A DNA stretch of 52,342 nt, filler included, from Basidiobolus ranarum (taxonomy: Eukaryota): the NCBI GenBank assembly GCA_040143965.1. It is 2 parts of 2 records of this genome, joined end to end, with 100 filler letters (N's around TTAATTAATTAA, not from the genome) between each part and the next. Parts side by side here need not be neighbours in the genome. Positions count along the whole stretch, not along the records: positions 26,233 to 52,342 come from JASJQH010000135.1; 1 more part is not named here. The stretch is one strand, 5' to 3'. Below, piece by piece: positions 1-52,342 of this stretch; positions within the stretch are counted from its first letter, which is position 1; every line of letters starts with the position of its first letter. A model generated the notes under the pieces. That model had not been told where the DNA came from. It saw nothing but the letters and a program-made list of their open reading frames with translations, and searched no databases. The translations under genes and the position numbers were made by a program.

Positions 1-238
1 GAATATTTTTACCAACTTTGAAGTTCTCAGATATATAGATTTTTCAAACTTGTGCTAGAAGCCCCAAACTTTGCACACATGTTCCTGGGACCTTCCTTAA
101 CATATTCTACATGCTAGTTTGTTTACATCTTGACAAAACTATAAATGTCAACTTTCTGCTCAATAAATCAATAAGTGAAAACCACCAATTCCTCTAATTC
201 TCCAAACCACTTCCAACAGGCTCCCAAATACTTTAACA
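1..238 (-). repeat. Dispersed repeat family X, copy 1 (truncated by window start)
   Basis: Aligns by eye over its whole length with the reverse complement of 6001-6238 (e.g. CTAGAAGCCCCAAACTTTGCACACATGTTCCTGGGA; CCAAACCACTTCCAACAGGCTCCCAA) and with 26233-26343. All copies stop at ...CTTTAACA. Confidence 0.92.
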
Positions 239-1529
239 TCCACACTCAAGGGAGAATTGAGTAGCACCGAGGGTCAGTCCACAGAAGGCAAGTGCAAGGA
301 TGACAGTTCTGGTAAACATTATGGGAGAGAGATGATTACTTGCAGAAGTGCAGTAAAGTTTTATGCGCTTTTATATCAGCAGGTTATGTTAGACTAGACC
401 TTGGTGCGACAGAACATACAGAACAAATGGCATATAGTTACCGGAGAATTATCTTGCGTAAGTTGGTATCACTTTTCTTTCATGGCCAATATACGAGGTG
501 TATTTCCACTTGACGGAACGCCCAGGACACAAATTTAAGGATCAAATGCTACACTATTTACTGGTGAGAGTTTGATGGATGTATAGGAATTTAGTAATCA
601 TCTCTACATTACAAGTGTGCATCCTAGCTGTAAGATTATTATTAAGTACAACCAGTGTTAATTGAAGTAAAGTTTTGGTGGAACATATTCCAATACCAAT
701 GTATACATATATGGTAATACTGTTGGTGGTCTTCTTTATATCTGGATATTGTCATGGAGTACTTGAGAATGATGATGCTACCATAATCTGGAATAGTCAG
801 CTCGGCTATTTTGCGTTCTACTACCTGATATCGGGCCTTGGTAAGATAAAATGATCATATGGGAATTATGGTAATAGAGCAACAAGTGGCATATGCATGT
901 ATACTAGCCCTCATAATTAATTAATTTTTTTCAAGCATTTGTCAGATGATATCTCTTGTTTGACTTCATTACAGTGCTGTTCAAATATCGATGAGTCAAA
1001 AGAGAGTATTACTGATTCTCACGAGTCCTTGATAGAGGTTGCACTTTATCTCAGATGCTTGAGTGTCAGAAGTTGATTTTGCTAACTTTTGATCGTTATT
1101 TCAATGATTTTTATGTGGACACATGCCATTGTTTCATATAGTATAAAATATGTGAAGCTTCCGGAGACACTCTGTTGAACAGAGAGCACTTGACTACATC
1201 TATTTTTTACTGTAAGAGAAGCGGAACGCTCCTATCATTATTATTTCTTGACATTTCATATTTTTTTGCTTCACGTGAAGCAAGCCATATACATTTTTGT
1301 GGAAGGAATTCCTTCAGCAGTCCTTTTAAAAAGAAGGAATACTGACGAGCAGCATATTGCTTATATCTTTGAAATATGTACCAGCTATCGATATAGATAA
1401 ATCTACCATATTGAAGTTTTGTTATTTTGCTAGACTCGTCCCCATATTTGATTATTTCGAGAGATTTATTTGGTGCTAGAAAATTACAATTATATGAAAC
1501 ATGCAATGATTATGGCCAAAAGCATAGTG

Positions 1530-1622
1530 TCAAAAATTTGGATTTCATGTAACATGGTATTTAGAAATACATACTTCAACGCATATTTTCGGTGCAAAAA
1601 AATGTTGAGATCAAAACGGATT
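1530..1622. repeat. Repeat fragment, inverted copy of ~5847-5940
   Basis: GTGCAAAAAAATGTTGAGATCAAAACGGATT here versus GTGCAAAAAAATGTTGAGCTCAAAACTGATT, the reverse complement of 5847-5877. Weaker similarity extends to the left. Confidence 0.7.
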
Positions 1623-3784
1623 CACTGTGAATACAAAATTATGTAACAAAATCAAGGGTAGTGGAATCACCTGCATAATATCAAAGACTGTTATTTGGGC
1701 TCTGATTAGGTTATGTGACAAATATCAAGTTGAACCATAGAGTGAATATAGAGAAATTGTCAACTGAAAAATGCATGCAAAATAAATGAATTGGTTAGAA
1801 GAACATTTTATTTTACCGTATCTTTTATATGCCAATATCGATAGTATGTGCAGGTAGACAAAAGTACTCACGGCAATAGCACAACTTCACATAGAGATCC
1901 TCGGTTGTTTCCCTCTATTGGTACACATGAGCGTTTACTTTCTACTCTTAATGATATTAAAGTTTGGGTTGAATCTTAGTTTTCCAGGCAATTATCTTGT
2001 TCTCGTTTTGGTTCGTACCAAATCAGCAATGTATGTGAAATACTAGCACAGTAATGGAAAGGCTTATGATTCAAAATACTTAAGTAGTGAAGAAGTTTAT
2101 AATTTGAAATATCTTTCACAGTCCAACCATTTACACCTGTCAATACTGAAATGAGTGGCCGCAAATAATATGAAATACAACGTTCAAGTAACAACTAAAA
2201 CAAGAAATACGTAACCAAGTCGGATATTATATACCATATGCACGTGTTAAATAATTTTAGATGTATTAGATTTGTGATTTCTATGTTGAAATGGAACTTC
2301 CACATAAGCAGAGTTAAATCCAGATGAGCTTTAATGTCCACTTTATTTGTGTTATTGAATGGTTACAATTATGGCCGTGTTTTTTGAAGTTTATGTGTCT
2401 CTCATGAAAATTGTATTGTCCCAATGTATTAATGAACTGCCTTGGATAAGTTAAATCCGGATGAGCCTGCTGGCTAAGTTACTTCAAACTCTGCTTACAC
2501 AATAATACATATCGGAGTATTCGGACCAATATGGCTAATCTTTTATACTCGAATCAATTAAATCTTACACTGATTGTATCTCTACCCTACAGGAAATGGT
2601 GGAAAGCGCGTTAGCCGATAGTGACGAAACACAACAGCGCCATAAGATCTAGGTATAAATATCTCTAATAGTATCGGCATGGCTATAGGACTTGGTTGCC
2701 ATTTGGGGCCAGGGTGCACCAAGATGACAAAGAATACTTAGGGTTAGCACCCTCTCAGTTCAACAAAAACCAGAGCTACTCAGTGTGGCTGTCGACACTT
2801 ACAGTAATCCAAATCAAGTAGGGTAAGTTTGGGCTGCAGCACCCAATGGCGGGAAATACTACGGCTTCCTTGGGAGTAAAATTTCCCGTATCTGGAACTG
2901 ATGGAGTACAAGAATCTGTGAAACCAATAGAATGGGGATCGACATGAATACTGCACTTTCTGGCTACAAAATTCAGTAAACCACAAGAAACAAAAAATTC
3001 TGATTGCATAGCAGAGGTGAATCCTGTCCAAGTACGAATGAATTCCCAGTTGGAATGCGAACTTGTACCAAGGTGCCACCTTCACACCCCTCATTGTTAC
3101 CTTTCAAGTGTTGAAATTTCCACTCTTGCTCTGGTATCACAGCCCTCGAAACTAATGTGACGAAAGAATACAATGATAAGTAACAGTGTTGATGGACCAA
3201 TAGAGACCCATCTTAATGGGCGTGATTAGATATTCTATGCTAGGCTCCAGAATAATTATTGATGTGCCCTCATCCGTTCCTGCGAAGTTGGCAACTATTT
3301 GCACACTATACAATTTAAAACCAGGAATTCAATATGGATCAGAAGTTAGCAATGTATGGATCCATATTACCAGTCCGAAATGGTTGTAAATACATGAATA
3401 TATTATGCAGACGTCAACCAACCTTTGCTCTGCAATTGCTCACGCAGAGGTACGTGACTGAAGCACCCTTGCTAACTGGAAACCATATGGATAGAACCGA
3501 TCATTTAATTAGATGCACTGGCAAATAGAAAACGTTGTTATCCAATTGCCTCAAATGTTCCAATACTGGCTTTCCTTTCACAAAAAAAATCAAGTTTTAG
3601 TGGAATTCACACATCCCTGGATGCGACAGTCGAATATTTCACTAATCTAATCATCTGTTCGAGATTTAGTGGGCACTGTGGGCATATTCTGTTGACGACA
3701 AGCCAGTGAACAAACTATATAAAACTGATGTGCAGGAGTCTTACTTCTACCATACCACAGTATCTCTTACATCTGCCTCTGGAT

Positions 3785-4736
3785 ATGAAATTCTCGGCCT
3801 TTTTGACTTTCGGTGCTTTTGCTTCTTCAGCAGCTGTTCTCGCTCAGGATTCCTGCCCCATTGACAGCATCTCTTGTGCCATTCCTGATGCTGACTCATG
3901 CTGTGTTCCTTCATACGGCGTAATCGTCCTTACACAACAAGTATGTAAAATGTCTGATTTTTTGGAATACCTCGGTCTATGTTAACAATTGAGTTATTCT
4001 TCTAATTTATAGTGGATCCCTGGTTATGGTCCTAAAGACGCTTTTACCCTCCACGGGCTATGGCCTAACACCTGGTACGCTTGATATACACTTGTTACGC
4101 CAACCATTTATTTATATTGACTAATATCATCTGCTATTATAACAGCTCTGGTGGACAAGGTCCTGCTAATGGCTGCGATACCTCTCGGGCGTACACGAAT
4201 GTTGGCACGATTCTACAAAGCGCGAACAGCAGTCTTTACAGTCAGATGAATACCTACTGGCCATCATACAATGGTGACAACAGTGTCTTCTGGTTAGTAA
4301 TTCCTCCATTCTACTCTACTGAATTTACTATTTAGCCGTTTACGCTAACATATACCATTATCAATATAGGGAGCATGAGTGGGGTAAACATGGAACTTGT
4401 GTCTCCACATTGAGCCCCAAGTGCTATGGCTCTGATTACCAGAAATACGAGGATATGACTGATTACTTCCAAAGTGTTCTAAGTCTTCGCTCGAAGTACA
4501 ATATCTACGGTGCTCTAGCTAGTGCTGGCATCGTACCCGGTGGTACGTATACTCAGACATCCATGGCCAATGCTATCAAAAGTGCCTTAGGTATTACACC
4601 TTATTTCAAGTGCAAGTCTGGCACCATTAACGAGATCTGGGCTTATTTCCATGTCAAGGGCAGAGATACCTATGTCCCTGACAGTTTCAAAGGCAGTCAT
4701 TCTTGCAGCAGCAGCATCAAATACCCATTGAAATAG
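3785..4736 (+). CDS. Secreted ribonuclease T2 family protein (4 exons: 3785-3940, 4013-4074, 4146-4292, 4370-4736)
   Basis: The spliced product has a signal peptide (MKFSAFLTFGAFASSAAVLA), a Cys-rich N-terminus, CAS I FTLHGLWP and CAS II FWEHEWGKHGTC. GT-AG introns restore the frame; TATAAAA at ~3718. Confidence 0.95.
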
Positions 4737-6000
4737 GCCAGAATCATGTGTCTCTCTTAGGTAATAAATAAAGTACCATTCCCACAACCGGTTGTATGAG
4801 TGATGAATATGTATGAGGAACCTTTATGAAACCTACTTTCATTCTGATAAATTGATAAACCAAGGATTGCAATATTGAGTGAATGGACATCATTGATATC
4901 ACATTAAACCAACCAGAAATATCCAGTATCCACCCACGATATTAGTTCTCGGTGAGAAATCTATGAATTCATTCAAATTTGGACCCAATCATGGAGATCT
5001 CGGTTATACAGCAAACCCGTGATATGATTACCTCGCCTTGTCACCAAATATGGACCTGTGTAAGTAATAGCGCCATATGGTATCTCCACACTTATGTGCG
5101 TGCTCTTTCGTGCAACTCTACTTTTAGATGTATTATCATTGTAATACCGGATTTTTTGTACTCATTTGACCGCAAATATTTTATGAGATGACCAGAGCAT
5201 CTTCTCCCTTGAATTCTCGACTATGGGTGACCAGATATTCCCGAGGTTGCCTAGAATTACCTTAGATATTAGTCACAATATAATTGTTGCTATGACTTTG
5301 ACAGATATCTGATTTTAATACAATACCAACGTAAGTATTTATCATCTGATAGTCAAATTATTTGGAAATACACAACAACGACGATAGTATGTAGCAATAA
5401 TTCTTAGCTCTAAAGCATAATCATAAGATTGATTGGTGTATCTATCCTATTCCATATAACATCCTTGTAGGGACTTTAATCTGCAATAAAGTTCATTAAC
5501 CTCATTGACTTATCTGGACAGTACTTTATTGACAATGAAATAATGATTCACCCCTTGAATTCTTACAATACGCTTGATACAATCTTTGGGCATCTATTTA
5601 AAAATGGCTTGTGTCTCTTGACAGGTTGAAGCTATGAATATTTACCATGTATGCACACTAACGCTCAAAACTGATTCCCTTTTTTGCATTTATTTTTAAA
5701 ATTATAGTAGCTCTGCATTCACTGCATGATTCAACTTGATATTTCTCATACAGCCTAGGCAAGCTTAAGTAGCAGTTTTTAATTGTATGAAGGTGAAATC
5801 ACTACTCTTGGCCTTAGCGCCATATTAACGTTCATCATAGTTAGAAAATCAGTTTTGAGCTCAACATTTTTTTGCACTAAAAATCAATTTTTTTGGGTAT
5901 ATTTCTCAATGCTATGCTACATCCAAGCCTAATTTATGATGCTGAAGGCTTACTATTAACATTTTATTTCTCACATATATTCTTTTCTGACACTAATTGA

Positions 6001-6348
6001 TGTTAAAGTATATTGGGAGCCTGTTGGAAGTGGTTTGGGTAACCCGAGGAGTTGGTGGTTTTGACTCATTGGTTTATTGCGTATTCAGTGACATTTATAG
6101 TTTTGTCAAGATGTAAGCAAAAAAACATGTAGAATGTGTCAAGAAAGATCCCAGGAACATGTGTGCAAAGTTTGGGGCTTCTAGCCTAAGTTTGAAAAAT
6201 CTATATATCTGGGAACTTCTAAGTGGGTAAAAATATTCCAACTAAGTTCCAATTGAGAATAAAGGGTGATATCTTAGTTCAATATAGGATAACTAAATGC
6301 TAAGCTGTAGATGACTATGTTGGTGTTTAGGTAATGCAAATTTCAACA
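6001..6348 (+). mobile_element. Dispersed repeat family X, copy 2; possible solo-LTR or non-autonomous element
   Basis: 6001-6238 is the inverted copy of 1-238. It begins TGTTAAAG and a candidate end TTTCAACA lies at 6341-6348 (TG...CA, short imperfect terminal IR). Internal TATATA at ~6202 and AATAAA at ~6258. No target-site duplication is evident, so the class is uncertain. Confidence 0.6.
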
Positions 6349-7934
6349 CTAATCCTCAACTAAATAGTCATATAAACTAATCATAAGGAAGGTCTAAACA
6401 GGTGCCCCATTAGCTTATAGCATATCTGTGAAAGAATGATGAGCCATTTTGGGATTGATTTGCACTACTTGAAAGATTCAAATCCAACTTTGCTAACTTT
6501 TGTATAATTCTCATGTTTCCTATATACATGTACTGATTTTGACCACATAATGCTTGGCTTAATGTTGTTGGCTAATTTAGATCTGATCATTCTGAAGCAA
6601 CTACTACTACACTACAATGGAAAACCAGATTGTATTGCAAATCAAGCTCCGAAGGATACCGCTTGGATATATCTTGGTGCATGGCAAGAATGTTGGTTGA
6701 CTCTTAGGAATGTTGACTCATGTAGGAATCTGAAAGTCACACAGATGAATTTCAGTAGCACTCCATGATGACGATCAATCTAGATCAATACCCCTCCTCC
6801 ACTACCAACTAGCTGCCAGAGCTCAACGATTGAATCAAGAAAGAGCTTGATGGGTTGTGAGGATATTAAAGGCTCAGTTTATTTAACAATACAATGCGTC
6901 ACATGCGGACCAAAATTTCAGGTTCCGTCCTTTCGACTGTTTCTCGGTTACTCCCTTACGAGACTTTCTATTGCATGCTTTGAGAGCTTCGTGCTCCATA
7001 TGTTCGCTTCGATCTTTGGTTGCCACATCATAGGTATCAGTCTTGTGGCTCCTGTTATTTGGGGAGGCCTTTCCTTCGTATTCCATTGTGATGAGCGGGA
7101 TTTATTTGATATTGACAGTCGCTAATTCTCACTTTATATAATGAATCACTCAGTGGTGATGTATGACCTCATCGCAAATACTTATCACTCCCAAAGTCAA
7201 ATAAATAAACCATGATTATGTAAGAGCGAATGATGTTTCATAAATATCCCTAGCAACATAGCATGATGTGATGCATCAGTGCAGCAATCGCATCAGCCAA
7301 TAGCTTGAGCATGTTAGGCCAAAATCCTTCGTAGCTAGACATATATTGACAGTTGAGCCAGTATTCAAAACTAGATGGCTGTTTTTGGAATCCCCCCTGT
7401 AGCATGCCAAACCTTATCGTATTTCACGCCAAGAACTCCATTATATTTCCGATGCCAATGATGGATAACACCCTCTGATAAGCAACATCATTGAGCGTCT
7501 TTGTGCATCAAATGAGCCATCGGACAATGAGTTGGATTGGCAGTCTCGCAACAAAAACCATAATAACATGGTTCATTGGTTATGGCTGTAGATGCCTCCC
7601 AGATCTCAAGCAAAAAGGAAATCAGTCTTTGGATGGATGCACAGAAGCCGAATGCATCCACTATCACTTCGGCATTGAAGTATGTTCTAACCAATCCCTC
7701 CGCTACAAACCTGTCTCCCCACACACTGCTTTCTCTCCTGAAGTGAATAGAGTCAATATTTGCGATGCACAAACTCGCATAACTATAGATGCGTAGTCGA
7801 TGTGCCTATGTAGAACTCTTGCATCAGCAACAGCAAATCTTTATTGGACATTGCACACAACAGTGAGAGACTATAACTGACTGAATCAACATATGATCGT
7901 GTTAAATCGAACCCAGCCATTTGGAAACGTCAAC

Positions 7935-9236
7935 TTACTTAATCGGGGCTACAGGATTGATTCTTTCCACGAGTAAGGGGTCTTTCGCTGTAAAGGGCAG
8001 CTTAGGAAGATTCTGAGGATGGACGCCAAATGCTGCAGCTAGTGTTTCACGAGAGTATGCACTCACAGAGGCTTTGTATCCTATATCACCTGGAATATTC
8101 TGATCAAAAAAGATCAAAAAGTGAATGTCACCTTCCCCAATATTCTCAATGTGATGTGGATACGCTCGAGGGACAAAGTAGACATCCCCCGGCTTGAGTA
8201 GATAGGTATCCAAAGCGCCGCCCGGCTTCATAATCGTCATTCGTGCGTTCCCTTTCGCGACATAGCCCATCTCGGCGGTGATCGGATGCCAATGAGGTTC
8301 ACGCATGCCTTGATCAGTGATCCGTAGTGAATACATGGAAATGTTGTCCAGGATAGGCCAGAACTCTTTACTAGCAGTTTTGGCAGACCCTGCGATTGAG
8401 GAGATTGGTGGCGACATAGCTTCCACATCAAATTTATGCGGATTACCCCACTTTGCATCAGAGGGAATGGATGGAACTGACTGTCGAAGACCGATTTCCG
8501 TATCACGTGTTGTTCGTTTCAATGATTTGAATGCCTTTGCGGGCAAGCCATAGGTGTTTCCGAGAACTGCATCAGACATTGCTCCAAATGCACCGGATAT
8601 CCCAAAATCTTGGGGTCTCTCACTAGTAAAAGAAATGATGAGTTCCGCAGTCTCTTTTCCCGTATTTTCCAAATGATGCAACGCCCCAGAAGGCACATAG
8701 AACATCTGACCAGCATTTATAGTGAATGAGCTGAATGCGCTGTTATTTTCAAATATAGTAACGAGTACTTGACCACGCAAGCAGTAGGCCAATTCATTCG
8801 CATTTACATGCCAATGTGGTTCGCGTACGCCTCGAGGTTTCAAGAGGATACGACGTATCGACAGCCCCTTGAGGATCGGGAAATTATCAGCTGTAAGCGC
8901 CGTAATACTACCAGTGTCTGAGAGGAATCTTGGCTCCTGGGAATTCAAGGATGCCACGTGTGGTGACTTCACAATGTGTCTATTGTTGTATTTTCTGCGA
9001 AAACCTTTGCTGGGGAAAACGCTCCTAGAAGGAACTCTAAGGCCGCTCTCTCTTCGGCGATTTTCACTACCTGTAAGACGAGTGTCGATCAGAACAGCAG
9101 TATCATCATGACCTGTTGGGATCGAGGCTTCATCAAGGGTATTTTTGGTAGTACCATCAGTGGCATCACTCGAAATACCAAAGACAAGTATATTTGTCAT
9201 GAAGACAACCAAGGCAAGAGGCAAGAAAAGCTTCAT
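7935..9236 (-). CDS. Secreted bicupin, oxalate decarboxylase/oxidase family, intronless
   Basis: Two cupin metal sites: REPHWH..NE...HHLEN and REPHWH..AE...HHIEN. The likely start is MKLFLPLALVVF (ATG at 9236), a signal peptide followed by a linker with dibasic sites. Confidence 0.9.
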   Translation of the reverse strand: MKLFLPLALVVFMTNILVFGISSDATDGTTKNTLDEASIPTGHDDTAVLIDTRLTGSENRRRESGLRVPSRSVFPSKGFRRKYNNRHIVKSPHVASLNSQEPRFLSDTGSITALTADNFPILKGLSIRRILLKPRGVREPHWHVNANELAYCLRGQVLVTIFENNSAFSSFTINAGQMFYVPSGALHHLENTGKETAELIISFTSERPQDFGISGAFGAMSDAVLGNTYGLPAKAFKSLKRTTRDTEIGLRQSVPSIPSDAKWGNPHKFDVEAMSPPISSIAGSAKTASKEFWPILDNISMYSLRITDQGMREPHWHPITAEMGYVAKGNARMTIMKPGGALDTYLLKPGDVYFVPRAYPHHIENIGEGDIHFLIFFDQNIPGDIGYKASVSAYSRETLAAAFGVHPQNLPKLPFTAKDPLLVERINPVAPIK

Positions 9237-11929
9237 TGTGCAAAATAGAGACAGAAAATGAGATGCTGGCTTATCTTTAAAGATTGAGTCTGCAAGGCAG
9301 ATTAGTTTATATAGACATACTAGGCATGATTTAGAATTGGCATGATGCACTGGTTGTTGCTATAAGAAATCACAAGTGTTATGTAATCCCAATTAGAATC
9401 AGGAATGACGTTGTAGCTGCCTCTAGCCTTGGGAAAATGCATTTTCAAAGTTGGACATTTTGGCCATGTGCGATTGTATATATTCTTAGAGTAACATGAC
9501 ATGTATCGGCATGGATTGATTTCATTTGTGTGTTTCCCATGTAACTGAAATAAAATGAGCATCTCGCGTTTTCACACTAATATATTAACAAACGTTTCTA
9601 AGAATCCATATCATAGTTAAAGACAGAATCATAAGATATTCGCTCATTTTTAATAACTTTTACTTAGTGTGAACATACTTGGTATCTAGTTCAATTTTTT
9701 AGTCTAGTCAAGTTTGCATTACTAATCGCTTTGAACATATTAGGTTATGATCCAGAAATTATGAATTAGAGATAGTTTGAACTTAACATCTAGCTGCATG
9801 ATTTAGGTCAACTGCATCCTTACTAGTAAAGATAAATACATGAATGCGGGTTTATTTTATTAGACTCAATAGAGCGTAATAATCCATAATCAAAGTTGGA
9901 AGTTAACACTTCATAATGTTGAAAATCTACTTGAAGAATACGTAGTGAAGGTTGTGGCATACCATTTCTCGATAATGAGCCTGCAGCATAAAATCACTGA
10001 GAAACTCGACTGGAGTTACTGTTTCTTCCACTACAGTTGATTAAAACCTTCCTTGGGTTATTCCTGGGAAACGCGACAGACCTGTTATCACTTGATAATC
10101 CGCTAGACTCACTTTCTCCTGCCATATAGGGCACATCTTCTAGGGATACTCTACAGATATCTTCAAATTCAGCATTTTCCTCAAAAGAGGTAATCCAACG
10201 TATAGGCGGTTTAATAATGGATCCTTTTTGTTTGATACGTCTACCTGGTATGAGTGATAGAGTTAACGTACCTGATCTAGTATAACTCTAACCTATAAGA
10301 TTGGATACCTTTCCTGAAAGCTTGTTACTAACATTGTTCAATTCGAAGGGTCGTATGTCTATAGCCGAGATGGAGCTGGAGACCTTCAGTTCACAAGACT
10401 ACCGTGCTACCATTGCGCTAAGTAAGCTTTGTTCATATACAACATTAACTAACCTCAACCTCCACCAAATCCCAGTCACTATACAGCCCTCAAAATGCAC
10501 AACTGCTGTAACAATCCAACTCGAGAACCAGTGAACGAAACATGACCTTTTGCTTTTCTAGTTCTATCTATTCCTTGCTTTAGTTTCTTCATTAGCGTGG
10601 GAACTTTGTATCCTCAAAACTACACCACCATAATCAAAGAAGTCATTATGGCAGCTATAGATGATATATTTTAGAGAGGAATGGAAAAAATGCACTCCAA
10701 TCAAACTTGGTTTTGGGTAGAAACTCAAAATTCATCTGTTGCATCCTACATTGCGATCAATAATATGATCGGTCAACCAATGGTATAATGAATCGACTTT
10801 CGCTCAAGAAACTATTATAGCTTCGCCATGCCAACGCACATATATATCTTAGTGCCTGAATAGCCTGATCTTTACTTAGTAACATGAATAAATACTTTGT
10901 TTATATCTTGAAACATGCCTCTTATTCCCTGCTCTCTTTCCCCCTTGTCCTCCGCTCCTTCCTCCGATCCTGCCTTAAGAAAAGGTCAACTCTGTCTTGT
11001 TCTAGTTTAGATTCACGACAATATCCAATGCAGAACACCTGAATAGCATAGGGATTTGTGCTACTACCAGTGCGGATATTCAATTACCATAGTCAAAATA
11101 TTATAGTAACTCAACTTGCCATATAATATTTAAGAGGTGTGGTCAAACAATCAGAGTAAAATATTGTCAGGTCACACTCTCATTTCTAGCCAGATCCTCT
11201 GGGTAATTAATGCTTGCCTTCCCAGGCCAGCCTCTGTGCAGAATTGGAGTACAACATCGATGAAACACATTTATGGAGATTTTTTGAAGATTGCTTGCAA
11301 ACGGATCGTGTTTGATATTGGTTCACATCTCTATGAGCAGAGAGGCGGAGTTAACTCGCAATCATCACAACATAATAAAAACATCTGCTAAAGTACAATC
11401 CGACATATTGTCTTCACAGCGAGTGATAGATAAATAGGGTGGCCATATCAGTTCGATTCTGGGGTAAGAGTTAGTCTACAGTAAGGGGAATGGCTGCATT
11501 TGTAAGTGAATTTTACAAGAAAATTGTTGAATTAAATATGGCAAGCTTATCCAGGTTAATTCATTTCGATTACGACTTCAATTAACTTACACATTTTGTA
11601 TCTAATGGTTGATAATATTTAGCCAATTAGAATGGATTTTCTATTTCTAAATAATATCCGTTGCTTGCTATTAATTCTTGATGACTGGACTGGCTGTGCG
11701 GATTACTGGATAAATTGAGGATGGATCACAATAAAAGAAAAAAAAAGGAACCAAAATTCCACTGAAAAAAAAATCGAGAGTAAAATAAAGTATACTAACT
11801 GAGCATAAATGGAATTTTTTTCAAAGTCACAATTTTCCCTTATACCATAGGTTTTTTTTCCGTTTGACTTTGGTCTCTTTAATATCCAGTTCACTTCTCT
11901 TCCCTTAAATTTAGGAAGTTTTATTCAAA

Positions 11930-14908
11930 ATGGGTTTTAAAAAGAAGGTAGGAAAGGGGCGTTTGGATAAGTACTATTACTTGGCTAAGGAGCAGGGTTA
12001 TCGTGCCCGTTCCGCGTTCAAGTTGGTACAGTTAAATAAGAAATTCAACTTTTTGAGTAGCGCTCGTGTACTTGTAGATTTATGTGCTGCCCCCGGTGGT
12101 TGGTATGTATTTTTATTGAATTGGTTTTTTTTGGTTTTTTTTCTAATGGATTCTATTTTCTTAAAGGCTTCAAGTCGCTACTAAATACATGCCAGTATCT
12201 AGTTTGATTATTGGTAAGTCTTGAGAGATACACAATTCGTCTGATTGTACAGATACTTACGCGGCATTATTCTTGTTGATTCATCAACTCATTAGGTGTG
12301 GATCTTGCCCCTATCAAACCTATTCCTAAAGTAATCACCTTCCAAGAGGATATTACAACTGAAAGATGTCGCCAAGCGCTCAGAAATGAGTTGAAGACTT
12401 GGAAAGCAGATGTGTAAGTTAACATCTACTTTGAAATATTTAGTATTGCTCAACCTAATCATTGCTTTTATATCACTGATTGTAACTTAGGTTCCTTCAC
12501 GATGGTGCTCCCAACGTTGGTACTGCATGGGTGCAAGATGCTTACTCCCAATCAGAGTTGGTATTAATGTCATTAAAGCTTGCTGTGGAGTTCATGAGCA
12601 AAGGAGGTAATTCAACAAAGCCTTTTATTGACCTGTTATTCCACGAAACTGTATTAAACATGAATCATAGGTACTTTTGTCACCAAGGTTTTCAGATCCA
12701 AGGATTACAATAACTTGATGTGGGTATTCAATCAACTGTTCAAACGTGTCGAAGCTACCAAGCCACCCTCTTCCAGAAACGTATCTGCCGAAATTTTCGT
12801 AGTGTGCAGAGACTTCTTGGCACCCAAGAAGCTTGATCCCAAATTCTTGGATCCCAAGTGGGTATTCAAAGATTTAGAAGATACCATTGTCAATAAGCAA
12901 GCGGATATTTTCCATCCAGAAGTAAGTGAAAAAGTTCTTTATTCAAATTCATTCACTACCACCCCTCGTCTTCTCTCCTCGCCATGCTTACTTATTTGGG
13001 ACTTTTTTCTCTCGATCTTTTAGAAACACAAGAGACAACGTGAAGGTTACGAAGATGGAGATTATACTCTTCACAAGACCATATCTGTCATGGAGTTCAT
13101 TAACACCAGCGATGCCATCACCGTACTTGGATCAGCTAATAAGATGGTATTTGATTCGGAAGAGGCCCAATTCTTACTCAAGCAATCGGCCACCGATGAG
13201 GAAATTCAAACTTGCATGATGGATTTGAAAGTATTGGGTAAAAAAGATTTCCGAGGCTTACTCAAGTGGAGACTTCAAATGATTGACTTGATCAAGGCAA
13301 AGAGAAAGGCTGAAAACCCCGAATTGGCTGCCGAGGAGGAGAGAAAGCTCAAGGCAGAAGAAGAGTTGGCCGCCACCACAGTGGAGGTGGATGAAGAGGT
13401 CCTCTTGGAGGAGGAGATGGAAAACCTTACCAAGGAAGAACAAAGTCGTGTGAAGCGGGCCAGACGTAGAAAGAATGAAATTCGTACTAAGAATCTTCAA
13501 CGTATGCAGCTTAACATGGTCACTCCTACTGAGATTGGTATCGAGCAACTTAACGGAGAAACTCTGTTCGACATTCATAAGATCAAGAAATCTCAAACAC
13601 TTGAAAATATCTACGATGGTGATATGGATATTGTTATCTCTTCGGATGAGGATAAGGGCATTGGAGGCGGAGATGACTCTGACTTTGATATCGGCAAAGA
13701 TCCTAATGCCGATAGTGATGAGGAAGAGACCAATTATCTTGGTGATGAACTTGATCAGATGTATGAAGAGTTCCAGAACCGTCAAATGGAACGCGATGCC
13801 AAGTTCAAAGTCAAGAAACTAAGAGAAAAAGAAGGGGAATTCAAAGGATTCTCGAAAGACCAGTCTGATTCCGATTCTGAAGACGAGCAGAACGCCGGGC
13901 CTAAGCATGATGTCTCCGATTCAAGTGAAGACAGTGAGTCAGACGAAGAGTCGTACTCCAATTTGAAGAAGAAAAACCCACTGGTTGTTGATCTTAAAAA
14001 GAAGGAAGATAAGACACCTACAGCATCTGGTCTCTCTAAGAAGGCCGCTTTGTTCTTTGACAATAAGCTCTTCTCTGGAATCGAAGAAGACGATGAGGAT
14101 GACGAAGAGGAGGAAGAGGAGGAGGAAGAAGAAATTGTTCCTCGCAAGAGAAAGGCAGTCGAGATTGAGGAAGAAGAGGAGGAGGAGAGTGACAATGAAA
14201 GTGATTTCGAAATCGTACCTCTTGAGAAAGACGATGATGAATTCTGGAGTGATGATGGTGAAGAAGCCGGTAAAGTTCCTGATTATGGACTCATCACAGC
14301 TGAAGCAATCACACTTGCTCAGCAACTTGCCAATCGTGAGAAAACCAAGAGTGACCTTATTGATGATGGTTTCAATAAGAGTACTTTCCGTGATGCTCAA
14401 GGTTTACCAGAATGGTTTGTGGATGATGAGAGGAAGCATTCCAAGCCTAATGTACCTGTTACAAAAGAGGCCATGAATGCTCTTCGAGAGAAGATGAAGG
14501 CGTTGGATGCTCGTCCTATCAAGAAGATCGCTGAAGCCAAGGCCAGAAAGAAGTTCAAGGCTGTGAAGAAGTTGGCTAAGATCCAACAGAAGGCCTCTAC
14601 AATTGCTGAGAACGAGGATCTAACGGAGCGTGAGAAGGCTGAATCCATCAACAAATTGCTTTCCAAATCCATGAAGAAGAAGCCTAAGAAGGATATCAAG
14701 GTCGTGGTGGCTAGAGGTGGTAACAGAGCCATCAAGGGTAGACCAAAGGGTGTTAGTGGTCGCTATAAGGTATGTTGTTATTGTATATATTAGAAACTCT
14801 CAATGGATTCTAATTGTTGAATTTTCACAGATGGTTGATCCGAGAATGAGAAAGGAAGTTCGTGCCTTGAAAAGAGTCGCTAAGAAGGAGAAGAAAAGTC
14901 GTCGGTAA
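11930..14908 (+). CDS. SPB1: 27S pre-rRNA 2'-O-methyltransferase Spb1 (FtsJ domain), multi-exon
   Basis: [69 protein letters not shown], an acidic middle region and C-terminal [20 protein letters not shown] after splicing. Confidence 0.97.
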
Positions 14909-15359
14909 AGCGACTAGTTAGCGGACAATCCTATGAACACATCTACCTCTTTCAAACATAGCAATAGATAATTAATCATGTACATTGTGCATACCTTGGC
15001 AAGCAAAACACTATTGTTATTATCATTTCATATTCAACGATGATGCCAAGATATTTTAGAATCTATGTATACTTTGATACCGATGCAAACCTATTTTGTA
15101 TTCCAAACTTTTGTTGTGTGGTATATTTTATTTTTGTTTCTTCGCAAATAAAGAAATGTTCACTACCAACATAATGTGAGGCCAAAGATTTTCATAATCA
15201 GCTCAGGTGAGGATTATACACGGTAGTGCTTAGTCTTGCTAAGTGCATTCATGCCCAGATCACCGACCAATCAGTGACACGTAAAACGAGAATGTCAGAA
15301 TATCTTTTCAGTAATGTGTTCACAGTATTGGTGCACTCCTCGACCTTCTACCGAACAAG

Positions 15360-16154
15360 ATGGTAAATTGCATTGATATTCCGCAAACAATTAAACTCTA
15401 CTAGAGTTTGTTTGAACTGAACTTTCTATCATGTAATAATACCTATTTCGAAATTCTAGGCAAACAGCTCTGCGAAGAAGATTGCTATTGAAAACGCGAA
15501 AACCTTGGAAAATCTACGCATTGGGTTTTTGGGAGTGAATGTGAGTTATAATAAAGAGAGTTCTATCTTTCTCAGAGATTCTAGTTTTACTGTAATACTA
15601 ATTCCGAAGTTTACTTTCCTCTTCCAAAGGGATTCTATATATTAGTTAGAGGGATATTTTATTTTTCTAGTTTTGGCCTTTACCACTTCCTAGGGTATAC
15701 CATTACGGGTGGAATAAGCTTACTTCTTTATTTACAACTTAAAAGCATGGGAACCCCTAGACACTCTTTAAACGGACAATTAGAGAGTTCGGGTGAGGAT
15801 TTGAGCGCTGAAGGACTGACCGCCTATTTTTTCGACATTATTTATGTTACCTGGTTTGTGCATGTCGTTTCAGTCTTTACTGATTATGCTTGGTTTGTAT
15901 ATCTTGTGGTAAGTACATGGTATTTTTGCCCATGATTTTGAGCGGCTATTTACTTTCATGCAGAGTCAATTCATTCCTCTTCATTAACCTAGATCCCTGC
16001 GTATGCTTCCATCAAGCTATGGACTTCTGTAATCAAACCTTACATGGGATCTAAGGGACCAGTTGAAGAAGAGCCAGTCTTGGACGAAAAAGCACGCAAA
16101 AGGCAAGAGAAGAAGCAGAAAAAAGAAGGGCGTGTGAAATATAGGAGTCACTGA
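15360..16154 (+). CDS. SND2: SRP-independent targeting protein 2 / TMEM208 homolog (4 coding exons, the first is ATG only)
   Basis: Spliced product M|ANSSAKKIAIENAKTL...GEDLSAEGLTAYFFDIIYVTWFVHV...LV|IPAYASIKLW...KRQEKKQKKEGRVKYRSH*, matching the TMEM208/DUF788 pattern. Confidence 0.88.
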
Positions 16155-16313
16155 GAGTAATAGTCTGAACGATTGAAAATGATAATAAAAATGAAGATGG
16201 CATTCCAAGTTCGGTAGAAATTTTGATAGATTAACTTTATTTCGGAGGAATCAAGGGAGCATGCGAAAGGATAATAAAAATACATGACAACATCAGTTAT
16301 GCAGGAAGAAAAG

Positions 16314-18306
16314 TTAAATTCGGATTTGGAATTTCCCAGACTTCGTGACACTACGAACTCCCTACAATAAAGCCCAGGTACAGTTAGAAAGCAATGGCTA
16401 GTATGTGATAAGATAATGGAGGTAACTCACCTTGTATGGCTTATATCCTTCATAGAACACCTTCAAGCTATCTACTTTTAACCCGGAAATTGCGTACATG
16501 CTTATCTGGAAATCAGCTAGGATGGAGCTACCAGCGGAGCCTAGCTTCTCACTAAAAGCAGAGTCAGAGCCTCAACATCAACAACAATGAAAAGGAAGGT
16601 CACTTACGACGCAGTGAAAGTCCCAGAGATCATGGGCATTCTATCTTTCATTTGGACCCGGCCAATATCCCATCGAAGAACCTACATAAAATCCTTGTTA
16701 ACATGGGCCCAGAGATGCCGAGAAGCTTTGCACACTAACCTTAGTGGTGCGATCAAATGTATACTGGCCAATGTTTGGCGAAGCAGAAACATTTTCTATG
16801 CATTGGGCCATCGGGAAGGTGATGGCTAAGTTCTCCACGGGCTTTCCATCGGAGTGACGAATACTCACACTAATATCAAATTTCCCTTCAAAAGAGTAAT
16901 TGGTGAGTGACTGTGTATGGTTCCATGAGATTGAATTGGTGAGAGTACCTCCGTTGTTGTAGATCGATATTTGGGGCTTGACATAGATGGGAAGATATGT
17001 CGGATGTCGGAGATCCACCCTAGTAATCTGTTAGATTAGGGGAGGGGAGAAAGGGAGGGGTTGAATGCAGTACCTGTAGCTCATCAATTTGAAATGTCCG
17101 TCAGGTGGGATGAATGAGAGAATCCGTTCGTTCTCATACTTGCCATGTCTGTAGATATAGTGTAGCACGGATTAACACGGGATGTATAGGGTTTAGGATT
17201 TAAAGGTCACAAAACAATACCGACCTAATGCAAGGGTGTAAGCTATAGTCATCAAAAAGTCTAGGATTTACAAAGCTGAGCGTCAGATCCGGCATGCCTG
17301 TGGAGTATAACGCAGCATAAGTATATAACAACAACGATCATATGGCGTGATCATACCTGATAGTCGACTGTTGCTGAGAATGTTTCCATTTATTTCACAT
17401 GAAATAACCGATCCATTGCTAAGACTTGGGGGTGAATAAATATTCCAACACTCTGTTCTATTACAACATGGTACCTGTCAACAATAGCATCCAACTCCTC
17501 CACAATATCAAAGTAGATCTCATTGTTAGTGTATATCACTCCAGATTTTCTCCAGGGTACGTTCGATAGTGTTCCATTCGGTAATCGGTCACTAAATTGA
17601 TTTGAATGTTGGTAAAATGCTTGACATCACCAGGACACACCTAAACCTACGTTGATACGCCAGCCGCATTCATTACTCTATTGATAATAGTGGGTGGAGA
17701 GATAATGTCCTTGAGCGCATTTGGCTCGGTAGTGAGGGGATAACCGTAGTCCATCATTTCCTCCAAGAGCTAAGAAATGATAAGAATACGAAGCAATTCT
17801 ATAGAAATAACAAAAGAACCAGCTACCTGATATACTGTAACGAAATTATCTTTAATAACCGTCTCCGATACTTCATCAAAGTACTCCACCAACAAATCCA
17901 CCACACGGTGTAAGAATTCCAATACCAATAATGGTTCGACTATAAATACAAGTTAGAAGTGAATCCACTTTGTGTAAATAATTCTTTTGGATACTAACCT
18001 TCGGCTGAAACGGTGGTCAAAAAAGTAAGAGAATCCCGATAAATCTGGACATAATTCCCTTGAGGTGTATCGATAATCGGTAATGCCTCCTCTTGAGACA
18101 TGCCTTTGGTTACATTTAGGTAATAATCCACCACTGAACGACTTACAACTCCGCGCCAGTGCTTTTCGATGATGATTTTTCTACCAGAATTGAAGTTAGA
18201 AAAAGGAATTAATGGCGGAAAATTTGTTGAATAGAAAGCATTAAACCGTCTGATAACAACGCTATAAGTACCCAGTGGAATTCAACACAAACAAACTGCT
18301 TATCAT
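16314..18306 (-). CDS. APM3: AP-3 adaptor complex mu subunit, many short exons
   Basis: Exons translate to MISSLFVLNSTG, KIIIEKHWRG, EEMMDYGYPLTTEPNALKDIISPP, PWRKSGVIYTNNEIYFDIVEELDAIVD, ILSFIPPDGHFKLMSY and YKPYK|GVRSVTKSGKFQIRI*. Confidence 0.92.
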
Positions 18307-18827
18307 TCTGCAATAATACTACAAGGAAAGTCTTGACTGTTACAACTGCACTTGTAAAATGTACGAGTCCATTTGAATTTAATACGTCGTAATCACACTC
18401 GTATTGATCTTGGTTTGGTTTAAATCACCTAACCCTAAATTCACGAACAACATTCAATCAATAATATTAATAAAACTTCAATGATTCATTATACAGTGTA
18501 ATCTCGAGCTGAATCAGTTACGTAATACTGATACTCCAACTCCTACACAAAACAAAATATAGACGTCAAATTGTAGAAATGCGATGATATTCCCACCAAT
18601 AAAATTCTCCATGCCCACTAAAACCCACGATATTATGGAAGATTCGTATGATATGGGGAGATTAAGAAAAGATGTGTGGGTAGTAAGGATTGGATGCATT
18701 GTTGGCAGGAAAAGCTGTTAAATTGGGTAATGGTAATATCGATATTATTATGGCAGATGTAGTGCTGAGATTCATTAAATCAGTCTTCCAAGTTCTTGTG
18801 TCTTGAATACACTGCAAATAATTCAGC

Positions 18828-19988
18828 ATGTCCCACGACCAAGTAGATGAACTTTTTACCATTCGTAATTTGTTTTACGTAGGTGCGTATCAACAAGTGA
18901 TCAACCAATGCACCAACCCTTCTACTGAGCCCAGCTACGAAGATGGTAAACTAGAGAGACTTGTGTTTTTGTATCGTTCTTATATCGCCCAAGGAAACTG
19001 TGATATTGTCTTAAAGGAGATAGATGATAAGCAACCTATCGACTTGAAGGTAACCAAGCTACTAGCTCAGTATGTGAGCGCCGATAAAGCTGGCAAACAG
19101 AAAGCCATAACAGAAGCACAAGCATTGGCAACTGACGAGTTGAACTCCAATAACGGTAGCGTTCAAATTGTCCTTGGGACTTTACTTTATCGTGAGGGCT
19201 TGTATGAAGATGCTTTGCGTTTACTAGTAAAACATTCCAAGAACCTTGAATGGTAAACTAGACTTATTTTCTATTTTCCTCCACTTCGTTGCTGAATCAT
19301 TTTTCATATAACAGTGTCGCCCTTATTGTCCAGATTTATTTGAAGCTAGACAGAACTGATTTGGCTAGAAGAGAGCTTAATGCTACCAAGAACTGGGCTG
19401 AAGACGCTATTCTTGCGCAACTCATCGAAGCTTGGATCGGTGTTCAGATTGTAAGAGTACAATTTCTCATATCTTGATGAACCTATTATTAATATTTCTC
19501 TTTAGGGTGGCCCAAAATATCAAGAAGCATTCTACATCTTTCAGGAACTTAGCCAAAACCTTGCCGCTACTACAGTTAAACTTTTAAATGGACAAGCCAT
19601 CTGTAACATTCACATGGGAAGATATCCCGAAGCTGAGAGTCTCTTACTAGAAGCATTAAATAAGGTTGAATCACAACTCTCAAATCACCTATTATTTTCC
19701 ATCGTCTCTAATTTCAGCGATTATTCATTTAATAGAGTCAAAGTGACCCAGACACACTTGTTAATCTTATCGTTTGCGCCAATTTAACTGGTAAACCTAA
19801 CGAGTTGATTGATGATTATACCACGTAAGTAAACCATCTCCGAAGATCTATTTTACTTCATTACTAACCAAAACCGAAACTTTAGTCAACTAAAGAACAT
19901 CGCACCTGAGCACCCGTATCTTACTGAGCTGGAAGCCAAAAGTCAATTGTTTGACGAATGTGCCAAACGTTACACTATCGCTAACTAA
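18828..19988 (+). CDS. SEC28: Coatomer subunit epsilon (5 exons)
   Basis: DELFTIRNLFYVGAYQQVIN, VQIYLKLDRTDLA, EDAILAQLIEAW, KYQEAFYIFQEL, DPDTLVNLIV and APEHPYL, all typical of COPE. Confidence 0.93.
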
Positions 19989-20616
19989 TTTGCTCATTGA
20001 TAATTCACACTCGGTCACTATCTCTACTCCACTTCACAACATTCCTTTCCTTTCCGTTTCCCTCATTCCCCCGAGATAATGGAGTTTATCAGATAATTGG
20101 CCACCTGAAATCCCCCAATAAACTGATGAAATTAATCTTGATCCTTCAAGAATACGATGGGACACATTCAACACCCATGATTTAATCGGGCAGGTGAGAT
20201 GGGTTAGGGCTAGGTTGTGGAAGATAATTTACTATAGACTTGGATAAGTGTAGTCAAGTGATAGGAGTAGGTCTGGCTGGTGATCGCTCAGAGGGGTGGA
20301 ATGTTTGCCGAGGAATGTTACAAAAATCCTAAGCGATGGCAGGGAACAGGGAGTAGATAGGAACGAAAGAAATGGGTGAGTTGGGGGATAGGAGAGGCAG
20401 TCTGGGTTAGTGAATTACTATGATGGCTTGTTGCTCAGGCTGAGAAGATGTATATGAACAGATTAGGTGGGTAAACATTACATGAGAATTGTTGCTTGTA
20501 AAGAGCAATTAATGCGGAATTTTAATTCACCAAGATTATACGGTTTAAAGAAATACATTTTCCCGTCCAGAGTCCGGAAGTCAAGTCATACATGTGATTA
20601 CATTCAGAAAACAAAA

Positions 20617-22874
20617 CTACGATGATCCAGACCGCAGAAGGTACTCTACCGCTGAATTCACGTCTCCTCCTGTAGCTAACAATGCCCTAGAAACCGTAAA
20701 GTTAGTTATCAAGTTCGTCTCAACACGTTCTCAGGTGAGTTTACCGAATATTCGCGGTGGCGTCATTGAATCCCATCTCATTCAACGCGCGAAGCTGGTC
20801 TCTGAACCGCATTTCTGGTGGTTCTGATGTGGTAGGTGAAGATGGTGTGCCAATATTTGGGCTACAATGAGGTCATGAGTTAGGTATTTTGATGGATCTG
20901 ACCGATTGGTCCAAGCAATTCACTCACTACTTACTTGAACATTTGACTCATGAAATTGCTCGATGGATTCTGATCTGATTGGCTAGCGTTACTGAGTAGA
21001 TTTCTTAACTCTTGATTTAAATTTCCACCAATATTCTGGAATAATGGATTTTGATTGGTTCCCATCAACATATTACTTGGATGAGGTTGAGATGGAGCTT
21101 GCAATGAGGAAGAGTTTGGTGGGAACAGCCGGTTCATCATTTGCTCGTAGTGTTGCTGCTGCTGTTGTTCTTCAGATCGAAGTGTGGTTTGTCCAGGCTG
21201 ATCAGTAAATGAGCCGTTAAGCTGGGTATCAATTCCATTAGGGTGGTAAGATGCATTATTTCGTTGAAGAGTCGATCCCCATCCAAAGGCTCCATTACCG
21301 CCTTGAGTGCCACTGGTTTGCTCAAGTTCGGTAGGTTCTCCTCTCATGTTAAGGAGGGGCAGCCTAGGTGCGGGTGGACAACGTAGAGAGGATGGTGAAT
21401 TTCTAGAGGTATTAGAGTTGCTCTCTTGCTCTCCCTTTTGGGACGTATTTTCTGTACCGTTTGATGCCTATGTAATAGTTTGGCTATGATTTAGCTTTGC
21501 GTAAACTCATGTAGAACCGATAGTGGGAAATGAGTGATTCATACCAAACCTATGTTACGAGTGCCAGCTCTAGTGCTGGATCCCGATGGCTCTATTGTGT
21601 TGAAAAATAACAACATTAACAAGGGTCGAATGTCGCATCTCTTATTGCGAATTGATACGTACGACGAGAAGACTCACCCGTAGTGGAGGGTAATGGACGA
21701 CGGGTCCAAGGATTGGGCAAAGGCATAGTGTTGGGTTGGCCATCTTTAAAGTATGCAGGATTAGCATTATGATCACACTAATGAGCTACTTAATAAAAAA
21801 GAACCTGATGCTCTTGTAGCGTTCAACATTTGTGCCCAACGTTCATTGACAGCATCAGTAGAAGGGTCCTCCTACGCGTGTATCTTTAGGTTACAATTGA
21901 AACGAACTTTAGGAAGATTGGTTGAGAATATTTACTGGACTGTGAGCAGATTCTAAAGGCTCCTGCAAATTATGGTACATTTTTCGCAAATGATTGAATC
22001 CACCAGGTAACATCTCTAAATTTGATAAAGCACGATCATTATTCCTCATCATCTCTCGCATTAACTCCGGGTTTCTGGCAAGGTCAATAGTCTAAGGATA
22101 TGAGTAGTAATATAATCAGGGTTTAGTGATAGCACAAAGTACGTTGGACATTCTATAGATATTATCCCTCCTTCAATAAAAATCAAAGAACACAATGTAA
22201 GGAATAAAAAACGCTTTTCATCACCTGTTGTAAGAAATTGGGGTCGTTGAGAATATGGCCTATTTCGGGATTACGCTCTACCATTTCTTTCACCTGAGGA
22301 TTCGATAGCATCAAGGCACGAACTACCTCTGGATTCGCCATCATACTCTACAAAAAAGGTTATTTTCGAAAAGAAATGAAGACAAGACTAGTTATTTAAA
22401 CTGACCTTCATGAAAGAGGAGTTAAGAAGGTCTTTCATAAAATGAGAAGTTTGAGGAGGCTTTGATTGTGAACCAGCTTGATCCCTCTTACTATTAGAAG
22501 CTTGCTCCAAAGCCTTGTTGGAAGCACCGCGAACCAGATGTATAGTATGACCATCCCGGATATCTAAAAAATTGAAGAAATATTGGTAAGATTGTATGCG
22601 TTTAGGTAGATCCAAGGTATCTATATTAATAGCTGAAGCGAGTTGAAGGAGGCCGAGTCTTACCATAGAAACTGAGCAAATTTGCATCTTGGAGAACCCT
22701 TCCGGCGTAAACGAGTCTCATTTGGCCAGGAACCATACTTGACTGTGACTGTAGTTGCTCTTTTAGAGATAATACAGTGGTTTCATCAGGCCTTACAAGG
22801 ATAGTAGAGGTATTTCCACCGGAAAACCGTATTTTGAGAGTAATGCTTGTAGAGTTAGTATCTGAATCGGACAT
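20617..22874 (-). CDS. DSK2: Ubiquilin / Dsk2 (UBL-STI1-UBA), multi-exon
   Basis: N-terminal UBL ([13 protein letters not shown]), STI1 region ([31 protein letters not shown]) and C-terminal UBA ([18 protein letters not shown]...[17 protein letters not shown]). Confidence 0.92.
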
Positions 22875-23712
22875 CGCTTGTGTTGCGAGAATGGAAATAA
22901 AAGCTTTATAAAGTCTCTCAAAGAAAATATGATTAACTGAAGAAAATAAAGAAATAGATATGTAGACAAAGTGAACGAGAAATGAGTTAAAAACCGATAG
23001 ACAAAGAGTTGAGAACGGCGTTCAATTCGCATTAATATTAATAGAATATTACTCATCTTATCTCTGAAGCTTATCTGAGATATTGGCTATTTGAGTGAAT
23101 GGATCATTTTTATTTAGGGCAAGTTGCTTAAGACTAATCAACCTTGTAGTGCCCTGGATTTCATGATGACTAAGTTATGCTTCATTTAGGCTACGTAATT
23201 GCCATGGAGATTTCTTCGTTTAGTGAACTAAGTAAACAAAACCTTTATTAGATGGCTAGCTTACCTTATTGGGACTCTTTAAACAAGATTTGTCCTTTTC
23301 AGGCTAAGAATAGGTCAGTAATACGAAAGGGTCGGTTCTACACATGCTACAGATGGTGCATAGGTTGAATGCATATTTCCTGCTAGTTAAGCGTCCAGAT
23401 TGAGTATGATGATGGGTCACTCTCTCGTAGCTGTCGAAGGCATACCAACCGCGATCATAAAACTGAGCCTCTACTTACTGCGTGAAGCCATCAGGAATAC
23501 TCACTATCTAGAGAAGTTCGAGGATATGCGGTTATACACTCAGCATTGTGCATCAACATAACAAGCATATCTGTCACTGTATCACTGTTTCTATGCTCTA
23601 TTTAGTGGGTGCCTATAGGCCTGTTGAGGCCTCACAGTTCGAGGTAATGGAAAACGTATGTATGCGTGTTGTGGTTGTATATGCATTTATAGGTGGATGT
23701 GAATTACATGAA

Positions 23713-24636
23713 TTAGAAGTACATTGGCGAACAATCGCCCATCTCATTAATATATCTGGGATAAGAGCCAAGTTTAACCACTTCAGTAGCAAATTCCTTC
23801 AGATTCTCTACTGCCTTGTCTACTAGAGCATCTGTCTCGATTGCTCCATCTATGTCGACATAAATTATATATTCCCAAGGTGCAGTATATCTAATTGTCC
23901 TGGTAGATGGTCTGGATTCAATCTTTAAAACGTTTATATCCCTCAAAGCAAAGCTTCCCAATATTTTGAACAGTGCACCAGGTTTGTTGGGCATGATTAC
24001 CGCGAAGGATGATTTTGGCTGCATATGACGCTCGGGAATGATGGGCTCTTTAGATAGTAAGAAGTACCGTGTAAATATACTTGACTCTTCAACGCCAGTG
24101 GCTAATACCTCCAGGTTGTGCATGCATGCAGCATTTTGTGAAGCTATTGCTGCTAACTGAGGTTCATTACGTTCAGAGACAAGTCTGGCACAAGAAGAAG
24201 TACTTTCTCCTTGTGATATAGTGATCGAACCACTATTTGGTAGAGAATGGATATAGTCACTACATTGTTCAATTATCTGTGATTGACTTACTATCTCCTT
24301 GATATCTTCGACGTTGCTTCCTTTTACTCCAACTAGGCAATAAGGCTCGTGGTATACATATTCCCCCACCACGTATATTCGCGGGCTGTTTAATTTAATC
24401 AGTTTGTCGAAGTTTGCATGAATCGTCCCCGAAAGAGAATTCTCAACTGGGAGTATTGCCTGTTGAATATCTCCCGACTGTACGGCACTGAGCATTTGCC
24501 TTAAGGTATCGAAGGGAACAGTTTCAAAAGATTGACCACGAAGAGTAGAGTGATTTTGATACAGGTGTCTGGCAGCATTGTCAACATAAGCTCCGGGTGA
24601 ACCGTGATATCCCAATAAGACCTTTTTCTTCGACAT
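23713..24636 (-). CDS. Prephenate/arogenate dehydratase family protein with ACT domain (divergent active-site motifs), intronless
   Basis: GYHGSPGAY, ILPVENSLSGT, ACT domain PGALFKILGSFALRDINVLKIESRP and C-terminal LGSYP. Confidence 0.88.
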   Translation of the reverse strand: MSKKKVLLGYHGSPGAYVDNAARHLYQNHSTLRGQSFETVPFDTLRQMLSAVQSGDIQQAILPVENSLSGTIHANFDKLIKLNSPRIYVVGEYVYHEPYCLVGVKGSNVEDIKEIVSQSQIIEQCSDYIHSLPNSGSITISQGESTSSCARLVSERNEPQLAAIASQNAACMHNLEVLATGVEESSIFTRYFLLSKEPIIPERHMQPKSSFAVIMPNKPGALFKILGSFALRDINVLKIESRPSTRTIRYTAPWEYIIYVDIDGAIETDALVDKAVENLKEFATEVVKLGSYPRYINEMGDCSPMYF

Positions 24637-24986
24637 AGTACCTACAAGATACTCAAGGGTAATCTCACTTCATTCTTAAATACCTGTTAATGATCTAATG
24701 AAACATATCTACAATCGAATGTCACTTTGGTTTCTCTATATGCAGATCTGGTGATCCCATCCTGCAACTGGACGGTCCCTTAATTATTCACATTACCATA
24801 ACCCTGAATCTACCTGAAGACAATTAATCATACCATTGATCAAGTTACATTTAATCAGAAGCTAATGACACTTGAAGTAACGTAAATAACAACGTATTTA
24901 TTGATTGACTGCAAAAATGATTTATTTTACATATACATAGTGCTCCGTTACCAGAATTGAGATGCTTTACTGGAAATACGCGTACT

Positions 24987-26132
<1,146 letters not shown>

Positions 26133-26232
26133 NNNNNNNNNNNNNNNNNNNNNNNNNNNNNNNNNNNNNNNNNNNNTTAATTAATTAANNNNNNNNNNNN
26201 NNNNNNNNNNNNNNNNNNNNNNNNNNNNNNNN
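26133..26232. other. Assembly spacer (N44 + TTAATTAATTAA + N44)
   Basis: N runs flank a 12-mer that gives stop codons in all six frames; this is an artificial contig linker. Confidence 0.97.
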
Positions 26233-26394
26233 TCTTGACAAAACTATAAATTTCAACTGAATACTCAATAAATCAATAAGTGAAAACCACCAATTCCTCT
26301 AATTCTCCAAACCACTTCCAACAGGCTCCCAAATACTTTAACAATTTCAACACTCTCCCTCAACTAAATATAAACTAATCCTAAGGAAGGTCCA
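26233..26394. repeat. Repeat family X copy 3 (26233-26343, same orientation as copy 1) followed by flank R (26344-26394, direct copy of 6340-6394)
   Basis: TCTTGACAAAACTATAAA...CAGGCTCCCAAATACTTTAACA is nearly identical to 128-238. It is followed by ATTTCAACACT..CCTCAACTAAATA..TAAACTAATC.TAAGGAAGGTC, as at 6340-6394. Confidence 0.9.
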
Positions 26395-26625
26395 TAATTT
26401 ATCATCATGTGTATTTGTAGTAGGGAAGTATCATCAATCCTGAGGATCGGGGTTTCATGAGATGCTATGGCATAAGGTCTAGACATTAAAGTTTGGTGGC
26501 GGTATCATTTTCGTTTACTTATTAGCAGCCCTAGTTTTGGTACAACACGAGGAAGGTTCATAGAAAAATTGGGACAAAGTTTAAACTTGACATTTATTTC
26601 CGAGATCAGACAGATTTGGGACATT

Positions 26626-26826
26626 TTAGTGGTTAATTTCCTGACGCACTTCTTCAATGTGATGTTGAATCTCTGCGGCTTCTTCAGCTTTACCTGCAGA
26701 CTGGGCTTTAGCGGCGTCCTTCTTCAAGATTTCGATTTTCTCTTCTTGCTCGATTGAGAGGTCAACTTCTTGCTTATGGCTGAGCTGTTGTTCTTCATCA
26801 TTGTTTTGGTTCTTTCCTTTGCCCAT
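26626..26826 (-). CDS. Small hydrophilic, probably helical protein (66 aa), unknown function
   Basis: Good start context (ACAACCATGG), TATA-like ATATAAAG about 90 bp upstream and E/K/Q/A-rich coding-like composition. Confidence 0.6.
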   Translation of the reverse strand: MGKGKNQNNDEEQQLSHKQEVDLSIEQEEKIEILKKDAAKAQSAGKAEEAAEIQHHIEEVRQEINH

Positions 26827-27244
26827 GGTTGTGGATGTGGTAGTGTTGAGAGGTAGAGTAGAGTGGATAATACAGTTGTGTGATGATAGTTTTCAGAAAA
26901 TCTTCACCTCTTTATATTCCCGCACACAGTAACCAGAGATTGATGACTGTTTCATAATACGTGACTGTAGACATTACGATGTCCTGGTTTATTGGCTCAT
27001 CCCTGCATATAGTTAATGCGATCACAATAATGGTAAGTGATATGTGATGAATATCGTAAAAATACTAAGAGACAAGTGATAAATAGCAGTTACAAATGGT
27101 GGGATTTTCGGGTGGATTTTCGGGTGGATTTACTCATCAAGTGTAGTCGTCACTCATTTCCTATCACCATCTCAATATGATGTCAACACTAGTCTTGACT
27201 CAGCGGCTCCTTTCTTATCTTGCTACAGTACTACGCGATGCATA

Positions 27245-27360
27245 CATTAACCGATGCTGCATTAACCTTTTATGTTAAAGTGGATAAGATGAATGCAGCA
27301 TATGTTAAGGTCGGTGCAGTAGTAGCCTCTTATGTTAAGGTCAATGCAGCTATGTCAAGG
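27245..27360. promoter_or_regulatory. Cluster of TATGT(T/C)AA(A/G)G motifs with an inverted copy upstream of the secreted-protein gene
   Basis: Motif at 27271, 27301, 27331 and 27351. GCTGCATTAACCTT (~27256) is a near-perfect inverse of AAGGTCAATGCAGC (27337-27350). Confidence 0.4.
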
Positions 27361-27481
27361 AAAATCTACGTACAGCACAGAGAAGTTTAATCTCCACGAT
27401 GGGAAGAGTATAAGTACTGGGCTCTTACTACTGAGTCATCCAACTCAGTATCACCTAACCAACAATATCAATCGAAATACC

Positions 27482-28438
27482 ATGATTTTGAAATCCACTG
27501 TTGCATTCACTGGAGCCTTAGTTCTTTTATTGAGCATAGATGCTGCTCCTCATATAGTTCAACCATTGGTCAATCTTGGCGTGAACATCAAACCCAAGTC
27601 CAAGCCTTTGGAAGATACCCCGCTTCTAGATTTAATCAAACCTCTCGAAGATGCACCCCTCTTGGATTTAGGTGGTGATGGGGTGTTGGATGTCCTGAAA
27701 TTATCCCCTCAACCACTACCCATAGGCCTAACCAATAGCCCATACTCGATCGATCTCCCCGATGGGTTAAAATTTAACTCAGTAAGCGATATTGTCTACG
27801 AAGGATACGCAAGTTTGATGCGTGACTATAGTAACACTTGTCAGGAAGCGATTCGCCGGATCGATCGGGAATTTCCAAACGTTAAGAATTGTTCTGATGA
27901 AAATGGTCTCTACTTCAGTCAGCTAGATAAGATCTGTTCCGACGACTGCTTGGAAGCCACCGTTACAGCCTCGAAAATCATCGTGGAAGCATGTAATCAA
28001 GAAGATGCCAATGGAATTATCACCGATCGTAGTTACGCTTCTTGGTCAGATTCAGATACAGCCAATGCTGCTTGTCAACCAGTGGACTACTTTGAAAGCA
28101 AACATTGCTTGGAAGTGGTGTTAGAAGCAAATGTCAACCGAGTCAATCTGAAGTACAAAAAGAATGTCAAACTCCGAGAATACCAAGAGGTTCTATGTCT
28201 TCCTTGTACTGAAGATTATTACCTCTCCACTAGAAACGCTGAAAATGTGCCTAGTTTGTATTTCAGCGCCTTGGATGAACCACAAGAGTTATTTGAGGCA
28301 TTTGAAAAGTACTGCGGATACCAAATGAAAGATTCACCAAAGGCCGATGCAGCATATCGCAATCGTACTGAAATCTCTGTCGAATTAAACGACAAAGCCA
28401 CCAGTGCATCGGAGAAATCCGAAACACACAACGCCTGA
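27482..28438 (+). CDS. Secreted cysteine-rich protein, unknown function, intronless
   Basis: Signal peptide MILKSTVAFTGALVLLLSIDA|AP, internal duplication KPLEDTPLLDL/KPLEDAPLLDL and 10 Cys in the mature part. Confidence 0.8.
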   Translation: MILKSTVAFTGALVLLLSIDAAPHIVQPLVNLGVNIKPKSKPLEDTPLLDLIKPLEDAPLLDLGGDGVLDVLKLSPQPLPIGLTNSPYSIDLPDGLKFNSVSDIVYEGYASLMRDYSNTCQEAIRRIDREFPNVKNCSDENGLYFSQLDKICSDDCLEATVTASKIIVEACNQEDANGIITDRSYASWSDSDTANAACQPVDYFESKHCLEVVLEANVNRVNLKYKKNVKLREYQEVLCLPCTEDYYLSTRNAENVPSLYFSALDEPQELFEAFEKYCGYQMKDSPKADAAYRNRTEISVELNDKATSASEKSETHNA

Positions 28439-29109
28439 AACCGAACCAGCTTAATATTATCGAGATGCTTTAATTTAATATTATTATTTTTCCCCTTCTT
28501 TATGAATGCGATTATTTTATCCCAAATTTTCTCCTTTCTCTTCATAAATCATTGAAAATAAATCTCTCTTTGTGAAATTGGCATGATTTCGCCATTAACC
28601 TATAAACCGTTTGTCACAAAGCCTTTGATAGGCTCTAAAATCGATCGACACGCAACGAACTAAAATTACAATAAGGAAATTCGGAAGGATTAATCCATGG
28701 CTTTAAAGGATAGTACTAGAATGAGTTAACCCATAGTAACTGAGATAACGCAAAAGCCATAAAATCTATGTCTCATTCTATAAATAACTCAACTAAACTC
28801 AAAAGACCATAACTGTGAGTCTGTATTTCGAGGAGAAAGAAGAGAAATCAGTATGTGCACATACCGAGTTTATTGGACATCACTTCGCCAGGAATGACGC
28901 CGGTTTCTCAACACTAAATGAGGAATTTGACCGCTTGTGAGTACATTTCTTACTAAAATGGAAGCCAAATTCTTTTAGAGCTCAAGAAGGATACTTGTGG
29001 GATGTCGGATGATGTAACTTTCTCCAATAAATGATTCAGCTCGACCATATATATATAACGTCGACCATGGACTAGGTACTTCATCATTCACTCTATCTTC
29101 TCCTTGACA

Positions 29110-29652
29110 ATGAAATACTTCCCACTTTACGCCGCTCTTCTCACCGCCGCAGCTTTTATTGATGCAGCTCCAGTATCTAGCGTATGCTCCAATGGTAGCT
29201 TCAACACCTCTGGCATCCGTAATGGTGGCCCATATCAGTCTCCGGTCAATGGCGTCAAGATTACCAATGGATTAATTCGCATTGGCTATCGTGGCGCAAG
29301 TAACCTCTTCAGCTCTGATGCAACTATGAGCCCTAACAAGCCATTAATCATTGAATTCACGGCCCCAGTTAAAGAAATGAACATTTCTTACAATACCTGT
29401 GGTGTTCGTGGAAAAGGAGGAGTAATTGAGGTATTTGACGGTAGTAATCAACGCATTTCTCGAAAAGTGACTGATGGGAAATACTGCGGGCGTATAAACC
29501 TACCCTTATTCCATGATCCGTTTACCACCACCGTGAAGGGAAAGAATCTCCGTAAAATCGTTGTCTACTTCGATCTGAATGATACTCCTTGCAATACTGT
29601 TGGAAATTGTAATTATGGTATTGGCATTCGCGAGCTTTCTTGGAAATGTTAA
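29110..29652 (+). CDS. Small secreted beta-rich protein, unknown function, intronless
   Basis: Signal peptide MKYFPLYAALLTAAAFIDA|AP, 6 Cys and a TATA-like run at ~29048-29058. Confidence 0.8.
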   Translation: MKYFPLYAALLTAAAFIDAAPVSSVCSNGSFNTSGIRNGGPYQSPVNGVKITNGLIRIGYRGASNLFSSDATMSPNKPLIIEFTAPVKEMNISYNTCGVRGKGGVIEVFDGSNQRISRKVTDGKYCGRINLPLFHDPFTTTVKGKNLRKIVVYFDLNDTPCNTVGNCNYGIGIRELSWKC

Positions 29653-29923
29653 ATAAGGTAGTGGCTGAACTATTGAAAATTTTGTACAATTTCCTTCGAT
29701 TAAGTTGATCATAGTTAATCACTTCCATAGCCTTGACTCAATTGATTAAATAAATAAATCCCTATATATATATATAAAACCTCTTGTTAATCAAGAATTG
29801 TAATCTATATATAGCTAACCAATGATATTCAGTCAGTGCAATATTTATTTATTGTCTTGACTTGAATGGAAAGTATCAAAAGAATGTATCATAATTAGTG
29901 GCTGGAATAATCTGAACATCTTA

Positions 29924-30754
29924 CTAGACTGACTTATTAAGTTTAGCAAGAACAAGATCGGCAGCTTTGCGACCAGATACCATCATGGCTCCGAATGTAG
30001 GTCCCATACGAGCAGTCCCACTAGCTTCGGCAACTTCCATACCAGTGATGATCATACCTGGAACGATCTCACGAGTAAGAGCGACAATAGCGTCTTCCGA
30101 AGCATTCATGTCCAAAGCACGCATACCAGGCATCTTGTCAAGAAGTCCAACTTCGACGAGTCTGCGAACCCCAGTCGCCCCAAATGGACCATCATGACCG
30201 CATGAGGATACTACAATCTTGGACTCCATGACCTGAGGGTCCATGCAACTTTGAGTACCATGAGCTTTGGTAACTAATGCCCAGTTGGTGACAACACCTG
30301 AGACGACACCATCACGAATGATGAAGTCTTCGACGGAAGTAGCATTGAAGAGTTTGACTCCGTTGGCAATAACTTTGGAGATCAAAGTAGACGTGAAAAG
30401 AGCAGCATGGGAGACAACGACATAGTTCTCCTTTTCGTCATAGGCAATACCAAGCTCATCTAGGAACTCGTGGGCCGGCTTGCGAACTACCATTGGGGAG
30501 AAGAGTTGTCCACCAACCCAGCCACCACCTCCTGGGGCTACGGAGGCCTCAATGATGGCAACTTTGATATTTTTATGCTTGCTAAGTTCGTAAGCGCATG
30601 ATAAGCCTGATGGACCAGCACCAACAATGACAACATCAGCGTCAGCATGGTCAATCAAATCCTGCATATAGCGGGTAGTCATCTCGCGAGAGACATCTGA
30701 CTCCTTTACAGGAGCGAACTTGAAATCACCTTGGACAAGAACGTTATGAACCAT
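29924..30754 (-). CDS. THI4: Thiamine thiazole synthase (Cys-donor type), intronless
   Basis: [37 protein letters not shown] (sulfur-donor Cys), GHDGPFGA and RMGPTFGAM. Confidence 0.97.
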
Positions 30755-31264
30755 ATTTTCTTCACTTTCTCTATGTTGGAAATGATAATGGTAGTCTCAT
30801 AACTGCCCTCTTTTTATACTTTCTATCTTGAACCACATTATTTGATATCTTCTACTTAGATGTATATACCGGCTTAAGCTTGTTTACCTATGAGTCAATC
30901 ACCAATATGAGATCTTTGAATGAACTGATAATCAGCAACGTAACCTATTCTCTTGCTGGTCAACTCCCCATTGTAGGAAAGTTAGGGATGTGACTAGGAT
31001 ATACAGCATCTGACTCATATGTAACTTGCTGCTATAGACAAATCACTTCATTTTTTAGACAGAATTAAAGTACACGAATGTAGGCATCTCTTAGCATAAA
31101 AAATAGGAACATTCGTTGGGTCAGGGTTCAGGATAAAATTCTATTGAACTCTAATACTTGATTTATTATCTCATACGTTATGAGGTAGCTATTGAATTTT
31201 TCACGGTATTCAATACTTTATGTGCATATAAAGTGTTGAGATTTTGAAATTTGGATTGAATAAG

Positions 31265-31463
31265 AAAAGAAATGTATCGCGCGATAGTCAGATTTCCTTC
31301 AATAGGACGGTTAAGTCCTCAATTCAGGAGTCCCGGCTTATCCGCACGACGATATATAGGCTATTAATCAGGACAACGCAGAGAGGGGGTTACATGGTGG
31401 AGAACTCTGACATGTAACCGAGTTATTACCACATACGAGTAATAACGAGTCTACTAACGCTGC
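31265..31463 (-). ncRNA. Candidate structured ncRNA (~190 nt), family unrecognised
   Basis: A terminal stem closes four internal hairpins; TATA at about -30, A-box-like TAGTAGACTCG at +8 and TTTCTTTT at the 3' end (details in findings). Confidence 0.55.
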
Positions 31464-31842
31464 TTGGTTAAATCCAATGAGAACTGTTCGGGTATATAAA
31501 GCAATTGCAGAAGTTATGTAAAGTTATGGGTTATCATTTATTACTTTTCTGGAAACATTATTTATTTTCCTCTGTGATTTTTTTCTTGAATTTCTAAAGA
31601 GAAATTCAGTGATTATTTCTCCAAAAAATCATCCTACTAGTGAGCAAATCCAATCTCCGATAATTAATTGAATTCTTATTTTCATACGAATACTATTCAC
31701 TGTTAAACAGTCCAAAATTTTCCATCAACAGAGTATTTTTTTTTTTCGCGATAATGATAGAACTGGTAGAACGAGTTTGAGGTAGTAGGGACTAACTAAA
31801 GGGATTCCTTGTCAACTGATTCAAATAGAAAATATTTTAACT

Positions 31843-33503
31843 ATGAAATTCTACACTGGCGATGAGACGGGTTTACTAAAAGGTTAGAAATATATTATCC
31901 TTTCTAAAAATTCATATGGTTTACTTTACTTACTTTCACACTTAAACTACGTAGTTGTCACTCCTGCTTTACCTAAATCCGAGAAAAAACTCAAGAAAGC
32001 TAAGATTGTTGACGAGGATGAAGACGAAGAAGAGAAACCAAAAACTGATCGTGAACCAAAAGCCTCTGTTATAACTTATGGAAAAGTAGATCGTAGCGAA
32101 GGGATTCAACAGTTAATTATGGCTAAAGTTGGTGAAGAGAATCTCAAAATGGTAAGGGGGTTATTTTCTTTACTACAAATAGAACTGTCTTATTCGGTAC
32201 ATACTTTTAAATCCATTTTTCACTAAACTTCTGGGTCTATATCAGATTGTTGCTGCCCGTAAAAGTGGAAAAATTCAATATATTCTTCCTTCAGACGGTA
32301 GTGTTCGTAAGGAATTTGTCGAAGAGTTCCCTAGCCTTACAAAGAAAGATCCTGAGTGTACTTTTGTCGGCTTACACTCTACAGCTGAGTACGTTCTTTT
32401 TATGTATCTAACAGTTAAAGTATCATCTCTTAAACTATTACTTCTGTAGTACGGTTATCACTTGTACTAGCTATGGTAGTATTAGATACCGCTCAATTTT
32501 GAAGGAAACTGTAAGTCAGCATTGACTCTAAATACCAGGCATACACACGCTGATAAATGATTTTATTTAGGACCCTGTTGTCGCTACCCTCGATGCTGGT
32601 AAAGACATTTGCTGTATGAGAGTTCATCCCCAGCAGAGCAATATCTTAGCTACTGGTGGCAAAGAGCGCGACTTGACTATCTGGGATATCAATCAATCCA
32701 CCGGCGATTCCAAGGCCAAGGTCGAGCCAATCTTCAAAGCCAAAAATGTAAGTTATTTTTATCGGGTATGTAGAATATTCTCAAGGCAAATATCTAAATA
32801 GCTACGCGGTTTTCAGGTGAAGAATGACTTTTTAGATCTACGAGTCCCAGTTTGGATTACCGATATGCAATTCCTTAACGAAGATGTACACAAGGTTGTT
32901 GTTGGAACCAAGCATCACCAAATTCGTCTTTACGATACCAAGACTGCCCGTCGCCCGGTAGTTAATGTGGAAATCGGGGAGCATCCTATTGTCTCTCTCG
33001 CCCTCGCCCCTAATCAAACGTAGGTTATGCCTATTTAGATGTTGTTTGATTCTTTACTGACCTTTGCTTGTAGTGAAATCATCTGCTCTGATAGCATTGG
33101 CAACTTGTCATCGGTTGATATCCGTACTGGTAAGCCTAAGTACCTTGAGTTGTTTCAATTGATGATATGAGCTAACTCGTTCTATAAAGGCAAACTATTG
33201 CATACATACAAAGGAATTGTTGGTTCAGTCCAGCATATGGCTATTACCTCGACAGTTACTCCACAAGTGTGTGCAAGTGTGTCATTGGATCGATTCCTAC
33301 GTATCCATGAAACCTCTGGCAATCGCAAGCTTCTCCACAAGATTTACCTCAAACAAAAGCTCACTCGTGTGGTTATTGATGAGGAGGAAGATGTTGAGGT
33401 TGAGAGTTCAGAGGATGAGGACGAGCAACTATGGAAGAACATGCGCACAGTCAGCGAAGCAAAAAGCATCAAGAAGCGCAAGCAAAAGACCTCTTCTCAA
33501 TGA
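31843..33503 (+). CDS. NSA1: Ribosome biogenesis WD40 protein Nsa1/WDR74, multi-exon
   Basis: MKFYTGDETGLLK, LATGGKERDL, FKAKN|VKNDFLDLRVPVWITD, IRLYDTKTARRPV and SVSLDRFLRIH...KIYLKQKL. Confidence 0.93.
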
Positions 33504-34069
33504 TTCCAAAGCTGCCACTAGACAATTTCTGTTGATTTTCTTTTTTAGATAATTTATTAATTATTTGTTTCATTATTTATCCCCGCCCATTTAGTTCACA
33601 CCGGATCACTGAACTAAATAGTCATGTAGAAGTTATGTCTTACACATCTGTTAATCATAAATGTTCGACACACTTGTCCCTGGTTAATATTCTAAATACA
33701 TGTTTGCAAATCTCATTGCATTTTTTTCCTCTGACCTGCCCTAACTTGAATTTAATTATGACCGAGGCAATACCGGATTTTAATCAAATTTATCCAAATG
33801 TGCGGGTGCTCAGTATGTCTTGCTAATTCTTTTATTTGCTAACTCTTTCATGGAATCCGGAGTCACACGAATTCGACCTCTAGATTACACCGTGTATAGA
33901 ACAGTCTTTGCTTTCAATTGTTGAGCTGAATGTTAAATGTACTCACTGATTAGGACTTTGAATGAGTGGCAAGTATATCAGAGCTTTGTAAAGTGCTCGG
34001 TTGTTTCTTGTTTACTCTGAATTCAACCGCTTCTTACTATTAGATGAGCACTCACTGCATTTGTAAAGC

Positions 34070-34151
34070 ATATTTTATCTTTCTGTAGTTGAATAATACG
34101 CGGACTGTTATATATTTTATCTTGCCGTAGTTGAATAATACGAGCACTGTT
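34070..34151. repeat. Tandem duplication, 42-bp period, 2 copies
   Basis: ATATTTTATCTTTCTGTAGTTGAATAATACGCGGACTGTT / ATATTTTATCTTGCCGTAGTTGAATAATACGAGCACTGTT. Confidence 0.85.
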
Positions 34152-34622
34152 TGACAGACGTCTGAAATATAAATTTGGGCTTCTAAGGAAAGGAGTGAAA
34201 TTCAATCATGATTAATGAGTGCTCCCGCTAATGAAAAAAAAATGAACAAAACAAAGCAAACAAATATCCAATCAGTCTCATCGATTTCGAAAAGTAAACA
34301 ACACTTTTTAGTGTTGTGGTATTGACGGATTAATGAATATATTAAAATATGTGGGAAAATTGGCTGGAAAACAAACACACAGTGGTGAGCTATGAAAATC
34401 ATGGTGGAATTACCAATCAAGCTTCACTCGTACCTACATAAGCTTTCCTCGTATTGCATTCCTTGAACCTCTCAAGACTAATTCTTCTTTTTTATAGCTT
34501 CCCTTCATTTTCTCTCGTTAGACTCCAGTTGTGTCTCATATTCATTGGCATTTCGTATCTCCTTTCTCTTATAGCATATCGTAAATCCCATCTGTATCAC
34601 ATATTTGTAATTTCAAGAAAAC

Positions 34623-35802
34623 ATGTCCAGCGAGATCTATCAAAGATTTGAGAAAGTCGGTGAGGGTACCTATGGTGTCGTTTACAAAGCCAAGGATCGT
34701 AGAACTGGTGAAATTGTGGCCATGAAGAAAGTCCGCCTAGAGTCTGAAGACGAAGGTGTCCCAACCACTGCAATCAGAGAGATTTCTGTTCTTAAAGAGC
34801 TCAAGCATGGCAACGTTGTCAGGTCGATATTCTTTTGTGTGTTTGTCTGGGGGCTTGTGACTTTCAGAGCAGTCATTTACCTATTCCAGTTTTACTAACG
34901 CTATTATTATAGACTTTTGGATATTGAGCACAATGATACCAAATTATATCTCGTCTTCGAATTCTTGGATCTTGATTTAAAGAAGTATATGGACTTCGTT
35001 GGTGCCGAGGGAATGACTCCTAAGCTTGTGAAGGTAAGAACAATTGGATATTCTGCTGCTGAATGGAGATCATGGAACACTCGCTTACCTAATATAATTA
35101 ATGTCCTGTAGAGTTTTCTTTATCAACTAATCAAAGGAATGGCTTTCTGTCACGCCCGTCGTATTCTTCACAGAGATCTCAAGCCACAGAATCTTCTTAT
35201 CGACAAAGAAGGTGTATTGAAGATTGCTGATTTTGGATTAGCCAGAGCCTTCGGAATTCCTATGAGAAACTATACACACGAGATCGTGACTTTGTGGTAT
35301 CGTGCTCCAGAGGTCCTTCTGGGGTCCAAACACTACGCCACTGGTGTCGATATGTGGAGTGTGGGCTGCATATTTGCCGAGATGTCGAACAAGCGTCCTC
35401 TGTTTCCAGGTAAGTTTTACCTGATTCTTGTCAACTCAGCCTCGATATCAGAGACTGACGACTATTTCTTTAGGGGATTCTGAAATCGATGAGCTCTTCA
35501 AAATCTTCCGCTTGCTAGGCACACCTACTGAAGAGGAGTGGCCTGGTGTCACTAGCCTTCCTGACTATAAACAATCCTTCCCTAAATGGAAAGGTCAATC
35601 ACTGGCCAAGGCCGTGCCTAATTTAGATCCCTTAGGGCTTGATCTTCTTCAGGTATACATAATTGGTAGATGCTCATGTGTGGTAACCACTACTAACATT
35701 CTTGAATTGTACCATTAATAGAAAATGTTTATTTACGACCCTGCTCTCCGTATCTCCGCTAAGAAGGCACTTGCCCACCCCTACTTCCAAGATATGGAAT
35801 AG
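34623..35802 (+). CDS. CDC28: Cyclin-dependent kinase, Cdc28/Cdc2 (CDK1) family, 5 exons
   Basis: [73 protein letters not shown] and ALAHPYF. Confidence 0.93.
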
Positions 35803-36814
35803 TAAATAGTTCAACCACCCGAGCGATGGCCACTTTCATCAGTAGCTTCGTTCGTCCTTCTACACATACTTTTGTTTTTTGTGTTAATTGTTTTTTCATT
35901 CTCTTTCTCGTAACTGTGGTATTATTCTTTCGTTATTTCAACAATTTGTTGACCGTTCTACACAGAATACGGGTGGTGTCAGCCTTCATACTTGGTGGTC
36001 TATAAATCTTTCACGAAAACGAACTTTTCCCTATTATTTCCTTCTGGAACCAATGTTCCCTTCCTGTATTCAGTGTAAATTTGAGTAGGGGATGTGTCAA
36101 CCCCTTTTATGAACGATCGATATCGTTGAGTGAATTTAGAATTTCTACTGAAATAAATCTAAAAACACAGGGAGGGAAGGGGGCTCTTTCTTACGAAGGC
36201 ACTCTCCAACTGTGGTTTGTAAGTTAGCTATATATCCATCTACGTACATTTCCTAAAATGACTATGGAGTACTCCACACACTCATCACTGAGCAACTTTC
36301 CTCGATTGGAACTCAGGATAGGGGTTAATACACCTGTTAATATACTTGGTTTCAAGCTCCATCCAGCAGGTTGAAAAAAGCGGTTGGGATGGGGACATTA
36401 GAGGTAAGGACCGCAAGTATAATGTATGAAATGTAATAAGCAATATATAAAATGTACCGTGAACCCTAACCCGGAATCTCCCACATTTCACCATCTTCCC
36501 GATATGGAACTTACATAATTCGATGATCATACTCCAATTTATCCGCAAGTGGATCAGGCACTATTGTAAGATGGATTCAATGTTCCAGCACGAAGCAATG
36601 GTTATCTGTTGCCTTGCAGAGGTTTATTAGCATCTTGATGGATACCGGTTGTAGATTGGGGGTGGAATAAGCTGACCACAGAGCGCTCAAGATAGAGGAT
36701 CTGTGCACATAGTTCATACGTAAGCATGGTCATGGCTTTGATTGGCCACTAGCACCAGCCGATGCTTAATTTTCAATACGTATCCTGCAATCCTGATTTT
36801 ACTGACTTGACTCG

Positions 36815-36903
36815 GAATTCTACATTTATCTAGATTTTACCCAGATGTGGTGAACTCTACATTTATCCAGATTTTTCCCTGATGTAGTGAATTATACATT
36901 TAT
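36815..36903. repeat. Tandem repeat, 37-bp period, ~2.4 copies
   Basis: GAATTCTACATTTATCTAGATTTTACCCAGATGTGGT / GAACTCTACATTTATCCAGATTTTTCCCTGATGTAGT / GAATTATACATTTAT. Confidence 0.85.
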
Positions 36904-37633
36904 TAAAACTGCTGGTCTGTGTTTCCCACTCAGTTCAGCCAAGTCTCGAGCCCCTAGACTCATACTTTAGTGCAGCAGAATCCCCTTTATTTACTTCCCT
37001 AATCTGACTAAGTGGGAGTAACACGCGAAGTTGAAGAAACAACTGTCTATGAGGTGCAAGATGCTCTGTGCTCTGTGTGCTGCGTTTAAACCACCAGTTG
37101 GTGGCAGAGTGTGCTTGATGTCCTGACTGTTAGCTACTCAGCTGAACTCATCAACATCGTGAACTTAGTTAGACTGGATCTAAGGTTTCTATTGAGTGGA
37201 GTTGATTGGATACCAATGAGTCTTCATTAGTGTCATGGTCCACCTGGAAAGCAGCTGGGAATGCACAGGCCGCGGATGCATAATTTTAGTCAACTTTGTT
37301 TTAACTTGACTGATTCATTCAATTTCAAAACCAATGCTAATATCACCCTAATACTAATCTCAACCGTCCCCTCTTCTTAACAATACCACTATCGATCGAT
37401 CGAAAAATGAGAGATCGGACCATCATCCATTCCACGATGGTGATGAGGTTGGGAGAGCCTAAGATAGGTTTATAAGCATCCGATCGGGAATCATTAGATG
37501 TTATAAGCATCGCACAATCACAACTCTTGCAAATATCTCTCTTGTAATCGAGAAAGACCCAAGTTGGTCTATTTACCTTTGGCAACTCAACATACCGGAA
37601 ATTACCCCGCCAACAACATCACCTCCCCCAACC

Positions 37634-38165
37634 ATGGAGATTTGCAAGATTCTCAACACTGACTATCATTATCCTATCCAAGGCTTGTTTTCTTCATCAG
37701 TGGGTGAAGTGACTGACTTCGAAGCCAAGAATCTCTTCCAGATAAAGCCATTCGTGTGTCACTGTGGCAAAGGATTTTCAAGGAAAACTGATTACCTAAG
37801 ACACACACGTATTCACACCGGTGAGAGGCCATTCTCCTGCACAATCTGTCAGAAGGCCTTCACTCAAAGGTCAACACTGACCATCCATCTCCGAATTCAT
37901 ACTGGCGAGAAGCCTCATACATGCAATTTCAAAGGCTGCTTGAAATCATTCATCGATGTAAGTGAAATTAAATTTTAGCATTAATCAAATCAACTCTGAT
38001 CTTTAATCATGTACCTCTTAGTCATCTTCCTTGACCCGGCATCAACGTACACACACTGGAACACGCCCCTACGTCTGCCCATATAATGGATGTCAAAAGG
38101 GTTATACAAGGCGAGTGAATCTAACAAAACATATGGAGCGACACAATATCCGTTTCACCTCTTAG
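37634..38165 (+). CDS. Small C2H2 zinc-finger protein with 4 fingers (exons 37634-37957, 38022-38165)
   Basis: HTGERPF, HTGEKPH and HTGTRPY linkers. Removing the intron completes finger 3 ([16 protein letters not shown]) and adds finger 4. Confidence 0.9.
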
Positions 38166-38483
38166 ACAATACGCTTCCCATTGTATAGCTATAATGCTCA
38201 CCTTTTCTAGAGCTGTATATGAAGAATTAACTCAAAATCACTGCCTATAATTATACTTGTACTATTGATCACTGAATAAATATTCAATCCCTCGGACTAA
38301 TTGTGGGTGCAGAGGAGGGAATAATTCGATATTAAGACTTGGAAAGCGATACCAAGACTATCCTTTACCTTGAAAGTGATATTAGGGATATCCTTTATTT
38401 ATACATGATCGATTATCGAAACCGTAGATGGATGTTCAGTTAATTATTAATATTTTTTATGGCTGGCTGATACAAGGATAACC

Positions 38484-40543
38484 CTACAGGTCTGATTGCC
38501 CAGAATGAGCATAAGGTGGTGATGCCATAGAACAATTTGATGGTTGTCCTGTATGTGGGCCGTTATACACTTGACCATTAGTAAATAGATCTGCGGCAGG
38601 AGAGCTTGGCATGTGCATATGCACAGGCTGAGGTGGTAGATGATATTTGATGCCAGCAGCAATAATGCTCTCTTGTAAGGCAAACATAAACCGGGTCCGA
38701 CGTTCCCAACGACGGCCACCATCCTGCCAATTTCCCTTGAATTCCATGAAAAAGTACAACTTCATTAGGTTTGTCTTGGTCATCTCAGCAATGTGAACTT
38801 TGATGGTAGGGGTGAAGTCACGTGAGTTGGCTTGTAAGAAATCATTCATGTACTGCTCCATCTCCAAGATTTTTGACTTAGGAGTGTAGAAATCAATATC
38901 AAGCTCTAAAAGATAAAATTCAGTATCCAATGGTTGGAAGGTAAAATGGACGAAGAGAAACTTAGCCAATACCAATGGTTTCACTTTGGTTAGATGAGCG
39001 ACGGATGTTGTGGATGAACTTGGTGCACATCACTTCGTTAGGAGCATAGATCATCTGCCCATCCGCCTTCACGAAGATGGTACTGAGAAGCCCGACCTTA
39101 AATACCATCAGATTGTTGCCATCAACGAACACACGATCTCCAGCATCGTATGGATGCTACAATGAAGGTTGTTAGCATGGATACAACCATCGAAGGTGGG
39201 AAACAACTTACGGTGACGAATACGAAAATAATGGATTTGAAAAGAGTGGCGGCAGTGCTTCCAAATACGAAAGTCAACGCCAAAAACATGGACCCGAGAG
39301 GGACCAGGGTTTTGACGATACTGTTGTCAAATAGCATACAACAGGCAATAAATAGAACGATGAAAGCGAATACTAGAAAGATACGATCAAGCTTTCCAAC
39401 CGCTTGAGACATATCACGCATACCAATCATCAATGCTTTCCTTTCCTTGTAAATATAAATGACCATATCTTTCATCTCGCGCTTACTAATGTCCCCATTT
39501 CCATCCTTGTCGAACAAAGCGAACGCCTTCTCTGCTTCCTTTGATTTGTTGAAATATGGAAGGAAATCTTCCATCACTAAAAATTGCCGTTGGTTCTGGA
39601 GCGCTCCAAAGAGCTTCTTGGCAAGTCTACGGGCACGGTTCTGAGAATTGATATCAGTGTCGACCTCCCCATAATCTCCTTTAAGATCCATGTCGGAAGG
39701 TTTCTTGTTTTGGTGTGTAAACTTATTTTTGACGCCGGTTAATGAGCCACGATGATGATTACGTTTGGCTCCACGTAGACTATCTAACACTTCAAGAGCA
39801 TACTTGACCTCAATCATACGATCTTTGTAGGCTCTCCTGTGAAAGCGGTAGGCGATCAGATGCAGAATTAACTTCTCAATGAATAAAAGTCCGGCCGCCA
39901 CCAGGAAGCAGAGTAATATACGGAAAAAACTTCTTTGAGAGTGGTTTTCATCTTCATACAGGTTGGGAAAGAATATATAAAAGGAGCCAACGGAAAATGC
40001 CATGATCAACACGGAATGAAAGTAGCCTTTGACAGCGTTGAAGTGTTCAAGCCTGGTCTTGAAATCTTCCTGCTTCTTAGGCTGTAGGCCCTTGATGATC
40101 TTGATGATTATGAAGGGGACCATTCGAATAAAGTAGATAATAACTACAGCGAACGTCCATACAGAGGCCAGCCAGAAGAAAACATCCATAACAGTTCTGT
40201 GAGATCTCCAACCATGAGTGAACCTAATACCTAGTGCCGGTGCTAACAGTATCACATCACCAATAATGAACAGTGACAAAAACCAAAGGATCGTCTTCAT
40301 CAAGGAATTAGAAGTAGGTAGATGGGCTTTTCGATGTTCATAGTGAGAATCATCTTCGCTAGCAGAATCCCAATCAAACTGCTCATCTTCATCCTCAGTA
40401 AAATGATCTTCCTTCACTTGGCCAGCCCGAGCAAGAGGAATCTGAACATGGTCGCCTTGAAATAGATATTAGTTCACAAAGTCTCCAGCTTCAATGCCGG
40501 TCTCATACATACCTGTCATCTCTAAAATTTCCACCTTCGACAT
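38484..40543 (-). CDS. MscS-like mechanosensitive channel with EF-hand (fungal Msy1/Msy2 type), multi-exon
   Basis: Multiple transmembrane segments, FHRRAYKDR, EF-hand FDKDGNGDISKRE, SIIFVFVT|HPYDAGDRVFVDG and YAPNEVM..KFIHNIRRS; the short first exon is MSKVEILEMT. Confidence 0.9.
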
Positions 40544-41462
40544 CGCTAAATCAAACAACACAATGAAGCATTACTCTGGAAAATCCATGGAAACACTTTA
40601 TATATCACCACTTTTTCTCTTCCCAAATCGAAGCTACAGCTTTCCTTTTCAAGATCATATCATAAATTAACACCCAGACCTCTCGACTCTATGTGCTACC
40701 TCTGAAGGCATATATTGGCTCATAGATTCCATAAGAAGAGGATTTTCCATTTCTCAATCTTCTCATGATTGGAGAAGACTCATAAAGTTCGTGAACACTA
40801 AAACCAAGTTCCCCATTACAGATCATCGGTGCAACACTCTACAATAACAATTTCCATTAGCTCATACTTAAACATCTAAGTGCTGTCCACACCAATCCAT
40901 CAGCTTCTAGTGAAAATTAATCAACTTCTGACCGAAATCGGCAATTAATAAGCTTTGCGGAACCAGATCATTCTTATCTAGAGTAGATGTTGTAGATGCT
41001 ATAGATAATATGAAACCAACATTGTTGGTGGTACTGTCTAGATATGCTATTGCCCATAGCTTCTCTCAATCAGAGTGTACAGCTTGATTGGTGAACCATC
41101 ATCAGGTACGTAATGAGAATTAAGCCTAATATTAAGGTTAAAGTTAGACAGCCTGATTAGCAAATGTTATCATTTAAACGAAATTCTTGTTACTTAACTA
41201 AGTAAATCACGTAGTTAGTCGAGAGCATTTACTGATTCGTTGTAGGAATAAAAATCCGCTCTGAGCCAATTGCAGGGTATAGAATCCTCGAAAATATGGA
41301 ATTTTGGGAATTTTTTTGTTTCCACAGCCATATGCTACGGATTAGAGCTACACAGTGAGCTAGTAAAAAAAAAATCTAAGACGATTTCTACGTAGTTACT
41401 CTCTTTGACTGGAAAAGGTCAACCACAAAGCTAGTTTCTTTTTGGGAGGTCTCATTGATAAA

Positions 41463-44400
41463 ATGGCAGACCAAGACGATTTCGTTTCGCCATTGGAGCT
41501 AACCTGGCCTGATTTCATAAAAAATAAACTTCTAACGGGGATAACTTCATCGAGTGTTAATTCTCGTCTTGAACTAGTAGAGCAAGGGCTTCTCCCAAAA
41601 ATCAAACAAAAAGGTACAGTTTTGATTAGCAATCTTCTCTCGATCACCAAAGGGGATATCGTTAGACAACAACATCTAACGAAAAGGAGGCATCCCTTGT
41701 TACTTTTTTTATTCTCTTACTAAAAGAGCGATTTACCTTGTATTATAGATTTTCCCGAGCAGGCTCTCCCCTCACTCCTTCGTCTGATATTTCTCACATA
41801 TCCACGTTACCAAGACCATGCATCTCGTCGTGCTATTCTCAAAGTTTATACAGAATTATTCAAATGGAATTCTGAAGCATTGCTTAAAGCAGCTAACATT
41901 GCTTTTATGCGTGAGGTCGATGCTGTCAATAAGAGATCAGGAGACTTTGGGTTGGTGTTTTTCTCTAGGCCTGACTTAATCCATACTCTATAATCTAACC
42001 CTACTAATATGCAAATTCTTTCGTTAGAACTTTCACTACCTCAGAAACTTCCCGCTTTATTATCCTGACCTGGGTGAACCACTTCATTTCTCTAATCGCA
42101 AGTTCTTTTGATTCAGATGTTGATTCTCTTAAAAAATCCACTTACTGGGCAGCATTCATCAAATATCAAGCAATTTTATATGACGGTCTTCTTGCCAGTA
42201 AGAGAAAAGGAATCAAGAAGGGAGTTACTGCTGATGTTCGCAGAGTTATCAGAAAATATCCTAATTTTATTGAGGCTTACCTTTCTCAGGCTGTAAGCAC
42301 CTCTCTAACACCTTCTTGCAGAGTGATTGCTCTAGTAGGAACTATCGTTGATGTTTCATTGAGATTGGCTAGCGTAAAGAGAGATGTAGTTGAGAATCAA
42401 AAGGAGGCTATCATCAAGCTCTATCTTACTGGCATCTTATCTTCTAAGCAAGTCATCCCAGCGTTCGTTTCAGAATCTCTTCGGGATTTCTTCTTCAACT
42501 TCATCGATGAAGAGGAATTCAAAAAGCAACTAGTTCCTACCATGGAAAGAATGCTTCTTAGATCACCTGAGGTTGCCTTAAGTGCTATTTCCCATGTGGT
42601 TGATTCAGTTAATTTTGATCTTGGCGAACTCTTCTCTGGTACTTTTGCGAAGCCTATATTAAGCTCCTTCCAATCTAGTAATATCAAAGTACGTAACGAT
42701 GCTATCAGTCTTTTCAAACAGCTATCCCTACGAAGCCAAAGCGAGAGTAATCTCTCTTCTGTAGCACAAGAGATGATTAAGATGATTACTAGCGGAAAGG
42801 TTTCTAGTGCCGACCAACGTACTACATTTTATGAATGTTTAAGTGGAATGATTACTTCCCCTATTGTATCTATCGAAATTTTGGATAAATTGGGTCCACA
42901 GGTTGCCAAGGAATCCAACGAAAATGTAGCGACCATTTTGATTGGTTCCTTGGGCAAGCAACTCGAGTCGATTGTTTCTCTTTCGAGTGATCAAATCACT
43001 CAACAAATCAAAGATAGCGTCGATAATTTCATGAAATTGCTTCTTGCCGGGCTTAAGAGCACCAAGCCAAACATCAAGAAGAGTTGGACTCTAGTTTGTG
43101 GTAGTGCTGTATGGAAGAGCAAAGATTTGGAACAGAATATTCTAAGCTCCTACGCTCCCGCCTTCATGAAGTTACTGTTGGATACCACCAACAAAATTCA
43201 TCAAAACCCCATTCAGTATCCTAGTGGACCCCTTGAGGGTTACGTTGGCATTTCTGTTGCTGAGAATATCAAAAAGTGGAATATCAGCGATTTATCTGAA
43301 GACAGCATATCAAATTACCTTGCTGTAACACCCAAACCATCATTCTTCTTTATGGATAGAATCTACAACAAGCTGACTACCGAAGAGGAATGTTTATGGC
43401 TTATCAGAGCAGCTGAAAGCGTGATACTTGAAGAAAAAGCCTTGACTGAAGAAGTGAAGGATGCCCTCGCTTACATTTTTATTTACGGAATCTCTAATTT
43501 CCCTAACTATCAATCCAGAAATGAGGCCTACTGCGCTTTACAAAGATTGTGTGTCATCAACCCTGTTAAGATTGGTGCCATTATGCGCCATGGCCTTGAG
43601 AAGTGGTTGTTAGATCTTGAAAACCAAGCTCACCAACCCACAAGAAAGTCCTCCTATCGCCTTTCTCGTGTTCTCACCGCAATTACCAGCTTCAAATCAG
43701 ATCTTGAAGAAGTTATTGTTGAGACTGCACTTCTAGATTTGGCTCTGATCTCTCATCATCCCCACGTTGTTTCTCCTTCGGACAAGTATTCCTGGTTGAC
43801 ACTCGCTTATAGAGCTAACATAAACCCAGGCAAATTGGTCGCCGATAGTTTCGACACCTTGGAGAAGATATTCATTGATAGAACCATTGTTGATTGCTCC
43901 TCCAAATTATTCTATAAGGCAGCTATCTCCCTCGCCTCCACACTTACCTTAGTTAATCCTGAAAGATCAATCCCCGAATTTTTGAAGATTTGCGAAGCGG
44001 ATCTAAAGGCAGAGAGTATGGATGGAATTAACCAAGAGAAAGTGGAAATCTGGAAGACACCCGAAGGTGTTTTATGCATCGATGTCCTTAAACGTAGTAA
44101 GTACGAAGAAAACAAAAATCGTAAGAACTACGCTACCGACAAGTGGGAAGCAGATCTACGTAAAGAGATTGCTAAGAAGAGAGGCGAAGACAAGCAAGTT
44201 AAGCTAACCAAAGAAGAACAGGCAACAGTTGATGCCCAACTAGCCAAGGAATCTAAGATTAGAAAACAAGTTCAAAATGTGTATGTCAAACTTGTCAGAG
44301 GGTTGGACATTATCAATGCCATGGTCGCTGGAAACAAAGAGGCACTTGGCGAGCACCTTGTCGAAGTGGTTCGACTCCTACTCAGTGGTGTTATCCACAA

Positions 44401-47400
44401 AGGAGGTCTACTCGTTGAGAATAAGGCAGTTGAAACCTATATGAATGTTGGCAAATGTACTTCTGATAGTCTTCAAGGTATCCGTCAGATGCTAGGATTA
44501 GCTACTCTTAGAGCAATGAAGGTTCAAGAAGTCTCTGAAGAATGGCATGCCGAGCCTTTGTATGATTTAGTCATTCGTGTACTATACCGTTTACGATATG
44601 CTACTGAGAAAGCTCCTCTCTCTCCTTCATCTTTCTCTTATTGTTTCCCATTGGTTCACCAAATTATCCGTGAAAATGGTGTTGGCTCACCTGCTGAATC
44701 CAGAATCCTTCACCCCGATGAAGAAAGTCAATTTGATAAGACTCCTGAGCAAGTTGTTATTGCCATCGATATTATCTCTTTCCACTGTAAATTTAGTGAA
44801 TCACTATTAGTTCCTCGCAAGGAGATGATCGAATCTTTATTGCTAGTCATTCGTTCTTACAACAAATTGAACAGCGTGGCCAAGAAATCTTTGGCCGTAC
44901 TTTGCGAATCCATGGGTGATACCGCAACTTTACCCGAAATGTTAACCCTCTTAAAAGGACTTCTCTCCGAAAGTCTCTTGGTTAGAACTGCTTGCCTTGA
45001 AGCTTTGGATTTCTTGGATTTGACTGATATTGACTTCTCTTGTGAATTATGGATTGCTTGTCACGAAGACAATGAAGCCAACGCCAATCTTGCTGCCACC
45101 TTGTGGGATGAAAATAGTATGGAAGTCCCTGAGAATTATCTATCTTATATTTTACCCCTTGTGATTCATAAAAACAAGAATGTAAGAGTTAGCGCGGCAA
45201 AGGCTTTAGCAAGCGCCATCCAGTTCCACCCTCAAAGCATTTCGGATTCTTTGAAGAGTATTTATGACAAGTATAAGGAACTTGCTACACCCATCGTCCC
45301 CGAGTATGATGAATTCGGAATGGTTATTCATTCCTCCTTAGAGAAGGAAGACCCTTGGGCTAGCCGAGTTGGACTTGCATCTGCCTTGGTTGCTTGTGCT
45401 CCTCTGATGAATCCAGAAGATTTGAATCCATTTTTCCACTTCTTGATTCAAGAGGAAGCACTTGGCGATCGTCACGAAGATGTTCGCCAACGGATGCTAG
45501 ACGCTGGCTTGGCTGTTATTTCTGCTCATGGACAAGAACATGTAGAGACATTGATGCCAGTGTTTGAATTATATCTTGGTTCTCCTGCCCCTCCTAACGA
45601 TACACATGATCGTATTCGTGAATCCGTCGTTATTCTATTTGGTTCATTGGCTGGTCATCTCAATGCCTCTAACCCCAAAATCCCTACTGCTGTTGAAAGA
45701 CTCATTGAAACTCTTAGAACTCCTTCAGAGCCTGTTCAAATCGCTGTTAGTCAATGCTTGCCTCCTCTTATCAAGGCAATGAAAAATAATGCACCTAAAC
45801 TTATTGACCAGCTTCTGAACGACTTATTGAATGCTGAGAAGTATGCTGAAAGACGTGGTGCTGCCTATGGCTTAGCGGGTGCCGTTAAGGGATGTGGTAT
45901 CGCATCTATCAAGACCTGTGATATTATGACCAAGCTCAAAAATGCTATTGCCGAAAAGAAGAATTACAAACATCGTCAAGGTGCTCTTTTCGCTTTTGAA
46001 ACATTATCACTTAACCTTGGTCGCTTCTTTGAACCCTACATCATTCAAATTATTCCTCTACTTCTCGCATGCTTCAGTGATAACACTGCTGATGTGCGTG
46101 AAGCTACTACCGATGCTGCTCGTGTCATTATGAGCAAGATTAGTGGACATTGTGTTAAACTTGTTCTTCCCTCTCTTTTAAGAGCTTTGGAAGATAAGCA
46201 ATGGCGTACTAAGCAAGGTTCCGTTCAATTGCTCGGTTCAATGGCCTTCTGCGCGCCTAAGCAATTATCCATCAGCTTGCCTACTATTATCCCGTGCTTA
46301 ATTGAAGTACTTGCTGATTCTCATCAAAATGTTCAAAAGTCTGCTAATGAGGCACTTTTGACCTTTGGTGAAGTTATTAGTAACCCTGAAATTCAGGCTT
46401 TAGTACCTATTATCATGGATTCCCTCTGCGACCCCAATAATAAGACCGAAGCTGGTTTAACTGCTCTTCTTGGAACTGCCTTTGTTCATTACATTGACGC
46501 TCCTTCATTGGCTTTGGTTATGCCCATCTTACAGAGAGGTTTGAAAGAGAGAAGTACTGAAGTTAAAAAGAAGGGTGCCCGAATTGTTGGTAATATGTGC
46601 TCCCTCACTGACAAGAAAGATCTTGTTCCATATCTACCCTCTCTTCTTCCTAGCTTGAGAGAGGTTCTTGCTGATCCAGTACCTGATGCTCGTGCAACCG
46701 CTGCCAAGGCTCTTGGTACTATGGTGGAGAAACTCGGTGAGGAGAACTTCCCTGGACTTGTCAATGGACTCATCCATACTCTAAAGATAGACTCCAGTGG
46801 AGTTGATAGAGAGGGAGCTGCCCAAGGTCTTTCCGAAATCTTGGCAGGTTTGGGTATCGATCGTATGGAGGTTATGTTACCCGAAATCATCGAATACACA
46901 TCAAGTCCCAAGTCTTATGTGCGCGAAGGTTTCGTTACTTTGCTCATTTATTTGCCTGCTACTTTCGGAGAGCAGTTCACACCTTATCTCGGTCGTACTA
47001 TTCCTCCTATCCTCAAGGGATTGGCTGATGACTCTGAGTATGTCAGAGATGCTTCGTTGCGTGCTGGTCAAATCATTGTTACCAACTATGCTACTAAGGC
47101 TGTCGATTTGTTGTTACCTGAACTCGAGAAGGGACTATTCGACGAGAACTGGCGTATTAGACAGAGTTCCGTTCAACTTATTGGTGAGCTTCTCTACAAG
47201 ATTACTGGTATCTCTGCCAATACCGATGAAGAGACTGGTGAGGACAACGAAGACGTGGCTGTTAATGAATCCACACGTAAGGTCCTTCTCGAGACCCTCG
47301 GTAAAGATAGACGTGATCGTGTTCTTGCTTCTCTATTCATTGTCAGAAATGATGTATCTGGTACCGTTCGTCAAGCTACTGTTTCAGTTTGGAAGTCTAT

Positions 47401-49654
47401 TGTCAGCAACACTCCTCGTACACTTAAGGAAATTCTTTATGTTGTCATGGACATTATCATCAAAAATCTTGCCAGTTCTGAGTTCGATAAACGCCAGGTT
47501 GCAGCTCGTACATTAGGTGACATGGTTCGTAAACTTGGAGAAAGTGTTCTTTCCGAAATTATTCCCATTTTGGAGAAGGGACTTGATGCTGAAGAAAGTG
47601 GAACAAGACAAGGTGTTTGCATCGGTCTTGGTGAGATTATGGCCACCGCTGGAAAGGTACACATTGTTGATTACATTGAAGCCCTTATTCCCTCCGTTCG
47701 TAAAGCACTTCTGGATCCATCTACTGAAGTACGTGAGGCAGCTGCTCAGGCTTTCGATAACCTTCACCAACATGTTGGCTCCAGAGCTATCGATGATATC
47801 TTACCACATCTTCTAAATGAACTCAAGAGTGGTAATGACACCAACGCTTTGGAGGCTCTTAAGGAAATCATGTCTGTACGTGCCAACGTTGTCTTCCCTG
47901 TGCTCATTCCAACATTGATTACTGTGCCCATTTCTGCCTTTAACGCTCGTGCCTTAGGCTCTCTTATCTCTGTCTCTGGCTCTGCACTCAGCAAACGATT
48001 CAGTCAATTGTTAACTGCGTTGATGGATTCATTGTCCCAAGCAGATCAGGAAGCGGTTGTTGAATGTCGCGAAACCATCAAGGTTCTTATTTCTTCCGTT
48101 GATGACATTGAAAGTCTTCACAATTTGATGATAATGCTATTCGAGATCGTTAAAAGTAACGATGCCTCTCAACGTGTCAGTGCTTGTGAAATTCTTGCAG
48201 TCTTCTGTGCTACCAATAAGGTGGATATATACCGTTATGTCCACGATTGGTTCCGTACCTTGATTGCATTATTGAACGATGAGCAAGTTATGCAAGCTGC
48301 TTGGAAGGCTCTTGACAGTATCACCAAATCCATGAAGAAAGAGGATCTTGACCAGTATGTTGTTCCTGTTCGCCGTGCTCTTAAAGGAACTACTGACCGT
48401 TTGTACAATGGTCAAACACTTCCCGGCTTTTGCTTGACTAAGGGTATTGGTCCATTACTTCCTATCTTCTTACAAGGTTTGATGTATGGTAGTTCCGATA
48501 CCCGTGAACAGTCAGCTCTGGGTGTTGGGGATTTAGTCCAATGGACCTCGTCTGATGCGCTTAAGCCTTTTGTCACACAAATTACTGGACCTCTTATTCG
48601 TATCATTGGTGATCGCTTCCCTCCTCAAGTCAAGGCTGCCATCTTGCAGACTTTGGGAGACTTGCTCAACAAGGTTTCCATTATGCTCAAACCTTTCTTA
48701 CCTCAGCTTCAAAGAACATTTATCAAGTGTCTCACTGACCCTACACCTGTTGTGCGTGAGCGCGCTGCCGTTGCTCTGGGTGTTTTGATTACCTTACAAT
48801 CCCGTGTTGATCCACTTGTTGTGGAATTGAATGCTGGTATAAAGGCTAATGAAGGAGGCATCCGTGAAACCATGTTGAAGGCACTTGAAAAAGTGATCTT
48901 CCATGCCGCTGGTAACCTTTCTGATGCTAGCAAGCAAATTGTCGAAAAAACCGCATTAGAGGGTTTGTCCGATCCTAGCGAATCAGTTCGCGAAACCTCC
49001 TCTAAATGCCTTGGTAGTTTGTGTAAGACTTTACCTAGTGACCAAGCCCGCCCTATCATATCCAACATTTTGAATGAAGCAAAGGGAGGTGCTATGGGAC
49101 CAGTTTTGGGCATTAAAGCTATTCTTGAAGACAGTCCTGTTGCGTTTGAGAACCTAGGCTTGACCGAAGATTTGGTTGATGTTATCGTTCAAAGCATTGA
49201 AAATTCGCATATGACTGAAGTTGGTATAATGGCTGCAGATGCTATTCTAACTGGAGATGCCTGTGGCTCTGAGGAATGTAAGAGAAAAATCGTGGATGCC
49301 CTCGTATCGGTTCTCGGTGGAAAGTCAACAGAATGCAAGCGACTTACTTTACGCACCATTAAGAATGTTGCCAAACGAAACAATAAGGTTATCAAACCTT
49401 ACATCAAGCAACTTGTTCCATCTATTATGACTTGTGTAAAGGAACGCAGTATCCCTGTTAAACTTGCTGGTGAACGTGCCATGTTGTACCTCTTTGAATT
49501 ACACAAAAGTGATACACTTATTCAAAAGTACATTGAGGCTCAGGAACCAGGACTAAAGAAGATTGTAAGTGATTATTATCGCCGTGTACTTGTAAAACTA
49601 GCAGAAACTGTTTCCCAACCAGAATATGTTAGTGATGAAGAGGATCAATATTAA
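41463..49654 (+). CDS. GCN1: Translational activator Gcn1 (HEAT repeats); two short 5' exons and a ~7.6-kb terminal exon
   Basis: ERRGAAYGLAG, FEPYIIQIIPLLL, GHCVKLVLPSLL, QWRTKQGSVQLLGSMAFCAPKQLS, FVHYIDAPSLAL and QITGPLIRIIGDRF. Confidence 0.97.
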
Positions 49655-50448
49655 CATTAGACACTATGAAGTGATCATTTTTCGTCTTTCTTACCGACAA
49701 CCTCATACCCACTCATTTGTCAAAATTTTAATATAAACAGTGTATTACGAAATAGACCTGATTCGCGTATATTACATAATCCATAGCCTAACCTTAGCCT
49801 AAACAGATTACTTACAATAAGTCCGATCAGAATCTAACCCTAGCCCTATACATTCAAAATGCTCCTCAATGGCCCCAAATTTGGTAGTGAAGTACATAAA
49901 TGTACATACAAACAATATTTGCATCACGTGATGACTCTGTTTTCGGCCCTCTCGATACGAACTCTTGCGCAGCCAAAAGAGGCCACAATTCATTCCAAAG
50001 TGATCAAGCACAGATCTACAGTTCGTCATTTGTACCTAAACCCAGTGTTTGACTGTAAATAATATGCCAAAAAGCAGCATCAGAGGCTCAGTTGCGATGC
50101 ATTTACCCTAACACTTGATACTATCCATACTCTCCTTGAATGACTACAAAGCTAGCACTGTTTGTGTCATATTATGCCTGTTCAACTCATGAAACGAAAA
50201 TTCCGCATTTCCGCAGATAGACCATCTTTATTTGGCATGAAGGGTAATTTAGGGTACATAAGTTAGTCTATTTTACTTTTGACAAATGCTATTCAATTAA
50301 AATCAGATCTATTGTCTTTTTTGAATGGAAAAATTTTCCTCCCAAATTGAATATTAAAAAATTGTGAACAAAGTTGGTCTTTGGTACGATTTGGAATACT
50401 TGGATTTATATCTTCGACTTCGTTCATATACACGTTACACAGTAAGAA

Positions 50449-51964
50449 ATGCTTCAGGAGAAAGAAGGGAAGTTCGTTTCGTCGCCAGCAGCTTCTATCA
50501 AATCCCAGGTGAAACCTATGTTGGTATCCGACTCTAAAAGTCAACAAGCATGGCTACACTTCGTTGCTGGAGGGTAAGTAATTTTATTACACGCGAGTGA
50601 CTTGCATGTATTAATTCCATTTTTCACTTTAGAGTTGGTGGCATGATAGGTTCTACGTTGACTTGTCCTCTCGATGTCGTGAAAACTAGACTTCAGGTAT
50701 TTTAGTGCTAGTATGAGCCTCTTTCGGACTTCAACGTATTTATTTTACTTCACTTTAGTCTTCCCTGTACAAGCCAAACCCTACTTTTTACTCTAACGCT
50801 CATAGATCTATCTTTTCCACTTTAAGTACTCACGTCGTTGAAACATTTGGAATTCTACAGTATGTCTTATTTTCACTCTACTCTTTATACGTGACAATGG
50901 TAGTAACAGTTATTCTTACCATTCTAGAACCCTTAAGCGTCAGGAAGGTGTACGCGGTCTCTTTAAAGGTCTCGGTCCTATTTTGGTAGGCGTAGTCCCA
51001 GCTAGAGCCATTCATTTCGCGGCATACGGCAATGGCAAACGCATATTGACAGAGTTGAATGGAGGAAAAGAGTCATCATTAATCCATCTTAGTGCAGCCG
51101 CTAGTGCTGGTATGAACCATGGTTGAAGCCACTGTTTAGATTAAAGATATAGGACTTATGCTGTTGTCGCATTTTTAGGAATCATTACCGCCACTGCTAC
51201 CAGTCCAATCTGGTTGGTTAAAACTCGTATTCAACTTCAAGCAATGGAAACTTCTTCAGTTCGTTATAAAAATAGCTTGGATTGTATATATCAGGTTGTT
51301 AAAACCGAAGGAGTGCTTGGACTTTACCGAGGTGTCAGTGCATCCTATCTAGGTTCGTGTTGTATCGTTAGTTGAAAAATAACCTTCCTATTCTAAATGG
51401 TTTATTGCTGTTATTATTGTAGGTGTTGCGGAAGGAACTCTTCAGTGGGTTGTTTACGAGAAACTCAAATCCATAATTCATCAGCGCCGTCGTGCCGGTA
51501 ATGATGAAAACGCTAGCACAGAGAACAAGTCGTTTGGTGGTAAGTTTTGTTAAGCATTCGTGGATGTTGTAAGATCTTCGGCTAATTGTACGTATTAACA
51601 GATTGGCTCGAGTACTTCGCTGCCGCTGGAACCGCGAAGCTCTTTGCTGCTGTAGTAACTTATCCTCACGAAGTATGTTGCTATCCTTTTTCTTGACACA
51701 TCTTCACCTTTTCTTACCGTGTTGCTTCTGCTTTAGGTTGTCCGTACCCGAATGAGACAAAGCCCTTCCAAAGACGGGGTACACAAATATACCGGTCTTG
51801 GTCAATGTTTCAAATTGATTTGGAAGGAAGAGGGTATGATTGCATTTTATGGTGGTATGACAGCTCACGTGATGCGTGCTGTACCCAACGCAGCCATCAT
51901 GTTCTTCTGTTACGAAGCAATTATACATAACTTTGGGCAAAAGAAAGAGCAGACAACTGCTTAG
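50449..51964 (+). CDS. RIM2: Mitochondrial pyrimidine nucleotide carrier (Rim2/SLC25A33-36), multi-exon
   Basis: WLHFVAGG, TCPLDVVKTRLQ, LFKGLGPILVGVVPARAIHFAAYGNGK, SPIWLVKTRIQLQ, TYPHE|VVRTRMRQ and RAVPNAAIMF. Confidence 0.93.
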
Positions 51965-52342
51965 ATAGTTTATTATTATTACTTAGAATATGTTCTATTA
52001 ATATGTATTTAGTCATTAGTATGACCTTAGAAAGTCCCTTCTTTACCAACCAATAGCGTCGTAGCACCCCGCCCTCATAGACACTAAAGAAATCCTTGCA
52101 CAATCTGGATCTGGTTGGCCTAACCCCAACCCTAACCCTCTTCTGTTTTCAGTATTTAACTTGGCTATTTGCCAATCCATTTGCTAATGCCACTTGTACT
52201 CTTTTGCTTGTTGACACTATACCCATCAATATTGGTCGTCCATTCATTGTATAAAGTTAATTTTAAACTGTGATTTGTTAATGCATTGAATATTTTATTG
52301 AACTGAAATAGTTGCTCATTTACCGTGGTATCATATTGGAAT

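Follow-up and report, generated by a model that had tools for sequence, protein, structure and literature searches.

In fungi, THI4 and NMT1 genes carry TPP riboswitches in 5'-UTR introns, and the TPP riboswitch family is included in Rfam. Besides these riboswitches, the described systems that come closest to the locus studied here are yeast Pol III genes of the SNR6/U6 type, box H/ACA snoRNAs, in which a hairpin, an ANANNA box (the H box), a second hairpin and an ACA follow one another, and the MITEs and foldback elements. To our knowledge, hardly any small RNAs have been annotated in Basidiobolus and other early-diverging fungi, and Rfam detects lineage-specific snoRNAs poorly in these fungi. 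A literature search returned nothing relevant on snoRNAs or riboswitches of Basidiobolus. According to a published study, no fungal genus is known to have a denser complement of minor introns than Basidiobolus (PMC10639083). In view of the largely unannotated small RNAs and the dense minor introns, a real new RNA gene would be a useful entry point; the dense minor introns are also the reason why minor snRNA features were looked for specifically in the present analysis.

The locus is a hairpin cluster of 185 bases within a 52,342-nt stretch of Basidiobolus ranarum DNA (the window), where it lies in the 1.09-kb intergenic region between the divergent genes THI4 and NSA1, at distances of ~510-520 nt from the ATG of THI4 and ~380 nt from that of NSA1. 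It had been proposed, on the basis of the sequence, as an undescribed multi-hairpin RNA gene with Pol III-like signals or as a cis-regulatory RNA for THI4. On balance, we lean towards a different reading, namely that the cluster is ordinary promoter-region DNA with short inverted repeats. The genes and elements that define the locus are as follows.

Positions 29924-30754, minus strand: coding sequence of THI4 (thiazole synthase), a single exon of 276 aa that matches Pfam Thi4 (PF01946) with an E-value of 1.6e-103.
Positions 31279-31463, no strand assigned: the GC-richer hairpin cluster, which folds about equally well on both strands.
Positions 31493-31500, plus strand: TATA element, TATATAAA in the plus-strand orientation, which faces NSA1, and TTTATATA in the minus-strand orientation.
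Positions 31843-31881, plus strand: first coding exon of the NSA1/WDR74-like WD40 gene, MKFYTGDETGLLK..., with later exons extending to about 33500.

The genome to which the window belongs is AT-rich and intron-rich. Both of the best database relatives of THI4 (95% and 93% identity) carry the name Thi4 and come from Basidiobolus meristosporus CBS 931.73. NSA1 is a multi-exon gene, and its exon at 32802-33023 matches the PDB chains of human WDR74 and yeast Nsa1 (best E-value 2.2e-16). Reading by eye, we also noted a probable 5'-UTR intron of NSA1 at 31782-31828 on the plus strand (GTAGTA ... ACTAAC ... ATAG), which is preceded by an apparent uORF of 8 codons with an ATG start (31755-31781). On the other side of the intergenic region, THI4 has a proximal TATA (TATAAAAA at 30818-30811) about 60 nt 5' of its ATG. 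Further upstream of THI4 there is a 14-nt inverted repeat (30884-30897 and 31011-31024, 93% complementary) that contains TGACTCA / TGAGTCA, which we take to be a Gcn4/AP-1-type site; the two motifs of this type hint at general amino-acid-control regulation of THI4. A metagenome scan with THI4 yielded 9 loci on short contigs with 61-76% identity, none of them close enough for synteny or with usable flanks. With respect to the window itself, a run of N's at about 26133-26232 (88 N's in the window) is bordered on both sides by TTAATTAATTAA linkers and was read as an assembly gap.

As described in the original prediction, the cluster forms a GC-richer island, with a GC content of 0.43-0.49 compared to about 0.27-0.33 in the flanks. 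The borders of this island are also the borders of the structure, and the ORF-poor parts of the 52-kb window contain 10 separate GC islands of at least 0.44. The helices that had been proposed (i to v) can all be formed. Helix i, in which 31450-31463 pairs with 31279-31292, comprises 12 pairs with two interruptions and has a duplex energy of -10.0 kcal/mol; helix ii has 8 perfect Watson-Crick pairs, to which a ninth, G-U pair is added in the 201-nt fold; the 9 perfect pairs of helix iii are present; and stems iv and v form if folded alone (-7.7 and -10.5 kcal/mol, respectively). Stem v had additionally been likened to a kink-turn. Tandem G.A/A.G pairs do occur there beside UCCU/AGGA, but the 3-nt bulge of a K-turn is absent, and because the rest of the loop is instead nearly symmetric (4 nt versus 3 nt) we do not call this stem a K-turn. 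The overall architecture, a closed multi-branch fold, proved to depend on where the element is cut. At the borders originally chosen it is the minimum free energy (MFE) structure (-52.2 kcal/mol), but with 7-20 nt of flank the MFE structure consists of two independent domains (-56.1 kcal/mol, minus strand), and this two-domain fold is both the MFE and the centroid structure of the 201-nt and 251-nt minus-strand folds. The parts of the cluster and of this predicted fold are listed here.

Positions 31422-31446, no strand assigned: hairpin ii, with 8 Watson-Crick pairs plus one G-U pair on the minus strand and a 7-nt loop.
Positions 31388-31419, no strand assigned: hairpin iii, a perfect 9-bp inverted repeat, GGTTACATG / CATGTAACC, with a 14-nt spacer.
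Positions 31275-31286, no strand assigned: perfect 12-bp DNA palindrome TATCGCGCGATA, a 100% self-hit in blastn, forming part of helix i and of the 3' lower stem.
Positions 31373-31463, minus strand: 5' domain of the two-domain MFE structure, a three-way junction bearing hairpins ii and iii.
Positions 31351-31372, minus strand: unpaired hinge of the same structure, 22 nt, containing no ANANNA.
Positions 31276-31350, minus strand: 3' domain of the same structure, a 75-nt hairpin with a 9-bp lower stem, directly after which comes an ACA at 31275-31273.

Within the 3' domain there is a small internal loop (5' AUAAGC / 3' ACUA), and the upper stems are UCCU/AGGA and AGGAC/GUCCU.

The assignment of the cluster to the minus strand had been based in part on G-U pairs, which were thought to favour that strand. 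This does not hold over the whole element, since the minus strand has an MFE of -56.1 kcal/mol with 9 G-U pairs and the plus strand one of -57.0 kcal/mol with 6. Watson-Crick pairs, which are common to both strands, make up 47 of the 56 pairs in the minus-strand fold, and only 5-7 kcal/mol are lost when the structure of either strand is read on the opposite one. The stability is mostly that of Watson-Crick inverted repeats, as DNA palindromes give, and carries no strand information. A separate near-perfect palindrome, with 15-nt arms and zero spacer, is located at 31208-31239 and has a TATAAA inside it at 31227-31232 on the plus strand. The stretch from 31076 to 31260 folds much better on the plus strand, with an MFE of -44.6 compared to -28.8 kcal/mol on the minus strand.

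We then asked how unusual the cluster is. The comparison with dinucleotide shuffles, which had been suggested as a check together with the original prediction, shows that its folding energy is moderately better than expected. On 201 nt, the z-scores were -2.61 (minus strand, matched by 3 of 200 shuffles) and -2.42 (plus strand, matched by 4 of 200); on 251 nt the minus strand scored -2.37; and on the exact 185 nt the values were -2.77 (minus) and -3.33 (plus). For calibration, 102 random native 185-nt windows were drawn from the same sequence (mean z 0.08, sd 1.00), among which z-scores of -2.0 or lower were reached by 3, of -2.5 or lower by 2, and of -3 or lower by 1. Judged by its shuffle z-score, the cluster is thus better than about 98% of native windows (roughly the top 1-2%). 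Several windows of the same quality are therefore to be expected in 52 kb when both strands are counted, and a selection effect applies to the z-scores, the cluster having been picked after the whole 52-kb sequence had been read. Upon regression of MFE on GC for 2075 windows, the cluster ranked 117 (minus strand) and 123 (plus strand). Perfect hairpins of at least 9 bp, hairpin iii being one of them, number 3 in the window, as compared to 2.85 +/- 1.77 after block shuffling. The hairpins of the cluster are genuine, and moderately unusual. An advantage over shuffles that is moderate and the same on either strand neither confirms nor refutes an undescribed ncRNA.

Other stretches of the window also attracted our attention because of their folding. 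The strongest GC-corrected fold was found at 45301-45585 on the plus strand (MFE -74 per 185 nt, residual z -4.5), within the intron-less 2370-aa GCN1 ORF (42542-49654). The most stably folding of the native windows sampled, at 901-1210 on the plus strand (z -3.9), is located inside a repeat element. An unusually stable fold was, furthermore, observed in an ORF-poor region at 36001-36260 on the plus strand (residual z -3.5), and this region has no Rfam match.

The Pol III layout proposed for the cluster is made up of a TATATA, a fit to the A-box, and an ACA followed by a T tract. All of these elements are present, but as signals they occur at chance level or face the other way. The TATATA precedes the 5' stem by 30 nt (31498-31493, minus strand), and the same hexamer is found 33 times per strand in the window. 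The TATA consensus is TATAWAWR. The plus-strand reading of this element, TATATAAA, fits the consensus better than the minus-strand reading does and points at NSA1, the ATG of which is 343 nt away, and the TATA probably serves this gene. A second TATAAA, the one at 31227-31232 on the plus strand, precedes the other edge of the cluster by 47 nt; with TATAs at both edges, a TATA at about -30 to -50 is available for either strand. The A-box sequence TAGTAGACTCG at 31456-31446 on the minus strand fits TRGYNNANNNG as proposed, but the frequency of this pattern is that expected by chance (93 fits over the whole window, shuffles giving 85.4 +/- 9.4). The absence of a convincing B-box was correctly noted: GWTCRANNC has 35 matches in the window, none of which falls between 28651 and 33288. 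Likewise, the ACA and the subsequent TTTCTTTT are indeed present after the 3' stem; the tract that comes after the ACA is listed here.

Positions 31262-31272, minus strand: T-rich tract TTTCTTTTCTT after the ACA, with a longest T run of four.

The body of the cluster is free of internal TTTT, which is equally the case for 1834 of 3616 GC-matched 185-nt windows (51%). On account of the chance-level A-box, the lack of a B-box within about 2 kb, a terminator consisting only of TTTCTTTT and a TATA directed towards NSA1, the Pol III reading of the cluster is not supported.

To relate the cluster to known RNA families, the whole window was compared with Rfam 15, which produced no matches at gathering score and none at E <= 1. 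In line with the original prediction, which had seen no signature of a known RNA, there was no match to U6, RNase P/MRP, SRP, U3 or TPP, and the same was true in the window for the Y, vault and ribozyme families. The U11, U12, U4atac and U6atac models gave no match either, and no tRNA was found by ARAGORN. Permissive searches (E <= 10) of 31100-31650 and 30600-32000 returned only two chance matches, far below gathering scores: CRISPR-DR51 at 31198-31239 (E 1.7 and 4.3), outside the cluster, and SNORD19B at 31220-31286 on the plus strand (E 8), which overlaps the 3' edge of the cluster by only 8 nt. Several candidates were, in addition, inspected by eye with consensus motifs and rejected. For a minor snRNA, neither a U12 branch-site box nor a U11 5' box was seen at a 5' end; for a C/D box snoRNA or U3 the nearest approach was UGAUUA plus CUGA with no terminal stem; and an Sm site, a hammerhead core, the CR-I of RNase P/MRP and a TPP aptamer were each dismissed. 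A coding exon or pseudogene was discarded as well, the five longest stop-free frames across the cluster having no Pfam matches at E <= 1.

The same searches bear on the idea that the cluster is a cis-regulatory leader RNA of THI4, for instance a thiamine-responsive one, in a long 5' UTR that would begin near 31465. THI4 is indeed on the minus strand, ~510 bp downstream, as had been pointed out, so that the cluster as originally oriented is on the strand of THI4, 510-520 nt upstream of the ATG. However, no TPP or other riboswitch was detected at E <= 10 in 30600-32000, nor at gathering score throughout the window, and the proximal TATAAAAA at 30818-30811 fits a short leader. With no Rfam riboswitch and with a proximal TATA at THI4, this part of the original prediction is without support, and we regard a leader RNA as highly improbable.

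A lineage-specific small ncRNA gene on the minus strand, ~185-200 nt in length and transcribed from the TATA at -30, has more in its favour. Its product would be an atypical H/ACA-like RNA or an orphan. In both the MFE and the centroid structure the minus strand adopts a hairpin-hinge-hairpin-ACA fold, with z-scores of -2.6 to -2.8, and the first upper-stem nucleotide is 14 nt before the ACA, which itself abuts the 9-bp lower stem of the predicted 3' hairpin; moreover, the cluster is a GC island amid AT-rich intergenic DNA and no T4 run interrupts its body. The shape of an H/ACA RNA, that is, two hairpins with a single-stranded hinge and a short 3' tail, is therefore found in a structure predicted from one sequence. 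Apart from this generic two-hairpin shape and the ACA, the cluster has no defining feature of a known RNA class. The hinge lacks ANANNA, and when both strands of 30760-31850 were scanned for the order hairpin-ANANNA-hairpin-ACA, no candidates emerged, such that no canonical H/ACA architecture exists on either strand of this region. There is no pseudouridylation pocket in the 5' domain, the plus strand folds as well as the minus strand, and the permissive Rfam search (E <= 10) assigned the cluster to no family.

The possible guide function was addressed with the rRNAs, six in all, of two eukaryotic rDNA units (L049 and L058), which served as stand-ins for Basidiobolus rRNA. These units were located by means of a universal LSU primer, and SSU, 5.8S and LSU were confirmed by Rfam on both. 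The canonical pocket (5' AUAAGC / 3' ACUA) had no targets in the six stand-in rRNAs at a threshold of 3 or more bp on each side and 8 or more overall. A relaxed pocket position gave 36 matches of at least 9 bp, and among the best 25 of these 36 none recurs in both rDNA units; the relaxed matches behave as chance matches in variable regions. Because the rRNAs are stand-ins and not those of Basidiobolus, the result on rRNA targets is a weak negative. An H/ACA snoRNA proper was rejected, there being no H box and no rRNA target in the two stand-in rDNA units. Taken together, we consider the small ncRNA gene unlikely. We rate as rather unlikely the narrower proposition that a Basidiobolus-specific structured RNA of ~190-230 nt, belonging to no catalogued family, is the product of a separate gene located between THI4 and NSA1, the latter being a ribosome-biogenesis gene. 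Such an RNA, if real, may be derived from an H/ACA RNA that lost its H box and rRNA guide function, or may be an orphan with a long 5'-3' terminal helix. Regarding the stand-ins themselves, L049 and L058 are complete eukaryotic rDNA units on contigs of about 8 kb in records labelled as bacterial MAGs, and the SSU of L049 holds a group I intron. These contigs are eukaryotic contaminants in prokaryote bins.

The strand symmetry of the fold also speaks for a further explanation, according to which 31251-31477 (about 227 bp) would be what is left of a small foldback or MITE-like element, with degenerate terminal inverted repeats and internal palindromes giving rise to strand-symmetric hairpins. 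The outermost repeats of this putative element are the following.

Positions 31251-31260, no strand assigned: left arm of the outer inverted repeat, 10 nt, TTGGATTGAA.
Positions 31468-31477, no strand assigned: right arm of the outer inverted repeat, TTAAATCCAA.

This 10-nt inverted repeat is 90% complementary, is positioned exactly at both edges and closes the whole element in the 251-nt fold, while helix i extends the terminal pairing, and transposon-like repeats exist elsewhere in the window. However, six 10-nt pairs with 90% complementarity are present in the same 1.09 kb, and the terminal motif occurs at chance frequency (16 matches against 15.5 expected, with at most 1 mismatch). Low-stringency blastn did not reveal another copy within the 52-kb window (E-value 0.21 for the best hit other than the element itself), and no target-site duplication was seen by eye beside the arms. 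A transposon relic is accordingly quite improbable in our judgement. As to the repeats elsewhere in the window, related regions were observed at 1-238, 6013-6238 and 26233-26392. They include 150-nt inverted arms at 1-150 and 6089-6238 (91%), and a 111-nt direct copy of the same repeat family at 128-238 and 26233-26343 (95%); the family probably represents a transposon bearing inverted repeats at its termini.

The reading of the cluster as ordinary promoter-region DNA would accommodate these observations as follows. The cluster would be a GC-richer patch in the shared upstream DNA of the divergent genes THI4 and NSA1/WDR74, located just upstream of the probable NSA1 TATA. The repeats in this patch, consisting of the 8-9-bp hairpin arms, the 12-bp palindrome and the 10-nt outer repeat, would have their function, if any, at the level of the DNA duplex, such as binding transcription factors that form dimers, and the multi-hairpin RNA would be a by-product of folding palindrome-rich DNA. 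The repeats exist and are strand-symmetric, and the gene-like signals occur at background frequency or point the other way. From this we infer that a discrete RNA is absent and that the repeats have a promoter role. The points that count against the promoter-DNA reading are the fold in the top ~2%, the coinciding edges of GC content and structure, the ACA after the hairpin, the minus-strand TATA at -30 and the limited sensitivity of Rfam to lineage-specific snoRNAs in early-diverging fungi. In more general terms, the background frequencies of an AT-rich fungal promoter can be enough to produce a persuasive combination of hairpins, TATA, A-box and T-run, and controls for strand symmetry and with native windows are needed before an RNA gene is called.

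When the cluster is compared with the known systems, the similarities are of a general kind in each case. Like the fungal TPP riboswitches of THI4 and NMT1, it precedes, on the same strand, a gene of thiamine biosynthesis, but unlike these it has no TPP match at E <= 10 and is positioned about 450 nt upstream of the TATA of THI4. With the yeast Pol III genes of the SNR6/U6 type it has in common a TATA-like hexamer at -30, a fit to TRGYNNANNNG around +8 and, beyond the 3' stem, a T-rich tract. It differs from them in having no B-box within about 2 kb, an A-box at chance level, a longest T run of 4, and a TATA that fits the consensus better on the opposite strand. The cluster departs from the box H/ACA snoRNAs in that it has no H box, no pocket in its 5' three-way junction, no complementary site in the stand-in rRNAs and no Rfam H/ACA family at E <= 10, whereas its predicted hairpin-hinge-hairpin-tail arrangement, the ACA after a 9-bp lower stem, the 14-nt spacing and the size of about 190 nt, which fits yeast members, are all H/ACA-like. 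Finally, the cluster is single-copy within the window and has no visible target-site duplication, in contrast to MITEs and foldback elements, but it resembles these in its length of ~227 bp, its imperfect terminal inverted repeats, its self-complementary interior and its adoption of the same fold on both strands.
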